Assembly (NCBI GenBank): GCA_034439575.1
Contig: JAWXAQ010000036.1
Span: 32,001 to 96,000, forward strand
Direction: 5' to 3'
Origin: Leptospira sp.
GTDB lineage: Bacteria; Spirochaetota; Leptospiria; Leptospirales; Leptospiraceae
DNA: 64,000 bases
Each line of letters opens with the position of its first letter. Within the stretch, counting starts at the first letter, position 1. This document shows, one piece after another, positions 1 through 64,000 of the stretch. The notes below the pieces were generated by a model. The model searched no databases, was not told where the DNA came from, and was given only the letters and a program-made list of their open reading frames with translations. Made by a program: the position numbers and the translations under genes.

Positions 1-587
1 AATGAAGTCCAACTCGCACCACCTAAACTCCCCAAGTTCCATGAAGATAAATTTCTAAGTTGAGCATCATTGGCAATATATGTTAGAAGTCCAATAGCGG
101 AATAACAAAGAGCATTGATAGCGATTCCAATAAGTAAGAGACCAAATACTTCCGTTTTACCATTGTTTCGTGCAAATGAAAAAATTAGAAAACCTGTTGT
201 AATCCCGCCGACAAAAGAAAATAGAATCGTACTCCAGATTGTGGGTAAAAATGGTAAATAATTTCCAAGTACGATTCCGATTCCTGCAAATAACGAAGCA
301 CCTGCGGTGATTCCAACGAGACCTGGATCAACGATGGGATTTCTAAATATGCCTTGGATCACAGCACCAGACCATGCCAAAGAACCACCCAGTAGAATTG
401 CGAGAATCACTCGTGGCAAACGAATGTTCCAAAAAATTTCATTTTGAATGGATTGTGTATCATTAAGTAAAGCCATTAAAGATATATTATAAGCACCAAT
501 GATAGAAACTATAGGAACAGATAGAAACAAAATACTAACTGAAAAAATGAGTAAGCACTTTCTTTTTGTTAGTCTATTGATTTCCAT
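1..587 (-). CDS. hmuU: Haem/iron-chelate ABC transporter permease (FecCD/HmuU family), runs off the window edge
   Basis: Not in the ORF track. Translated by hand from ATG at 587: ...IFWNIRLPRVILAILLGGSLAWSGAVIQGIFRNPIVDPGLVGITAGASLFAG...WNLGSLGGASW, typical FecCD motifs. Overlaps the end of hmuT. Confidence 0.9.
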   Translation of the reverse strand, partial: MEINRLTKRKCLLIFSVSILFLSVPIVSIIGAYNISLMALLNDTQSIQNEIFWNIRLPRVILAILLGGSLAWSGAVIQGIFRNPIVDPGLVGITAGASLFAGIGIVLGNYLPFLPTIWSTILFSFVGGITTGFLIFSFARNNGKTEVFGLLLIGIAINALCYSAIGLLTYIANDAQLRNLSSWNLGSLGGASWTS

Positions 588-1402
588 TTGTTTCCTAGTT
601 CATTAAGTGCGGTTGGTAATCTTGGACCAAAGCCAAGTAAAAGTAAATCATCCATAACAATCAGATTTTTTTCCTTTCCTGCCCTTGTTGATTTTATGCC
701 TGATATTTCCCAAATAGCTTCACCACCACCGATCATATCAAATGAATGTTTGGTGAGAAGGATTATGTCTGGATTGTTTGCGACTAAACTTTCCGTAGTT
801 AGTGGTTTATAATCATCAAACTCTGATATCGCATTTGTAGCACCTGACAAATGTATCATTGCATCTGGGGCTGTTTTTTTTCCTGAAACAAATAAATTTG
901 TAGCTCCGCGCGAATAGATAAATAGAACCTTGATTGGCTTTTTCAAATTTGGTTTTTTAAATGTACTTATCTGGGTATTGAATTCATTTATTAATTTTTC
1001 ACCCTGAACTTGTTTGTTTGTCGAATTCGCAATTTTTCGAATTTTCTCTTCTACCCCTTTTGCAGAAAATTCATCAGATAAAATCAAAAGTGGAACCGAA
1101 GTCTGACGAATTTGATCCAAAGTAGAGGCGGGACCGGCAGATTCTGTCCCGATGACAAATGTGGGTGAAAAAGAAAGAATTCCTTCGGAAGAAAGGATTC
1201 TTTGGTAGCCAACTTGTTTGATTTTGGAAGTTTCCTTCGGAAAAGTCGAAGAAGTATCAATTCCTATGATTTTTTCCCCCAATCCTAATTGGAATAAGAT
1301 TTCTGTGACGGAACCATTGAGTGAAACTATGCGTTCTGAGGGTTCGGCATCCAAAATACTTCGGAAAAAAAGAAATAATACCATTGGAAAGATTCGTTTC
1401 AT
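569..1402 (-). CDS. hmuT: Haem ABC transporter periplasmic binding protein (HmuT/PhuT-like)
   Basis: RIVSLNGSVTEILFQLG, GYQRILSSEGILS (Tyr haem-ligand region) and LLLGFGPR motifs; signal peptide from MKRIF. The ORF track starts further upstream at 1429. Confidence 0.88.
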   Translation of the reverse strand: MKRIFPMVLFLFFRSILDAEPSERIVSLNGSVTEILFQLGLGEKIIGIDTSSTFPKETSKIKQVGYQRILSSEGILSFSPTFVIGTESAGPASTLDQIRQTSVPLLILSDEFSAKGVEEKIRKIANSTNKQVQGEKLINEFNTQISTFKKPNLKKPIKVLFIYSRGATNLFVSGKKTAPDAMIHLSGATNAISEFDDYKPLTTESLVANNPDIILLTKHSFDMIGGGEAIWEISGIKSTRAGKEKNLIVMDDLLLLGFGPRLPTALNELGNKWKSID

Positions 1403-1444
1403 AGGAGCAAGATTCTTGACTGGTAGCATTTGTCAATCAATAAA

Positions 1445-1512
1445 TGAGACTGAGACTCAATATAGTATTTGACAGCCAGCTTGGGATTTCTTTTGTTGAG
1501 ACTAATTCTCAA
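1445..1512. promoter_or_regulatory. Two 7-1-7 Fur-like inverted repeats in the divergent haem-uptake promoter
   Basis: TGAGACT-G-AGACTCA (1445-1459) and TGAGACT-A-ATTCTCA (1497-1511) flank a TTGACA at 1469-1474. Confidence 0.65.
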
Positions 1513-1525
1513 AAAGGGGTCCACT

Positions 1526-2263
1526 ATGGACAAAAATTATTTAAAAATTACCATCTTACTCGCTGTCGCACTCTTGCTATTTTCAAATTGTGAAACTAAA
1601 TCCGAGGAGCAAACGACCAATGGAGCCGTATTACTCGGACTTGTTGATTCACAAAGTAAAGCAGAAGCGGCTCGTATTGCCGCAACCAAAGTCTGTGAAA
1701 CGACAATAGATAGCACATACACTTCAGGTTCATACGCGGTAATTTGTACACCTAGTGCTGGTGTGGGAAGATTTTTCCGCATTACAGGCGTAAAAACAAA
1801 TGGTGATAACGGATATCTTTATCTTTTCTTAGGTTATGCCAGCACTCCAACATCTGTCACTCCAAATGCGACTGGCCAATACCAATTTGTATTTGGTAAA
1901 TCTGTTACAAATGCAAATCCATTTGCTTGGTTTAGAAATTTAGAATATGGTAATTATCAAGCAGGGCAAACAGCTAGTGGTGCGAATCCATCTTTATCTC
2001 TTACCACTGAAAAAGAAATCTGTGTGAGTTTTTCTGGAACAAGTTCGGCACCGAGAGTTAACTTTTGGATCACGGGAACTAACGGCGCCGATTGTCAAGT
2101 TAGATCAAGCTTAACTCAGACATCATCTATCATAGATTATATTGGTTGGTCAAATGCATCCAATGTTATCTCAAGCACATCTATAGCCAATCATTTCCGA
2201 TTTAGTAGCACTGCACTTTTGACTGCGACTAAAATTTTTGTATCAACTGAAAGCATTTTTTAA
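1526..2263 (+). CDS. Uncharacterised lipoprotein, first gene of the haem-uptake operon
   Basis: AAGGGG RBS and ATG at 1526; lipobox LLFSNC; Ser/Thr/Gly-rich mature part with four further Cys. Confidence 0.8.
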   Translation: MDKNYLKITILLAVALLLFSNCETKSEEQTTNGAVLLGLVDSQSKAEAARIAATKVCETTIDSTYTSGSYAVICTPSAGVGRFFRITGVKTNGDNGYLYLFLGYASTPTSVTPNATGQYQFVFGKSVTNANPFAWFRNLEYGNYQAGQTASGANPSLSLTTEKEICVSFSGTSSAPRVNFWITGTNGADCQVRSSLTQTSSIIDYIGWSNASNVISSTSIANHFRFSSTALLTATKIFVSTESIF

Positions 2264-2292
2264 ATTGAGGGGAAGGATAATCTTCCCCAATT
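2263..2292 (+). terminator. Intercistronic stem-loop (attenuator or mRNA-stabilising hairpin)
   Basis: GGGGAAG-gataat-CTTCCCC stem (2269-2288) with flanking AATT/AATT; no strong U-tract. Confidence 0.5.
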
Positions 2293-2307
2293 AAAGGTAA
2301 AACATAT

Positions 2308-2958
2308 ATGAAATTTATAATTAAAAAATCAATTTTGTTCATACTCTTATTTTTCTTCTATCAATGCGAAGAGGGAAAACAAAAAAATTCAGATATGGGA
2401 GCAAGCGCACTATTGCTTTTGCAACCAGCATCCACTCAAACAAATTCAACTACTTCAAGCACTCAAGATGTAGAAACAAAAGCAGAAGGTTCCTTGTATT
2501 CAACAACTGTTAATGCATCATCAACATCTGCTTGGATGTATGTTAGTTTAAAAGAAGGGGGAAAAAAAGCAAGTTCAGATATACAATGGGACATTCGATT
2601 CAAACGATTTGTAATAGGAACTAACAGTGGTACAAGTGGTAGTGGAAACGGTGGTTCTTGTGATACAACAAAATCAAGTGTCACTGACGCTTCGATTAAT
2701 GCTTCCACTTGTACCTTGGTAATCGATTCAGTGCAATCGCAAACTGGAGAAGGTGGATTTGGTTCTGCTAGCGAAAGTGCCAGTCCTTCCATGTTTACTT
2801 GGTATTCTTATGATGGAACTAGTCACCTTTTAAGTAGCAAACGACTCGTATACATTGTAAGGGGTAGTGATGGAACATTGTATAGATTACAAATGTTAGA
2901 TTATTATAGTTCGGCTGGGACAAGCGGATATATGAAATTCTATTGGAAAGGCTTATAA
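2308..2958 (+). CDS. hmuY: HmuY-family haem-binding lipoprotein
   Basis: Lipobox FFYQC; WDIRFKRFVIGTNSGTSG and WYSY...VYIVRGSDG..Y.LQMLDYY...GTSGYMKF motifs; lies directly before a TonB receptor. Confidence 0.88.
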   Translation: MKFIIKKSILFILLFFFYQCEEGKQKNSDMGASALLLLQPASTQTNSTTSSTQDVETKAEGSLYSTTVNASSTSAWMYVSLKEGGKKASSDIQWDIRFKRFVIGTNSGTSGSGNGGSCDTTKSSVTDASINASTCTLVIDSVQSQTGEGGFGSASESASPSMFTWYSYDGTSHLLSSKRLVYIVRGSDGTLYRLQMLDYYSSAGTSGYMKFYWKGL

Positions 2959-2964
2959 GAATAA

Positions 2965-5313
2965 ATGTATTTTCCATTCTATTTTTTTTTCATATTTCTT
3001 TTTGTTTCTTCGTATTTAAGTGCTGAAACTTTAGAAAATACAAACAAAGACGATGCGAATGTTATTACAGTAACAGGGACTCGGCGTAAAGGTCTACTGA
3101 AAGACTCGACAATCACGACGGAAGTGATTTCTAGAAAAGATATTGATGCTATGGGAGCAAAGGATGTTTCCGAAACTCTTGGCAATGTTCCTGGTATTGA
3201 AGTTCGACCTGCACAAGCTGGAGAGCGAGGAAGTACGGTGAGATTGCAAGGATTATCATCGCAAAATGTATTAATACTTGTGGATGGCCAGCGAACAACT
3301 GGTAGGTTTAGTGGATCGATTGATCTTACCAGATTTAAAGCGGATGAAATAGAAAGAATAGAAATTGTGAAAGGAGCATCGTCTGCGATTTACGGGTCTG
3401 ATGCCATAGCAGGTGTGATCAATATTATCACTAAGGAAGCAAAAAGTCCTTTGTTTGCTGAATTTCGCACCATGGCAGGTTCCGGCAGTAAATCGTATTT
3501 TGGTCCTTATATCGACTATCGTAATTATGCGAGTGCCGGAACTAAGGGAGATAAGATCGGGACAATTTTTACAGTTGGCTGGCATAAGGGAGAGGGTTAT
3601 GACCTAACACCTGACGCAACTAAAGGTCCGAGAAATGGACGAACTGCCTCGCTTGCTCCCGGTTATAATCCTTATCCAAGCGAAACCTCCTTTATACAGT
3701 CTTATTATTTGGCATCCAGACTTCCCAATTATTCTCCGCCATTGGAATCAACTTCTGGCGGAGCCTTTAATGATTTAAATGTTTCAAATAAATCTACATT
3801 TCAACTTACAAATGATTTGTTGCTCACAAGTACTATGTATTATAGATACCTTCAGCAAACAGCTGTAGATGCGATTTTGCCAAGAACAGTTTATGACAGG
3901 ACAAATAAAACGCATGATTTTATGGGTGCTTTGAATCCGGATTGGAATCTAACAAAAAAAACTTCCATCAATGTGAATCTTAACCATTCAAGATTTCAAG
4001 ATTTATTTAACAATGACCAACGTAAATCAGATGAACTAGATACACAACAGAGGACGGACAATGGAATTACTGAAATCCGAACTCGAGTCGACTATAAATT
4101 TGCTGAAAACCATATAACTTCTGTAGGTGTTGAACATTTATATGATAAATTATCATCAGCACGCCTTGCACCTGATTGTCGAAGATCATATCCTTATTTA
4201 TGCCAGGAAGATTTTAATCCTGATATAGCAAAGGGCCAGTCCATTAATGGAAATATTTTTCGGTTCAGAAATGCTATATTTTTACAAGATGAGTGGAGGA
4301 TATCAGATAAGCCAAGAATACAAATCGTCCCAGGAGTCAGATACGATCATGATTCTTTGTATGGCGGTGAGTGGTTACCAAAGTTAGCTGTTAGGTATGA
4401 TGTGACTGATACATTTAGAATCAGAATCGCAAATGGCTTAGGGTTTAGAGCACCTAGTTTTCAAGATTTATATTTCAATTTTTTAAATCCTGGTGTTGGA
4501 TACCGTGTAACAGGTAATCCAAATTTAAAACCAGAAATATCTCGTAGCTATAATTTTGGATGGGAGTGGGATATATCAAAGTATGTTTGGTTTAGTTCCA
4601 ATTTTTTTCATAATAACATCGATAACTTAATTGGATTTCGAACAAATCCGATCCGAGATAACTCAGGCCTACTTGTATATCAAACATCAAATTATCTCAA
4701 GGCGACAACTTCTGGGGTTGAAACTTCGATCCAATTTCGTTTGCAGGAATTTTTATCAATAGGTGGTGGCTACACATATACGCATTCAAAAGATGAATTA
4801 ACCAATTTACCTTTAGAAGGAAGAGGGCCTCAGAGGTGGAATCTCAATTTACGATTCGAAGAAAAACAAACAGGAATTAGTTTTTCTATATTTGCCGTTA
4901 TTTTTGGCAAACAACCATATTACTGTGTTAAAAATCCGATTTGGTGCAATCCTGATTTTAGTGACAACAACTTCCAAGGTATGGAATCTGTATTGATATC
5001 AAATTCGCAAAAAGTTATTAATGAAGCATTTTCTCAAATTCCCCAAGCAATTTCTGAAGAATGTGCTTTAAGAAATCAATCATTTTGTACTAGAGAACAA
5101 ACCTTCGGGTATAGAATGGTGAATGCACATACCAATTTGAATTTGAGAATTTCGCAAAAATTCTTCACCAACTTTCAGTGGTTTGTTGGAATAGATAATG
5201 CACTAGATAGCTGGGATTTAACATATAATCCACAAAAACCGAAGTTTATATATATAGGACTTGATGGAAAATTTTCCTATCAAGAAAAAGAAAAATTATC
5301 ACCTAACATATGA
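2965..5313 (+). CDS. TonB-dependent haem/haemoprotein receptor
   Basis: TonB box (VITVTGTRR), plug motif IERIEIVKGASSAIYGSDAIAGVINIITK, FRAP and NPNL motifs. Confidence 0.9.
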   Translation: MYFPFYFFFIFLFVSSYLSAETLENTNKDDANVITVTGTRRKGLLKDSTITTEVISRKDIDAMGAKDVSETLGNVPGIEVRPAQAGERGSTVRLQGLSSQNVLILVDGQRTTGRFSGSIDLTRFKADEIERIEIVKGASSAIYGSDAIAGVINIITKEAKSPLFAEFRTMAGSGSKSYFGPYIDYRNYASAGTKGDKIGTIFTVGWHKGEGYDLTPDATKGPRNGRTASLAPGYNPYPSETSFIQSYYLASRLPNYSPPLESTSGGAFNDLNVSNKSTFQLTNDLLLTSTMYYRYLQQTAVDAILPRTVYDRTNKTHDFMGALNPDWNLTKKTSINVNLNHSRFQDLFNNDQRKSDELDTQQRTDNGITEIRTRVDYKFAENHITSVGVEHLYDKLSSARLAPDCRRSYPYLCQEDFNPDIAKGQSINGNIFRFRNAIFLQDEWRISDKPRIQIVPGVRYDHDSLYGGEWLPKLAVRYDVTDTFRIRIANGLGFRAPSFQDLYFNFLNPGVGYRVTGNPNLKPEISRSYNFGWEWDISKYVWFSSNFFHNNIDNLIGFRTNPIRDNSGLLVYQTSNYLKATTSGVETSIQFRLQEFLSIGGGYTYTHSKDELTNLPLEGRGPQRWNLNLRFEEKQTGISFSIFAVIFGKQPYYCVKNPIWCNPDFSDNNFQGMESVLISNSQKVINEAFSQIPQAISEECALRNQSFCTREQTFGYRMVNAHTNLNLRISQKFFTNFQWFVGIDNALDSWDLTYNPQKPKFIYIGLDGKFSYQEKEKLSPNI

Positions 5314-5431
5314 TTTGGTCTATCTTTTAATCCTGAAATTAGTAAATTTATTTTATGATTTAAAGTATAAGAAGAAAACTTTTTAAAATATAGGTCCAAT
5401 TTCACTTGCCTAGTCTTTAGAAATAGTTAGA

Positions 5432-5743
5432 ATGATGGACATGAAACAATCCATTATTTTCATTTTCACAGTTTGTTTTCATTTTGCCATTTGGTCGCAA
5501 AATAATGGGATAGGTTCCCCTGGTTCGGGAACTGGCGATGCAGGGAATGGAATCGGTAATCCTGGAACAAACATTGGGGATCCTGGTAATGGAATTGGTG
5601 GACCAGCGACAACAATTCCAAGTGACCCAGATCAGAATCAAAATGATGGTTATAGACAAAATCAAGGGGATCGAGATCGTAATCATGGTCGTCCTCATCA
5701 TCATGGACCTAGGCAAGGCAATGGGGGAAGAGGCAGGAGATAA
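5432..5743 (+). CDS. Small secreted Gly-rich protein with 7-aa repeats
   Basis: Signal peptide, five xGIGxPG-like heptads, then a His/Arg/Gly-rich tail. Confidence 0.6.
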   Translation: MMDMKQSIIFIFTVCFHFAIWSQNNGIGSPGSGTGDAGNGIGNPGTNIGDPGNGIGGPATTIPSDPDQNQNDGYRQNQGDRDRNHGRPHHHGPRQGNGGRGRR

Positions 5744-5790
5744 TTAGAAATTAAATTTGAACTAAAATCATATGTATATGTTTTTATCCC

Positions 5791-6426
5791 TTAGTATTTA
5801 GCACCCGCAGAGATTAATAATGAAACTATCTCTGCGTGGCCTTCTTGGTTTGCTTCACTCAAGGCAGATCCTCCAAATTTATCAGTCAGATTAAGATTTG
5901 CTTTGTATTGAAGTAATAATTTAACAGAATCTATGTGACCATTACTCGCAGCATACATAAGTGCTGTAGCTCCCATTCTATCTTGGTGATTGATATTTGC
6001 CTTTGCATTTATTAATACTTGCAAAATATCAGGAAACCCATTGAAAGATGCCCAAATAAGAGCCGTTTTGTGGTCATCATTTTTAATATTTGGATCTGCC
6101 TTCGCATCAAGCAACATTCCTACTATAGGTAGATAACCATTTCTCGAGGCATATATCAAAGGAGTAGAGCCATCTTTTGATTTTACATTTGGGTTAGTAC
6201 TAGAAGATAATAAGGAACGAACAATTTCTTCATTTCCGAAAATGGCGGCAGAGATCAAGGGGTGATTTCTTTCGTCCAATTTATCTGAAGTATCAATATC
6301 TTTTGAAGAAGGAAAGTATTCTGTAGAAGGTGCGATGATTTTGTCAGTGGAGCGTTTGTTTGCAGGTTTAGTGAGGCACGAAAAGAAAAGTGCAATCAGT
6401 AAGAGCAAAAATAGTATCTGCTTCAT
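5791..6426 (-). CDS. Ankyrin-repeat lipoprotein
   Basis: Lipobox LFFSC; about five ankyrin repeats (TPLIYASRNG, TALIWASFNG, TALMYAASNGH). Confidence 0.9.
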   Translation of the reverse strand: MKQILFLLLLIALFFSCLTKPANKRSTDKIIAPSTEYFPSSKDIDTSDKLDERNHPLISAAIFGNEEIVRSLLSSSTNPNVKSKDGSTPLIYASRNGYLPIVGMLLDAKADPNIKNDDHKTALIWASFNGFPDILQVLINAKANINHQDRMGATALMYAASNGHIDSVKLLLQYKANLNLTDKFGGSALSEANQEGHAEIVSLLISAGAKY

Positions 6427-6476
6427 GTTTGAAATATCTTCATATGTTGTAGGAAACTGGCAATCATTAATCGAAA

Positions 6477-7115
6477 TTATATGGAAGCCGAGATATTTTT
6501 CCGTCTTCGTCTGGCGCGAATTCCCCCTACAAAAATTAGTCTTAATTGTTTGACGGTCTTTATTTGGATTCGCCTATGTTCGCGTTCGTCGGAAAGATCT
6601 ACATCCAAATATTCTCCAGCCATATGAAAGGCATTGGATACAATCATTTCAGAAACAAATTCAATATCTGAGAAGGGAATCGACTTTGGCATTCTCATAT
6701 CTGCGGCAAGTTCTGAACCTATAAAAGCCATTTCATTGCGAATGGCTTTTCGAATGCGTTGATTCCCTCCTGTCTTTTCCCGAGAGAGAAACCGAAAGAG
6801 GAGGCGATTTTTATTTACGTATTCAAAAAACAAATCAAGAGATTCTTTGAGCGCGGCCCGATAGGCTCCACTTTTTCTCGCATCACGAAGCAAAGTGCGC
6901 AATTTTCCACCCATATCATCCACAACGGCCAAACCCAGTTCCTCCATGTTTTTGAAGTGCCTATAGAATGCTGCTGGTACGATTCCTGCCGCTCCAGCCA
7001 CTTCTCGTAGGCTCAACTCACCAAGTCCTTTCTCTTCACCCATAAGTTTCAATGAGGCAGAGATCAAAGTAGAGCGTGTTTTTAGCTTTTGGAGGTATCT
7101 TTGGTTGAGTTTCAT
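6477..7115 (-). CDS. TetR-family regulator of the DesT/FabR type
   Basis: LSLREVAGAAGIVPAAFYRHFKNMEELGL HTH; divergent from a reductase-desaturase pair. Confidence 0.88.
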   Translation of the reverse strand: MKLNQRYLQKLKTRSTLISASLKLMGEEKGLGELSLREVAGAAGIVPAAFYRHFKNMEELGLAVVDDMGGKLRTLLRDARKSGAYRAALKESLDLFFEYVNKNRLLFRFLSREKTGGNQRIRKAIRNEMAFIGSELAADMRMPKSIPFSDIEFVSEMIVSNAFHMAGEYLDVDLSDEREHRRIQIKTVKQLRLIFVGGIRARRRRKNISASI

Positions 7116-7123
7116 TTGGATCT

Positions 7124-7226
7124 AAGTAAACGATTGTTCACTTTTTTTTTCTGACAAGGAGAAAAAGATGCAAAACGGGGTTGACATAGTTAACGCTGTA
7201 TGGTAACTCTGTGAACAGTTGTTTAC
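7124..7226. promoter_or_regulatory. Two DesT/FabR-type operators plus a sigma70 promoter
   Basis: GTAAACGATTGTTCAC (7126-7141) and GTGAACAGTTGTTTAC (7211-7226) are inverted near-copies. TTGACA at 7181-7186, TGnTAACTC at 7201-7209. Confidence 0.75.
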
Positions 7227-7242
7227 CAAAAACGAGGCGAAA

Positions 7243-8328
7243 ATGAAAACTTTACCATTTATCTACAACCAACCAAAGGAATTTTGGGCTTCTTTAGAGC
7301 CTAAAGCCTGGGCAGACTTTATCCTAGGGGAAATTAACCCCTTATATTCACTTACAGAGACAAAGGCGAAGGTTCTGGAAGTCAGAACTGAGACTCCAGA
7401 TACCAAAACACTTGTTCTCCAAACCAATCGAAATTGGAAGGGATTCAAAGCTGGTCAGCACGTTCCTGTAACAATTGAGATCGCAGGAAGGAAAGTGACT
7501 CGCTTTTATTCTCTTTCCAATTCTCCTTCGGAAAAACAAATTTTTATCACAGTTAAGAAACAAAACGGTGGCCTTGTTTCCCATTTCATTAACGAACGCA
7601 TCCAAAAGGGAGATATTTTGGAATTGGGGGCAGCCCAAGGGGAATTCGTCCTTCCGTCTGTCCTACCGAAAAAAATCCTAATGATTGCTGGTGGAAGTGG
7701 CATCACCCCGATTCATTCGATCATTAAAGAACTTAGTGCAAAGAAATATGAAGGCGATGTCAAACTTCTGTATTTTTCAAGATTTCGTGAAGATATCATT
7801 TTCTTTGATTCTTTTGCTCAATTGGAAAAAACACATTCTTGGTTAAACATAAAACATGTATTAACGGACGTTCCTATGGAAGGCTTTGATTCAGGTTTTT
7901 TAACCAAAGATATGTTAGATGCATATACTCCTGATTTAGCTGATAGAACAGTATTTCTTTGCGGTCCAGCTCCTTTACAAAAATCAGCCAAAGCGCTTCT
8001 CGGAGATAAGGAAGTTTTATCAGAACTTTTCCTACTTCCAAATCAAGTATTAGCAGATGTGAAGTCCACAGGCCCAAAGGAAGTGGTACTTCTCCAATCA
8101 CACAAAACAATTTTACTAAAAGGTGAAAAATCAATTTTAGACGAATTGGAAGATAATGGAATTTATGCACCAAGCGGCTGTAAAATGGGTATTTGCCATA
8201 CTTGTGTTTGTAAAAAAGTAAGTGGTTCTGTCACAAACGTACTTAACCAAGAAGTATCAGGCGTGGGTGAAGAGAGTATCCAAATCTGTGTGAGTCGTGC
8301 GACTGAGAAATTAGAATTAGATTTATAG
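7243..8328 (+). CDS. Ferredoxin reductase (FAD/NAD domain plus C-terminal 2Fe-2S), desaturase electron donor (DesC-like)
   Basis: RFYSLSN, AGGSGITP, LCGP and SGCKMGICHTC...IC motifs; GAGG RBS before ATG 7243. Confidence 0.9.
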   Translation: MKTLPFIYNQPKEFWASLEPKAWADFILGEINPLYSLTETKAKVLEVRTETPDTKTLVLQTNRNWKGFKAGQHVPVTIEIAGRKVTRFYSLSNSPSEKQIFITVKKQNGGLVSHFINERIQKGDILELGAAQGEFVLPSVLPKKILMIAGGSGITPIHSIIKELSAKKYEGDVKLLYFSRFREDIIFFDSFAQLEKTHSWLNIKHVLTDVPMEGFDSGFLTKDMLDAYTPDLADRTVFLCGPAPLQKSAKALLGDKEVLSELFLLPNQVLADVKSTGPKEVVLLQSHKTILLKGEKSILDELEDNGIYAPSGCKMGICHTCVCKKVSGSVTNVLNQEVSGVGEESIQICVSRATEKLELDL

Positions 8329-8353
8329 AATTAAAAAACTTAAGGAAAATAAA

Positions 8354-9526
8354 ATGAAAACGTTAAGCAGAAATTTATCAAAACAAGAAATCGAATCTTT
8401 TGGGCAAGAATTGGAAACCATGCGCAAAGAAATTACCGCTAAAGTTGGTAAGGAAGATGCTGACCATATCAAAAAAGTATATCGCGTTTACCGTTATACG
8501 GAAGTTTTGGGTCGGGGGTTATTACATTTTAGCTTTGAACCAATTAGTTTTGTCGCAGGCACAATGCTTTTATCCATTTCCAAAATACTCAACAATATGG
8601 AGATCGGTCATAATGTTATGCATGGTCAATACGATTGGATGAATGACAAAAGATTTAATTCGAGAACCTTTGAATGGGATATTGTATCTGATTCAAAACA
8701 ATGGAAGTTTTATCATAACTATATGCACCACACTTTTACCAATGTAATTGGAAAAGATCATGATTATGGTTACAATTTTACTAGACTCACAGAAGAACAA
8801 ACATGGAAACCAATTCATTTAACGCAAGTTATTTCAAATTTGTTTCTTGCCTTTAACTTTCAGTGGGGTGTCGGAGCTCATGGTCCAAAAGTAGAATATT
8901 TGGAAAAACCAAAAAAACAAAGAACCAAAAGATCTTACAAAGATTACAGAGCAGTTTTTTTCAAAAAGATAGAATTGCAATTGGTAAAGGATTATCTTTT
9001 CTTTCCTATCCTTGCGGGATTCAATTTTCCAAAAGTATTTCTTGGAAATTTGATCGCAAACATGATACGTAATCTTTGGACTTATGCAGTAATCTTCTGC
9101 GGTCACTTCACTGAAAATACAGAAACCTTTACGCCAGAAGAGATCAAAAATGAGACAAAGGCGCAGTGGTATCTTAGACAATTAAAGGGAAGTTCAAACC
9201 TAAGTGGTGGAAAGATATTTTATATAATGACTGGGCATTTAAGTCACCAAATAGAACACCATATGTTTCCAGATATTCCTGCAAAACGTTACCAAGAAAT
9301 TGCTCCTCGTTTGCAAGAGTTATGTGCCAAATACGGTCAACATTACAATGCAGCTGGTTTCTTTAAACAATTCGCATCAGTGTGGAAAAGAATATTTGCC
9401 TACTCTTTACCTGATAGATATGCGATGAAATTAATGGAATCTAGAAATACTAAGGCTCGCCAAGAAGTAAAGGTTCAAAACATAGAAACTGTAACGGTTA
9501 AAGAAGAGGAATTGGTGATCGCATAA
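8354..9526 (+). CDS. Membrane acyl-CoA desaturase (DesB/DesA3-like)
   Basis: His boxes HNVMH, HNYMHH, HQIEHH. Confidence 0.92.
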   Translation: MKTLSRNLSKQEIESFGQELETMRKEITAKVGKEDADHIKKVYRVYRYTEVLGRGLLHFSFEPISFVAGTMLLSISKILNNMEIGHNVMHGQYDWMNDKRFNSRTFEWDIVSDSKQWKFYHNYMHHTFTNVIGKDHDYGYNFTRLTEEQTWKPIHLTQVISNLFLAFNFQWGVGAHGPKVEYLEKPKKQRTKRSYKDYRAVFFKKIELQLVKDYLFFPILAGFNFPKVFLGNLIANMIRNLWTYAVIFCGHFTENTETFTPEEIKNETKAQWYLRQLKGSSNLSGGKIFYIMTGHLSHQIEHHMFPDIPAKRYQEIAPRLQELCAKYGQHYNAAGFFKQFASVWKRIFAYSLPDRYAMKLMESRNTKARQEVKVQNIETVTVKEEELVIA

Positions 9527-9563
9527 TAAAGAATCTACGCAAACAGCAGATCAGAAACGTATT

Positions 9564-9592
9564 AAAGCCCGGTCCATTGATCGGGCTTTTTT
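9564..9592 (+). terminator. Rho-independent terminator
   Basis: AAAGCCCG-loop-CGGGCTTTTTT after the desaturase stop. Confidence 0.85.
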
Positions 9593-9721
9593 ATTTGTTT
9601 TACTCATTGGTTTTTATATTTTTGTTTTGATTGCCATTTTCATCATAAAAAAGAGATAGTATATATAAAACTCGATTTCAAAAGAGTTAGATCCATTTTT
9701 TCCCTATCTAATTTTAGCATT

Positions 9722-10399
9722 ATGCTTCCAACGAAAAAAATTCTTATCATTGAAGACGAACCAGGAATTCTTGAAACAATTGAAATTGCTTTAAATCAAG
9801 AAGGTTTTCATCCCATTTCGGCAATGACTGGAGGCGAAGGTCTAAAAATTTTATCTTCTGAAATTCAATTAGTTATTTTAGATATTGGTTTACCCGATAA
9901 AAGTGGATTTGAAATATTAAAGGATATTCGTTCAAAACACCAAGTACCTGTTATACTGCTGACGGCACGCGATTCTGAGATTGATAAGGTTTTGGGATTG
10001 GAGTTAGGAGCGGATGACTACGTCGTGAAACCATTTAGCCCGAGAGAACTTATATCACGAATCAAAGCTATATTACGCAGAACTGCGACACAAGAAAAGC
10101 CAATACTATCACCGATCCGAATCAATCTTGAAAAAAAAATCATTCATTATTTTGATAAGATGTTGGCACTTTCACCTTATGAATACAAAACATTAGAATT
10201 ATTTATAAGATATCCAGGTAGGATTTTTACACGAGAAGAAATAATGGACATGGTCTGGACGGAACCAGAGGATAGTTTTGACAGAGCCGTTGACACAGTG
10301 ATAAAAAATATTAGAGCCAGAATGAAAGAAATTAATAATGAATTGGATCCTATCGAAACTCGTCGCGGCTTAGGATATGGTTTAAAAGAAAATTTATGA
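9722..10399 (+). CDS. creB: OmpR-family response regulator CreB
   Basis: Receiver plus winged helix (DRAVDTVIKNIRA, ETRRGLGY); upstream of creC and creD. Confidence 0.85.
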   Translation: MLPTKKILIIEDEPGILETIEIALNQEGFHPISAMTGGEGLKILSSEIQLVILDIGLPDKSGFEILKDIRSKHQVPVILLTARDSEIDKVLGLELGADDYVVKPFSPRELISRIKAILRRTATQEKPILSPIRINLEKKIIHYFDKMLALSPYEYKTLELFIRYPGRIFTREEIMDMVWTEPEDSFDRAVDTVIKNIRARMKEINNELDPIETRRGLGYGLKENL

Positions 10400-11834
10400 A
10401 ATTGTGGATCAGTGTGATGTTCGGTTTTTTTTTGTCCTCGGAGCCGGTTTTTATTATTTAATCAATAATACTGAAGATTCGATTCGTCCGCGTTATATGG
10501 AGACAGTGGAAGAATCTTTGAATGATACAGCTCATCTTCTATCTGCAAGTATAGAAGTCAAATTACCAAAAACAAAAATAAATCCATTAACTTTTAAACG
10601 TATAACTACCGATACATTAGGTCCAATGTTTCAAAATACAGGATCTAGGAGATTTGAGGCAAAGATATATAGTTTAATAAAAAAAGAAGCTGATTTACAA
10701 GCATATGTAACAAATGCCCAAGGAATTGTCATTTTTGATTCGGAAGGGTACCGTGTTGGTCTCGACTATTCAAAGTTTAACGATGTTTATTTAACTCTCA
10801 AAGGAAAATACGGCGCGAGATCAAGTAAGTTGTTGGATCCAAATGAAGAAGGCGCTTTGTTTGTCGCGGCTCCAATTAAATTAAATGAAGTAATCATTGG
10901 CGTATTAACTGTCATCAAACCGAAAATAGGTGTTGTCCCATTCATTCAATTAGCCAAGGAAAAATTTTGGCGGATTAGTTTGATCGTTGCTATATCAATT
11001 GCCATTGTTTTTAGCATACTTGCTTATCTTCTGTTTCGGCCCATTGGAAAATTATCATCCTATGTATCAAGTCTTAGAAACAAAAAAAGAATTCCATTTC
11101 CTAAAATTGGCCTAAAGGAACTTGAACTCTTAGGACAAGAAATGAATACACTTATATCTGAATTGGAAGGTAAAGAATATATTGAAAATTACATTCAAAC
11201 CTTAACTCATGAAATCAAAAGTCCACTATCCTCTATCCTTGCTTCTGCCGAATTGATTAAAAACCAAAATGAGAATTCATCTCGACTCACAAAAAATATT
11301 CAGCGTGAAGGCAAACGCATACAAAATATCATTGAGCATTTGTTAGAACTATCATCCCTTGAAGGCAAAAGATTCATTCAAAAAAATGAAAAAATTGAGT
11401 TATTGAATATGGTAAAGGGAATGATAGATATTTTTTTTACTGAAGCTCAATCTAAGTCCATTCGTATCGAAGCTATTGGAAACGTGACTTATGTTATAGG
11501 GGACAAAAATTATATTGAGATTGCTGTCAAAAACCTGCTCCGCAATTCAATCGATTTTTCTAAACCCGGTGATAATATAAAGATAATTATAAAATCGCAT
11601 GAGCCAAATTATACCGAATTGATTGTGTTAGATGAAGGTCAAAAAATTCCAGAGTATGCATTGGAGAAAGTGACAGAGCGGTTTTATTCTCTTCCACGTC
11701 CCGATACAAAACTAAAAAGTTCTGGTCTGGGTCTCAGTATTGTAAAACAAATCGCAGAATTACATCATGCAAAATTTGAAATCAAAAATCGAGAAGAGTC
11801 CGGAGTAGAAGCAAAATTAACCTTTTTTAACTAA
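10396..11834 (+). CDS. creC: Sensor histidine kinase CreC, with an apparent frameshift in a 9-T tract near the start
   Basis: ETVEESLNDTA, DYSKFNDVYLTLKGKYGARSS and LTHEIKSPL motifs. The natural ATGA-coupled start at 10396 is out of frame with the body; the ORF track uses GTG 10404. Confidence 0.85.
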
Positions 11835-11841
11835 ATAATTT

Positions 11842-11871
11842 ATCCTCACACAATCCTCACAATTCACTCAT
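11842..11871 (+). promoter_or_regulatory. cre-tag-like direct repeats upstream of creD
   Basis: CTCAC-N6-CTCAC-N6-CTCAT at 11845, 11856 and 11867 (11-bp period). The E. coli cre-tag is TTCAC-N6-TTCAC. Confidence 0.7.
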
Positions 11872-11914
11872 AATTTCCACATTCATTGCTCCTAGAATAG
11901 AATTTATTAGGAGA

Positions 11915-13243
11915 ATGAATATGAGTAAATTTCAAACATCAATCAATATTAGATTAATTATTTTGGCAGGAATGGTAATCGCATTTCTGATTCCACTGCA
12001 AATGATTACTTCTTTAATCGAGGAGAGAAGTCTTTCAAGGGACACAGCCTCAGAAGAAATGAGTGAGAAATGGGGCAAGAATCAGAGTATTACAGGTCCA
12101 ATTTTACAAATACCATATAACGTTCGTATACCGAATCCTTTAGCTAAGAACTCAAAAGAAAAGTGGGATTATGTGACGGACTATGCTTATTTTTTGCCGG
12201 ATGAATTGGATTATTCGGCAGAACTTACAACCGAACTTCGAAAGAGGAGCATTTATGAAACTCCGTTATATTTAGCAAAGATCAAAGCAAATGGAAAATT
12301 TTCTGCAATTAGCTCAGAAGAATTTCCTTCAGATACCACTTACATTTATTATGAAGATGCAAAAGTAATTTTTAATATAAGTGATGTAAAGGGATTAGGT
12401 GGTGAAATAAAATTTTTATGGAACGGTAAAAAGAAAAATTTATTACCCGGAACTAAATCGAATGTATTTTTCAGTGGCCTTCACGCACCGATCCACCTAA
12501 ATTCAGATGATTATACTTTTCAAATTGATTTTGATTTGAAAGGATCAGAAAATTTGAATTTTGCACCTATTGGTAAGGTCACAAAAACCAATATCAGTGC
12601 CGATTGGAAAGATCCATCATTTAGCGGCAATATACTCCCCAAGGATAGATCGATCACCGAACAAGGATTTACTGCGATTTGGGAAACGAATTATTTTGGA
12701 AGAAATTATCCGCAAAGTTTTACTTCTCTTGATTCCACAACGGCTGAAATCATTTTGAATTCGGGATCCGGAGTCAATTTAATCCAACCTATAGATTATT
12801 ATCACAAAATCCAAAGAGCTACCAAATATGGGATTTTACTCTTAGTTACTAGCTTTTCCTTATTTTTCTTGATGGAAATTTTTGGCGGAGTGATCTTGCA
12901 TCCGATTCAATATCTTTTGATAGGAAGTGCGATGATAGTTTTTTATATACTAAATCTTTCTTTGTCAGAGCATATTGGTTTTCTATCTGCATACTGTTTG
13001 GCTTCATTGGCTGTCACTGGACTTATCGGGTATTATGCGACAAGTGTATTGAATAGTTCAAAGAAAGGTATGATCACAGGAATTTATTATCTTCTATTGT
13101 ATCTTTTTATCTATATCATACTTTCTTCGGAAGAACATGCATTGTTACTCGGTTCCTTCGCATTGTTTATCGTAGTTGCTTGTTTAATGCACTTCACAAG
13201 AAAAATAGATTGGTATCAATTTGGTAAAAAAAATACGAATTAA
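11915..13243 (+). CDS. creD: Inner membrane protein CreD
   Basis: LIEER...WG..Q.ITGPIL, W.DPSFSG..LP, RATKYG, HPIQYLLIG, LSLSEHIGF, TRKIDWY. Confidence 0.93.
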   Translation: MNMSKFQTSINIRLIILAGMVIAFLIPLQMITSLIEERSLSRDTASEEMSEKWGKNQSITGPILQIPYNVRIPNPLAKNSKEKWDYVTDYAYFLPDELDYSAELTTELRKRSIYETPLYLAKIKANGKFSAISSEEFPSDTTYIYYEDAKVIFNISDVKGLGGEIKFLWNGKKKNLLPGTKSNVFFSGLHAPIHLNSDDYTFQIDFDLKGSENLNFAPIGKVTKTNISADWKDPSFSGNILPKDRSITEQGFTAIWETNYFGRNYPQSFTSLDSTTAEIILNSGSGVNLIQPIDYYHKIQRATKYGILLLVTSFSLFFLMEIFGGVILHPIQYLLIGSAMIVFYILNLSLSEHIGFLSAYCLASLAVTGLIGYYATSVLNSSKKGMITGIYYLLLYLFIYIILSSEEHALLLGSFALFIVVACLMHFTRKIDWYQFGKKNTN

Positions 13244-13266
13244 ACATTGAAGTAAAACTTTGATAT

Positions 13267-13306
13267 CATTTCCAGTGATAGAGATAAAAACTCTATTCTG
13301 GAAATG
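13267..13306. terminator. Hairpin between convergent creD and GNAT genes
   Basis: CATTTCCAG..ATAGAG-loop-CTCTAT.CTGGAAATG. Confidence 0.55.
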
Positions 13307-13343
13307 TTTATGTACTTAACTGTATTTCAATAACGATTCAAAA

Positions 13344-13865
13344 TTATTTTTTATTCCTATCAGATTTTTCCCAATCTTTTCGATTCAATATATGAACAAG
13401 GCATTCATCCTCACCAAACATTCTTATACCGACAGGAATAAATCCCAGTCTCTGATAGAATGTATGAGCTCTAATATTATTTGACAAAGGATCGATAAGG
13501 ACTGCTTTGATGGAAGGATTAGAAAAACAAATTTGTAAGGCATGTTTCATCATCAATGTCCCATAACCTTTGTTTAAAAAGTCTATTTCCCCAATCCATA
13601 TATCTATGGCCCGTATATTCTCTTCCACATCACCCCAGTAATGTGACTCTTCTTCCTTAGGGTCTATGATTTGAATGAAACCTATTGGTTTTTCATTGAC
13701 ACTGGCTATTAACTGATCACGCCAAGGTGGATTTTTTTGTAATTCAGTTTCCCACAACCAGTCATCGTTGGGATCCGAAACAATGACATGCTCTTCATTA
13801 TCCCAACGATTTAATATTTCAAGATCATCGATTGTAGCGTTTCTAAATTTAAGCTGGTACTCCAT
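13344..13865 (-). CDS. GNAT acetyltransferase (AAC(6')-like / siderophore acetyltransferase-like)
   Basis: IGFIQ..., RAIDIWIGE..LNKGYGT, VLIDP..NN.RA..FY..LGF. Start uncertain (13865 or 13874). Confidence 0.8.
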   Translation of the reverse strand: MEYQLKFRNATIDDLEILNRWDNEEHVIVSDPNDDWLWETELQKNPPWRDQLIASVNEKPIGFIQIIDPKEEESHYWGDVEENIRAIDIWIGEIDFLNKGYGTLMMKHALQICFSNPSIKAVLIDPLSNNIRAHTFYQRLGFIPVGIRMFGEDECLVHILNRKDWEKSDRNKK

Positions 13866-15594
13866 TTTCAACATTGACTTCCTGTAATCGAATTAAATTC
13901 CCGCTAACGATAGCTAGTGAATCGATATGGTATTCTTTGTTATAAGACTGCCTAATTTTTTTTCTATCACCATTGGAACGATAAGCCGCTCTCTCCATAA
14001 GATAACTAACAACTAACCTTGCCGCCGATTCCACAACTTCAAAGGCATATTTTTCTCGAAGATTGGTATCAGAAAAACTTTTCCAATTTTCTACCAGGAC
14101 TTCAAAGTTGGTTCGAATTTTCTTTAAAACTGGAGTGGAAGTAAAGTCTTTAGAAAGATGATCTAAATAAGCGCGGAATATACCTGATTGCGACATTCCT
14201 GAGGTAATGCCACCTATGGCAGCATTGACCTGAATTTGTGTGGTTCCATCGTAGATATTTGTGATTCGGGCATCCCGGTACAATCTGGATAAATCATATT
14301 CTTCTGTATATCCGGCACCTCCAAACACTTGTAATGCGTCATAAACCAAATCATTACACGTTTCCGAATTGAAATATTTAGAAATGGGGGTGAGAGTATT
14401 TGCCACTTTTTCCCAAAATTTTGATTCTTTGACTTCGACGCTATTGGGATCTTGGTTTTTAAGATCTTCGGCCCAATAATATTTGTCAACGGAGTAGGCG
14501 GCTTCCACCATTAAACAGCGCATAGCCGAGATTTCCCTTTCCATACGATCAAGTAATTTTTTAACTGCAGGAATTTCAATGATAGGTTTTCCGAATTGGA
14601 TGCGTTCCTTAGCATATTTTGTTGCTTCTTCAAAAGCTGCTGTCGCTATGCCTGTTCCTTGAGAAGATACACTGAGTCTCGCTCCATTGAGCATACCCAT
14701 TACATACTTGACTAAACCATATCCTTCTTTGCCAACTAGGTGTGCTTTGCTATTTTCATAGACCACCTCACAGGTAGCAGATGCTTTGATTCCTAGTTTT
14801 TTTTCAATTCCTTGGATAGAATAATCTTTATTTTCTACTATAAAAAAAGATAATCCTCTCGCTCCACTTTCTTGTGTACCATTTCTCGCTAAAGTGAGAG
14901 TCAATCCAGGTTCACCATTGATACCGCAGGCAACGGTTTGATATCTTTTGGTGCCAGTGATAAACCACTCTTCTCCCTTTTTAATCGCTTTGGTTGTGAC
15001 ATTCGGTAAATCCGAGCCGTAATCTGGTTCAGAAAGACCCATCGTCACACAGTAGTTATTTGCTATAATTTTCGGTATCCATTCATTTTGCATCTCTTCC
15101 GAGGCACATCTTTCTAAGATACTTGCCAGTCCCATGCTTCCTACCGCGATCGTAATAGAACTGTCGGATCTATACATCAATTCGGCAATCATAGCTTTCA
15201 CAATATTTGGAACACCGAGTCCACCAAACTTTCGTTTGAATCCTGCTGGACCAAGGCCTGCTTCGTGATATTTGTGAATCACATCTACCATTGCCTGTGG
15301 GTGTTTAACTTCTCCATTTTCAAAGCTCAAACCTTCCCAATCCACTTCTTGTGCGACTTGCGAAACATACATTCCAGATATCTCACCACAAGATTTTAAG
15401 ATTTCTTCATAGTATGCGATCGCTTCATCGAGATTATTCGGAGCCATTTCCAATTTTGGATTTTTTGTTTGTTCATATGATTTCGCATCAGCGAAGTTAT
15501 GTTCATATGTATTTACAACTTCGTTCCAATCAATCAGTGAATAGAAATGTTCTTTAAGATCTTCATTTGTGCTAAAATAATTACTTTGAATCAT
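13849..15594 (-). CDS. Acyl-CoA dehydrogenase
   Basis: TMGLSEPDYGSDL, EKKLGI, RIQFGKPI, LQVFGGAGY, RDARITNIYDGTTQIQ. Confidence 0.93.
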   Translation of the reverse strand: MIQSNYFSTNEDLKEHFYSLIDWNEVVNTYEHNFADAKSYEQTKNPKLEMAPNNLDEAIAYYEEILKSCGEISGMYVSQVAQEVDWEGLSFENGEVKHPQAMVDVIHKYHEAGLGPAGFKRKFGGLGVPNIVKAMIAELMYRSDSSITIAVGSMGLASILERCASEEMQNEWIPKIIANNYCVTMGLSEPDYGSDLPNVTTKAIKKGEEWFITGTKRYQTVACGINGEPGLTLTLARNGTQESGARGLSFFIVENKDYSIQGIEKKLGIKASATCEVVYENSKAHLVGKEGYGLVKYVMGMLNGARLSVSSQGTGIATAAFEEATKYAKERIQFGKPIIEIPAVKKLLDRMEREISAMRCLMVEAAYSVDKYYWAEDLKNQDPNSVEVKESKFWEKVANTLTPISKYFNSETCNDLVYDALQVFGGAGYTEEYDLSRLYRDARITNIYDGTTQIQVNAAIGGITSGMSQSGIFRAYLDHLSKDFTSTPVLKKIRTNFEVLVENWKSFSDTNLREKYAFEVVESAARLVVSYLMERAAYRSNGDRKKIRQSYNKEYHIDSLAIVSGNLIRLQEVNVENGVPA

Positions 15595-15687
15595 GCTGTA
15601 CCTGTCTTCTTGCTAAAATTGGAATGTATAATCAGAACAGGCGATCAAAAAATTTGTTTCAAAAATAAAATTCCAAACAAAATGAAA

Positions 15688-15709
15688 ATTTAGACCGAAC
15701 GGTCTAAAT
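15688..15709. promoter_or_regulatory. Perfect 10-2-10 palindrome (TetR-type operator or terminator)
   Basis: ATTTAGACCG-AA-CGGTCTAAAT, just after the SRPBCC stop and upstream of the acyl-CoA dehydrogenase. Confidence 0.55.
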
Positions 15710-15712
15710 AAA

Positions 15713-16150
15713 TCATTCCTTAGACTCTGCAAATTTTTTGAAATTCGTTAGGTAGGTCATGGATTGTTTTTTAAACATAGAAGGAAAGATCCAACCAACG
15801 ATTTTCATAAATCCTTTAAATTGAAATTCTTGTTCAGAAATATAGTTAGTTTGATTTTCTGAAATTTCTATAAATTTATTTTTTACGATATTAAATACGC
15901 CTTGTGCTTCATAAGTTCCAGAAAATTCATCGGGTAGATTTCTGACTGTAATCGTTTCGATTAATTCCATTGTCCGTTTGCCCATTTGAAATTTTAATCT
16001 CGATTTAGTTCCTACTTCACCAGTCTTTCCGGAAATAGTTTCAAAACTAATGAGACCTGGCATCCATTCTTTCAAATAGTCAGGATTATCAAAAAGTTCG
16101 ATGACTCGCGTGCGCGGTAAATTGATTGTAATAGAGACTGTGTAGATCAT
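15713..16150 (-). CDS. SRPBCC (polyketide cyclase/START-like) family protein
   Basis: YTVSITINLPR..V..LFDNPD.LKEW.PGL, typical of small SRPBCC proteins. Confidence 0.8.
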   Translation of the reverse strand: MIYTVSITINLPRTRVIELFDNPDYLKEWMPGLISFETISGKTGEVGTKSRLKFQMGKRTMELIETITVRNLPDEFSGTYEAQGVFNIVKNKFIEISENQTNYISEQEFQFKGFMKIVGWIFPSMFKKQSMTYLTNFKKFAESKE

Positions 16151-16241
16151 ATAAATTCCTTTGATTATAATAAGTATTCAAATCCTTAAGATTGACAATC
16201 AAAAAGATAAATATCATTGTCTAAAGGTAGATAGGAGTTTT

Positions 16242-17048
16242 ATGAAAAAATATCTAATTTTATTATTAGTTCTAACAATTGTAAATTGTTCCAGTACACC
16301 AACGGCAAACTTGCCAGTAAAAAGCACAGTCGAAGGAAAAGCTTTAGAATATAAGCTTGATGGCAAAACTTACGAAGGTTATATGGCCGTAGATAAGTCA
16401 ATTAGCGGAAAGAGACCAGGCATTCTTGTCATACATGAATGGTGGGGACTCAATGAATATCCAAAACAAAGAGCAAGACAACTGGCTGATCTTGGTTATA
16501 CGGCATTTGTTATGGATGTCTATGGAAAAGGAATCATTGCGGCAGATCACAATGAAGCAGGCAAATTATCTGGTGCGAACAGCGATTCAAAGGTACTCCT
16601 AAAGAAAATTAGTGAAGCAATGAAAATTCTTAAAGCAGATCCAAGTGTGGATGCAAATCAAATTGGTGCTATAGGTTATTGTTTTGGGGGAATGGGTGTG
16701 ATAGAAATTGCACTTGATGGCCAAAATTTGAAAGGGGGGATTGTATCATTCCATGGTATGCTTGGTAGTAAAAATTTAAGCAGTGGAGCAAAAAAAGTAA
16801 AAACGAAAATGCTCGTTCATCATGGTGCTGATGATCCTTTTATCCCAAAAGATGCTGTCACTAACTTCGTAAAAACATTAGAAGAAGCGAAAGCACCTTT
16901 GAAATTTGTAGCTCACCCAGGTGCCGTACATGGTTTCACTCGACCTGGATCTGAAAAACATGGACTTCCTGGTTTATCGTATAACAAAGACGCAGATTAT
17001 GCATCCTTTGAAAGTATGAAATCATTTTTCGCTGAAAACTTTAAATAG
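16242..17048 (+). CDS. Dienelactone hydrolase-family lipoprotein
   Basis: AGGAG RBS and ATG 16242; lipobox IVNC; HEWWG, GYCFG, HGADD and HGFT motifs. Confidence 0.9.
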   Translation: MKKYLILLLVLTIVNCSSTPTANLPVKSTVEGKALEYKLDGKTYEGYMAVDKSISGKRPGILVIHEWWGLNEYPKQRARQLADLGYTAFVMDVYGKGIIAADHNEAGKLSGANSDSKVLLKKISEAMKILKADPSVDANQIGAIGYCFGGMGVIEIALDGQNLKGGIVSFHGMLGSKNLSSGAKKVKTKMLVHHGADDPFIPKDAVTNFVKTLEEAKAPLKFVAHPGAVHGFTRPGSEKHGLPGLSYNKDADYASFESMKSFFAENFK

Positions 17049-20000
17049 ACGATCGGCAAAATAAATAGTGTCAGAAAACTAGAAGTTACTAAGCCACCAA
17101 TAACAACCGTTGCCAGGGGCCTTTGCACTTCCGCCCCTGGTGATGTACTGATTGCCATAGGTATAAATCCTATCGAAGCTAACAATGCCGTTGTTAATAC
17201 TGGGCGCAGTCGAAGATTTGATGCTTCCAAAACAGCATCAAATGTATTCTTGCCACTAACTTCAAGTTGGCGAACGAATGTCACAAGTACAAGTCCGTTC
17301 AATACCGCTATCCCAAATAAGGCAATAAAGCCGATTCCAGCAGAAATGCTAAACGGCATTTGCCGTAAGCTAAGGGCAAAAATACCACCTGTAACTGCTA
17401 GGGGAACATTCAGAAAAATAATTAAAGATGGCTTCCATGATTGAAAGGCAAGATATAAAATAAAGAGGATGATCATTAGCGTAACGGGAACTACAAAAAT
17501 TAAAGTATTCACCGCCGATTGAAATTTTTGAAATTCGCCACCAAGCTCATAACGATAACCAGGTGGAAAAATAACTTTTTTATCAATGGCTTTTTTAACA
17601 TTTTTAACCGTACTCAGCATATCATTTCCACGGATATTAAATTGAACCAGAGCAATTCTATTTTGATCCTGATGATTAATTTGGACTGGTCCATCTTCAA
17701 TCCGGATGTCGGACAACTCACTTAAAGGTACATTTTGTCCATTTGATAAATTGATTGGCAAGTATTTAATATTTTCAATGATTCCATTTAGATCAGATTT
17801 TAAAACAATATCAAATCTCCGCATACCTTCATAAACGACACCTAACATATGACCAGAAGAAATGGTTTCTACAGCATCATTTACTACTTTGACCGATTGT
17901 CCATATCTTGCTAATTTATTTCTATTTGGTGTTATGCGAAGATACTCCAAACCAGAAAGTTGTTCAATACGTAAATCAGTAACTCCTTTTTCATTTCGTA
18001 TATTTTCAGAAATTGACTCGCCAATTTCTTTTAACTTTTGTAAGTCGTCTCCATAAATTTTGATTCCAACATCCGCGCGAATGCCCGCCATAATTTCATT
18101 GTTTCTCATTTCGATCGGTTGGGAAATGCCAAAGGAAACTTCTGGAACTTGTTCACTTAAAATATTGGAAATTTTTGTTTCCAATTCTTCTTTGCTTTGG
18201 CTCCACTCTTTTCTCGGTTTCAATTCAAGATAAACATCAGTTTTATCTATTCCCATTGGTTCTACCGCTAATTCAGGTGAACCTGTTCTAGATGTGATAC
18301 CTGTAATTTCAGAAATTTGATTTAACAAAAGTTTCTCAATTTTTAGGGATGTATCTATTGAATTCTGTAAAGAAGAAGAAGGAAGTCTTGTAATTTCAAT
18401 GAGTAAGTTTCCTTCATCCAATTTTGGCAAAAACTCACCGCCCATAAAAATAAACATAACAATTGAGCTGACAAAAATAAGAACAGTTGTGACCATTGCT
18501 ACTTTGCTATTAGAAATCATATAATTTAACTTAGGTGAATACCAGGTTAAAATTTTGTGAAAAAATAATGTCTCGTTATGCGAGTTAGCATCAGATTTTA
18601 ATAAATAAGAGGCAAGAACTGGAATAATTGTTAATGTAAGGAAAAAAGCACCGAGTAATGCAAATAACACGGTTGTTGCCATTGGAATAAACATTTTACC
18701 TTCTGTTCCGCCCAATACGAAAATTGGAATGTACACTATGCCGATGATGATTTCACCAAAGATAGTGGCCTTTCTAACTTCAATCGTAGCATTCAAAATG
18801 GTTTCTTGTTTTTCTGATTGTGTTAATTGGCGTCCAAATTCTTTTCCTTTTTCTAACAATCGCCGATGTGAGTTTTCTATTAAAATGACAGCACCATCTA
18901 CGATAAGACCAAAATCTATGGCGCCCATTGACATCAAGTTAGCTGGTAAATCTCTTAAATGCATCATTCCTAAGGCAAAAAGCATCGCCAATGGAATGAT
19001 ACTTGCAATTACTAGTCCTGAGCGAATATCTCCAATCATCACAAACAAAATAATGATAACAAGAATTGCGCCTTCTGATAAATTCCAAATTACTGTTTGA
19101 ATCGAATTGGAAACCATAATCGTACGATCATAGTAAGGAACTATCTTCAGACCAATGGGCAGTGTCTTTTGAATCGATAGGATTTTTTCTTTGACTGCCC
19201 CAGTAACTTCTAATGAATTTTGACCAATTAACATAAGTGTGACGGCACCTACGACTTCGCCTTTTCCATTTGCAGTTGCAGCACCCTTTCTAAGTTTGAA
19301 GCCTTCCTCAATTCTCGCAACGGATTTGATTTGAATAGGGAATCCATCTTTTGTTTGACTAATTTGAATTTTTTGAATGTCCTCTATATTTTTTATTAAG
19401 CCATCACTGCTTATGATCAATTGTTCTTTGTTTTTTTCTAAATACCCACTGCCTGTAGATGAATTATTTTTTACTATAGCTTCTGCTATATCAAGAAATG
19501 ATACACCTAACGAAGACATAGCTTGGTGATTTGCTAAAATTTGAAATTCCTTTGTTTTCCCACCAAAGGTATTCACTTCGACTATACCTGGAACAGTTTT
19601 TAACATTGGATTGATAAGCCAATTGAGGTAGGTAGTTTTTTGAATATGATCAAATTCATCTCCTTCCAATGTGAATTGAAATATTTCACCAAGACCAGTT
19701 GTGATCGGTGCAATTTGTGGCGTTCCAAAATTTTTTGGTATTAGGGAACTAACTTCTTGTAATTTTTCACTGATCAATTGTCTACAATTCAACAAATCTG
19801 ATCCATCTTCAAATACCGCTGTGATTAAGGAAAACCCATACCGTGAGACGGAACGCACTTCAATTAATTTGGGAGTTCCTGATATTGCTCTTTCGACAGG
19901 GTAGGTAATATATTGTTCAATCTCCAATGCAGATAATGATGGTGAGGTGGTGATGATTTGCACTTGGATATTTGTTATATCTGGAACTGCATCAATTTTA

Positions 20001-20107
20001 ATTTTTGTCGCACTATTTATCCCAAATAGTACCAATAAAAAAGTGAGAAAAAGTATGATTGGTCTATTGTTTAAGGACCATCTAACAAGATAAGTTAAGA
20101 TTTCCAT
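16997..20107 (-). CDS. czcA: Heavy-metal RND efflux permease (CzcA/CusA family, CzcA-type TM4)
   Basis: IDAVPDITN.QVQI, GAIDFGLIVDGAVILIEN, RLRPVLTTAL, GAEVQRPLATVVIGG. Confidence 0.93.
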   Translation of the reverse strand: MEILTYLVRWSLNNRPIILFLTFLLVLFGINSATKIKIDAVPDITNIQVQIITTSPSLSALEIEQYITYPVERAISGTPKLIEVRSVSRYGFSLITAVFEDGSDLLNCRQLISEKLQEVSSLIPKNFGTPQIAPITTGLGEIFQFTLEGDEFDHIQKTTYLNWLINPMLKTVPGIVEVNTFGGKTKEFQILANHQAMSSLGVSFLDIAEAIVKNNSSTGSGYLEKNKEQLIISSDGLIKNIEDIQKIQISQTKDGFPIQIKSVARIEEGFKLRKGAATANGKGEVVGAVTLMLIGQNSLEVTGAVKEKILSIQKTLPIGLKIVPYYDRTIMVSNSIQTVIWNLSEGAILVIIILFVMIGDIRSGLVIASIIPLAMLFALGMMHLRDLPANLMSMGAIDFGLIVDGAVILIENSHRRLLEKGKEFGRQLTQSEKQETILNATIEVRKATIFGEIIIGIVYIPIFVLGGTEGKMFIPMATTVLFALLGAFFLTLTIIPVLASYLLKSDANSHNETLFFHKILTWYSPKLNYMISNSKVAMVTTVLIFVSSIVMFIFMGGEFLPKLDEGNLLIEITRLPSSSLQNSIDTSLKIEKLLLNQISEITGITSRTGSPELAVEPMGIDKTDVYLELKPRKEWSQSKEELETKISNILSEQVPEVSFGISQPIEMRNNEIMAGIRADVGIKIYGDDLQKLKEIGESISENIRNEKGVTDLRIEQLSGLEYLRITPNRNKLARYGQSVKVVNDAVETISSGHMLGVVYEGMRRFDIVLKSDLNGIIENIKYLPINLSNGQNVPLSELSDIRIEDGPVQINHQDQNRIALVQFNIRGNDMLSTVKNVKKAIDKKVIFPPGYRYELGGEFQKFQSAVNTLIFVVPVTLMIILFILYLAFQSWKPSLIIFLNVPLAVTGGIFALSLRQMPFSISAGIGFIALFGIAVLNGLVLVTFVRQLEVSGKNTFDAVLEASNLRLRPVLTTALLASIGFIPMAISTSPGAEVQRPLATVVIGGLVTSSFLTLFILPIVYLKFSAKNDFILSKDA

Positions 20108-21255
20108 TATTCTTCACCAAACGTAGATTTGAATAAGATTGATTTTAATTCAAAACCACCAGAAATTACCAATTCATCATTTGCGTTAAGTCCAGAAGAT
20201 ATTTCTGTTTCGTCATCGATCACATTACCGATTTGCACTTGTGTCCATTTAAAAGTTTGTGAACCAACTTTGATAAAAACATAATTTTGATTTTTGAGTG
20301 TAAACAGAGAAGTAGTTGGAATTTTGATTCCTTGTTTTCCTGATTTTTCTATAAATGCCTTTCCGAAGAGGCCTATTTTTCCTTTGTTATTTTGATTTTT
20401 AAAAACGATTCTTGCATGAATCGTCCTCGAAATCGGATCAACTTTTTCTCCGATATGTTCTAAGGTTCCTGAAAATTCATCATCAGGATAAGCATTCAAT
20501 ATAACTTTTGCTATATCTCCTTCCGAAAGGAACTTTAAATCTCCTTCGAAAATTTTGCCTTGAAACCATAAATGACTTAGATCAGCTATAGTTGTTAAAG
20601 TCTGGTTGCCCAAAACTTGTGAACCCAAAACAGCATTTCTAAATATAGCCTTTCCTGACCGTGGTGCTATTACTTGGTAAGTTCCGGACATGGAATCTGA
20701 CAGGCCTAGTCCGTTGACTCGTAAATTTTCTTCTGAAGCATTTTTTTCTGATATTAAAACTTTCAAGTTCGATTCGGAATCGATAAGCTCTTGTTTTGCG
20801 GCCAGATTCATTTGGACTAAGGATCGTATTCTCTCTACATTTTGTTGTGCAGCAAAAAGTTTTGATTTGGCCGTTATATAATTGGAACGAAGTTTTGCCA
20901 ATTCGGGTGAGTCGATAACCACAAGGACCTTTCCTTTTTTTATGAAGTCACCTTCCACAAAATTGACTTGAGTGATACGACCAGATAATCTTGCTGGAAC
21001 GTCTAAGATTGAATCAGGAACTGCTTCCGTTTCACCTAATAACTGTATTTTTCTACCGAAGTTTGTCAGTTCGATTGGTTTGGTTTTTATTAATAAATTT
21101 TTTGTAGTATTTTCAGAGAGTTCAAGAATATTTTGATTTTGAATTTCTGCTTTGTCTAAATTTATATTATCTGTTTTTGATTTAGAATTTAAATAAAAAT
21201 ATGCAGTTAGAGATAAAAGCAGGATAACGATTGTTATAACTATTTTGTTTTTCAT
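20107..21255 (-). CDS. czcB: RND periplasmic adaptor (CzcB-like)
   Basis: Lipoyl half-motifs (GRITQV..VEGD.IKKG, IAPRSG) and helical hairpin; sits between the OMF and RND genes. Confidence 0.9.
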   Translation of the reverse strand: MKNKIVITIVILLLSLTAYFYLNSKSKTDNINLDKAEIQNQNILELSENTTKNLLIKTKPIELTNFGRKIQLLGETEAVPDSILDVPARLSGRITQVNFVEGDFIKKGKVLVVIDSPELAKLRSNYITAKSKLFAAQQNVERIRSLVQMNLAAKQELIDSESNLKVLISEKNASEENLRVNGLGLSDSMSGTYQVIAPRSGKAIFRNAVLGSQVLGNQTLTTIADLSHLWFQGKIFEGDLKFLSEGDIAKVILNAYPDDEFSGTLEHIGEKVDPISRTIHARIVFKNQNNKGKIGLFGKAFIEKSGKQGIKIPTTSLFTLKNQNYVFIKVGSQTFKWTQVQIGNVIDDETEISSGLNANDELVISGGFELKSILFKSTFGEE

Positions 21256-22589
21256 GGTAACTCTGTTATGATGATTTTTTCATTCGGAAGTCCGAGAGCA
21301 CGAATGAGTTCAATTTGTGCTAATTCGTATTCCGTTTTTGTTTGTAGATAATTGATCCGCGTTTGAACGAGAATTCTTTGGTTATTGATGGCATCTAAAA
21401 CTTTTATTTTCCCACTTTGTAAGGCTTCTGTTATATGATTCAAATCAGATAAACTTCGATTCAGCATAACTTCATCATACATCTCAAATTCTTCTTTAGA
21501 ATTTAGGTAATTCGAAATTGCATTGATAACATCTTGTTTGACAGATCTTTCTGTAAGCGCTCTAAATTCTATTGATTGATCTTCTTTGGCTTTAGAAATC
21601 ATAGTCTCTCCTTCATAATTGCGCCATAAAGTTAAAGGAAAACTAATTTGGCCCCCGATCACTCGTTCATTAAATCCATCGTTTTGTACAAAGGCACCCA
21701 AACTTGGATTAGGTATTTTTTGTAATCTTACTTCTTGTGATCGTAATACAGCTATTTTAATTTCTTTTTCCACAACTTTAAGCTCTGGTCGATTTTGAAT
21801 GGCGATAGAAATTAAATTTTCTTTATCTTGCGGTACGGATATAACTAGCTGAAATTTTGGTTTCCATTTCCATTCTTCATCGGTTGATACATTTAGAAGT
21901 AATTGCAATTCACCTTTCGCTTGTTCCATTCTTCTTACTGACTGCTTCCAAATTTTTGCCATTCTAAGTTCTTCCGATTCAGAAAGGCTTTCATCTATTC
22001 CGGGTGTTATACCTTCACGAACGCGAGCCTTTGAAAGTTTTGTTAAATTCTTAGACAAATTGTATAAGTCAGAAGTTACATAGACTTCATTCTGTAGATT
22101 TAGGTATCGGAAAAGCGATGCCATCGATAAAAAATAAATATTTCGACTAATCGTATTTAAACGCAATACCTGAGTTTGAAATTCTTCATCAGCAATTTGA
22201 ATTGATTTTTCGCGTTTTCCTGCGACAAAAATTTCTTGCGAAACCATTATTTGGAAATTGGTTGCATGATTTGTTTCAGGAAAAAATCCTAATTGGCTCC
22301 CTTGCTGATTTCTATTTGAAAGATAAGTCGAAATATTGGGATTGTTTGGAAAATAATACTCTGCTATTTTTTTCCGACCGAGCATTTCGTTTAATCGAAG
22401 TAATTCGATTTGGTAACTAGGATGCTGATTTATGGCACACGAAGATACTCTTTCTAAATTCCATGGAGGTTTACAGTTAACCCTCTCTTCAGAAATAAGT
22501 ATGCTAGGAAAAGATAATAAAAGACAAAATATAAAAGTATATATAGCGCGCATAATGCGATGCGCAAAATACCTTTGGGTAAAATACAT
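21252..22589 (-). CDS. czcC: TolC-family outer-membrane efflux protein (CzcC-like)
   Basis: AIQNRPEL, QKIPN.SLG, SFPLTLWRN; GGAGG RBS at 22594-22598. Confidence 0.85.
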   Translation of the reverse strand: MYFTQRYFAHRIMRAIYTFIFCLLLSFPSILISEERVNCKPPWNLERVSSCAINQHPSYQIELLRLNEMLGRKKIAEYYFPNNPNISTYLSNRNQQGSQLGFFPETNHATNFQIMVSQEIFVAGKREKSIQIADEEFQTQVLRLNTISRNIYFLSMASLFRYLNLQNEVYVTSDLYNLSKNLTKLSKARVREGITPGIDESLSESEELRMAKIWKQSVRRMEQAKGELQLLLNVSTDEEWKWKPKFQLVISVPQDKENLISIAIQNRPELKVVEKEIKIAVLRSQEVRLQKIPNPSLGAFVQNDGFNERVIGGQISFPLTLWRNYEGETMISKAKEDQSIEFRALTERSVKQDVINAISNYLNSKEEFEMYDEVMLNRSLSDLNHITEALQSGKIKVLDAINNQRILVQTRINYLQTKTEYELAQIELIRALGLPNEKIIITELP

Positions 22590-22591
22590 AA

Positions 22592-22649
22592 GACCTCCAT
22601 GAAAATAAATTACTAAATTTTCTTTAAGTAATGTTTTCGCGTGGAGGTC
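22592..22649 (-). promoter_or_regulatory. mRNA hairpin sequestering the czcC Shine-Dalgarno
   Basis: In the mRNA, GACCUCCA (RPP codons) pairs with UGGAGGUC (SD), GAAAA with UUUUC, and AUUACU with AGUAAU. Confidence 0.7.
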
Positions 22650-23004
22650 GGAAGTATCCTTCAGTTGTAGAATATTCCAAAAATACGAGTGTCGGGAAGG
22701 AAAGGTATATTTTGTTTAAACTAATCAATACAGGATATAAATTTAAATCCCAAGAAACGACTAGTTGCAAATTGCAAGGGCAAGAAAGACAAACATGATC
22801 TTTATGATCACCTTCTTCTTCTATGTCATGACTTGTTTCTATTCCCAAAGAATGATCTAAAAATGAATATTGGCAGGTGCTTTCAACAGAACCTAACACC
22901 CCACAAATAGCTTCATTATCGACAATTTTTTGTGCGGTGAAATTAAGGCAAAAAATGATTACAAAAACAATTTTAAATAGTCTGTATAGTGTAATCTTTC
23001 CCAT
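22624..23004 (-). CDS. Small His/Cys-rich leader protein (CzcI/DUF2946-like) with C-terminal RPP
   Basis: Hydrophobic N-terminus, SHDIEEEGDHKDHVCLSCPC, ends GYFRPPRENIT; 34 nt upstream of czcC. Confidence 0.75.
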   Translation of the reverse strand: MGKITLYRLFKIVFVIIFCLNFTAQKIVDNEAICGVLGSVESTCQYSFLDHSLGIETSHDIEEEGDHKDHVCLSCPCNLQLVVSWDLNLYPVLISLNKIYLSFPTLVFLEYSTTEGYFRPPRENIT

Positions 23005-23185
23005 CTTTGATTTTAGAATCTCTTACTTTAATATGACGTAAATTTCTAATCTAATACAATAGCTATAGAATCATTTGGTTAAAAATTTGTCTGTTTAAAA
23101 ATATATAGGGATGATTCCTTAAAATGCGATTCATTTAATAACAAACCTTCTTGCCTAAGAATTAGTTTTTAAAGAATTTGTTACT

Positions 23186-25138
23186 ATGCCGCAAACATTT
23201 CCTATTTGGAAACCTACCTCAAAATCACAAAATATAACTGAATTTCAAAATCATTTAGCGCAAATATACGGTTTAACGTTCAATTCGTATTCAGAATTTC
23301 ATAAATGGTCTGTTTCTCATTTGGAAAAATTTTGGTCTGCTTGGGCAAAAAGTTCAAAATTTATTTTTCGAAGAGAAGGGACAGAAACTGTTAGGTTTGG
23401 AAAAAATTTTTGGGAAACAGAATGGTTTCCTGGTTCGGAAATTAATTTTGCAGAAAATTTATTGGAAAAAGGTGAACCGAATCATATCGCCTTACATTTC
23501 TTACGTGAAGATGGTCAAAAGATTGAATTAACATATAGAGACTTAAAAACTAAAGTTACAAACCTAGCAAATTATTTTGTTTCTATTGGAATCAATAAGG
23601 GTGATAGAATTTGTGGATTAGTCCCAAATTCTCCGATTTCCACAATAGGCATGTTAGCCGCTACTTCACTTGGAGCTATATGGTCGAGTGCTTCTCCTGA
23701 TTTTGGAGTGAAAGGTGTTCTTGATCGTTTTGAACAAATTTCCCCTAAGGTTTTATTGACAGTTGATTCCTATTTATTTAAAGGTAAAAAGATTTCAATC
23801 CTAGAGAAAGTGATTGAAGTATCAAATCGGTTAGGTGACTCGAATCCAGAATATAAAGCAACACTTATCAGCTCTTTTTTAGGAGACTCGTTTTCTTTAG
23901 ATTCGATACGATATCCGATACGTTATGAGGAAATACTCGAATCAAAGAGTCCTCTGATTTACACTCCAATTACATTCCAAGATCCAGTGTACATAATGTT
24001 TTCATCGGGGACGACTGGACTTCCGAAATGTATCGTCCAAGGAGCTGGCGTTTTATTAAACCAAACGAAAGAATTGGCATTGCATTGTAATTTAACAAAG
24101 AATGATAAATTGTTTTATTACACTACTTGCGGATGGATGATGTGGAATTGGTCACAGGCTACCTTAGCTCTCGGTGCTACACTGTATCAATTTGATGGCA
24201 ATCCATTTTATCCCAACTGGCAGACGTTATGGGACTGGTCAAATAAAGAAAATATTAATATTTTTGGAACAAGTGCCAAATACTTATCAGTTTTGGAATC
24301 CGAAAAAGCAGAGCCTATCAACCATTTTAATTTGGAGTCTCTAAAAATCATTCTATCAACGGGTAGTCCTTTGTTTCCTTCTGGATTTCGTTATGTATAC
24401 TCAAATATAAAAAAAGATGTCCAATTATCATCTATTTCCGGGGGAACCGACTTGAATGGTTGTTTTGCGCTCGGATATCCCGAATTGCCTGTGTTCGAAG
24501 GTGAATTGCAATGCATTGGTCTCGGGATGGACGTGAAAGTATTTAGTGAAGATGGATTGGCCATAGAACAAGAAAAAGGTGAACTAGTTTGTTTGAAACC
24601 TTTCCCGAGTATGCCACTATATTTTTGGAATGATCCAGATAGGAAAAAATATAAATCGGCATACTTTGACCGATTTGAAAATATCTGGTGTCATGGAGAC
24701 TTTGCTGAAATCACAACTAATGGCGGTATGGTGATTCATGGCCGATCAGATGCCACTTTAAATCCTGGTGGAGTAAGAATTGGCACTGCAGATATTTATT
24801 CTGTAGTTGAGACTTTTGCAGAAATAGCGGATTCAGTCATTATTGGTCAAGAATGGAAAGATGATGTGAGGGTGATTTTGTTTTTAAAAATGGCTCCAAA
24901 TCATATGTTAGATGATGAATTGAAAAGTAAAGTTAAGGATAAAATCAAAAATCAAACTTCCCCTAGACATGTTCCTAGTTTGGTTTTGGAAGTGAAAGAC
25001 ATTCCATACACAGTGAATGGCAAAAAAGTAGAAATAGCAGTCAAACAAACTGTGCTCGGTCAAGTCGTCAAAAATCAAAATGCTTTAGCAAATCCGGAAG
25101 CATTGGTATACTTTGCAAATAGAAAAGAATTACTATGA
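23186..25138 (+). CDS. Acetoacetate-CoA ligase
   Basis: YIMFSSGTTGLPKCIV, YYTTCGWMMWNW, SISGGTD, GRSDATLNPGGVRIGTA, GKKVEIAVK. Confidence 0.93.
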   Translation: MPQTFPIWKPTSKSQNITEFQNHLAQIYGLTFNSYSEFHKWSVSHLEKFWSAWAKSSKFIFRREGTETVRFGKNFWETEWFPGSEINFAENLLEKGEPNHIALHFLREDGQKIELTYRDLKTKVTNLANYFVSIGINKGDRICGLVPNSPISTIGMLAATSLGAIWSSASPDFGVKGVLDRFEQISPKVLLTVDSYLFKGKKISILEKVIEVSNRLGDSNPEYKATLISSFLGDSFSLDSIRYPIRYEEILESKSPLIYTPITFQDPVYIMFSSGTTGLPKCIVQGAGVLLNQTKELALHCNLTKNDKLFYYTTCGWMMWNWSQATLALGATLYQFDGNPFYPNWQTLWDWSNKENINIFGTSAKYLSVLESEKAEPINHFNLESLKIILSTGSPLFPSGFRYVYSNIKKDVQLSSISGGTDLNGCFALGYPELPVFEGELQCIGLGMDVKVFSEDGLAIEQEKGELVCLKPFPSMPLYFWNDPDRKKYKSAYFDRFENIWCHGDFAEITTNGGMVIHGRSDATLNPGGVRIGTADIYSVVETFAEIADSVIIGQEWKDDVRVILFLKMAPNHMLDDELKSKVKDKIKNQTSPRHVPSLVLEVKDIPYTVNGKKVEIAVKQTVLGQVVKNQNALANPEALVYFANRKELL

Positions 25139-25198
25139 AATAAGCAAATTATCAATAACGTATTGCAAAGAAAAAGAGAATATAAGAATATAATGAAA

Positions 25199-26743
25199 TT
25201 ACTTGATTTTCGAAAATTCAAAAATAGTAAGTTTCTTTCCCTCAATGGTCTTTTCTAGTTTATTATATTTATTTAAAACTTTCAATATGGAATTATAATG
25301 TTCTTCTGGCGGGAAGAGCCCAATTTTTATCGCCTGTTCCACCATAGGTGTCATTTTAATTTTACTAAAAATCAAATTTTTAGGAATCAATATTTTTGAA
25401 TGATTTTTTGCCAAAAATGAATCTAGCTGTTCTGCATTTCTAGGTAACATTGAGGGCACAGACAAATAATATCCCCCAGAATATAGAACGATAGATTCAC
25501 ATCCCGCCATATGCAAACTAACATCCATTTGATTTAAATCATCTTGGAATTGGCGAATGTCTTTTGTCGCAAGACTTTGTGCCTTAAAACCTATCACTAA
25601 AATTAATATGGAAAAAAATAAACCAAAATAAGTGAAGCGCATTGGCCATTTATTTTTTGCCTGCAAAATATGGATTATATAAGTATCAAATAAAAAGAGA
25701 CAAGGCAAAATACCCAAATTCAAATAACGAGCACCCCAATTCGTGACACCATCGTTAGGTGCAATTATTGCAATGAAAGGTAAAAAGAATAGCAATGTAT
25801 AGGCGAGGATTCTATATTTATTTTCAGACTTAAGATTTTTTCTAAATAAATTCCAGACGAGTGCTACGAGAAAGATCGGTGTAAAACCGAAAAATCCAAT
25901 TTTCCAATTTGCTAAAAAGAGAAGGTGGATCACTTGATCCAATCTTTCTGCAAATACAAAATTGTTTAAACTACCTTGGTTGATCACAAAGCGAGCCCCG
26001 AGAGGGTGATGGTATAATAAATAATTTTCAGAAAAGAAACAAATTAAAGGAAGTAAGACGCCGAGAAGTGAATAGAAATACTCCTTCAAAAATTTTATGA
26101 GATTCATTTTGTATTCTAGTATTAGGATGATAAAATAAAAACCTCCAACAAAAACTAATGTTTCCAACCGAAGGAATATCCCAATGGTTAGAAAAAAAGC
26201 GGAGAAAAATAAATTAATTTTATTTTTTTCTTTGAAGAAAAAAAACAATCCCAATGCCTGAAACAATAGTAACATTGAATTTTCAGAATATTCTAAACCT
26301 TGAAATAAGAGAGGAGTTCCAAGGCTCGCGAGTATTAGAGTTAAAAAATGAAGTTGTTTCGTTATATAAAATATGAAATAAGAAACAAAAGCAAAAATCA
26401 GACAAATGTATGGTAAAAATTTCCAAGAAATAAATTTTAATAATACCGCGTTAAAATAAGCGAAGTTAAAGGGAAAGGGAGATATGATTTTGTTTTCCAC
26501 TTTCAGAACATATAAAGGAATCGGATACATTTCCATTGAAGTATCTATCTCTTTTGAGCTATAAAATAATTCCTCAGACATGTATGAGTTTTTTTGAATG
26601 GAAACGGTTTGGACTAATTTGACAAAACTATCTAGAGCATAAGTGGATTCGGGTTTAAGTTTATAAAGGTGAATGAAAAAGATTGCGACTAATATAACGC
26701 TAAGGGAAAAAATTCGAACTTTAGGATTTGAAAAATAATTCAT
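25199..26743 (-). CDS. Polytopic membrane protein, putative GT-C glycosyltransferase (LA_3751/LA_3752-like)
   Basis: Many TM helices, D..VK..Q, LRLET, HPLG.R, PNDG..WG.RY motifs; very AT-rich. Confidence 0.65.
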   Translation of the reverse strand: MNYFSNPKVRIFSLSVILVAIFFIHLYKLKPESTYALDSFVKLVQTVSIQKNSYMSEELFYSSKEIDTSMEMYPIPLYVLKVENKIISPFPFNFAYFNAVLLKFISWKFLPYICLIFAFVSYFIFYITKQLHFLTLILASLGTPLLFQGLEYSENSMLLLFQALGLFFFFKEKNKINLFFSAFFLTIGIFLRLETLVFVGGFYFIILILEYKMNLIKFLKEYFYSLLGVLLPLICFFSENYLLYHHPLGARFVINQGSLNNFVFAERLDQVIHLLFLANWKIGFFGFTPIFLVALVWNLFRKNLKSENKYRILAYTLLFFLPFIAIIAPNDGVTNWGARYLNLGILPCLFLFDTYIIHILQAKNKWPMRFTYFGLFFSILILVIGFKAQSLATKDIRQFQDDLNQMDVSLHMAGCESIVLYSGGYYLSVPSMLPRNAEQLDSFLAKNHSKILIPKNLIFSKIKMTPMVEQAIKIGLFPPEEHYNSILKVLNKYNKLEKTIEGKKLTIFEFSKIK

Positions 26744-26866
26744 ATATTTGGTTTTAAATCTAATTCTACTTAAGCAAACTAATTCAAACTGAATTCAATA
26801 GCAAGTAAAAGAGAAAAAATATATTTCTCTTCCTATTCAAATTTCTTCTAAATATGGACCTGAAAG

Positions 26867-27217
26867 TTATAGAAGTTTTATGCCCCATTTGGCTAAAACA
26901 AAATTCCACACTATAAAAATAGAAATTGAGATTATTATACTCAAACTAATCGCAATCCAAAATCCATATAAACTTATAAATTTAGGAAATAGTAAAAACA
27001 TTGGAAGCGTTGGAATTACATACCAAAAAGTATAATAAGCATGATTCGCTATTTTTTGGTTATCCGTATTTTCAATTTTTAACCATATCATAGTGAGTAA
27101 GGTGACTATGGGCAAAGCAGCAATCAATCCGCCCAAGCGATCATTTCGTTTTGCAATTTCAGAAATTACTATAACCAAAAATGCAGTTGCGAAATATTTG
27201 AAAAGTAAATATAACAT
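26867..27217 (-). CDS. DUF3147-family small membrane protein
   Basis: ISEIAKR.D.LGGLIAALP, TFWYVIPTLPMFLLFP. Confidence 0.8.
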   Translation of the reverse strand: MLYLLFKYFATAFLVIVISEIAKRNDRLGGLIAALPIVTLLTMIWLKIENTDNQKIANHAYYTFWYVIPTLPMFLLFPKFISLYGFWIAISLSIIISISIFIVWNFVLAKWGIKLL

Positions 27218-27241
27218 GTGTTAAAATTATAATTTAGCGAA

Positions 27242-28024
27242 TTATTTAAACAAGGGTTTTTCGGTGATCAAATCATACTGTATTTGGTAATCTTTATGAT
27301 TTGTCTTAAACAATTTATCCCACCAATTGAAATACAAACCATAATTGCAATTAAACCATTTATGATGCATATTGTGATGGGTAGTTGTGTTGTGCCAGTT
27401 TGTTAGACGGCTTCCTACAAAACCTTTGGGAAACATTTCAAAAGCTAAGTGTCCAAGTACATTTAAAAAAGTCATATATATCAAAAAACTAAAAATGGCA
27501 AGACCATGTACAGGCATAAAGGAAACAATCAATGGAACGATTCCAGCTTCCACAACAGCTTCGTAAGGATGAAAGGAAAATGCTGCCCAAGGCGAAGGGT
27601 TTGTGGATTTATGATGAACTAGATGAAAATGTTTGAACAATAGTTTATGATGCATTAGTCGGTGAGTAAAATAAAAATATGCATCGTGTATAACAATCAT
27701 AGCGATCACACTAAATATAAAATACCCCCAACCGTGCTCATTGATATTTGAATAGATATGAGTGTATCCAGCTTTTTTAGCCGCAAAGATTCCCACGCCC
27801 ACAAGTCCAAAGATAAGCATGGTAGTTAACGAATAAAATATTTCGTGTTTGATTTTATCAAATTCGGGAAGTTTGCCTTGAATGATTCTATGGGCGAATT
27901 TTGATTTCCATTTTTTCCAAATGGCAAAGTATGCAATGCCAGCAAATAGCACATAACGTAAAGTGACGAGCGTAGTTCCTATTAAAAATACAATGATGTA
28001 TGGAGTTAAAATTTCAAGGTTCAT
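27242..28024 (-). CDS. Sterol desaturase / fatty-acid hydroxylase family protein
   Basis: His boxes HRLMH, HLVHH, HHNMHH; NYGLYF.WWDKLF.T. Confidence 0.9.
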   Translation of the reverse strand: MNLEILTPYIIVFLIGTTLVTLRYVLFAGIAYFAIWKKWKSKFAHRIIQGKLPEFDKIKHEIFYSLTTMLIFGLVGVGIFAAKKAGYTHIYSNINEHGWGYFIFSVIAMIVIHDAYFYFTHRLMHHKLLFKHFHLVHHKSTNPSPWAAFSFHPYEAVVEAGIVPLIVSFMPVHGLAIFSFLIYMTFLNVLGHLAFEMFPKGFVGSRLTNWHNTTTHHNMHHKWFNCNYGLYFNWWDKLFKTNHKDYQIQYDLITEKPLFK

Positions 28025-28119
28025 TCCTGACCACCTTCAGACATATTCTCCTTTTTGAAAAGAGATTCAACCTATTTTGGGGTTGACTCAAGCTTTTATT
28101 CTCTTAGGCTTCCCTGACA

Positions 28120-29451
28120 ATGTTGCAATCCTTTATCAATTGGTTCCAGCCAGCTAAAGCCATTCCTAGAAAGTCTGATGATCTCATCCAGTCAGAATAC
28201 CCAAAGTTTCGCTTTCGAATTCTAGAATCCACCTTTCTTGGTTATACTACCTTTTATCTTGTAAGAAATAATTTTTCCCCAGTTTCAAAAGAAATTGGCG
28301 AGGCTCTGCAATACACCAGACAAGACTTAGGTGATATGCTCGCAGTAACTGCGATTACCTATGGGATTGGAAAATTCATTATGGGCGCACTTTCTGATAA
28401 ATCAGATCCGCGCAAATTTATGGCCGTTGGCCTTTTTCTCACCGCTATTTTAAATTTTGCTTTTGGATTTGCCAATACGTATTGGGTGCACATTATCCTA
28501 TGGGGATTGAATGGTCTGGTGCAAGGTATGGGTTGGCCACCTTGCGGACGTTCGCTTGGACATTGGTATTCAGTAAGTGAAAGAGGGAAAACTTTTGCTT
28601 TTTGGAATATCGCTCACAATGTTGGCGGAGGCCTTGTTGGTGTCATTGCTTCACAATCTGCTGCTCATTTAGGTTGGGAATATGCTTTTTTTGTTCCAGG
28701 TGCCATTGCTCTTGTTGGTTCAGTATACCTTTATTTAAGATTGGCAGATACACCACAATCTGTCGGATTACCTCCCATCGAAGAGTATAACAATGATTAT
28801 CCAAAAGATGAAGCTTCGCATCATGAAAGAAAACACGAACATGAATTAAGTATGCGCCAACTCATAGTGGCAAATGTTTTATTGAACAAATACATTTGGC
28901 TCTTTGCGATCATTAATTTTTTTGTATATATTATCCGATACAGTCTTATCGACTGGGGCCCTTCTTATTTAAAAGAAGTGAAGGGTGCTAACTTAACAAG
29001 CGGAGGTTTTTCCACATTAGTTTTGGAATTTGGTGGAATTGGTTCGACTCTACTGATGGGTTGGATCTCCGATAAATCGGGAGGTCGTAGAGGTATGGTT
29101 AGTTTATTATGTATCATACCTATATTTTTTGCCTTTCTTGGTATTATTTACAATCCTCCTGGAAATATTTGGATCGACTTTGTTTTGTTTGGTGCGATCG
29201 GTCTGTTCATATATCCGCCTGTTATGTTACTCGGTGTCGCAGGTCTAGATTTTACCTCAAAAAAAGCAGTCGGCACGGCGGCAGGTTTTATAGGATTATT
29301 TGGTTCCCTGGGTCGAACAGCACAAGGAAAGGGTATCGGATATTTAGTCGATCATTATTCATGGGATGTAGCACTGCTTGCCATCGTAGCATCTACGTTA
29401 TGTGCTATTTTTCTTTTGGCTTTTACATGGAACCTGCGGCCTCGAGGTTAA
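28120..29451 (+). CDS. glpT: Organophosphate:phosphate antiporter (GlpT/OPA family MFS)
   Basis: [25 protein letters not shown]...[34 protein letters not shown]. Confidence 0.85.
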
Positions 29452-29749
29452 AGTATTTTAGTACAACTGCTCATCTAGAGCGGTTGTGCTCTAGGCTCCA
29501 AATTTTATTTTTATCCCCACATCATTTGATTATTAACCGAAGTAATTAAAAAATACAAAAAAATTCTTTTCATACTGACTTCACTTATTATAGAAATATG
29601 TATAAAAAATTGATTAAAAATATTTCTACTTATAGAAAGAATTGTTCAAATTCAGGTATCTATTCTCGTCAGATGAAATATGTTTTTTTCGCTACTTAAC
29701 GAACACAAAAAATCTAATAGGCCTGCGAAAGAAAGAGGTATACTGCATT

Positions 29750-31237
29750 TTGGACCATGAAGCGCACTTATCAAATCTCCTATCTCATGCTCCATTGTTC
29801 TTTTTCGAAGTAGACTTGGATTTAAATTTTATATATCTAAATAAAGTGCAATCAGGCTTTACTAAAGAGCAAATTCTCGGAAAATCCGTGATCGACTTTG
29901 TTCCACTGGAATATAAGGAAAGTTATGAACAATTCTACCGCTCTGTTATTGCTACACATGAAACAGGAAATTTTGAAATCAAAGCTGAAATCGGTCCTGG
30001 AGAATTTGGCTATTACCAATTTACCTTAGCACCTATTTTTAAAGACAAGAAACTCACGAGTTTACTCGGCATCAGTAGAGATATCACTGATCAGAAAAAT
30101 GAAGTGATTAAAACGAAATTTTTGCAAATTAAGGCGGAGAAGGAAAGCTTATTAAAATCAAACTTTCTCGCGGAGATGAGTCACGAAATTCGGACTCCAC
30201 TCAATGGTGTAACTGGATTTGCCCAATTATTAACTCTATCACTAAAAGAAATGGCGATCGAGTCTAAAGAATTCGAAACGATCAATCAATATATTTCTGG
30301 ATTGAATGCAGCATCGAATTCACTTCTAGCAATCGTAAATAATATATTAAGTATCACTGAAATTGAGGCAGGGAAGAGTTCCTTAAATTTAGTAGATTGC
30401 GATATCCTTGATTTGATAAAAAATGCGAGGGATTCACTTCAGTTAATGGCCGAAAAAAAGGGAATTAAAATCATCATTGAATCAAACTTTAATCACCTAT
30501 TCGTAAAATTGGACAAAGGAAAATTCTTAACAATAATGAATAACCTTATAAATAATGCGATTAAGTATAGCAATGAAGGAACGATTCTAATTTCGGTACA
30601 ATTTAGTGAAAATATTCTAACAGTTAATATAAAAGATGAAGGAATCGGAATCAGCAAAAATAATTTAGAGCGAATCTTTAAACAGTATGAACGTATAGAA
30701 AGTGGGTCTACTCAATTGAATGAAGGATTTGGAATTGGTTTATCTTTAGTAAAAGGCTATTGTGAGGTGATGGGTGGAGAAATTTCGGTTCAATCCACTT
30801 TGAATGAAGGCAGCACTTTCACGGTTCGCCTTCTTGTATCCAAGTCGGTAACAACTGCTAATGAAACCTTCGACTCACACAAACTTACTTATCATCGAGC
30901 ATTAGTAGTGGATGACAACCAAGCAAATTTAATGATACTTAAATCACTATTAAAAAAAGCGGGCATTCAAAACGTTGAAGTTGCCAATAGTGGTTTTGAG
31001 TCATTAGAAAAAATAAAAGAATTTAAGCCAGACATTGTGTTTATGGATCTATTTATGCCAAATATGGATGGATTTGAGACAATCGAAATGATGCGAAAAA
31101 TGGAACTTAGTGTAAAGTATGTTATGGTAAGCGCAGATGCAATGGATTCGACTGTCCAAAAAGCGTTATCATTGAACATAGAATATATGACAAAGCCTGT
31201 TGTTTTTTCAGTTCTTAAATCAATCATCAACTCTTGA
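29750..31237 (+). CDS. Cytoplasmic PAS-HisKA-HATPase-REC hybrid histidine kinase
   Basis: PAS/PAC (GISRDITDQK), FLAEMSHEIRTPLNG, GFGIGLS, VDDN...MDLFMP. Start uncertain: TTG 29750 after GAGG; the ORF is open from 29642. Confidence 0.88.
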   Translation: MDHEAHLSNLLSHAPLFFFEVDLDLNFIYLNKVQSGFTKEQILGKSVIDFVPLEYKESYEQFYRSVIATHETGNFEIKAEIGPGEFGYYQFTLAPIFKDKKLTSLLGISRDITDQKNEVIKTKFLQIKAEKESLLKSNFLAEMSHEIRTPLNGVTGFAQLLTLSLKEMAIESKEFETINQYISGLNAASNSLLAIVNNILSITEIEAGKSSLNLVDCDILDLIKNARDSLQLMAEKKGIKIIIESNFNHLFVKLDKGKFLTIMNNLINNAIKYSNEGTILISVQFSENILTVNIKDEGIGISKNNLERIFKQYERIESGSTQLNEGFGIGLSLVKGYCEVMGGEISVQSTLNEGSTFTVRLLVSKSVTTANETFDSHKLTYHRALVVDDNQANLMILKSLLKKAGIQNVEVANSGFESLEKIKEFKPDIVFMDLFMPNMDGFETIEMMRKMELSVKYVMVSADAMDSTVQKALSLNIEYMTKPVVFSVLKSIINS

Positions 31238-31356
31238 CTTTCCATTAAAGAATCATTCTATTCACAAGAGTTTCACTTTTTAAGAACCAATGGTTATTAG
31301 CATATCCATAAATTCCTTGAACAGTTCATTAAAAATGCAATTTTGAATGATATCTG

Positions 31357-31393
31357 AAAAAGTTCGGGAGAAGAAAATCCCCTCCCGAACTTT
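31357..31393 (-). terminator. Rho-independent terminator after the CocE gene (possibly bidirectional)
   Basis: AAAGTTCGGGAG-loop-CTCCCGAACTTT, with a T-run on the minus strand. Confidence 0.8.
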
Positions 31394-31421
31394 AAACTAA
31401 TATAGGTGTTTAGTTAATCAC

Positions 31422-33140
31422 TCATTCACTTTCAAAACGTAAGGTCGATGCAGTGGAAGTGGAATGTTTAAATGACGTTGTATACAAAGAGATTGGCTTT
31501 GGTACGGCATACATTGGATCAATATTGTCAATAGCAAGTGCTAGACGGCTTCCGACAGAAAAGTCATGTGCTACTGCTTGCAAATCAACATTTATATCTG
31601 TGTCTTTCCCCTTCACACCAAATAGTGTCGCCGTTCCATGAGAGATCAACTTTCCAGTTCCCCAAAAATCTACCTCATACAAATACACCACTACGTGCGG
31701 CGCATTGTCAGAACTATTGATCCGACCTTTGTAAAAACTGCGACCTCGAAGTTTCAATGGACTTGTTAATTTGTCTGAGAGATACACCATGGCATTGGTG
31801 TGATCAATCAAATTGACATTCGTTGTCACTGGCACAGATACTGCTCCATCTAAGATCTCTGATAGAAGAGGAACACCCGTTGTGGCACCTGTTCCACCAG
31901 AAAGGATCGTATCGGTTCCGTTAGATGTGTTGGCAGTCGTAGTGATTTTCCCAGGGCTTAAGAGTCCCATGGGGCGTAGGTGATAGGTGCGTTCTATTTT
32001 ATTTGGATTGGGCCATGCGGAGTAGTTCACTCTGGCACTTGAAAATCGTTTTTGAATGGAAACTTTTGGTTTTGACATGATTCCATTTTGAACGCCTTTC
32101 AACCAATAATCAAACCAGTCATAAGCATTGGTCCAAACATAGTTTTCAATACCAAGGATTCCACCGATTTCGGCAGTGGCATGAATTCCATTGTTTAGAT
32201 CCAATTTTTTTGGAACCGTTAGTTGTTCAAAATAAGGAAGGATTTGGTTTGGTTGGAAAAGATTGTCCTGTGAGTTATTGGAAATATACACAGGTTTTCC
32301 GGAGGCATTGAGTGCCGCCACAGCATTGTTTGGTGAGCGTTCACTTGCCCATGTTAAAACAGTCGCAACATCTCTAGTGTCCAAAAGTTTTTGAAAATTT
32401 TCTGCAATGACTGGATCCATCTTTCCTGTGATATAACCTGCTGTGACAAGTAGGAGTCCCCAAACTAGTCTTGGAGTTTGGTTTCCATACAGCGAATCAG
32501 GTAAACTTCCCCATCCACTCATTGCCACGGCTGTTGTAATTCTTGGTTCTTTGCTAAGACCGAGCAAAGCAATCCCTGCTCCATATGAAATTCCAGAAAG
32601 GGCAATTTTGGAATTGATGGGTGCGTTTGCTTGTAAGTAGTCTATAATCGCAGAAAGGTCTTCCATATCTTTTGGACCTGCAACGTTAATGAGTCCTTCT
32701 GAGGCTCCAAAACCTCTTGTGCTATAACTGAAAACTACATATCCTTTTTTTGCTAACTTAGAAGCAGGAACAATGTATTCATATTCATTGAGAGCCCAAC
32801 TATTAACAAAGATTACCGCGGGAAAGGGGCCTGTTCCCGATTTGGGAACAAATATATTTCCGGCAATTTTGGTTCCGTCGTTTGATGTCACTTTGATGCT
32901 GTCATCAAAACTAAAACTTCCATCATTTTCTCTATCAAATGCGGATTGAATGTCCCGGGAGAGTGCCGCGTTACTTTGTTGCAATGCTTCTGGTGATGCG
33001 CTTGTAGCGGAAGTAGTTCCGCTTAACATACCTAATACGGCATTACTTTGGTTCGAGTTTTGGTTTCCATTTTGTCCGCAAGCTACAAGGAGGAAGACTC
33101 CAAGTGGCAAGAGCAGATTGTAAATTTTTTGCTTTTTCAT
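31422..33140 (-). CDS. CocE/NonD-family acyl esterase lipoprotein
   Basis: GAGG RBS and ATG 33140; lipobox LVAC; RGFGASEG, GISYG nucleophile elbow, C-terminal jelly-roll domain. Confidence 0.88.
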   Translation of the reverse strand: MKKQKIYNLLLPLGVFLLVACGQNGNQNSNQSNAVLGMLSGTTSATSASPEALQQSNAALSRDIQSAFDRENDGSFSFDDSIKVTSNDGTKIAGNIFVPKSGTGPFPAVIFVNSWALNEYEYIVPASKLAKKGYVVFSYSTRGFGASEGLINVAGPKDMEDLSAIIDYLQANAPINSKIALSGISYGAGIALLGLSKEPRITTAVAMSGWGSLPDSLYGNQTPRLVWGLLLVTAGYITGKMDPVIAENFQKLLDTRDVATVLTWASERSPNNAVAALNASGKPVYISNNSQDNLFQPNQILPYFEQLTVPKKLDLNNGIHATAEIGGILGIENYVWTNAYDWFDYWLKGVQNGIMSKPKVSIQKRFSSARVNYSAWPNPNKIERTYHLRPMGLLSPGKITTTANTSNGTDTILSGGTGATTGVPLLSEILDGAVSVPVTTNVNLIDHTNAMVYLSDKLTSPLKLRGRSFYKGRINSSDNAPHVVVYLYEVDFWGTGKLISHGTATLFGVKGKDTDINVDLQAVAHDFSVGSRLALAIDNIDPMYAVPKPISLYTTSFKHSTSTASTLRFESE

Positions 33141-33309
33141 GATTCGCCTCTGAATTGCCTCAAATTTACCACGAATGAAATTGTTTTGCGTCCTAAATGG
33201 CGATTTTGGACGAATTTTTGAGTCAAATATTATGATTATGTACTGATTCTTTGTACGAAAGGTCTCCAAAGGGTTGACGGATGCGTGCAGTTCGTCCGTA
33301 TTTTGGTTC

Positions 33310-34401
33310 ATGTTCGAATTTATCGGTTCTTGGCTTCAGTTTGGGGCTTGGTATCATTTCATTTTAGGCATTGGAATCTTTGTCAAAGAGAAAGGTAGCA
33401 AAGGATTTCCATTTGCTGTCGTTGCGGCCTTCTCTGGTGGAACTTTAGTATTTTACGCCTATCGCTTGTATGCTGGTCTGGAGTTTGAAACTTCGATCTT
33501 AAACCACGGCTATGTTCCTATCATTTATTTAATCCCTGGGAGTATGCAGTACACGATCGAACAGTTTTTAAGTTTGGAACCAGTTCCTTTAGGTAAACTC
33601 TATCGTTTGTATCCCACCTTTGCTGTGGTATTGCTTCTCATCGTATTGTTATGGTTAGTTCCAGATACACTTTCCCAAAGCATGAATCAAAGTTTTGCGG
33701 GAGCTCCCATTTCGATTCCAGAAATCATTGCTGCCATTGGATGTGTTTATTGGGTAGGAGCTTTTTTGTGGATGATTTACCAATATAGAAGCATTCTTTA
33801 TAACAATCCAAACAAAGCCGCACAACTCGGTGTGCAAGTCCTTGGAATGATCCTGAAAGGTAACATTGTATTTGCGAGTTTTATCTTACTCAGCACTATC
33901 TTGCGATGGCATTCAGGAATATATTTTACAGCTGGACTTGCGACACTCATGGCAGTTGTCGCCTTTATTAGTACCGAAATCAACCATGAATTATTCAAAG
34001 ATATTTTACCAGGTCTTCGTCAATCCTACCGCACCTCTCGCATCTTAAATTTAGATTTAGAAAAATTGCAAAAGGAACTGGATCACTTATTGAACGTAGA
34101 ATGTATCTACCGAGAAGAAGATTTAAGTTTGGCATCATTATCTGAAAAGTTAGGAATTAAAGACTACCAACTCAGCGAATACATCAATGCTTATTTGGGT
34201 ATGAACTTCAATCGTTTGGTAAATGAATATCGCATATCAGAAGTTTGTCGGTTAATAGAAAAAGAACCCAAGGCAAACCTATTGTCACTAGCATACAAAG
34301 TCGGGTTTAACTCCAAAGCAAACTTCAATTTAGCCTTTAAATCCTTAAAAAAAATGTCACCAAGTGAATATACGAAATCCTTCCATTCTAAAAAAGTTTA
34401 G
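33310..34401 (+). CDS. Membrane-anchored AraC-family regulator
   Basis: About seven TM segments, then YREEDLSL...LSEYIN...NF...VNEYRI...VGFNSKANFN.AFK; divergent from the CocE gene. Confidence 0.88.
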   Translation: MFEFIGSWLQFGAWYHFILGIGIFVKEKGSKGFPFAVVAAFSGGTLVFYAYRLYAGLEFETSILNHGYVPIIYLIPGSMQYTIEQFLSLEPVPLGKLYRLYPTFAVVLLLIVLLWLVPDTLSQSMNQSFAGAPISIPEIIAAIGCVYWVGAFLWMIYQYRSILYNNPNKAAQLGVQVLGMILKGNIVFASFILLSTILRWHSGIYFTAGLATLMAVVAFISTEINHELFKDILPGLRQSYRTSRILNLDLEKLQKELDHLLNVECIYREEDLSLASLSEKLGIKDYQLSEYINAYLGMNFNRLVNEYRISEVCRLIEKEPKANLLSLAYKVGFNSKANFNLAFKSLKKMSPSEYTKSFHSKKV

Positions 34402-34467
34402 AATCTTAGTTTGCAAATCTCTTTCGCAAAAGAAAGATGTATTATAAATTAACTGAGAAAAGATTCA

Positions 34468-35565
34468 TTGAAAACTCAAAAAAAATCAAATACTAAGACA
34501 AATATTTTTTGGAAACTCTACCAAGACGAACCAATCCTAAAACCAACATTTCCTTCGCCCATACTCGCAGATCCAACGTTTTTATTTCCAGAATCTACTA
34601 TCGATCACAAATGGCATCTTTTTGCGCATAACATATTCGGAATTTTGCATTATACATCCGAAAATGGTATGGAATGGTCAAAACCAAAATCAATAGTAAA
34701 AAATGGAATGCGTCCATTTATATTTCAAGAGAAGGGTGATTATTATTTATACTATGAAAAATATAAACCTTTTCATGTTTTAATGTCCTGGTTTCCTTTT
34801 AGAAAATGGAAATCAGAAATTCAAGTCATACATAGTAAGGACTTAAAGAATTGGAGCGAACCTGTAACACTCATTACACCGACAAAGGATTTTCACAAAA
34901 ATGATAAATGGGGAGAATCTGTCAGTAATCCTTGTTTGGTGAAAATTACTGATAATAAATATCGCTTATATTATTCTTCGTCCCTTGTGTTTGTAAAAGA
35001 CTGTGGATTTTGTGAACCAGAACATATCAGCGTCGCAGAGAGTCATTCACCACTTGGTCCATTTCGTTTGTTTACCCAACCATTATTTTCACCTAACATA
35101 AATGACCCTTATGTAAATTTGGGAGCTGGTGCTATCAAGGTTTTAAGGTGGAGAGATAGATTTTTTGGATTTCAAAATGGAATATTTTGGAATGAAGTTC
35201 GTAAATCATCAGGTTCCGCAATTTTATTTTTACAAAGCGAAGACGGCTTACACTGGGACCGTATCAATCCAGGCCCGATACTTGGACCGACAGGTGTAGG
35301 CTGGAAGGCGAGCCACATATATGCTTGTGATGTGAGATATTCCTTGGAAGAAAAATTATTTATTATGTATTTCAATGCCAGGGATAAGGCACACTGGACC
35401 AAGGGAAAAGAAGCGATTGGTTTATTTGTCGGAAAGGTAGAAGAAGAAGAAGTTCAAGATAAAAGTCCATCCAACAAAGTACAGAAGAAAATTAGCATTA
35501 AAAAACCAATTAAGAAAAAAACAAAACCCAAAAATTCAAAAATCAAAGTGTCTAAAAAGAAATGA
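34468..35565 (+). CDS. Five-bladed beta-propeller glycoside hydrolase-like protein (GH43/32/130 clan) with Lys-rich tail
   Basis: ADPTF, SNPCL, AESHSPLGPF and SEDGLHW Asp-box-like motifs. Confidence 0.7.
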   Translation: MKTQKKSNTKTNIFWKLYQDEPILKPTFPSPILADPTFLFPESTIDHKWHLFAHNIFGILHYTSENGMEWSKPKSIVKNGMRPFIFQEKGDYYLYYEKYKPFHVLMSWFPFRKWKSEIQVIHSKDLKNWSEPVTLITPTKDFHKNDKWGESVSNPCLVKITDNKYRLYYSSSLVFVKDCGFCEPEHISVAESHSPLGPFRLFTQPLFSPNINDPYVNLGAGAIKVLRWRDRFFGFQNGIFWNEVRKSSGSAILFLQSEDGLHWDRINPGPILGPTGVGWKASHIYACDVRYSLEEKLFIMYFNARDKAHWTKGKEAIGLFVGKVEEEEVQDKSPSNKVQKKISIKKPIKKKTKPKNSKIKVSKKK

Positions 35566-36425
35566 ATATAATTTTAAAAGGTCATAAAAAAGATTTAGGG
35601 GATCAATTTATTATCCGCAGAGTTTTGCCAGCTATGGAAAAACGAAGCGTTGGACCTTTTGTTTTTTTTGATCACTTTGGTCCTGTTAGCCTAACGAAAG
35701 GTGATGAAATGGTTGTGCGTTCCCATCCACACATCGGCCTTGCTACGATCACTTTTTTATATGATGGATTGATCCACCATAGAGATAGTCTCGGAATCTC
35801 ACAGCTCATTCGTCCCTTTGAAACAAATTGGATGACAGCTGGCAAAGGCATTGCTCATAGCGAACGTTCCGAAAAAAATCCAGAATCGGATCTTTTGGAA
35901 GGCATACAGACTTGGATCGCACTCCCGAAAGAAAAAGAAGATATAGAACCTTCCTTCCAACATATATCAAAAATCGATATTCCTATTCACAAGGAAAAAG
36001 GAATCACTTTAAGTTTATTAGGTGGTAGTTTTATGCATTTAACTTCACCAGCTAATGTCCATTCACCTTTAATATATGCAGATATTCAGGTCGAAGAAAA
36101 TGCAAGCGATGTATCTTGGCCACTAGATGCGAATCAGGAAGCTGGCATTTATGTATCGAAAGGAAAGATTCAAATCAATGGTGAGATCATTGATGAAGGT
36201 AAAATGTTTGTTTTCCCATTAGGAAGTCAGATAAATTTTAAACCGTTGGAAAAAAGTAGATTAATGCTGTTAGGTGGAGAACCTTTGCCGGAAAAAAGGA
36301 TTTTATGGTGGAACTTTGTTTCTACGAGTCAGGAAAAAATTGATAGTGCGAAAGATTTATGGGCTAAGGATTTATTTCCGAAAGTAAAAGGCGAAACAGA
36401 TCGAATTCCATTGCCTGAAAAATAG
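35562..36425 (+). CDS. Pirin-family protein
   Basis: GPFVFFDHFGP, HPHIGLATIT, WMTAGKGIAHSE, WWNFVS. Confidence 0.93.
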   Translation: MNIILKGHKKDLGDQFIIRRVLPAMEKRSVGPFVFFDHFGPVSLTKGDEMVVRSHPHIGLATITFLYDGLIHHRDSLGISQLIRPFETNWMTAGKGIAHSERSEKNPESDLLEGIQTWIALPKEKEDIEPSFQHISKIDIPIHKEKGITLSLLGGSFMHLTSPANVHSPLIYADIQVEENASDVSWPLDANQEAGIYVSKGKIQINGEIIDEGKMFVFPLGSQINFKPLEKSRLMLLGGEPLPEKRILWWNFVSTSQEKIDSAKDLWAKDLFPKVKGETDRIPLPEK

Positions 36426-36430
36426 TTTAT

Positions 36431-37450
36431 TTAAGACCAATTCACCCAATCGGATCCAGCTCCCATAAATGCAATTTCTGTATTTTCTGAAATGTAAAGA
36501 TCCTCGTGGGAAGCAAATGCTTCTGCGGTGATAAAAACCGTATCGCCTTTGTTATATGTAGTCCAGTTTTTTTTAGAAATCATTGAACCGTTTTTTATAT
36601 GAGCTATCCCGAAGCTGATAGGATTTGAAAGAGGGGACAGTGTCAGGTTTTGCGCTTGTTTGAATTCCCATAATTCAAGTCTAAACTTATCATTAGTCGT
36701 AAAAACACTTCTATGAAAAGGAAAAAATGAAATGATAGTTTTGTTTTGTTTTTCACGAGAATCAGAAACTTTATAATTCAAGACAGCTAGAGCTTTTTCT
36801 AAATGTAATTCTCTTTGCTTTCCATCATCTCCCAATCTACCATAATCGTAAACTCGATATGTGGAATCAGATGATTGTTGCACTTCTAAAAGTAAAACTC
36901 CTGCACCTATTGCATGTATGGTGCCAGGATTTAATAAAAAAACATCTCCAGGTTTTACCTTCCATTTTTTTAAAACTTGTTCTGCTTCATTTTGTAAAAC
37001 CAGATTTTTATACGATTCTTTGTCTGTATCTTTTTCAAAACCTATAACAAGTTCGGCTTCGTTATCTGCAGAAAGCACCATCCAACATTCTTTTTTACCC
37101 GCAGAGCTAGGATCATATTTTTCAGCATAGGCATCGTCTGGATGAACTTGGACTGATAATTTTTCTTTGGCATCGATGATTTTGATAAGTAAAGGAAAAG
37201 GTTGATTAACGAAAGGTTTTCCTAAAAATGATTCCGTATAAGTTTGATATAAATCCCGAAAGGAATTATTCGTTAACTCTCCGTTATGTGAGAATCGTGA
37301 GATATCTGTACCATAGTCTGATAATTCCCATGATTCACCGATTTGACCAGGTGGAGTATCTCTACCCATCATCTTTTTTAATTTCTCGCCCCCCCAAATT
37401 TTTTCTTTATATATAGGATTAAATTTTAGGATGGAAGGATGGGAACTCAT
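36431..37450 (-). CDS. manA: Type I phosphomannose isomerase
   Basis: KIWGG, GESWE, PLLIK.IDA...LSVQVHPDD, GK.ECW, GTIHAIG, EVQQSSD.TYR.YD. Confidence 0.9.
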   Translation of the reverse strand: MSSHPSILKFNPIYKEKIWGGEKLKKMMGRDTPPGQIGESWELSDYGTDISRFSHNGELTNNSFRDLYQTYTESFLGKPFVNQPFPLLIKIIDAKEKLSVQVHPDDAYAEKYDPSSAGKKECWMVLSADNEAELVIGFEKDTDKESYKNLVLQNEAEQVLKKWKVKPGDVFLLNPGTIHAIGAGVLLLEVQQSSDSTYRVYDYGRLGDDGKQRELHLEKALAVLNYKVSDSREKQNKTIISFFPFHRSVFTTNDKFRLELWEFKQAQNLTLSPLSNPISFGIAHIKNGSMISKKNWTTYNKGDTVFITAEAFASHEDLYISENTEIAFMGAGSDWVNWS

Positions 37451-37474
37451 ATCAACGTTTCTCTGCCTTGGTAC

Positions 37475-38170
37475 TTAGACGGCAAGGGATATTTTCTTAG
37501 AGACTTGCAGTTTTACTTTGAGTGATTTTTTTTTGAAATGGGTATATGAATCCGGTCGGAATTTTGATAGATCAAACTCATAAATGCGATTATCTTGAAT
37601 TGTATTAGGTGGAAATTCTACATTTAGATTTCGTGAGCCTTTATAACTTCCCGCACCATCGCAAGACGGACAATGAGGATCGCCACCCATACAAACGCGA
37701 CAAACTATGCGAACCGTCAAAGGAATCATCGCTATCACTCGACGGAATGATTCCTTCTCTTTGATTTGAATGATGATATCGTAATTGATGCCAGTGACCT
37801 TTCTGCGGTCTTTTTCCCTAAAGCCTTTTCTCATTAATCCTTTTTTCGCAAGATCTAAAATCCCATTTCCAAAATTGACTCTTGAAGGTGGTAAAACAAT
37901 GGGCGCTGATTTGTTAATTTCATCTTTGATAAATTGTATTGCACGAAATTTTCTAAAAGATTCATCGTAAGCTTTCCGTTTGGTGGAGCTTAAAATTTTA
38001 TATGCATTTAAGATTGTTAAAAATTTTGATGCAGAACCAGTTCCTGGAACATCAGGATGAAAAATTTTGGCGATACGACGAAAGTTTGATCGAATGTCTT
38101 CCGTCGTAGCTCCAAAGGGGAGGTCTAGTGCTTCATAATAATCAGGAAATGGTGGAATGTGTGTTTTCAT
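37475..38170 (-). CDS. J-domain (DnaJ-like) protein with one zinc-finger module
   Basis: DYYEAL..., HPD motif, CRVCMG...CPSCDG.G. Confidence 0.85.
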   Translation of the reverse strand: MKTHIPPFPDYYEALDLPFGATTEDIRSNFRRIAKIFHPDVPGTGSASKFLTILNAYKILSSTKRKAYDESFRKFRAIQFIKDEINKSAPIVLPPSRVNFGNGILDLAKKGLMRKGFREKDRRKVTGINYDIIIQIKEKESFRRVIAMIPLTVRIVCRVCMGGDPHCPSCDGAGSYKGSRNLNVEFPPNTIQDNRIYEFDLSKFRPDSYTHFKKKSLKVKLQVSKKISLAV

Positions 38171-38184
38171 GCCACCTCATATCA

Positions 38185-38907
38185 CTATGGTTCTTGGAAA
38201 TCTCCGCCAATTGAAACTTCAAGAATTGAATCTGAAACTTCACGTGACTCAAGAGCTCCTTTGGCCATAATATAACGGTCAATTGCTCGTAAAACTTGAA
38301 TTTGGCGATCGCGGTAATTGGTAGCTAGTTTGAGTCTTTCCCAAGGGCTTTGGATTTTTTCCAATTCATAAGTCGTTGTGGTGTCACTAGAGTGTGTTAC
38401 AGTTCGTACGGTAAGAGTGATTCCTTTGATTCCGCCTGCAGTTGCCGAATTTTTAAGATCTCTATATGTTGTGACTGGTTCTCTATTTTTTGTGGTTAAA
38501 GATTTTCTGGACCAAAAGCTAAGTTCATCTAAAGAAAAACCACCACCTTCTGCTCCACCACCACCTTTCAATTTCATCACAAAGCGGCTATGTTGAACAT
38601 AACTTGGTTCGAATGGAAGTTTGATCTCTCTCGCATAACCGACTTGGCCATAACGTGAATCTTTGATTTTTTTCTCAAAACTAAGAAACTTTAGTTTCTC
38701 ATTGATCTGAGCATTGTATGTATCAATGTCTTTTGCCAAATTCTCCATTCTATCTTTTTGTTTGGCATTGTATGGAATGATGGCAATGCTTCCATCAGCA
38801 TTGAGTTTGGGAGAATCAGATTGGCTGATCTCCTTATTGTCCTCGTCGGCGGCAAAAAGCCCGAGTGAACTTATGAATAATATAGAAATGGCAATTATGA
38901 CTCGCAT
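38185..38907 (-). CDS. Exported protein of unknown function
   Basis: GGGAG RBS before ATG 38907; signal peptide MRVIIAISILFISSLGLFA. Confidence 0.7.
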   Translation of the reverse strand: MRVIIAISILFISSLGLFAADEDNKEISQSDSPKLNADGSIAIIPYNAKQKDRMENLAKDIDTYNAQINEKLKFLSFEKKIKDSRYGQVGYAREIKLPFEPSYVQHSRFVMKLKGGGGAEGGGFSLDELSFWSRKSLTTKNREPVTTYRDLKNSATAGGIKGITLTVRTVTHSSDTTTTYELEKIQSPWERLKLATNYRDRQIQVLRAIDRYIMAKGALESREVSDSILEVSIGGDFQEP

Positions 38908-39030
38908 AGAAACTCCCAAAAATTTTTTCTCTATATCTATTTTCGACTTTTGAAATGAAATCATTAATTTGAATAAAAATAAGGTTGAATAAAAATTGAG
39001 AAATCAAATTCTGTAGGCAAGAACCGAAAG

Positions 39031-39375
39031 ATGGAAATAAACCTAAAGAAAAACGCCGATGCCTTTGTGATCAGTATTTCTGGCAGTTTAGACATATATA
39101 CATCTTTAGATTTTAAAAACTTTCTAGAAACAAATATTCCACAAAACGGCGCCGATGCTTTGCACGTTGTGGTAAATTTAGAAAAATTGAACTATATTGA
39201 CTCTTCTGGCATTGGAATGTTGATAAAACAACTGAATTATGTCCAAGAATTAAAAGGTAAGTTCTCCATTGCCAATATGAAACCCGCGATCGAGAAGGTT
39301 TTCAAAGTGGCAGGTTTGACAAGTTACTTTCAAACCATCAGTGAAGACGATTATCGCACAAAATACGCTAGTTAA
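39031..39375 (+). CDS. STAS-domain anti-sigma-factor antagonist
   Basis: SGSLDIY, NLEKLNYIDSSGIGML, VFKVAGL. Confidence 0.92.
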   Translation: MEINLKKNADAFVISISGSLDIYTSLDFKNFLETNIPQNGADALHVVVNLEKLNYIDSSGIGMLIKQLNYVQELKGKFSIANMKPAIEKVFKVAGLTSYFQTISEDDYRTKYAS

Positions 39376-39384
39376 TTTTCCTTT

Positions 39385-39957
39385 TCACTCTTTCCATTGA
39401 TTCTCAACTAAAAACGCATCCCATACTCCCCAAAAACGTCCGATCTCATTTTTACTGGGTATAAGTTCGACTGAAACTTTGCCATCTGGAATTTCACTCG
39501 CTTCAATCGAGATTTCAACAGGATTGGAAAAATTTTTTTGCTTACTGGCATAAATTTCCTTTTTCAGCCGACCATTTACAAAAACAGAAAGTTTCCTGGA
39601 TTTGAATCTCGCTTTTTTCTTAGGAAGGTACTTTGTGAGATCTAAATAAAGAAAGATGCGACCAGCGTGATGGTTTTTATGTTCGAGTAAAAATCGCAAT
39701 CCAGTTTCAGGAATCATTCGACAGACTTGATTTTGCAATCCGTACGCAGGAGAATCCTCTTCTAATTCATAAAACTGGTAAAGGGCCCAAGTTTTTAATT
39801 CTGGATACGTGCCAATATCTTCTGGCAATAACCCTTCCAGTGTTCCAAAATCATTGTAAGATTTGATCGGCTCTTCCGCAGAAATCTCTCGGAGTTGAAA
39901 AGCAACTGAGAAAAAGATTGCCGTGAAAAGAAGAGACTTTAGTTTCAAATGTAGCAC
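39385..39957 (-). CDS. Exported hypothetical protein
   Basis: 190-aa ORF with signal-like N-terminus, ending FWGVWDAF. Confidence 0.65.
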   Translation of the reverse strand: MLHLKLKSLLFTAIFFSVAFQLREISAEEPIKSYNDFGTLEGLLPEDIGTYPELKTWALYQFYELEEDSPAYGLQNQVCRMIPETGLRFLLEHKNHHAGRIFLYLDLTKYLPKKKARFKSRKLSVFVNGRLKKEIYASKQKNFSNPVEISIEASEIPDGKVSVELIPSKNEIGRFWGVWDAFLVENQWKE

Positions 39958-39993
39958 CTAAATTTAAGTATCGGATTTTCCAACCAACTAACC

Positions 39994-40929
39994 TTGAAAA
40001 TTATCAGATCCATAGATTCTTTGTCTGGACTCTTTCCGAATGGATCTGCTCTCACTCTAGGCAATTTTGATGGTATCCATTTAGGCCATCAAACACTTCT
40101 TCAAAAAACCGTCGAACAATCAAAAATCTTACATATTCCTTCTGTTGTTGTCACATATTATCCAAATCCTTCGGTGGTCCTTGGCAAACGACCCAATTTT
40201 AAATATTTGACTCTAGAAGAAACAAAAGAGCATCTTATTTCTTCATTTAACATTGATTATCTTTTGGTTCTTGAATTTACAGAAGAATTATCAAGAATGT
40301 CTGCGGAAGATTTTTTAGAAAAAATAATCATACAAAAACTAAATGCCAAGTACATTGTGATCGGATACAATCACTTTTTTGGTGCTAATAGAAGAGGTGA
40401 CATTCATCTATTAGAGGCCAATACACAAAAGTTTGGTTATACGGTCGAATTGAAAGATGCAGTATTGAACGGTGATAAAAAAATATCTAGTTCTGAAATA
40501 CGGAAGTATTTAGAAATCGGTGATGTGACTTCTGCCAATTTACTACTCGGTCGTCCTTTTTTTCTAGAAGGTATAGTGAAGGAGGGTGACAAAAGAGGTA
40601 GAACCATCGGATACCCGACTGCAAATTTGGAAATTCACAAAGATGTATTACTTCCTGCAATTGGAGTTTATGCAAGTTATACGATAGTCGATGGAAATAA
40701 ATATATTTCTATGACAAATGTCGGAAAGAATCCAACTTTCGATGGACATAGTATGCATATCGAAACAAACATATTTGATTTTTCAGAAGAGATTTATAAT
40801 AAAAAGATTCAAGTGCAATTATTACATAAAATCAGAGACGAAGTGAAGTTTGCTGGTATCGAAGAACTTAAAAAACAATTAGCGAAAGATAAAGAAGAAA
40901 CATTAATGTATTTAAAGAAGTTTGATTAA
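39994..40929 (+). CDS. ribF: Bifunctional riboflavin kinase / FAD synthetase
   Basis: GNFDGIHLGH, ISSS.IR, GRTIGYPTAN, N.G.NPTF, R.E.KF. Confidence 0.96.
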   Translation: MKIIRSIDSLSGLFPNGSALTLGNFDGIHLGHQTLLQKTVEQSKILHIPSVVVTYYPNPSVVLGKRPNFKYLTLEETKEHLISSFNIDYLLVLEFTEELSRMSAEDFLEKIIIQKLNAKYIVIGYNHFFGANRRGDIHLLEANTQKFGYTVELKDAVLNGDKKISSSEIRKYLEIGDVTSANLLLGRPFFLEGIVKEGDKRGRTIGYPTANLEIHKDVLLPAIGVYASYTIVDGNKYISMTNVGKNPTFDGHSMHIETNIFDFSEEIYNKKIQVQLLHKIRDEVKFAGIEELKKQLAKDKEETLMYLKKFD

Positions 40930-41679
40930 ATGATAGTTGATTCCTTTTCTACGAATTTTCCCTAATATTTTAGTATTTTTGTTTTCAGCTAACAACATAT
41001 GATTGATAGAGTCTTTGGAAATCGCCCAGTCTTCCAACAATTCATCAAAATAAAATCCCTCTTCTTTTACACCTGAAGATTTAATCAGTAAAATATTTTT
41101 TCGGATCGGATCATCATCTTCCTTTAAGGGAAAGCCTGGTCCTGGAAACAAAGGAATGGATTTTCCTTTCAAAGTTAACATTGATTTGTAAGCTGGAATA
41201 TTTTTTAAAATACGATAAGGTCGTTTAGGAATTAAAAAATAAATGCCTCCGGTTTTGAATGAGGTAAATATTTCTTTGCCATCTAAATCTATTTTTTGTT
41301 TGGTTAAATTTGTTCCTGTTAGGTTTTTAGCAACTTTTGTAATTCTATTTTTTAAAGCAGAATCCAAAAACTCTATGCGATCCTCACTTTTAATTTTTTC
41401 TAATATGTGATAAATCCCATCAAATTCTTCTTTCACATAACCTTTTTTGATTTTTAAGGTATGATACAAAACTTGGAGTTTTTTGACTCTTTGGAGAAAA
41501 TAAGCAGAATTGTTTTGCTCTGCGAGAAGATTCATTTGTTTTAATGAATCTTCAATTGTATCCAAAAATTCACTTCCCTCAACGATTATTTTTTCAAAAT
41601 CAATGACTGCTTGTTCTAAACGAATTTTCTCTGTAAAAAAAAGATTACTACTCGTGACTTTTTTAGAGGGAACGCCCAT
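40912..41679 (-). CDS. Hypothetical protein coupled to rodA
   Basis: 255-aa ORF whose start overlaps the rodA stop. Confidence 0.7.
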   Translation of the reverse strand: MGVPSKKVTSSNLFFTEKIRLEQAVIDFEKIIVEGSEFLDTIEDSLKQMNLLAEQNNSAYFLQRVKKLQVLYHTLKIKKGYVKEEFDGIYHILEKIKSEDRIEFLDSALKNRITKVAKNLTGTNLTKQKIDLDGKEIFTSFKTGGIYFLIPKRPYRILKNIPAYKSMLTLKGKSIPLFPGPGFPLKEDDDPIRKNILLIKSSGVKEEGFYFDELLEDWAISKDSINHMLLAENKNTKILGKIRRKGINYHLIKLL

Positions 41680-43193
41680 TAGTTGGCAAACTTTCTCTTT
41701 TTAATAGATAATATAATTCCAACGGCTGTCATTGCCATCACCAAGTGTGACCCACCATAACTCATAAATGTAAGTGGAACGCCTGTTACTGGCAGTAATC
41801 CAATCACGATGCCAACATTTATCGCAATATGAAAAAATATCATGGCAACGATTCCTGCCGCAAGTAATGATCCAAATCTATCTTTACTTTCAAAACTTAT
41901 TTGCAAGCCTCGAAGAGGTATCGACATTAGAAAAAATAATAATAATACACTACCGATAAAACCCGTTTGCTCTGCCCAGGATGCGAAGATAAAATCTGTT
42001 CCCGCCTCTGGTACATGGGGAACTCTCCCTTCTGTCATCTCACCATGAAATAATCCTTTGCCAAAAACTTTTCCTGAACCAACAGCAGGTTTTGAGGCAC
42101 GAAGTTGATAACCTGCTCCTTGTTTGAACTGATCAGGATTTAAAAATGCAGTGAGTCGAATCACTTGATTTTCACGGAAAGGAATCGATTTATGAACAGC
42201 CATCGCAGAAAGAATAGAGAGACCGATGATACCAATCGGAATATAATATTGACGAATGGCTTTAGATCCGCGAGCGATTCTGATTCCAATCATTGTTAAA
42301 CTAACGAGTAGTAAAATGGCCCCCAAACTAATCATAAATGGTTCGTTTGAAAGTATTTTAAAACCGATGCTACCATATTCATCTTTGACAGTATCCGCAG
42401 CTTCTCGTATTAGTTGTAAATTTTTTTGATTTTGAAAACCAGGCATTTCAATTCCTGATATTTTTTTACCTTCAATGATTGGCCATACTTTGCCTTGGAC
42501 TTGACTGACGAGGGAAACTAATTCGAGTTTATTTTCTTTTCTTAATAAATCAATCAATGGTTGAACCAATGTTAATTTATAATAAGCTAAATACATGGGA
42601 ACGATCAAAGAAATACTACCAAATGTTAATAGGGAGCCAACATGAAGGATGTCAGCACCACCGAGAAATAACATGGTAAATAACATCGGTAAAAAGGAAA
42701 CGGCTGTTCCAAAGTCGGGTTGCAAAATGATAAAAAGCATGGGAACCAAACAGATTATAAATGGAACAATCAATACCGTGATTTTGTGCATTTCTTTTTC
42801 GCGTAACACAAGGTATTGACCTAGCAAAATAACTGTGGCAAGTTTTGAAAATTCGGATGCTTGTAAGGTAATAGGTCCGAGTTTTAACCATGATCTAGCT
42901 CCACGGCCAGATGGTAAATATCCAATCCCAGGAATCAATGTTAGTATCAGTAACAATATAGAAAACAGATATATAAAAAGTGCATAAGAACCAATCAGTT
43001 GATAGTTGATTCTAGACATAAACCACATACTGCCTAAACCAACAAAGAAAAATATAAATTGTTTATACCAACGTCCCAATCCATCTGCGGTATTTGCTTC
43101 TTGGGTATAAAGAGTGAGTACGCCAGCAAGTGCCACAAGGCACACTGAAAAAATTAGAAAAAAATCCAGCTTCTCTGTGTTACGTTCTGCCAT
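41679..43193 (-). CDS. rodA: Peptidoglycan glycosyltransferase RodA (SEDS)
   Basis: GARSW...[34 protein letters not shown]. Confidence 0.95.
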
Positions 43194-45130
43194 TAAAATG
43201 CTTCCTCCTCAACAGGAGCTTCTTCTTCCATCGTTTTGACTCTTGATCTATCCGTTCTCGGATAAGAGCCAGGAGGAAACGCGGCTTTAAATATTTCACG
43301 TGCGGCTGGAGCAGCAGAGGCAGCTCCACCTACTCCGTATTCAACGAATGTAGCAACTAATATTTGTTTTTCTGGAGGTGCATTGAAAGGCGCATAACCG
43401 ATAAACCAAGCGTGGTTTGAAGAGGATGCACCACGTCGTCTTGTTTGTGCTGTTCCTGTTTTACCTGCCACTTCCGGCAAACCAGGAGCATTTAATACAC
43501 CCGAAGCAGTTCCAGAATAACCTACTAAATACAATCCTTCTTTGATCGCTTCCACAGTAGATTTTTTAAGAGGTACATCTCTGAGAATAGAAGGTTGTGT
43601 TTTTTGAATGATTGAATTATCAAGTGGGCTACGTATTTCAGATATTAAGAAAGGTTTATAAATTTTTCCATTGTTGATGATGGCCATAAAAAACAATGCC
43701 ATCTCAATCGGTGTCACGGAAATAAATCCTTGTCCAATCGACAAGTTTACAGTATCACCGTCGAACCATTTGTTTCCGTAAGTTCTTTTTTTCCATTCTG
43801 AACTCGGCACAAATCCAGTAATTTCCCCAGGTAAATCGATCCCAGTTTTCTTTTCTAGACCAAATAATCTCGAATAGGCGAGAATTGGTTCGGCACCTAA
43901 CTTGTATCCTAATTGATAAAAGTAAACAGAATTTGATTTTTCTATCGCTTGGGCAAGAGTTAACTCCCCATGATTTTTTTTATCCCAATTGTAAAAAACT
44001 TGATCAGGTACACCTTTAAAAGTTGATTTTAAAGTAAAATTCGCAGGGCAAGAAAAAGTTTGTTTAGGATCATAATTAATTTTGTGTTCACTTTCCATAG
44101 CTGCAAGTGCTACTAACACCTTAAAGGTGGAGGCTGGAGGAAATTTTGATTGGATGGCAAGATTTAAAAAACCACCGTTATTAGAAACTCGACCAAAATG
44201 ATTTGCTCTTTCTTGTTTATTTTTACCAGAAAGAATATTTGGGTCATAAGATGGGTTAGACGCCATAGCCAAAACTTCGCCCGTTGTCGGCCTTAGAGCA
44301 AGCACTGTGCCTCGGACTCCTTTTAATGCTCGGTAGGCGGCGATTTGGAGATCGCGATCTATGGTGAGAATTAAATTGTTTCCTGGTATCGCATGTTCGA
44401 TGACACGTTCTTCTTCAATATTTCCTTCGGTATTTCTTTTTTGAATACGGAACCCATCTTGCCCACGTAGAATCGTATCATATAAAGATTCGATTCCTCC
44501 TTTACCGACAAGCTGGTAAGATTTTATCTCTTTCTCTTGGATATCGTTTGTTGTGGGTTTTCCCACATAACCAGAGACATGTGCGAGAGCTGGTCCCATA
44601 TGATAGATTCTCGCAGGAGAGGAAACGAGATATACAAAACGATTTATATTATCTAAAACTAATATACGTTCTTGTTGTTCACGAGATATCCCTTCTAATA
44701 AAATAAAGGGTTCTCTGGATCGAATTTTTTTAATTAAACGACTTTCTTGGAGGTCTTTTTCAAAGTAAGCCAGTGGAATGGACAAGGCTTCACAAAATTT
44801 GATTATGTATTCTTTTACTTTTTTAGGATCGTTTTTTAACAAATTCGTATTTAATATCACATCAAGTGAAGCAGAATTTGAAACTAAAGGCTGGGAAGTT
44901 TCTGGTGTGATAAAATTTCGATCAAAAATTTGACCTCTATCTGCGGGAATGGATTCACTTCGCCGAACAAACCTTTCTGCTTTGAGAGAATTCTCACTTC
45001 CTTGTACGACTTGTAAGTTAAACAATTGGAAAATGTATATAGAAAGTGTAAAAACGATCATTCCAGTGAAGAAATAAAGTCTTCTTCGAAATGAACTTTC
45101 TAAACGAAACTCAGTGGCCGAACCACTCAT
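43193..45130 (-). CDS. mrdA: Penicillin-binding protein 2
   Basis: RG.IFDRN, STFK (SxxK), SNSVYF, KTGT. Confidence 0.95.
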
Positions 45131-45642
45131 TGTCTTACCTCATCTGGCTCTAAACGAAATGCCCAAGTAAATAAGAAAAAGAGGGCAGGGCCAATAAAAG
45201 CATTGTAAAGAGATACATATAAAAACGAATAACTTTGGTTAGAGTGAAAAAACATCCAAAACAAAAGATAAGTGATGATTCTAGAAAAAAGTGTAAAACC
45301 AAATACGTAAATAGTTATCGAAATATAATTTTCTGTATAAGCATTGCGCGTCACTTTTCCAATGATATATCCGATCAAAGAGTAAGATAAGGAATGTAAA
45401 CCTATCTTATAATAAACCACATCATCAGGTCCGATCTCCCCACCTAATGCTGTATCTGCGAGAAGTCCTCCGATAAAACCCAACCAAAGTCCATACATCG
45501 CACCTTTTCTAAACGCAAAAAAGATGACAAATATGATCATAAAATCTGGTCGAATCGCATTACCAAGTTCAAACAAATTAGACCCATTTAAAAAATGAGA
45601 TAACAACATTCCGATGATAATGAAAACTTTTTCTAAGATCAT
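45127..45642 (-). CDS. mreD: Rod shape-determining protein MreD
   Basis: Hydrophobic, RPDF...G...GFIGGLL.D; lies between mreC and mrdA. Confidence 0.92.
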
Positions 45643-46787
45643 GGTGTTACCTCCGTATTGCCTGTGTCTGGCGGTGACGTAACTGGGATATTCTCAATTG
45701 GAGTTTCAGGTTTAATCGTAGACCTTTGTGGATTTAATATTGGTTTTTTAGGAGAATTGGACTTTTGAGAATTGTAATCTTTTTCTTTTGGAAAATCGAT
45801 TTCACCAAAATAAGGGCCTTCGATCTGAATTGTTTTTTCCGCAGGCCACTCTTCTCTCCATTTTTCTGGTAATTTTTTTAGAACGATCACATTTAATAAT
45901 TTGTCAAATTCTACAAATGGTCTCACATAAGCCGTCTTAAACGATCCGTTTCTCGCACCTTCTTCGATGATGATACCAACTGGAATTCCTTGTGGATAAA
46001 CTCCGGAACCACCAGAACTAAATACTGGTTTTCCAATTTTACTAAAACCTTCTGTAAAAAAAGTATTTCCTGTGTTAGCTTGCGTTGGGCCCATGGGAAA
46101 AGTTCCTATGGCTTTCGGATCTATCACAATTCCAGAATCTATATAATCTAATAATACATCTGTTCCTCGTCCACTATTGCCTGTTAATGAGGCCCATAAG
46201 TTTGTTCCTGGGACAGAAACACCCATAGAAAAATTTGAGTTGATCAAAGGTTGCACAACAGCCGATCCTTTGGAAACAGCGATGATTTTTCCAACAAGGG
46301 CTTCTGTGAATCGTCCTTTATCATCTAGCGCCCGTGCTACGACTGGCATGTATGGTTTGATTCCGACTTCTGATCCTTTGTTAATAATAATTGTTCTATA
46401 AATGGAATTCAATCGAACACTAAGAACTTCTGCGCGGACTGCTGGATAATCTGTACGAATTGGAAAATTAAGCTCTTGTCTAAGGATTGCATTCTCAGCC
46501 TTCAAACGATCCACGTCTTTGGAGAGTTGGCGGTATTCTTCCATAACATTTAAACATGAGTCTCGTTCTTCACGAACTCTCTCGAACGACTCTAGTTTGT
46601 TATATGAACTTTTAATCAAACTTCCGAATGAGTCAAAGGAACCTGAAAAAAAATCGCCGACCCCTTGGAACGTGGCGATGCCTTTTACCATGAAATTTCC
46701 ATTCCAGATAAGTGAGGTAAAAGAAAAAATAAGGACAAACCCAATCGAAAGGGCCTCTCCATTTCGGCTATATCGGTTCCAAATCAT
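45639..46787 (-). CDS. mreC: Rod shape-determining protein MreC
   Basis: TM helix, coiled coil (LKAEN..LR..L), IINKGS..GI...MPV, SG.GGVYP.GIPVG. Probable start ATG 46787. Confidence 0.93.
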
Positions 46788-46948
46788 GGATATTATGTCA
46801 CATGAAATAGAAGGGAAAGAAAAATTCAAGTAGTTATCTTTATTGCAATATTTTGACCAAAGAATTCGCAATTTACTGCTTTACAATGCCCAAAGTCGTT
46901 CCTACACTTCACAAGTTTTGAAGGTAATCTTTGAGAGATAAATGATTC

Positions 46949-49900
46949 ATGTATTCTTTGATTAATTGGCTTGAATCTGTTTTTTTGGGAATTCCTTTGC
47001 CCTTATTAGAAGTTTGGGGGCGTTTCGGATACATTCTTGGTTTATTTATCATGATTGTCGCGTTTGGAGGGTTTACCTTTCGCCCTGGAGGTCGTTGGGG
47101 GTTTGGAAAGGAAAGACAATCTTGGGATCTTCGAGCACTTCTTAGCATTTTATTTACTATTTTTTTAGTTTTTGTCACGGGTTATCTGGGATCATTCCTC
47201 GTCCTAGTTCCCGGAGCCCAAACGTTTGAGTCTTTAAAGGACCTTTCTGTTTTTCTTTGCATCACTCTTTTTGGTTACCCAGCCCTCCTTGCGATTCCCT
47301 TTGTTTATGGTTTGTCAGATTTGATGGAAGGGGTACCACCCGAGTATCTTTGGGATTGGATACTTGGTTATTTTATCAACCCAGCTTGCTTTTGGATCGG
47401 ATACCAATTGATAGGACGTTCCCCTGATTTTCGAAAATTCAGTGTTTGGTTAAAGTATATCCTTTTCGTCGCCATTTTTATGTTAGTGGAGCCATTACTT
47501 TGGGGTTATCTCTGCTCGACTCAATTCACTCCTGAAATTTCTTATCGAACCATTACACCTGCTTTGTTTTTCACGACAGCGATCACTTGGGTAATTGCCC
47601 CCTTTGCAATGTTAGTTGCATTGCCTATTGCCAGGAAATACGGATTCTTTTGGGCAGAGATTCCTGGGCATGTAAAAGAATTTGTAATCAGTTGGAAGGA
47701 AGGAAAGTTTTCAAATCCAGATGAAGGGATTGATTCGGAACGTCCAACGCAAGGACTTCCGATTCGAATGTTTCTTGTGACTCCCTTTATCATTCTCGTT
47801 TTAGTAATGGTCGGTATCACAGCGTATCTGGCATTAAAAAATTCAGAGTTAGGCGCCGCTAAACTTGCGTCGAGATTACACGAAGAAATATCGAATCACA
47901 TACATTTTAGATTGGAAAACTATATAAAAGAAAATCCTGGAAAAATTTATCCCATACAAAAATCACAAATTCAATCTATCTTATCAAGTTCAACATTAAC
48001 ATCCGCAGGAAAGGCCTTTATTATTGATAGAAGAGGCCATTTGATAGCAACCTCAAATGCCAATTTGTCAAATGATAAATCGGAACTCGAAGTTTCTTTG
48101 GAATCTGAAAGGATCTATCAAAATATAGTAAAAAACTTAAATGAAAGATTTAGTGACTTAAGTTCGATTCAATCCCCGCATCAATTAACATTTGATATAG
48201 TTACAGCTAAACCATTGTCTAGACAAGTCTGGCTTATGCAAGTGACTCCATTTGATAACCAAACATTAGATTGGTTAATTGTGACTTCCATACCTTCATC
48301 TTATTATTTAGAAGGAGTCAATGCGGGAAATAGCCAAACGGCTATGGTATTCGCCATTGCACTTGTATTATCTTTGTTAATTGCAATTATTTTAGCAGGA
48401 ATTGTTGCAGGACCAATCAGAAAAATTACCATTGCTAGTCGTGAGATTGCAAAGGGAGATTTCAGCCAACGAGTTCCACTTAGTAACTTAGAAGAATTGG
48501 GCGCACTTGCTGTTTATTTCAATAATATGGCTTCCCAATTGCAAGATTCATTTTCTCGAACAAAAACTAGCGAATCCCGATTTCGTAATATAGCAGAAAC
48601 AATCGAAGATGTATTTTGGATCACTTCAACTAACAAAGAAAAAATTATTTATATCAGCAAAGCCTATGAAAAAATCTGGGGGAGATCATGTGAGAGTTTA
48701 TATGAAGATCCATACCAATGGGTGAATGCGATTCATGAAGATGATAGGGAAGCTGTTAGAATCGCCAGTATTAAACAAATTGCAGAAGAATATGACTTAG
48801 AATATAGAATCATTCGTCCAAATGGTGAAATCAGATGGGTTCGAGATCGAGGTTTCCCAGCGCAAGATTTGAATGGGGAATATACCCAAATCGTTGGTGT
48901 GGCGAGAGATATTTCGGAAGAAAAACGATTTGTTAAAATGATATTGGATTTAAATACAAATTTAGAAGCTAAAGTGTTGGAGCGAACTGAAGATTTACGT
49001 AAAGCAAATGAAGAATTGAAAAATGCATTTATAAAACAAGAATTGGTGATGACGGAATTGGAAAATACTCAGGATCACTTATTGCGTTCTGAAAAAATGG
49101 CCGCATTGGGTCAGTTAGCCGCCGGAATGACTCATGAATTAAAAACACCACTTGGTGCCATCGTTTCCTCAAATAGAGCTATATTAGAAATATTGAATGA
49201 AGATATTGATTTACTTTCTAGCACATTGATGTCCATGAGTGAAGAAGATGGAAGAGTATTTCGTAGTTTACTGAAGGATTGTATTTCTTTACTCGCATCT
49301 CCAGATAATTTTCCTTCTCGGGCACAAAGAAAACAAATGAGTGAAGATCTAAAAAATGTTGGAATAGAAAATGTTACTAAAGTAACAGAGATGATTTTGG
49401 ATCTTGGAATCTATCAAGTAAATGAAAAAATATTAGAACTTGTTAAAAGTGAGAATCATTTAAAAATTCTAAAATCATTATTATCAATTATTATTTTGAT
49501 TCGAATGAGCAAAGTCATATCACTTGCAACAGGTAAAGCAGCGCATGTAGTGGATGCATTAAAAAATTACTTAAGACCAAATGGTGATGCCCAAGAGATA
49601 GAAATGACTCAAGTTGATATTATCTCCGAAATTGAATCGATACTCACTCTCTATCACAGTAAGTTAAAACAAGGCATCGAGCTGATTAAAGATTATCAAA
49701 CGACTGCATTTTGTATAGGAAATGGGAATAAATTAAACCAAGTATGGATTAATTTATTAAATAATAGTTTGCAAGCCATGAATTACCAGGGTAAACTAGA
49801 GATAGTTGTTCGAGTAGAAAATCATTGGGTGGTCGTTTCCTTTACGGATTCAGGCCAAGGTATTCCTGAAGAGATAAAAAACAAAATTTTTGAACCATTC

Positions 49901-50062
49901 TTCACAACTAAGAAACATGGTGAAGGCATTGGATTGGGATTGGACATCACAAAAAAAATTATAAATCAGTTAGGCGGCAAAATTGAATTTGAAAGTGTTC
50001 CCGGGCGAACCAAATTTTCAGTTTTTTTGCGTCCTGCTGAATCAAAAATAGGAGGAGGCTGA
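46949..50062 (+). CDS. Multi-domain membrane sensor histidine kinase (N-terminal multi-TM domain, Cache-like, HAMP, PAS/PAC, HisKA, HATPase)
   Basis: PIRKI..AS..IAKGDF...ELG.LA..FN.M (HAMP), YRIIRPNGEIRWV.D (PAC), EKMAALGQLAAG..HELKTP, FEPFFTTK..GEG.GLGL. Confidence 0.9.
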   Translation: MYSLINWLESVFLGIPLPLLEVWGRFGYILGLFIMIVAFGGFTFRPGGRWGFGKERQSWDLRALLSILFTIFLVFVTGYLGSFLVLVPGAQTFESLKDLSVFLCITLFGYPALLAIPFVYGLSDLMEGVPPEYLWDWILGYFINPACFWIGYQLIGRSPDFRKFSVWLKYILFVAIFMLVEPLLWGYLCSTQFTPEISYRTITPALFFTTAITWVIAPFAMLVALPIARKYGFFWAEIPGHVKEFVISWKEGKFSNPDEGIDSERPTQGLPIRMFLVTPFIILVLVMVGITAYLALKNSELGAAKLASRLHEEISNHIHFRLENYIKENPGKIYPIQKSQIQSILSSSTLTSAGKAFIIDRRGHLIATSNANLSNDKSELEVSLESERIYQNIVKNLNERFSDLSSIQSPHQLTFDIVTAKPLSRQVWLMQVTPFDNQTLDWLIVTSIPSSYYLEGVNAGNSQTAMVFAIALVLSLLIAIILAGIVAGPIRKITIASREIAKGDFSQRVPLSNLEELGALAVYFNNMASQLQDSFSRTKTSESRFRNIAETIEDVFWITSTNKEKIIYISKAYEKIWGRSCESLYEDPYQWVNAIHEDDREAVRIASIKQIAEEYDLEYRIIRPNGEIRWVRDRGFPAQDLNGEYTQIVGVARDISEEKRFVKMILDLNTNLEAKVLERTEDLRKANEELKNAFIKQELVMTELENTQDHLLRSEKMAALGQLAAGMTHELKTPLGAIVSSNRAILEILNEDIDLLSSTLMSMSEEDGRVFRSLLKDCISLLASPDNFPSRAQRKQMSEDLKNVGIENVTKVTEMILDLGIYQVNEKILELVKSENHLKILKSLLSIIILIRMSKVISLATGKAAHVVDALKNYLRPNGDAQEIEMTQVDIISEIESILTLYHSKLKQGIELIKDYQTTAFCIGNGNKLNQVWINLLNNSLQAMNYQGKLEIVVRVENHWVVVSFTDSGQGIPEEIKNKIFEPFFTTKKHGEGIGLGLDITKKIINQLGGKIEFESVPGRTKFSVFLRPAESKIGGG

Positions 50063-50065
50063 GAT

Positions 50066-50470
50066 ATGGAAGATACAAATCAAAATCGTGCCATTGTTTG
50101 TGTAGACGATGAAGCTATACTCCTAATTGCTCTCAAACAAGAATTGAAAAAAACATTTGGCGATGATTACCAGTATGAGGTAGCACTCAATGCGAACGAA
50201 GGTATGTTACTTATAGATGACTTAGTTGAATCTGGCGTAAATATTTTATTGATACTTTCGGACTGGCTTATGCCAGGAATCAAAGGGGATGAATTTTTGG
50301 TACAAGTACATCGAAAATATCCTAACATTCGTTCCATTATGATTTCGGGCCATATTGATGATGCTGTGGTCGCGAAAGTAAAAAGAGAAGCTGGAACCTA
50401 TGAAGTTTTCCCAAAGCCTTGGGATGCGGCTAAATTGATAGCGGCTGTTAAGCATTGCTGTTTGAATTAA
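50066..50470 (+). CDS. Single-domain response regulator
   Basis: CVDDE, SDWLMPG.KGD, ISG, KPW; GGAGG RBS. Confidence 0.92.
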
Positions 50471-50482
50471 TTCTTTAAAATT

Positions 50483-51124
50483 TTAATTCGCAGAAAATAA
50501 AATCTGATTGTGTGATATTTTTTGTGCTTTTCCGTTCAGGGAGATAATTCCGTGTCCAGGTCTATAAACAAATGTTTGTAAGTTGCCATAATTTGGCAGG
50601 GTCCTATATTTTTTGCCCTTGACCTTCAAGATCATTTGACCATCCAATTTTTCATAAACGCGAGCAAATCCAGAAAATTTATTTTGTCTATAGGCAACTA
50701 ACTCATCAGAATCAATATCAAATATTCCTTTAAATTCCTTTTTTTGATTCAAATTAGTTTTATTGTTATTATCTAATTTGCCAATTAATTCTAAATAAAG
50801 ATACGAATCTTCACTTTCTAGATTTACGAAATAATGAATGAGTTGATTTAATAAATTTGATTTTGTCCGAAATAAATGCTCTTGTTCTTTTAATTTTAAT
50901 TGAAAAAAGAAATGATGTAGGATTTTTTTTTCGCTAAGTTTGAGACCTCTTCGCGTCGCCAAACTATGTAGTTTGTACCAATTATACTTCGCATTTTCCA
51001 TTCGTTTGGAAAAGTACGATGTAACTTTTATAATTATATAAATAAATAATACAAATAAACAGAACTGAAAAAAACTAGTAATCCCAGATTTGGGCCAGAG
51101 CCAGATAACTTTTTCAGGTGGCAT
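50483..51124 (-). CDS. Single-TM hypothetical protein
   Basis: 213-aa ORF with one N-terminal hydrophobic helix. Confidence 0.6.
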   Translation of the reverse strand: MPPEKVIWLWPKSGITSFFQFCLFVLFIYIIIKVTSYFSKRMENAKYNWYKLHSLATRRGLKLSEKKILHHFFFQLKLKEQEHLFRTKSNLLNQLIHYFVNLESEDSYLYLELIGKLDNNNKTNLNQKKEFKGIFDIDSDELVAYRQNKFSGFARVYEKLDGQMILKVKGKKYRTLPNYGNLQTFVYRPGHGIISLNGKAQKISHNQILFSAN

Positions 51125-51164
51125 TCAATTTAAGAATTTGAAAAAATAGAATTTAAGTCAAGCA

Positions 51165-51797
51165 TCAAGAAACAAAATATTTGGTCAATAATTGGCGATT
51201 CAAAACTTTCAAATGCCCTTTTGTAGATTCTATGGCTCCAATATCTTTGAATTCTTTTAATGTACGTGAAAAAGTTTCTGCACGAATAAGCAACATAGAC
51301 GCTATTTGGTTGTGTTTCAGTTCTGGAAATTCATCAGGCATATAATATAAAAAATGTGCTACACGTTGTTGTGCATCCATTGTTAGGCTACGGTTAATTG
51401 TTAGATTAAGTGTCTGTAGTTTTTCCAATAAACATTGGATTAAAAAATGATTTATTTTTGGGTCATTCACTATGAGTTCACGTAAGGAATTGATAGGAAT
51501 GCGTGTCACTTTTCCATCACTGAAAAACCTGGCAGAGGCCGGATAATTAAAGTTACATAGACTTGCGAGTTCAGCAATTAAAGAGATAGGAGAAAAAAAA
51601 CCAAGAGTGATTTCATTAGAATTAGAATCATACTTAAATAATTGAAGATTTCCTTCTATCAGCAAATCAAGATATACTGGAGTTTCGCCTTCTTGAAATA
51701 GAAATTCACCCTTTTGATACGTTTGAACTTTCGCATTACCGAAGTGTTGTAAGATAATTTCTTCCGTTAGAGGTTCAAATAGTACGTTTTTGAGCAA
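51165..51797 (-). CDS. Crp/Fnr-family regulator without the FNR Cys cluster (DNR/NnrR-like)
   Basis: KGE.LF.EGE, YPASA, IASML.IR.ETFSR HTH; TTG start after AAGGA; divergent from norC. Confidence 0.88.
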   Translation of the reverse strand: MLKNVLFEPLTEEIILQHFGNAKVQTYQKGEFLFQEGETPVYLDLLIEGNLQLFKYDSNSNEITLGFFSPISLIAELASLCNFNYPASARFFSDGKVTRIPINSLRELIVNDPKINHFLIQCLLEKLQTLNLTINRSLTMDAQQRVAHFLYYMPDEFPELKHNQIASMLLIRAETFSRTLKEFKDIGAIESTKGHLKVLNRQLLTKYFVS

Positions 51798-51831
51798 TTT
51801 TAAATCCTTTTGCCATATAATTACGCAGCAA

Positions 51832-51845
51832 TTGATCTATATCAA
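51832..51845. promoter_or_regulatory. Perfect FNR/DNR box
   Basis: TTGAT-CTAT-ATCAA between the regulator and norC. Confidence 0.85.
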
Positions 51846-51899
51846 TGCAATTTCTTTGATTTCAGAAATAATATTGAGATCTGAAAAAAGGAGTGGCTA

Positions 51900-52601
51900 A
51901 TGCTTTCAAAATCGCAGGCTAGAGCATTTTTCCTAGGTGGAACGATACTATTTAGTGTCATTTTTCTAGCACTCACTGTTGATACCGTCCGACAAACAGC
52001 TGCAAGAACAAATGCAGTCAACCTAACGGAATCAGTGGTGAGAGGTAAGGAAATTTGGGAAAAGAACAATTGTATGGGTTGCCATACAATCATGGGTGAA
52101 GGTGCATATTATGCGCCTGATTTAACTAAAGTTGTGGAACGTCGCGGTGACGCTTGGATTCGTGTGTTTTTAGACGATCCAGAAGCAATGTTTCCTGGCG
52201 AAAGGAAGATGGTTAAATATAAATTCTCCGATGCAGAAAAGACAGACCTGATCGGATTTTTGGATTGGGTGGGAAAAATTGATTTAAATGGTTGGCCACC
52301 TAAACCAAACATTAAGCCCATTTTAAATACAGAAAACAAAAATGTATCCGTCAATACTCAATCAAATATAGCAGTGCCTGAAAAGTTTAGCCAATTATGC
52401 GTCGCCTGCCATGCGATTGGTGGACAAGGTGGAGTCGTCGGCCCAGCTCTAGATAAAGTTGGTAATAAGTTTAATGCAGAGTATTTAGACCGTTGGTTGA
52501 AAGATCCTCAGAGCGTAAAAGCAGGTACAGCTATGCCTAAACTTCCGTTAACTGATACTGAAAGGAAAGATATAGTAAGTTATCTTTCTACATTAAAATA
52601 G
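51900..52601 (+). CDS. norC: Nitric-oxide reductase cytochrome c subunit with a second C-terminal c-haem domain
   Basis: LSKSQAR.FFLGGT, WEKNNCMGCHT.MGEGAYYAPDLT (NorC), then CVACH...GP.L...AMP. Confidence 0.9.
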   Translation: MLSKSQARAFFLGGTILFSVIFLALTVDTVRQTAARTNAVNLTESVVRGKEIWEKNNCMGCHTIMGEGAYYAPDLTKVVERRGDAWIRVFLDDPEAMFPGERKMVKYKFSDAEKTDLIGFLDWVGKIDLNGWPPKPNIKPILNTENKNVSVNTQSNIAVPEKFSQLCVACHAIGGQGGVVGPALDKVGNKFNAEYLDRWLKDPQSVKAGTAMPKLPLTDTERKDIVSYLSTLK

Positions 52602-52611
52602 GAGGGCAAAA

Positions 52612-53961
52612 ATGAAATTTAAATCACAGAAAATTGCGTTTTGGTTTTTTGCAGTCTGTATGTTGCTCTTAACTTTGCAAATTGTTTACGGTTTTATTAT
52701 GGGATTTGCAAGAATCGGAATGGATGGACTACATGAGTACATTCCTTTCAATGTTGCTAGAACCACTCATACAAATTTACTCGTTGTTTGGTTGCTAACA
52801 GGATTTATGGGAGCCGCCTATTATATCATACCAGAAGAATCTGATACAGAACTCTATAGTGTTAAACTCGCTTGGATACAATTGATTTCATGGGTTGTAG
52901 TCGGTGTAGTTGCAATTATTGGATTTCACTTTGGATGGTGGGAAGGGAGAAAGTTTTTAGAAATCCCTAGACCGCTTGATTACCTAGTAGTAGTAAATGT
53001 GCTTACATTCTTATTTAACATTGGTATGACGATTTGGAATGCTAAAAAAAGAAGTACCACTCAATTAGTTTTGTATTTCGGTTTGTTTTCTGCCGCCTTA
53101 CTTTATTTACCTGGAATGTTATATTTCGACAACCAAACAATGGATTCATATTTTCGTTGGTGGGTTGTTCATCTTTGGGTTGAGGGTGTATGGGAACTCA
53201 TTATGGGTGGTATCTTATCTTTCTTGTTAATTAAGTTAACAGGTGTTGATAGAGAGATCATTGAAAAATGGTTATATGTTGTTGTAGGACTTACTTTTCT
53301 TTCTGGAATCTTGGGAACAGGTCACCATTACTATTGGATCGGTACTCCAAAATACTGGCTTTTGATCGGTGGATTATTTTCTGCCTTAGAACCGCTCGCA
53401 TTTTTAGCAATGGCTATATGGGCATTAAATATGTATCGAAAAAAAGGAAAAGATCATCCAAACAAAATTGCTCTATATTGGACTCTTGGTAGTGCTATCA
53501 TGTCTTTTATCGGAGCGGGATTTCTTGGATTTGCTCATACTTGGCCGCAAGTAAATCAATGGACTCATGGTACATTGATTACTGCGATGCATGGACATTT
53601 GGCTTTTTGGGGAGCCTACGCCATGTTAGTGTTAGCTGTAATCGCTTATGCATTGCCAAATTTGACAGGGCGTAAGTTGTTTAATGGAATGAATGGATAT
53701 ATTGCATTTTGGGCATCCAATGTGGGTATGTTAGGAATGACTGGCGCACTCGCAGTAGCTGGGATCACACAAGTTTATCTAGAGAGGAAGCTCGGTATGG
53801 ATTTTTTAACGGTACAGAAGGAAGTAGAATTTCACTTCATTGGAATGCTTCTTGCTGCATCATTATTTTCATTTGGTATCGGACTCTATATTTATGATTT
53901 CCTTAGACATGGATTTCCAAATGATGAAGCCGTAGGAACAAATTCGGATGATCTCAATTAA
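52612..53961 (+). CDS. norB: Nitric-oxide reductase catalytic subunit (cNOR)
   Basis: HTNLL.VW, EGRKFLE, WWVVHLWVEGVWE, GTGHHYY, LEP, HGH.AF.GAY. Confidence 0.95.
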   Translation: MKFKSQKIAFWFFAVCMLLLTLQIVYGFIMGFARIGMDGLHEYIPFNVARTTHTNLLVVWLLTGFMGAAYYIIPEESDTELYSVKLAWIQLISWVVVGVVAIIGFHFGWWEGRKFLEIPRPLDYLVVVNVLTFLFNIGMTIWNAKKRSTTQLVLYFGLFSAALLYLPGMLYFDNQTMDSYFRWWVVHLWVEGVWELIMGGILSFLLIKLTGVDREIIEKWLYVVVGLTFLSGILGTGHHYYWIGTPKYWLLIGGLFSALEPLAFLAMAIWALNMYRKKGKDHPNKIALYWTLGSAIMSFIGAGFLGFAHTWPQVNQWTHGTLITAMHGHLAFWGAYAMLVLAVIAYALPNLTGRKLFNGMNGYIAFWASNVGMLGMTGALAVAGITQVYLERKLGMDFLTVQKEVEFHFIGMLLAASLFSFGIGLYIYDFLRHGFPNDEAVGTNSDDLN

Positions 53962-53970
53962 GGAAAATCT

Positions 53971-54759
53971 ATGATTCAAAAATTGGATACTCAACCGTTT
54001 TATCAAATTATTTCGAAAGAGGTTGAAGTGTTTCAAATGGCGGCAGAACAAAAACTGCCGCTTCTTTTAAAGGGACCTACAGGTACTGGTAAGTCCCGTT
54101 TTTTAGAGTATGTAGCCCACCTAATGAATCGTCGTTTAATTACAATTTTATGTAATGATGAAACTTCTGCAATTGATCTAGTGGGGCGTTATATTGTAAA
54201 GGGTGCCGATACTGTATGGTTAGACGGTCCATTGACAGTTGGTGTTAAGGAAGGTGCAATTGTGTATTTGGATGAAATTGCGGAAGCAAGGCCAGATACG
54301 ATTGTGGCGATTCATTCACTCACTGACCATAGGAGGACTTTGTTTATGGAACGAAAAAATGAAGAAATCAAAGCTCACCCCGATTTTTTGTTAGTCGCTT
54401 CGTTTAATCCTGGTTATCAAAAAGGTTTTAAAGAACTTAAACCCTCTACAAGGCAAAGATTTATTTCTTTGGATTTTGAATACCCAAGCCAAGATTTAGA
54501 AGAAAAAATCATCGTAGGGGAAACACAAATAGATTCAAAAATTGCGAATAAACTCGTAAAATTTGCCAATTTAATTAGAAACAAACAAGAATTAGGATTA
54601 GCTGAAACTATTTCTACACGTCTTCTTGTTTCTTGTTCCCTATTAATAAAAAGTGGTCTGCCAATTCGTTTAGCTGGGAGAACAGCTATCATATTACCTT
54701 TGTCAGATGATAAGGATACAGTGGACGCCCTTCAAGATTGTTTCAATTTGATATTTTAG
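53971..54759 (+). CDS. norQ: MoxR-type AAA+ ATPase (CbbQ/NirQ/NorQ)
   Basis: LKGPTGTGKSRF, DL.GRY, YLDEI.EAR.DT, FNPGYQ...KELKPSTRQRF. Confidence 0.93.
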   Translation: MIQKLDTQPFYQIISKEVEVFQMAAEQKLPLLLKGPTGTGKSRFLEYVAHLMNRRLITILCNDETSAIDLVGRYIVKGADTVWLDGPLTVGVKEGAIVYLDEIAEARPDTIVAIHSLTDHRRTLFMERKNEEIKAHPDFLLVASFNPGYQKGFKELKPSTRQRFISLDFEYPSQDLEEKIIVGETQIDSKIANKLVKFANLIRNKQELGLAETISTRLLVSCSLLIKSGLPIRLAGRTAIILPLSDDKDTVDALQDCFNLIF

Positions 54760-54763
54760 ATTT

Positions 54764-56488
54764 ATGGAATGGGATCAGCTTTTATTTTATAAGGGACTTC
54801 AGACTTATAAAAAATTAAAAAAAGTATTAAAACCAAAATCACCATTCTATGAATATAAAATTTTAGAGAATGAAAAATACCTTCTGAAATTAGCATTTTT
54901 AATCATTGGTAAGGAAATAAAAATTAGATTGGGAGATGGGCCAATTAGTTTAAATTCCAATCATCTAAATTTTCCGGAATCTATTTCTGTATTTGAAACA
55001 AAAGAGAGAAGTTTAAATTATATTAAAATGCTTTTGACTTATATTTTTCTCTGTCAAAAAGAAAAAATGACTCTCAACTTTCTATCAGCTAATGCGTATT
55101 ATAAAATTCTTAGAAAGTATGAAGGATTTAGAAAAGATTTAAAGTCAATTCATAAAGAAGTAAAACATTTCAAATATAAACATCCAAAACAAATTGCTAT
55201 ATGGACAAAGCGCATTTCAGAAACTACAATTTCCAATGAAACCTCGTTTTCTTTGAGCTCAAATTTTAAAGTGTCTCAACCAACACCAAGCTCCATACAA
55301 AAACCAAAGTCTGAGTTTAAGTTAAAGTTTGATTTAGACGAAGCAGAGTTATTGGAAATTGACCGTAAAAAAATCGAAGAATATACATTGGGTCATAATT
55401 TTGAAAAAATAGAAACTGTGGAAGAGTTTGATGGACAATGGCGTGATTTGGATGGTTCCGATAATGCTGAAGAAGAGAGTGAAGCCCTCAGTGAATTGAA
55501 TTTAAAATATATCATTCGAAGTGAAGATTCTGTTCATACAACAGTTAGTACTGACTCAGGTTCTGGAACTACTTTAGAAGTGAAAGAAGAGACTCAGCAA
55601 ACAAGTAATTATAGTTATCACGAATGGGATTTTAAAGCACGAGCATATAAAGAAAATTATTGTTTTGTACAAGAAGAAAACTTTCAAGAGACTAAGTTAA
55701 ATTATGCGATAAATGTGATTACAAAAAATAAACAAAGTTTTATGTTATTGAGACAAAAATTATTTTCACTTGTCCAAGAAAGAATTATTAAAAAAAAATT
55801 ACCGACTGGTGACTCAGTCGATTTAGATGCCATGGTAGATCGTTATGCGGACTTAGTTGCTAAGATTACTCCTAGTGAATTAGTTTACACTCGTAATACG
55901 AAAGAAATATCAAATCTAACTTTATATTTCTTATTAGATTTGAGTTTATCCACGGATTCCTGGATCCATGGAAGACGAATCCTGGATGTTGAAAGAGAAT
56001 CGCTTCTCTTGTTTGCTGAAGCATTAAATTCTTTAGATATACCTTTTGAAATTGGCGCTTTTTATTCACGAACGCGTAATCAATGTAAGTTTATGAGGAT
56101 AAAAAGGGATAAGGATACTTGGTTAAATACTAGAGATAAACTCGGTGCTTTAGAACCTACTGGTTATACACGAATTGGCCCCGCCCTTCGCCATGCAGGT
56201 GTTTTGTTAGAAAAATCAAAGACGAGGCAGAAGTGGATCATTCTTTTAACCGATGCGAATCCGAATGACTATGATCGATATGAAGGGAAGTATGGAACGG
56301 AAGATGTCAATCAAGCTGTTAAAGAGCTGAAAAACAAAGGAATTTTTGTACATACTTTAGCGATTGGTAAAGATGAAAAACCAGTAATTCCTAAAATGAT
56401 GAGAGAGGCAAGTTTCCAAATGTTGTCAGATCCAATTGGCATTTCTAATTCTCTCCAAAGTTTTTTTGCAAAAGCATTGAAAGTTTGA
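54764..56488 (+). CDS. norD: NOR activation protein, vWA domain
   Basis: Y.EWD......Y, DLDA.VD, DLSLSTD (MIDAS), GYTRIGPALRHA, LTDA.PND.D.YEG.YG.ED. Confidence 0.9.
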   Translation: MEWDQLLFYKGLQTYKKLKKVLKPKSPFYEYKILENEKYLLKLAFLIIGKEIKIRLGDGPISLNSNHLNFPESISVFETKERSLNYIKMLLTYIFLCQKEKMTLNFLSANAYYKILRKYEGFRKDLKSIHKEVKHFKYKHPKQIAIWTKRISETTISNETSFSLSSNFKVSQPTPSSIQKPKSEFKLKFDLDEAELLEIDRKKIEEYTLGHNFEKIETVEEFDGQWRDLDGSDNAEEESEALSELNLKYIIRSEDSVHTTVSTDSGSGTTLEVKEETQQTSNYSYHEWDFKARAYKENYCFVQEENFQETKLNYAINVITKNKQSFMLLRQKLFSLVQERIIKKKLPTGDSVDLDAMVDRYADLVAKITPSELVYTRNTKEISNLTLYFLLDLSLSTDSWIHGRRILDVERESLLLFAEALNSLDIPFEIGAFYSRTRNQCKFMRIKRDKDTWLNTRDKLGALEPTGYTRIGPALRHAGVLLEKSKTRQKWIILLTDANPNDYDRYEGKYGTEDVNQAVKELKNKGIFVHTLAIGKDEKPVIPKMMREASFQMLSDPIGISNSLQSFFAKALKV

Positions 56489-56594
56489 TCTGTATCCATT
56501 CAAAAATCGAAATTTTATTCACTTGCATACCATATAGATTCAAAAAAGTTTTAATTATCAATTAGAACCTTTTTATTTTACTGGAGTCCCTTGG

Positions 56595-57308
56595 ATGTTT
56601 CGAACCCTATCATTTTATATATTTTTTTTCACACGCGGATTGTTTAGCTTTATAGCAAGATGGAAAGCACGAAGAGTCAATTTACCAAATGTAGAAGAGT
56701 CCGATTGGGCTAAAAATACAGTTCCGCGCAGCTGGTCTAAAACCTTACTTTGGATAGTTGGTGCCAATGTTTCCATTTCAAAAGAGACTGATTTGCCAAG
56801 CGGTCCCGTACTCTTTGTTTCGAATCACGAGGGTAATTTTGATATCCCAACTTTAATTTCTTCACTTCCAAAACCATTTGGATTTATTTCAAAAATAGAG
56901 GTTTTAAAAATTCCCGTCGTCGGCTCATGGATGAAAATAATGAATTGTGTGTTTCTCGATCGGACAAATCGAAACGATTCCACAAAAGCTATGGCAACAG
57001 GTGTTTCCGTTTTGAAGGAAGGTCATTCATTATTAATTTTTCCAGAAGGAACTCGTAGTAAAGGTGGTGCTATGCGATCATTCAAAGCTGGAAGTTTTCG
57101 TTTGGCGATGGATGCAGGTGTACCAATTGTCCCGATCGCGATTAAAGGTACTTCAAATATTATGGAAAAAAATAATTCCATCATGAAACCAGCCGATGTA
57201 AAAGTGAAAATACTTTCAGCTATTCCCTTCAGTGAATTTGAAAAATTATCGAGTAAAGAAATTGCAGAAAGGGTAGAGAACCAAATAAAAAATGCTTTAA
57301 TTACTTAA
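56595..57308 (+). CDS. plsC: 1-acyl-sn-glycerol-3-phosphate acyltransferase
   Basis: NHEGNFD (HX4D), FLDR, FPEGTRS, FK.G.F. Confidence 0.88.
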   Translation: MFRTLSFYIFFFTRGLFSFIARWKARRVNLPNVEESDWAKNTVPRSWSKTLLWIVGANVSISKETDLPSGPVLFVSNHEGNFDIPTLISSLPKPFGFISKIEVLKIPVVGSWMKIMNCVFLDRTNRNDSTKAMATGVSVLKEGHSLLIFPEGTRSKGGAMRSFKAGSFRLAMDAGVPIVPIAIKGTSNIMEKNNSIMKPADVKVKILSAIPFSEFEKLSSKEIAERVENQIKNALIT

Positions 57309-57312
57309 ACAT

Positions 57313-58080
57313 TTAATTAAATAGCATGTGATCCAATTCCTTTTTTTTATTTATCATTAGATTCTCAGCTGTATGAAGATAGGAATCAAAATCTTGATGA
57401 TCATTTGATTTTATCGTTCCGCAATAATGAAATAATATTTTTTTATTATGATTTGGTTGAATGAATTTTGGATCAGATGAAAAACTCATCATTCCGCTAA
57501 CTACAAATACATCTAAATCAATATTATATTTATAAGCAATTTTCATCACACCAGTTTCAAAAGGTTGAATGTCTTCTGTGAATGTGCGGCGACCTTCAGG
57601 ATATAAAAATATAGATCTTCTATTCAAAACATCTAATACATTCTTTTTAAAGTTTCTAAAATCTGGTTTTATTTCTGAATAAATAACTGCCTCCACAATC
57701 CTTGAATGCATCATAAGTGGAATGATTTTATATCTTTGAATTATATCACCTCCAAGGTATGATAAGTTCACATCTTTTGACTTAGACAAATAGGGCAATG
57801 AAACGATCAAAGGAACTTCCAATGAGTTCGTATGATTACAAATCAAAAATCTTTTTTTGTTTTCCGGTTTCCAATCACCAAGATCGAATTCTAATTTTCG
57901 GCCAGTTAAAAATAAAAATACCCTTAACCAAAGATAGGCTAAATAATTATTTATCCGATTAGAAGCTTGGTCATGTTTGGTGATCTTAAGAAAGTAAGAA
58001 AGAGTAAGACCAATGGGAAAGTGTGGTAAGATTACTGGAATAAAGTAACAAAGCACAACATACAAAGAGAGTTTAGACAT
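57313..58080 (-). CDS. PlsC-superfamily acyltransferase (HX4E variant)
   Basis: CNHTNSLE, YPEGRRT, FETG. Probable start MSKL at 58080. Confidence 0.78.
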   Translation of the reverse strand: MSKLSLYVVLCYFIPVILPHFPIGLTLSYFLKITKHDQASNRINNYLAYLWLRVFLFLTGRKLEFDLGDWKPENKKRFLICNHTNSLEVPLIVSLPYLSKSKDVNLSYLGGDIIQRYKIIPLMMHSRIVEAVIYSEIKPDFRNFKKNVLDVLNRRSIFLYPEGRRTFTEDIQPFETGVMKIAYKYNIDLDVFVVSGMMSFSSDPKFIQPNHNKKILFHYCGTIKSNDHQDFDSYLHTAENLMINKKKELDHMLFN

Positions 58081-58349
58081 AGTTTTACCTTTCAAAAGAT
58101 AAGACTATCAAAGGAGTAAACAGGAATAATGCAATCCTTTTGGGATAAGATTTCATTATCATAAGAATCGATTTTAATTTGTATAAATAATTTATATCAT
58201 AAAAATAAAATATTCTTAACTAGATAAACATTACATAGAAGATATTACAATTCAATCAAATAATTATTCAATCTAACGGTGATAGATATTGGCAAATTGA
58301 TTATCAATAGGATTTAAATAGTTTATAGATTGAAAGTTCAACTTTAAAT

Positions 58350-59204
58350 TTAACTTAAAAATTCTAAAATCTTTCCAACAACTAACTGTGATCTTAAGAT
58401 CAATCGGTGACCCAATCCTTCAGTTTCAAAAAGTTCCGATTTTTTCCAAGCCTTTGCAACGGCCCGTCCTAAATCAATAGGAATTTCGATATCATTTTTA
58501 TCATGAATCACTAACAACTGATTGTTAAATTTTTTTCCAGCATATTCTAAATCAATACTACTAAGTGGTCGTTTGACTTTTCTTTCGATGATGGATCTCA
58601 TATAATCACCTTCGATAGAACTTAAATTGAATTCTTTACAAAAGTTTTCTCTAAGTATTTCTAATTTGAGTGGTGGGGCAATATATACTAATTTCTCTGC
58701 AGTAACACCTAATTCTTGTGCAACGGTTGAGACTGCGCCTCCAAATGAATGAGAAATAATTATTTCTGGATTCCCAACGATGGATACTAGTTGTCGTATC
58801 GATTTTGCGGATATTACAATATTTGAATATCTTCCATTAGAATTTCCATGACCTGGTAAATCTATACCAAAGACATCATAGCCTTTAGCAACGAGTTCAG
58901 GGATAATTTTAAAAAAATTGCCAGTATTTCCATTCCAACCGTGAACAAGTAGAATTTTTTGACCATTTCCTTTCCAATGATAATACTGGATGTTTTGATT
59001 TTCAAAATGAAATATATCTTCCTCAGCGATAGATAAAATTTGAATTTCTTTTCTTGATAATTCTTGTTTTTGCGTACTGAGGAAAATGCTACTCGTTACA
59101 TAACCAATAAACTCGGGATGTTTTTTAGCAAATTCCAACTTTTGGTTGATTCCGTGAATTTTCCCTCTGCGATAAGGACGAACGATCGTGCTATTATTTT
59201 CCAT
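58350..59204 (-). CDS. Alpha/beta hydrolase
   Basis: LVHGW, DLPGHG.S, SHSFGG, HDKND, GLGH. Confidence 0.9.
   Translation of the reverse strand: MENNSTIVRPYRRGKIHGINQKLEFAKKHPEFIGYVTSSIFLSTQKQELSRKEIQILSIAEEDIFHFENQNIQYYHWKGNGQKILLVHGWNGNTGNFFKIIPELVAKGYDVFGIDLPGHGNSNGRYSNIVISAKSIRQLVSIVGNPEIIISHSFGGAVSTVAQELGVTAEKLVYIAPPLKLEILRENFCKEFNLSSIEGDYMRSIIERKVKRPLSSIDLEYAGKKFNNQLLVIHDKNDIEIPIDLGRAVAKAWKKSELFETEGLGHRLILRSQLVVGKILEFLS
59178..59193. promoter_or_regulatory. Putative TetR operator inside the hydrolase 5' coding region
   Basis: Minus strand TAGCACGATCGTTCGT matches the site at 59869-59884 at 14 of 16 positions. Confidence 0.65.
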
Positions 59205-59272
59205 GTTTTTATCCTATAATCTTAATTAATCTAACAATTTATGTTGCATTTAATGATTTAATTTGCTACTTA

Positions 59273-59863
59273 TCAAATTTGAATCTTTGTAATCATTTCA
59301 TTTAAGGTAGATTTGGCTCTAACTTTTGCCTTCGGGTCTTTTAGTAATCGATTATAAAAATGGAAACCTAAAATAATGCCCCAAATTTCTTGTATGATTT
59401 GATTTAAATCCGCTTTTTGGCTTATTTCTTTTTTTTCGACAGCTTCTAAAAAGAATTTTTTTAATGTTTGTTGCCATTCTAACTGCGATTTTACGAGAAA
59501 ATCTCTAACTATACCTGGTTTATCATCATATTCTAAGCTTGATGAAAGAAAAATACATCCACCTGGTAACTCAGCTTTGGTGGACCAATTTAACCATGAA
59601 TTAACTGCCGTGATAATCCTTTCAATTCCGGGTTTGGTTTTTAGTGATGGGTAAATAACGTTTCGCCTGAATAATTCAATACCTGATTTTAAAACATCAA
59701 TTTGTAAATTTTCTTTAGATTGGAATTTGGCAAATAGTCCGCTTTTGGACATCTGCAATTCAGTAGCAAGGGTTCCAATGGTTAATCCATCTAATCCATG
59801 CACACTGGCAATTTTTAAAGCTGAATCTAAAATGAGGGATTTTGTATCTTCGCCTTTTCCCAT
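59273..59863 (-). CDS. TetR/AcrR-family regulator
   Basis: GLDGLTIG.LA....MSKSGLFA.F.SKE.LQ, GGC.F, EYDD.PG. Confidence 0.92.
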   Translation of the reverse strand: MGKGEDTKSLILDSALKIASVHGLDGLTIGTLATELQMSKSGLFAKFQSKENLQIDVLKSGIELFRRNVIYPSLKTKPGIERIITAVNSWLNWSTKAELPGGCIFLSSSLEYDDKPGIVRDFLVKSQLEWQQTLKKFFLEAVEKKEISQKADLNQIIQEIWGIILGFHFYNRLLKDPKAKVRAKSTLNEMITKIQI

Positions 59864-59868
59864 AAATA

Positions 59869-59884
59869 TAGTACGACCGTTCGT
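59869..59884. promoter_or_regulatory. Putative TetR autoregulatory operator
   Basis: Plus strand TAGTACGACCGTTCGT, between a minus-strand TTGACA (59893-59898) and the ATG at 59863. Confidence 0.65.
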
Positions 59885-59965
59885 TTAAAATTTGTCAACT
59901 ATTTTTGAAAAAAAATCAAACCTTAGTTTAGAAATAGTAATAAAACTTGAAATTTAGTTTATTAA

Positions 59966-61456
59966 TTAGGGAAGAATGGCTATTGTATTGCAAATTGAAT
60001 CAATATCATAATTCAATTTTGATTTTAAGCAGGAATTCCAAGAGATTTTTGACAATTCTGATTCAGGTTTTGAAATTAAATAGTATAAATAATTAGAATC
60101 TGGATTTGAAATTAAATTAAATTTTACTTCACTTGAATTAACGCATTTATTGCTCCAATCAATAGTTAAGAAAGTTTTTTCACAAACAAAACCCAGAATT
60201 GTTTCTGACGAAACTAACCCGTCTGTTCTGGAAGTTCTATAACTTATATGCCAAGGATAAGGATTGATCGGAATATAGTAGTGAGTATCATTTAGAAGTT
60301 TATGATATTGATTCCAATCAGAATGAGAAAGTGATTTTTCTGATTCAAATTCCTTATCTTTACCTAAACTATAAAGCAAACAATTTGCAAAAAAATAAAT
60401 GATTAGAATATATAATTGATACTTTTTCAAATTTAAAGGTAGAAATCGAATGATCAATAGAATCACAGAACTAAATAACATAAAGTTCATACGATTAAAT
60501 ATAACGAATGTTTCTCGATTTCTTAAAATATTTGCATTTGGCATTGATAATTCGACTAATATGATACTTCCGATGGATAAGTATAACAAAAGGACTGGGG
60601 AAAAAAGAAATTTAAATAAATTACTTAGTTTTAGTTTGTGAATGAAAAAAATCGGAAATAGGATGAATAAAATTCCTATGTCAAAGAATAATATTTTTTT
60701 TAGATTTAAATAAATATATTCCATCGAGTATAGAAGTATTTTAAAATTGCTAAGATATGATTTAATGTGATTCAACTCAGGATGATTTGCCTTATAATTT
60801 AACATGACTAGAAGTTCAGTAAAATTGAAAGTAAATAGAATCATGAGAACGAATAATAGTTTTAAATTCTTTTTCAAAATAGAATAAAGAATTAAGAAAC
60901 TAATTATAGGTAAAAATAGAATCATCGTTCCTTTAGAACAAAGAAAAATGCCAATAAGGAAAGATATAAAAATATCTTTGGTAGTAACCAATGTTTGAGT
61001 AACTCTAACTAAAAATAATATAATTATCGGTATACTAAAGTATATAAAATTTGTATAAGTTCTAATTTCATAATTTGGTAATAATCCAAATAAAATTGAA
61101 AATAGAAAAATCACATTTTTGTTTCCGTAAGTTAGGCGAAAATAATTCAAATTCCATAGGGAACAAAAGAATGAAACAAAAAAAATAGCGCAAAATTGTG
61201 AAGCAAAATTATAGTATTTAACAATACCTAAAATTTTTACTATAACAAAAGCCAATAAACGTGGAAATAAAGGAATATAACTAAAATCAAGTTTGGTGAT
61301 ATTTGCCCAAATTCCTTCATAAAATGCCGTAGTAAAATAATTATTGCCAGCTTCTGCCCAAATCTCCGCTCTATAAGATAAAGAAGGATATGAAAAAATA
61401 TTATGTAAAAATATTATTACGAAGGCAAAGATAAAATGAGAATTGATTCTATGCAT
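59966..61456 (-). CDS. Polytopic membrane protein, putative GT-C / GtrII-like sugar transferase
   Basis: AEIWAEAG, Y.PLFPRL, PINPYPW; about 10 TM helices; very AT-rich. Probable start ATG 61456. Confidence 0.65.
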   Translation of the reverse strand: MHRINSHFIFAFVIIFLHNIFSYPSLSYRAEIWAEAGNNYFTTAFYEGIWANITKLDFSYIPLFPRLLAFVIVKILGIVKYYNFASQFCAIFFVSFFCSLWNLNYFRLTYGNKNVIFLFSILFGLLPNYEIRTYTNFIYFSIPIIILFLVRVTQTLVTTKDIFISFLIGIFLCSKGTMILFLPIISFLILYSILKKNLKLLFVLMILFTFNFTELLVMLNYKANHPELNHIKSYLSNFKILLYSMEYIYLNLKKILFFDIGILFILFPIFFIHKLKLSNLFKFLFSPVLLLYLSIGSIILVELSMPNANILRNRETFVIFNRMNFMLFSSVILLIIRFLPLNLKKYQLYILIIYFFANCLLYSLGKDKEFESEKSLSHSDWNQYHKLLNDTHYYIPINPYPWHISYRTSRTDGLVSSETILGFVCEKTFLTIDWSNKCVNSSEVKFNLISNPDSNYLYYLISKPESELSKISWNSCLKSKLNYDIDSICNTIAILP

Positions 61457-62051
61457 CTGATTCGCCTTTCCAAATCGGTATATTTGATAATTTAGTACAA
61501 ATTGCGTCGAAGATGATATTTTCATTTATTATAATGTTCTTAAATAGTTCGATATCTTCTTTTCTGCCTTGTAATTCGGGAGAGACAAGGCACAATTTAA
61601 AGCCATTAGATTTTAATATATTATAAGTTTTATTATCTAAAGGAAATTTAGTAAAACAATCTACCCATACCCAGTCAATTTTCCCACTTAAACTTAAAAC
61701 AGTTTCGATAGTTTCAAATTCAGAAAACCTGACTGCGATATTTTTTTCCAATTGATTTGAAAGTTGAATAATCATCGGAAAGGAAGAATCCAGAAAAAAA
61801 TATTTATGAATATTGAATTTGGATAATAGCTCTTTGACGCGGTTTTCAATTCGTTCTGATTTAACATTGCATATCATCAGTTCGTGATTGTATGATTTCA
61901 AATACTCTTCAAAGTTAGTTCCAGCTTTAAATGGATCATGTTGGATGATTATTTGATTACCATTATCACGTAAATCAAGTTCGACTCCGAATTCAAGAGG
62001 AACTGATTTTAATTCTTCAATTGTATTGATTCTGTGAGCAATATAAAGCAT
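61449..62051 (-). CDS. PLC-like/GDPD-fold phosphodiesterase
   Basis: IAHRIN, GVELDLRD, HDPF, NVK, FFLDSSFP, RFSEFE, WVWVDCF, LVSPELQ, AICTK. Confidence 0.75.
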   Translation of the reverse strand: MLYIAHRINTIEELKSVPLEFGVELDLRDNGNQIIIQHDPFKAGTNFEEYLKSYNHELMICNVKSERIENRVKELLSKFNIHKYFFLDSSFPMIIQLSNQLEKNIAVRFSEFETIETVLSLSGKIDWVWVDCFTKFPLDNKTYNILKSNGFKLCLVSPELQGRKEDIELFKNIIINENIIFDAICTKLSNIPIWKGESDA

Positions 62052-62056
62052 TGTTT

Positions 62057-62761
62057 TTAATTTATTAATCTTTGTTTCAATTTTTTTGAAAAATCTAATG
62101 TACGTTTAATAAATTTGATCTTGGATTTTATTCCCGTATTCCAACTTGAATGCCCATGAATTCGCGGCGGGAATAAAACATCAAATCGAATCAAATTTAA
62201 TTTTTTGACTTTTGCAAGATAGTATGCATATAGATCTAATGAGAAATCAAACGGTGGGTCAATCCATGATTCAAAAAAGCTTTTATGGAATAAATTTGGT
62301 TGTGCATTGATATCCCAGAAAATTTTTTTCAAATACATACTTTCAAATAGGCTCATACCAATTGTGAAAAAAAGGTCAAATATCCCTCTACCTTTTCTAT
62401 TTCCTTTAACGTATGATAGATGAGGTTCTTTTGAAAATTCCAACAATTCAAGAGCCTTTAGCAAATCAGAAGGATCAGTTTGCATATCGGCGTGAGTCCA
62501 ACCCAAAAATTCTCCTTTTGCAATTTTTAAACCAGTAAGAATTCCATAACCGTAACCTTGATTTATTTCAACATTAGCGATTTTTAAAAACTCAAACTTG
62601 GTTTTTAGCAAATTTAATTCATTCGCCGAATTGTCAGTCGAACCATTGTTAACTAATATTATTTCTATATCCTTTCTATTTATCACAGAATGCAATTTAT
62701 TTAACAACAATGGTAAATTCTTTTCTTCATTATAACAAGGGATGACGATTGATAATTTCAT
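62057..62761 (-). CDS. GT2 glycosyltransferase (polyprenol-phosphate sugar synthase-like)
   Basis: SIVIPCYNEE, VNNGSTD, NQGYG, THADMQTDP, R..G.SSW. Confidence 0.88.
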   Translation of the reverse strand: MKLSIVIPCYNEEKNLPLLLNKLHSVINRKDIEIILVNNGSTDNSANELNLLKTKFEFLKIANVEINQGYGYGILTGLKIAKGEFLGWTHADMQTDPSDLLKALELLEFSKEPHLSYVKGNRKGRGIFDLFFTIGMSLFESMYLKKIFWDINAQPNLFHKSFFESWIDPPFDFSLDLYAYYLAKVKKLNLIRFDVLFPPRIHGHSSWNTGIKSKIKFIKRTLDFSKKLKQRLIN

Positions 62762-62780
62762 CTTTATTTCCAGATTTATA

Positions 62781-63542
62781 TTAGTAAGCTATTTGGAAAA
62801 AATGTTTCCAATATTCATAAGTTTTTAGATCATTTGGTGTGCCATAACATAAGTAATGATCAATTTCAAATACTTTCACTTTTTGTTTTTTTTCAATCAA
62901 TTCATTCATCAATTCATCAATATAAAATTCATTATTGATTCTTCGATTTTTTGAAAACATTACTTCATAAGCATTAAAAAAATCTTTCGCTTTTTTAAAA
63001 TAGAATGAACCAACAATCGCATGATCTTGCACTGGATTATCAGAAATGGGAATTTTGCAAGAAACTGAAATAGCATTATTGCCTTCTGTTTTTACCCATC
63101 CGTACATTTTTGGATTTCGTTTAACAGTCGCATTATTTCTAAAAGTCCAGATACATGCATCTACTTGCGCATCATTCAAAATTTTTTTCCATTCCAGTTC
63201 ATTCCAGGTCATTCCATTGTCACACGGCCCGATAAATAATTCAGAATTTTCTGGAATCAGATCCTTTGCAAGTGAAGCGGTAGTCGCCTGACCCTCTGTT
63301 AAATAATCTATAGAGATAAATTTAGAATTTGGAAATTCCTTTAATAAGGTTTCCTTAAGAGGAAATTGAGATTGATGTTCTTCTCTTATAACAAATATCC
63401 AAAGATCTGCTTGAGGTAAAGATTGACAAGCTTCTATAATCATTGGTTTTCCATTAACATCAATTAGTGGTTTAGGTAAAGTATAGCCTTCATCAGAGAA
63501 TCTTTTTCCAGCTCCTGCCATTGGGATCAAATTAACTCGCAT
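62781..63542 (-). CDS. Sugar nucleotidyltransferase-like protein (PMAG type)
   Basis: LIPMAGAGKRF...GY..PKPLI, T.GQA.T, NNEFY.D, GTP.DL. Confidence 0.85.
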   Translation of the reverse strand: MRVNLIPMAGAGKRFSDEGYTLPKPLIDVNGKPMIIEACQSLPQADLWIFVIREEHQSQFPLKETLLKEFPNSKFISIDYLTEGQATTASLAKDLIPENSELFIGPCDNGMTWNELEWKKILNDAQVDACIWTFRNNATVKRNPKMYGWVKTEGNNAISVSCKIPISDNPVQDHAIVGSFYFKKAKDFFNAYEVMFSKNRRINNEFYIDELMNELIEKKQKVKVFEIDHYLCYGTPNDLKTYEYWKHFFQIAY

Positions 63543-63957
63543 TATACTGCCCTGATTCCTTTTTCTTTTTATTATTAAAAACGAAAAAATTCGTTCCGAG
63601 AAAATTCAAAATTGTTGAGATACAAATTGCAAAGATATTTCCGATTTGAGCATTGAATAAAGCGATATCGTCAACTATGAATTTTAAGAAAATCGTACTA
63701 AGCACAAGGGAAAATGTATAAACGATTAAATATTTAAAAAATACATCCTTATGTGTAACATCTGCTTGTTTTTTATATGTCCAAGTTTTATTTAAAAAGT
63801 AACCAACAATTAATCCAATTACATATCCCATTATGGAAGAGATGATATAATGCATAAAATTCATAAATAAAGTAAATGAAAGATAATTTATTATGGTACT
63901 TATGCCACCAACAATTAAGAAACGAATCAAATTTTTGAATGTCTGATTCAGAATCAT
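63532..63957 (-). CDS. GtrA-family flippase
   Basis: IRFLIVGGIST.INY, GY.LNK.WT, NFLG...FVF; four TM helices. Confidence 0.88.
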   Translation of the reverse strand: MILNQTFKNLIRFLIVGGISTIINYLSFTLFMNFMHYIISSIMGYVIGLIVGYFLNKTWTYKKQADVTHKDVFFKYLIVYTFSLVLSTIFLKFIVDDIALFNAQIGNIFAICISTILNFLGTNFFVFNNKKKKESGQYNAS

Positions 63958-64000
63958 TTTGTTTTTGTAAAAAAATTAGACCAATACAAATATTCTTCAA
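63954..64000 (-). CDS. 3' end of an upstream gene, probably a second PMAG-type nucleotidyltransferase
   Basis: Hand translation ...EEYLYWSNFFTKTK* with an ATGA overlap onto gtrA; resembles KTYEYWKHFF at the end of 62781-63542. Confidence 0.55.
   Translation of the reverse strand, partial: EEYLYWSNFFTKTK

Follow-up and report, generated by a model that had tools for sequence, protein, structure and literature searches.

On the minus strand of the analyzed window, a stretch of 64,000 nucleotides from a contig of Leptospira sp. (JAWXAQ010000036.1), a gene for a small Cys/His-rich protein (P0001) is followed by three genes that encode the components of a heavy-metal efflux pump, namely an outer-membrane factor (OEP), a membrane-fusion protein (MFP) and a pump of the RND superfamily (Table 1). 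The MFP also scores above the cut-off of the RND_mfp model and reaches 131 bits, below the cut-off, with the CzcB/NccB model; the TM4 stretch of the RND protein is AIDFGLIVDGAVILIEN. A first-pass annotation of this DNA had singled out the small gene as a candidate metal-sensing leader that would control translation of czcC, and the ORF itself is as described there, with the SHDIEEEGDHKDHVCLSCPC stretch and the C-terminus FRPPRENIT. Likewise, its statement that no metal-responsive transcription factor adjoins the operon agrees with our scan of six flanking ORFs, in none of which a transcription factor domain was found; one 514-aa flanking ORF (25199-26743) is without any Pfam match.

The NCBI annotation of the leader gene is "hypothetical protein", and in several NCBI records the signal-like N-terminus is missing because the start was placed at an internal Met. 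A promoter scan gave no promoter-like match 5' of the leader on the minus strand. No RNA sequencing run is listed with the locus, and four metagenomic runs, all from one study, match 0.05-0.12 of the sampled words.

Table 1. Features of the leader-pump locus (window coordinates).
Feature	Coordinates	Strand	Basis or detail
Leader gene (uORF) for the 126-aa small Cys/His-rich protein P0001	22624..23004	-	homologues and family-wide recurrence
Residues 1-28, positively charged n-region and hydrophobic helix (putative signal peptide or signal anchor)	22921..23004	-	AF2, hydropathy
Residues 29-78, putative metal-binding region (DNE..CG..G..E..C ... H.C..CPCN)	22771..22920	-	invariant residues
Residues 79-117, linker ("ruler"), variable in sequence, invariant in length	22654..22770	-	alignment
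Residues 118-122, F-R-P-P-R, candidate ribosome-pausing motif	22639..22653	-	conservation
Tail codons E-N-I-T and stop, 5' arm of upper stem	22624..22638	-	fold
SD-sequestering hairpin	22592..22649	-	anti-SD GACCUCCA, upper stems, SD arm UGGAGGUC; fold z -5.08
czcC Shine-Dalgarno GGAGG (22594-22598) and start codon ATG (22587-22589)	22587..22598	-	
Outer-membrane factor gene (czcC-like, OEP PF02321)	21252..22589	-	Pfam
Membrane-fusion protein gene (CzcB/CusB-like)	20107..21255	-	HlyD_D23 at 1.9e-34
Heavy-metal RND pump gene (CusA/CzcA family)	16997..20107	-	TIGR00914, 1056 bits vs cut-off 701

A leader gene family of Leptospiraceae

The 126-aa ORF is a real gene. Of 36 genomes of the same genus, 33 have a homologue with 45-60% identity, and the gene was identified in 61 of the 114 Leptospiraceae genomes, representing 8 of 14 genera; the family is restricted to Leptospiraceae. 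At each of the 71 leader loci, a czcC-like OEP gene with an SD-bearing start lies immediately 3' of the leader on the same strand, and the downstream operon is invariably an OEP-MFP-RND heavy-metal pump (71/71). The spacer between the leader stop and the czcC start is 34 nt long in this genome and is lengthened to 127-276 nt in one clade.

Judged by hydropathy and charge only, the N-terminus of the leader is predicted to be Sec-type signal-like: a 12-residue window with a mean Kyte-Doolittle hydropathy of at least 1.6 occurs in 45 of 46 unique N-termini, the n-region is net positive in 44 of these 46, and AF2 models a helix at residues 2-34 (pLDDT 80-94). By the overall summary of the family, this N-terminus and the Cys/His motif are common to all 53 unique leader proteins. 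Ten residues of the putative metal-binding region (D29, C34, G35, G38, E41, C44, H70, C72, C75 and P76) are invariant in 26 diverse sequences, C77 and N78 are retained in at least 90% of these, and the mean pairwise identity of the region is 0.56. The linker that follows, 39 residues long, has a mean pairwise identity of 0.24 and contains no gaps (0 of 1014 alignment cells), and in all 53 unique proteins the first Pro of the C-terminal motif comes 43 positions after the final residue of CxxCPC. Beyond the N-terminal helix AF2 yields no confident fold (pLDDT 42-69 overall, below 50 over residues 81-102).

All 53 unique proteins retain the C-terminal R-P-P, placed 2-7 codons ahead of the stop, with F (41), I (9) or N (3) preceding it and K (29), R (23) or E (1) following it; KPP replaces it in one metagenomic relative. 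Across the 53 unique sequences this tripeptide is encoded with six Arg codons and four Pro codons and is thus selected as a peptide. The tail after PP comprises five residues in 42 of the 53 proteins (range 2-7), with an identity of 0.15 across the family.

With respect to family assignment, the first-pass annotation had likened the leader to DUF2946-type upstream ORFs. The Pfam model PF11162 did not match at E <= 10 any of the 30 aligned members or four further orthologues, six-frame searches of this genome with the DUF2946 and DUF6660 models returned nothing, and P0001 matched no model of Pfam or NCBIfam. All Pfam matches of the 30 members at E <= 10 were at chance level (FYVE_CARP1-2 in four of them, best E 0.036). 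As a loose control, CzcI of pMOL30 scores 15.7 bits against PF11162, below the cut-off, and PF11162 has only sub-threshold matches on pMOL30. Nor did the comparison with CzcI reveal similarity, the hhalign probability of the leader alignment against the pMOL30 protein being 0.5%. UniRef names the orthologues of L. kemamanensis, L. soteropolitanensis, L. fletcheri, L. fluminis, L. bourretii and L. idonii "DUF2946 domain-containing protein"; the precomputed Pfam field is "-" for all 18 UniRef matches. Feature neighbors in the ESM Atlas at 0.96 include a CzcI cluster (137 shared features; a lead only) and DUF6660 clusters, and in the structure comparison DUF2946 clusters reach a TM of 0.28-0.38, below the bar. 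A RAPP-like core, R-[A/G/S/P]-P-P or RAGP (PMC12992588), is not present in the family: the core is [FIN]-R-P-P-[KRE], with nothing between R and PP.

The czcC ribosome-binding site and its pairing partner

The first-pass annotation had proposed that the RPP codons of the leader pair with the czcC SD, and in this genome they do. Within the codons CGA CCT CCA (22650-22642), GACCUCCA (22649-22642) is paired with UGGAGGUC (22599-22592); the SD lies within the latter (22598-22594), 4 nt ahead of the ATG of czcC (22589-22587). The extension of the stem across the leader stop codon by GAAAA/UUUUC and AUUACU/AGUAAU is also borne out. A 91-nt fold has an MFE of -24.4 kcal/mol (z -4.47), matched by a single one of 200 dinucleotide shuffles; for a 73-nt element (z -5.08) none of 200 shuffles is equally good. 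The energy needed to open the 5-nt SD core of czcC is 15.34 kcal/mol, compared with a median of 2.75, a 90th percentile of 6.15 and a 99th percentile of 10.3 kcal/mol for SD-bearing starts in this genome, counting ORFs of 200 codons or more (about 180 aa when measured from the chosen start). Thus, the czcC SD is the most tightly sequestered among 1115 SD-bearing gene starts. Of 37 windows of the ORF, the one from RPP to the stop pairs best with the SD segment, and only 3 of 100 windows of czcC pair with this segment equally well. A U-rich stretch follows the 3' arm of the hairpin in this genome. A scan of positions 22300-23300 against Rfam gave no match at E <= 1, and a terminator scan called no terminator-like site at the leader/czcC junction.

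Among the relatives, the exact pairing between RPP codons and SD is not conserved: the first Pro codon is CCT (CCU) in only 24 of 53 unique sequences, against a share of 0.35 for CCT among the Pro codons of the genome. In many species the anti-SD is placed in the tail codons, and where the RPP-codon pairing is missing, these variable codons usually supply it, retaining complementarity to the SD although the tail peptide is barely conserved. The opening energy exceeds 6.15 kcal/mol, the 90th percentile of the background of this genome, in 25 of 30 same-genus orthologues. Among 18 representative loci, 14 have an MFE structure in which the SD core is paired with RPP or tail codons, and in three (L024, L025, L052) the SD is not paired with the leader ORF, with weak pairing in L003; the z values of the element folds are negative throughout, 8 below -2 and 10 above -2. 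In other genera different tail codons pair with the SD, with opening energies of 11.84 (L061), 8.64 (L060), 8.51 (L064) and 8.45 (L066) kcal/mol. The sequestration co-varies with its target, that is, cognate duplexes of the terminal window and the SD segment are more stable than swapped ones, both for the 50 unique pairs (-10.69 vs a permutation mean of -9.88, sd 0.26, p 0.0017) and for 22 representatives (-11.82 vs -9.58, with 0 of 20,000 permutations reaching the cognate value).

When the last 15 leader codons of 30 loci were recoded synonymously, with 60 resamples per locus, the natural opening energy was above the mean of this null in 26 of the 30 loci; it was reached by at most 5% of the resamples in only five, a weak signal, and the null mean itself already amounts to 2-9 kcal/mol. 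Hence a large part of the SD masking follows from the encoded amino acids. Moreover, the terminal window is strictly the best anti-SD among the windows of the uORF in only 11 of 30 loci and no better than the average window in about six, and 14% of the uORF windows (167/1161) and 13% of the czcC windows (379/3000) pair with the SD as well as it does. RNAalifold found no consensus (0 pairs) for the full MAFFT alignment of 30 sequences, whose divergent spacers are not alignable, and nine pairs for a subset of 20 sequences, one of them compensatory (CG to UA in 3 of the 20). A hairpin directly 3' of the stop recurs with different sequences across loci; in only 11 of 36 loci do 5% or fewer of the mononucleotide shuffles of the spacer fold as well as this hairpin alone.

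Comparison with known leader systems

The layout described for CutF-like leaders (PMC9973294; bioRxiv 10.1101/2025.02.05.636593) consists of an export signal, a Cys motif, a Pro motif near the stop and a stem that shields the SD of the next gene. The same layout, with a signal-like N-terminus, a Cys/His motif, a Pro motif near the stop and an SD-sequestering stem, is seen in P0001 and recurs across its family. The CutF-like layout that the first-pass annotation recognized stands; the specific RPP-codon/SD pairing is not conserved, and the Pfam DUF2946 model gave no match. Its claim that no such switch is known in a spirochaete has to be softened, given the DUF2946 names in UniRef and the few Spirochaetota entries that the CutF paper mentions among CutF-like proteins, the commonest neighbors of which are OEP genes of RND pumps (PMC9973294).

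In particular, the leader shares with CutF of Rhodobacter capsulatus (cutFOG; DUF2946) a small size, an N-terminal export signal (predicted here), Cys-based metal motifs, a C-terminal Pro motif few codons before the stop, a stem-loop that shields the SD of the next gene and a downstream function in detoxification or export; given this last parallel, metal should induce the downstream gene, as in CutF. The distance between the metal motif and the Pro motif is about 36-45 residues in CutF (counted from C45 to the PPP within the final 10 residues of the 90-aa mature protein; PMC9973294; bioRxiv 10.1101/2025.02.05.636593) and 43 in the Leptospiraceae leader. The two differ in the Pro motif (R-P-P-[KR] vs PPP), in the metal motif (H.C..CPC with two upstream Cys vs CxxxC) and in the target (an OEP-MFP-RND pump vs a multicopper oxidase). 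Unlike CutF, the leader carries the anti-SD within its own last codons, has no Pfam DUF2946 match and is confined to Leptospiraceae. CutF itself is rapidly degraded.

CruR (Bp2923) of Bordetella pertussis is likewise a Cys-motif uORF protein that heads a metal-homeostasis operon (PMC9426467, PMC12992588), with an Arg-...-Pro-Pro motif near the C-terminus and an arrest, demonstrated in vitro, that controls the downstream genes (PMC12992588). CruR combines RAPP with Rho-dependent termination over a 162-nt spacer (PMC9426467, PMC9973294), in contrast to the 34 nt and the masked SD found here. Furthermore, copper relieves its arrest and switches off an importer, whereas an exporter lies downstream in Leptospiraceae, and the signal sequence of CruR is dispensable (PMC9426467, PMC12992588).

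CzcI of Cupriavidus metallidurans pMOL30 resembles the leader in its position directly 5' of czcC in czcCBA, its small size, signal-like N-terminus, His-rich stretch and C..C motif. It has been suggested to be a metal-sensing regulator (PMC9973294). The C-terminal diproline motif of the Leptospiraceae leader is absent from its sequence, as that source also states. As noted above, the two proteins have no detectable sequence similarity.

Finally, SecM and the RAPP/RGPP arrest peptides (ApdA, ApdP and others; see also PMC10951233) are small exported proteins with an Arg/Pro core few codons before the stop, as here; their arrest exposes the SD of the next gene, and release depends on force on the nascent chain (PMC12992588). 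Their downstream genes encode Sec/YidC components rather than metal efflux proteins (PMC12992588), and the candidate core of the leader, RPP, is without the small residue between R and PP (PMC12992588). The strong arrest motifs listed as tested in PMC12992588 and bioRxiv 10.1101/2025.02.05.636593 are RAPP, RGPP, RAGP and PPP; RPP[KR] is not among these.

A candidate metal- and export-sensing switch and its alternatives

Given a conserved gene strictly positioned before the pump operon, with its motifs, fixed spacer and co-varying SD sequestration, we propose, at about even confidence for and against, a CutF-like role for the 126-aa ORF, namely that of a leader that senses metal and export and acts in cis to unmask translation of czcC. 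Of this scheme we infer the export, the binding of metal, a pause at RPP and the sign of the response. The N-terminal signal or anchor would direct the nascent chain to the Sec translocon and thereby bring the Cys/His region to the periplasmic side while the C-terminus is still being synthesized. On free mRNA the last nine or so leader codons, with the RPP codons as the pairing ones in this genome and the tail codons in many relatives, would be base-paired to the ribosome-binding site of czcC, and a small hairpin immediately 3' of the stop would help to hold anti-SD and SD together. As a result of this pairing, czcC and, by coupling, czcB and czcA would be poorly translated. A ribosome on the R-P-P codons, five codons before the stop, would cover or unwind the anti-SD and free the SD. 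Two factors would set its dwell time: the diprolyl pause, which EF-P opposes, and the condition of the exported sensor region, which trails by 43 residues. With metal (Zn/Cd/Co or Cu) bound, the pause would lengthen and the efflux pump would be turned on. The RNA data do not require pausing, as arrival of a ribosome at the stop would by itself open the stem. An EF-P gene is present in this genome, which counts in favor of the scheme, although EF-P might also clear a plain diprolyl pause. A more specific version, which we advance tentatively and with somewhat lower confidence, is that the family is a Leptospiraceae-specific branch missed by the DUF2946 model, in which a bare R-P-P pause and a "ruler" of exactly 43 residues from the exported Cys/His sensor to the peptidyl-transferase center directly couple the periplasmic load of divalent metal to translation of a CzcCBA-type pump; the anti-SD would be free to migrate between pause codons and tail codons during evolution.

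The main rival to the CutF-like reading, which we consider rather unlikely, is plain translational coupling. The leader gene would then encode a small, stable protein that binds metal in the membrane or the periplasm and serves the pump as a subunit or chaperone, comparable to CzcI, CusF or AcrZ, and the hairpin would only ensure that czcC is translated once ribosomes finish the upstream gene, in the absence of any metal-tuned pause; R-P-P and the constant spacing would belong to the structure of the mature protein. Conservation of the whole protein, above all of the Cys/His region with its ten invariant residues, the constant association of the gene with the pump operon, the weak excess over the synonymous null and the lead to a CzcI cluster in the ESM Atlas are all compatible with such a role, and the fold suggests that a terminating ribosome would open the stem without a pause. 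This rival has to be reconciled, however, with the want of a confident AF2 fold after the N-terminal helix, with a linker that varies in sequence and never in length and so suits a spacer better than a folded core, and with the negligible hhalign probability for CzcI. Moreover, the position of R-P-P close to the stop in every member is typical for arrest leaders (PMC12992588), and the tail peptide is unconserved, yet its codons retain complementarity to the SD.

An alternative that we consider improbable is that the pairing is a by-product with no regulatory role, since Pro-Pro codons (CCN CCN) and tail codons rich in C look like an anti-SD by nature and in AT-rich mRNA a G-rich SD folds onto any C-rich stretch nearby; the pairing would be incidental and the operon controlled elsewhere, e.g., by a distal two-component system. 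The mean opening energies already seen after synonymous recoding, the frequency of CCT at the first Pro codon, close to its genomic share, and the many windows that pair as well as the terminal one fit this explanation. Nevertheless, it accounts poorly for the first rank of the czcC SD in the genome, the 25 of 30 orthologues above the background percentile, the significant cognate-versus-swapped test, the restoration of pairing by unrelated tail sequences of different genera, the post-stop hairpin, which recurs with different sequences and is individually significant in 11 of 36 loci, and the one compensatory pair. Even less probable, in our estimate, is that the hairpin between leader and czcC is not a translational mask but attenuates transcription, as a terminator or as a signal related to Rho like that of CruR, or affects mRNA stability as a barrier to RNases. 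The Rho-dependent mechanism of CruR (PMC9426467) and the U-rich stretch after the 3' arm would favor it, and it is countered by the negative terminator and Rfam scans and by a spacer far shorter than that of cruR-bfrG (34 vs 162 nt; PMC9973294). In addition, there is no room for a U-tract because the 3' arm is the SD itself, with the start codon 4 nt later.

If the CutF-like reading is correct, free-living and intermediate Leptospira relatives would use a nascent chain to sense periplasmic metal and to control a heavy-metal efflux pump that has no transcription factor beside it. The principle of CutF and CruR, known from copper enzymes and importers, would reach an HME-RND exporter, a new phylum and a Pro motif simpler than theirs. 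A gene annotated by NCBI as hypothetical would gain a function, and on the more specific version above, no nascent-chain control of a heavy-metal RND pump, nor any such switch in a spirochaete, would have been shown before. Furthermore, the family amounts to a clean natural experiment in which the length of the linker is invariant while its sequence is free and the anti-SD moves between codons, and through it the geometry of translational pausing that responds to force or ligand could become directly testable.

A conserved leader family upstream of a putative metal pump

P0001, the 126-aa product encoded directly before the czcC-like gene, belongs to a real and conserved gene family of narrow range. 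Among 36 genomes from its own genus, 33 carry a homologue with 45-60% identity; none turned up in 24 genomes from the sister family. A profile of diverse members detects the leader in 61 of 114 Leptospiraceae genomes from 8 of the 14 GTDB genera. These include 37 of 40 genomes from the same genus as the window and 7 of 8 from genus g27, with none in the 22 genomes of genus g25 or the five of genus g17. Run against 1.84 billion representative proteins, a profile gave only 14 matches at E <= 0.001. The 24 loci in named genome records all come from Leptospira, Leptospiraceae or Spirochaetota MAGs, with L. idonii and L. ognonensis as the nearest. At each of the 71 loci (53 unique proteins, 50 unique junctions), the leader is followed on the same strand by a czcC-like gene with an SD-bearing start. 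One genome of the same genus (G008, 8% contamination) carries two copies with identical scores in opposite orientation on contig C1 (133876-134232 and 285195-285551).

The genes 3' of the leader encode an OEP outer-membrane factor (PF02321), a membrane-fusion protein (HlyD_D23) and an RND pump that scores 1056 bits against the CusA/CzcA heavy-metal model TIGR00914. The pattern DFG..DGA..EN is the reported signature of divalent-cation HME-RND pumps and is matched by the TM4 stretch of this pump, AIDFGLIVDGAVILIEN, so that 'czcCBA' is a reasonable label, the metal specificity being putative. The earlier claim that no metal-responsive transcription factor adjoins the operon holds for the six flanking ORFs scanned with Pfam, among which no transcription-factor domain was detected. 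One of the six, a 514-aa ORF near the operon (25199-26743, minus strand), is without any Pfam match at E <= 0.01. In the main same-genus clade (loci L006-L023, L025, L027 and L029), another conserved same-strand gene, which reads through ...SHVSP.CVPEI.DKLLQ... in another frame, ends within about 10 nt of the leader start; the window's genome (G000) instead has a 181-nt divergent intergenic region before the leader, beside an acetoacetate-CoA ligase gene.

Features of the leader, its protein segments and the czcC junction in the window
Feature	Position	Strand	Description
Leader ORF (P0001)	22624-23004	-	126 aa by ORF translation; C-terminus FRPPRENIT
Leader N-terminus			Positive n-region (44/46 unique N-termini), then hydrophobic run (45/46); AF2 helix 2-34, pLDDT 80-94
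Putative sensor	residues 29-78		D29, C34, G35, G38, E41, C44, H70, C72, C75 and P76 invariant in 26 diverse sequences
Linker	residues 79-117		Identity 0.24; 0/1014 gap cells
Candidate pause motif	RPP, residues 119-121		[F41/I9/N3]-R-P-P-[K29/R23/E1], n = 53; identity 0.79
Tail	RPP to stop		2-7 residues, 5 in 42/53; identity 0.15
Anti-SD GACCUCCA	22649-22642	-	Within codons CGA CCU CCA; pairs with SD arm
SD arm UGGAGGUC	22599-22592	-	Pairs with GACCUCCA
czcC SD GGAGG	22598-22594	-	4 nt 5' of ATG
czcC-like start ATG	22589-22587	-	34 nt past leader stop

Anatomy and affinities of the leader protein

Mean pairwise identity is 0.56 in the putative sensor, where C77 and N78 are also kept in at least 90% of the 26 diverse sequences. 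Linker identity falls to 0.16 when the window's genus is compared with distant members, and in all 53 unique proteins the first Pro comes 43 positions after the final residue of CxxCPC. Six codons are used for the Arg and four for each Pro, which implies that R-P-P is kept as a peptide and not as RNA. With the 26-sequence alignment, AF2 gives a pLDDT of 42-69 overall and below 50 at residues 81-102, and predicts no confident fold beyond the N-terminal helix. Several NCBI orthologue records are 104 aa long, starting at an internal Met, and others 131 aa. The 104-aa records cut off the conserved hydrophobic N-terminus, and the internal Met is unconserved (T/A/G-x-Q at that site in G000 and other clades); hence the long form is likely the true product.

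The DUF2946 affiliation raised by the first-pass annotation was not borne out by its Pfam model (PF11162.13), which gave no match at E <= 10 to any of 30 members or four further orthologues, and nothing in a six-frame search of G000. Likewise, the DUF6660 model does not match the leader, and hhalign of the family profile against CzcI of pMOL30, the small protein preceding czcC, yields a probability of 0.5%. Against these misses stand the UniRef name 'DUF2946 domain-containing protein' on at least six orthologues and ESM Atlas feature neighbours at 0.96 that include CzcI and DUF6660 clusters; among its structure rows are DUF2946 clusters, whose TM of 0.28-0.38 falls short of the threshold. It is safest to describe the family as confined to Leptospiraceae and as either a highly divergent branch of the CutF-like proteins or an analogue of them. 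The CutF paper names OEP genes of RND systems as the commonest downstream neighbours of CutF-like proteins and lists a few entries from Spirochaetota (PMC9973294). A full-text literature search for Leptospira with DUF2946, CutF-like, CzcI or ribosomal stalling showed no such Leptospira leader among the papers listed. New here are the core motif R-P-P-[KR], a ruler of exactly 43 residues and an anti-SD whose position shifts in evolution between pause and tail codons, as are the phylum and the HME-RND pump as the likely target of regulation.

Masking of the czcC Shine-Dalgarno sequence

The pairing of the RPP codons with the czcC SD, proposed in the first-pass annotation as a stem spanning the stop codon, is real and beyond chance. 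The stem is extended across the stop codon by GAAAA/UUUUC and AUUACU/AGUAAU, and the 73-nt element has a folding energy of -20.5 kcal/mol, where its shuffles average -7.7 (z -5.08) and none of 200 dinucleotide shuffles equals it. SD opening energy, the ensemble cost of an unpaired 5-nt SD within -82 to +18, was computed for 1115 starts of G000. These belong to ORFs of at least 200 codons, have an SD-like word 4-14 nt before the chosen start and give a product no shorter than about 180 aa. Opening energies have a median of 2.75 kcal/mol and a 99th percentile of 10.3, and the maximum, 15.34, is that of the czcC start. In bare-duplex scans of 37 leader windows, none pairs with the SD segment better than the RPP-to-stop window, and only 3 of 100 czcC windows match its SD pairing strength.

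Across the family, the RNA pairing is partly conserved. The exact RPP-codon pairing proves facultative, because an exact CCUCC requires CCU as the first Pro codon and this is used in 24 of 53 proteins against a genomic CCU share of 0.35; general SD masking is what is kept in part. Opening energy exceeds the 90th percentile of G000 (6.15) in 25 of 30 same-genus orthologues. Every element z-score is negative among 18 representative loci, eight being below -2 (L043 -5.18, the window's own L001 -5.08, L047 -3.42, L049 -2.93, L009 -2.85, L005 -2.63, L002 -2.43 and L012 -2.08). The SD core pairs with leader codons in the MFE structure of 14 of the 18, the partner being the RPP codons in L001, L009, L026, L027, L047 and L049 and the tail codons in L002, L004, L005, L012, L021, L029, L043 and L044; such pairing is weak in L003 and absent in L024, L025 and L052. 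Different tail codons serve as anti-SD in other genera: ...CUCCUAUUUAG... in L061 (opening energy 11.84), GAUAUAUCCU in L064 (8.51), ACCUCCU in L066 (8.45) and CCUCUC in L060 (8.64). RNAalifold on 20 close sequences recovers the tail pairing ACCU:AGGU and a spacer hairpin CGCAA:UUGCG, with one compensatory pair (CG-to-UA) in three sequences; the full MAFFT alignment yields no consensus.

In one Leptospiraceae clade, with leaders ending LIRPPR..., highly structured, repeat-like insertions lengthen the leader-czcC spacer to 127-276 nt. The MFE structure of L045, L046, L050, L051, L071 and L072 still joins the RPP CCUCC to the SD, whereas that of L048 and of L054 lacks this pairing. The insertions include long perfect inverted repeats (e.g., L051 and L054), and the RPP Pro codons are CCU-CCU in all eight long-spacer loci examined.

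A proposed CutF-like mechanism and its alternatives

The layout of the leader agrees with that of CutF in every element: a predicted signal for export, a region rich in Cys and His, a Pro motif within a few codons of the stop, and a leader 3' end that masks the next SD. The reports on Rhodobacter capsulatus CutF state that copper on the exported nascent chain keeps the ribosome at a C-terminal PPP, opposing EF-P (PMC9973294; bioRxiv 10.1101/2025.02.05.636593), and that on Bordetella pertussis CruR describes RAPP arrest demonstrated in vitro (PMC12992588). The distance from metal motif to Pro, about 36-45 residues in CutF, is 43 in the Leptospiraceae leader. EF-P is encoded in G000. We give a CutF-like mechanism roughly even chances; of the metal- and export-coupled switch originally envisaged for czcC, the CutF-type layout and the SD masking stand, whereas the RPP-codon pairing is not strictly conserved.

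Counted from the first base in the P site, the mRNA protected by a ribosome extends roughly 12-15 nt downstream. A ribosome holding Pro120 in its P site would thus occupy the RPP codons and part of the tail, so that either version of the anti-SD would be disrupted. With the usual five-residue tail, the stop codon and the spacer hairpin would lie just beyond the ribosome. The invariant 43-residue spacing would place CxxCPC just past the exit tunnel, at or inside the translocon, with the upstream Cys/His residues already outside. Metal would then lengthen the pause and switch on the pump, as in the CutF logic, a direction that would be sensible given that the target is an exporter.

The main alternative to this CutF-like leader is a stable accessory metal-binding protein, its gene merely translationally coupled to czcC. 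A ribosome arriving at the stop codon would likewise open the stem, and for this reason the RNA data do not separate the two. The hairpin is unlikely to act as an attenuator or terminator: no terminator-like site was called at the junction, there is no Rfam match, the 3' arm is the SD itself and the spacer is 34 nt.

The SD pairing could also be an incidental by-product of the CCN CCN codons. Synonymous recoding of the last 15 codons (60 draws per locus) gives null opening energies that already reach 2-9 kcal/mol; the natural value lies above the recoding-null mean in 26 of 30 loci and is reached by at most 5% of draws in only 5 of 30. The terminal window is strictly the best anti-SD in 11 of 30 loci. 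Taken alone, the spacer hairpin is matched in folding by no more than 5% of mononucleotide shuffles in 11 of 36 loci. In favour of conserved masking, swapping terminal windows and SD segments among loci served to gauge co-variation outside the SD core that the loci share. For the 50 unique junctions, the mean energy of cognate duplexes is -10.69 kcal/mol, and that of the permutations -9.88 (sd 0.26, p 0.0017); for 22 clade-chosen representatives the values are -11.82 and -9.58 (sd 0.43, 0 of 20000 permutations), both differences being open to inflation by relatedness or shared base composition.

G000 also contains a second candidate arrest-type leader, a 111-aa ORF without a Pfam match (contig C33, about 127050-127385, plus strand; L056:551-886). 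It has a hydrophobic N-terminal segment and ends in ...LTNRGPPHRT, with RGPP four residues before the stop, and lies 35 nt upstream of a gene for a 576-aa Proton_antipo_M protein, which is followed by an NADHdh-family gene.
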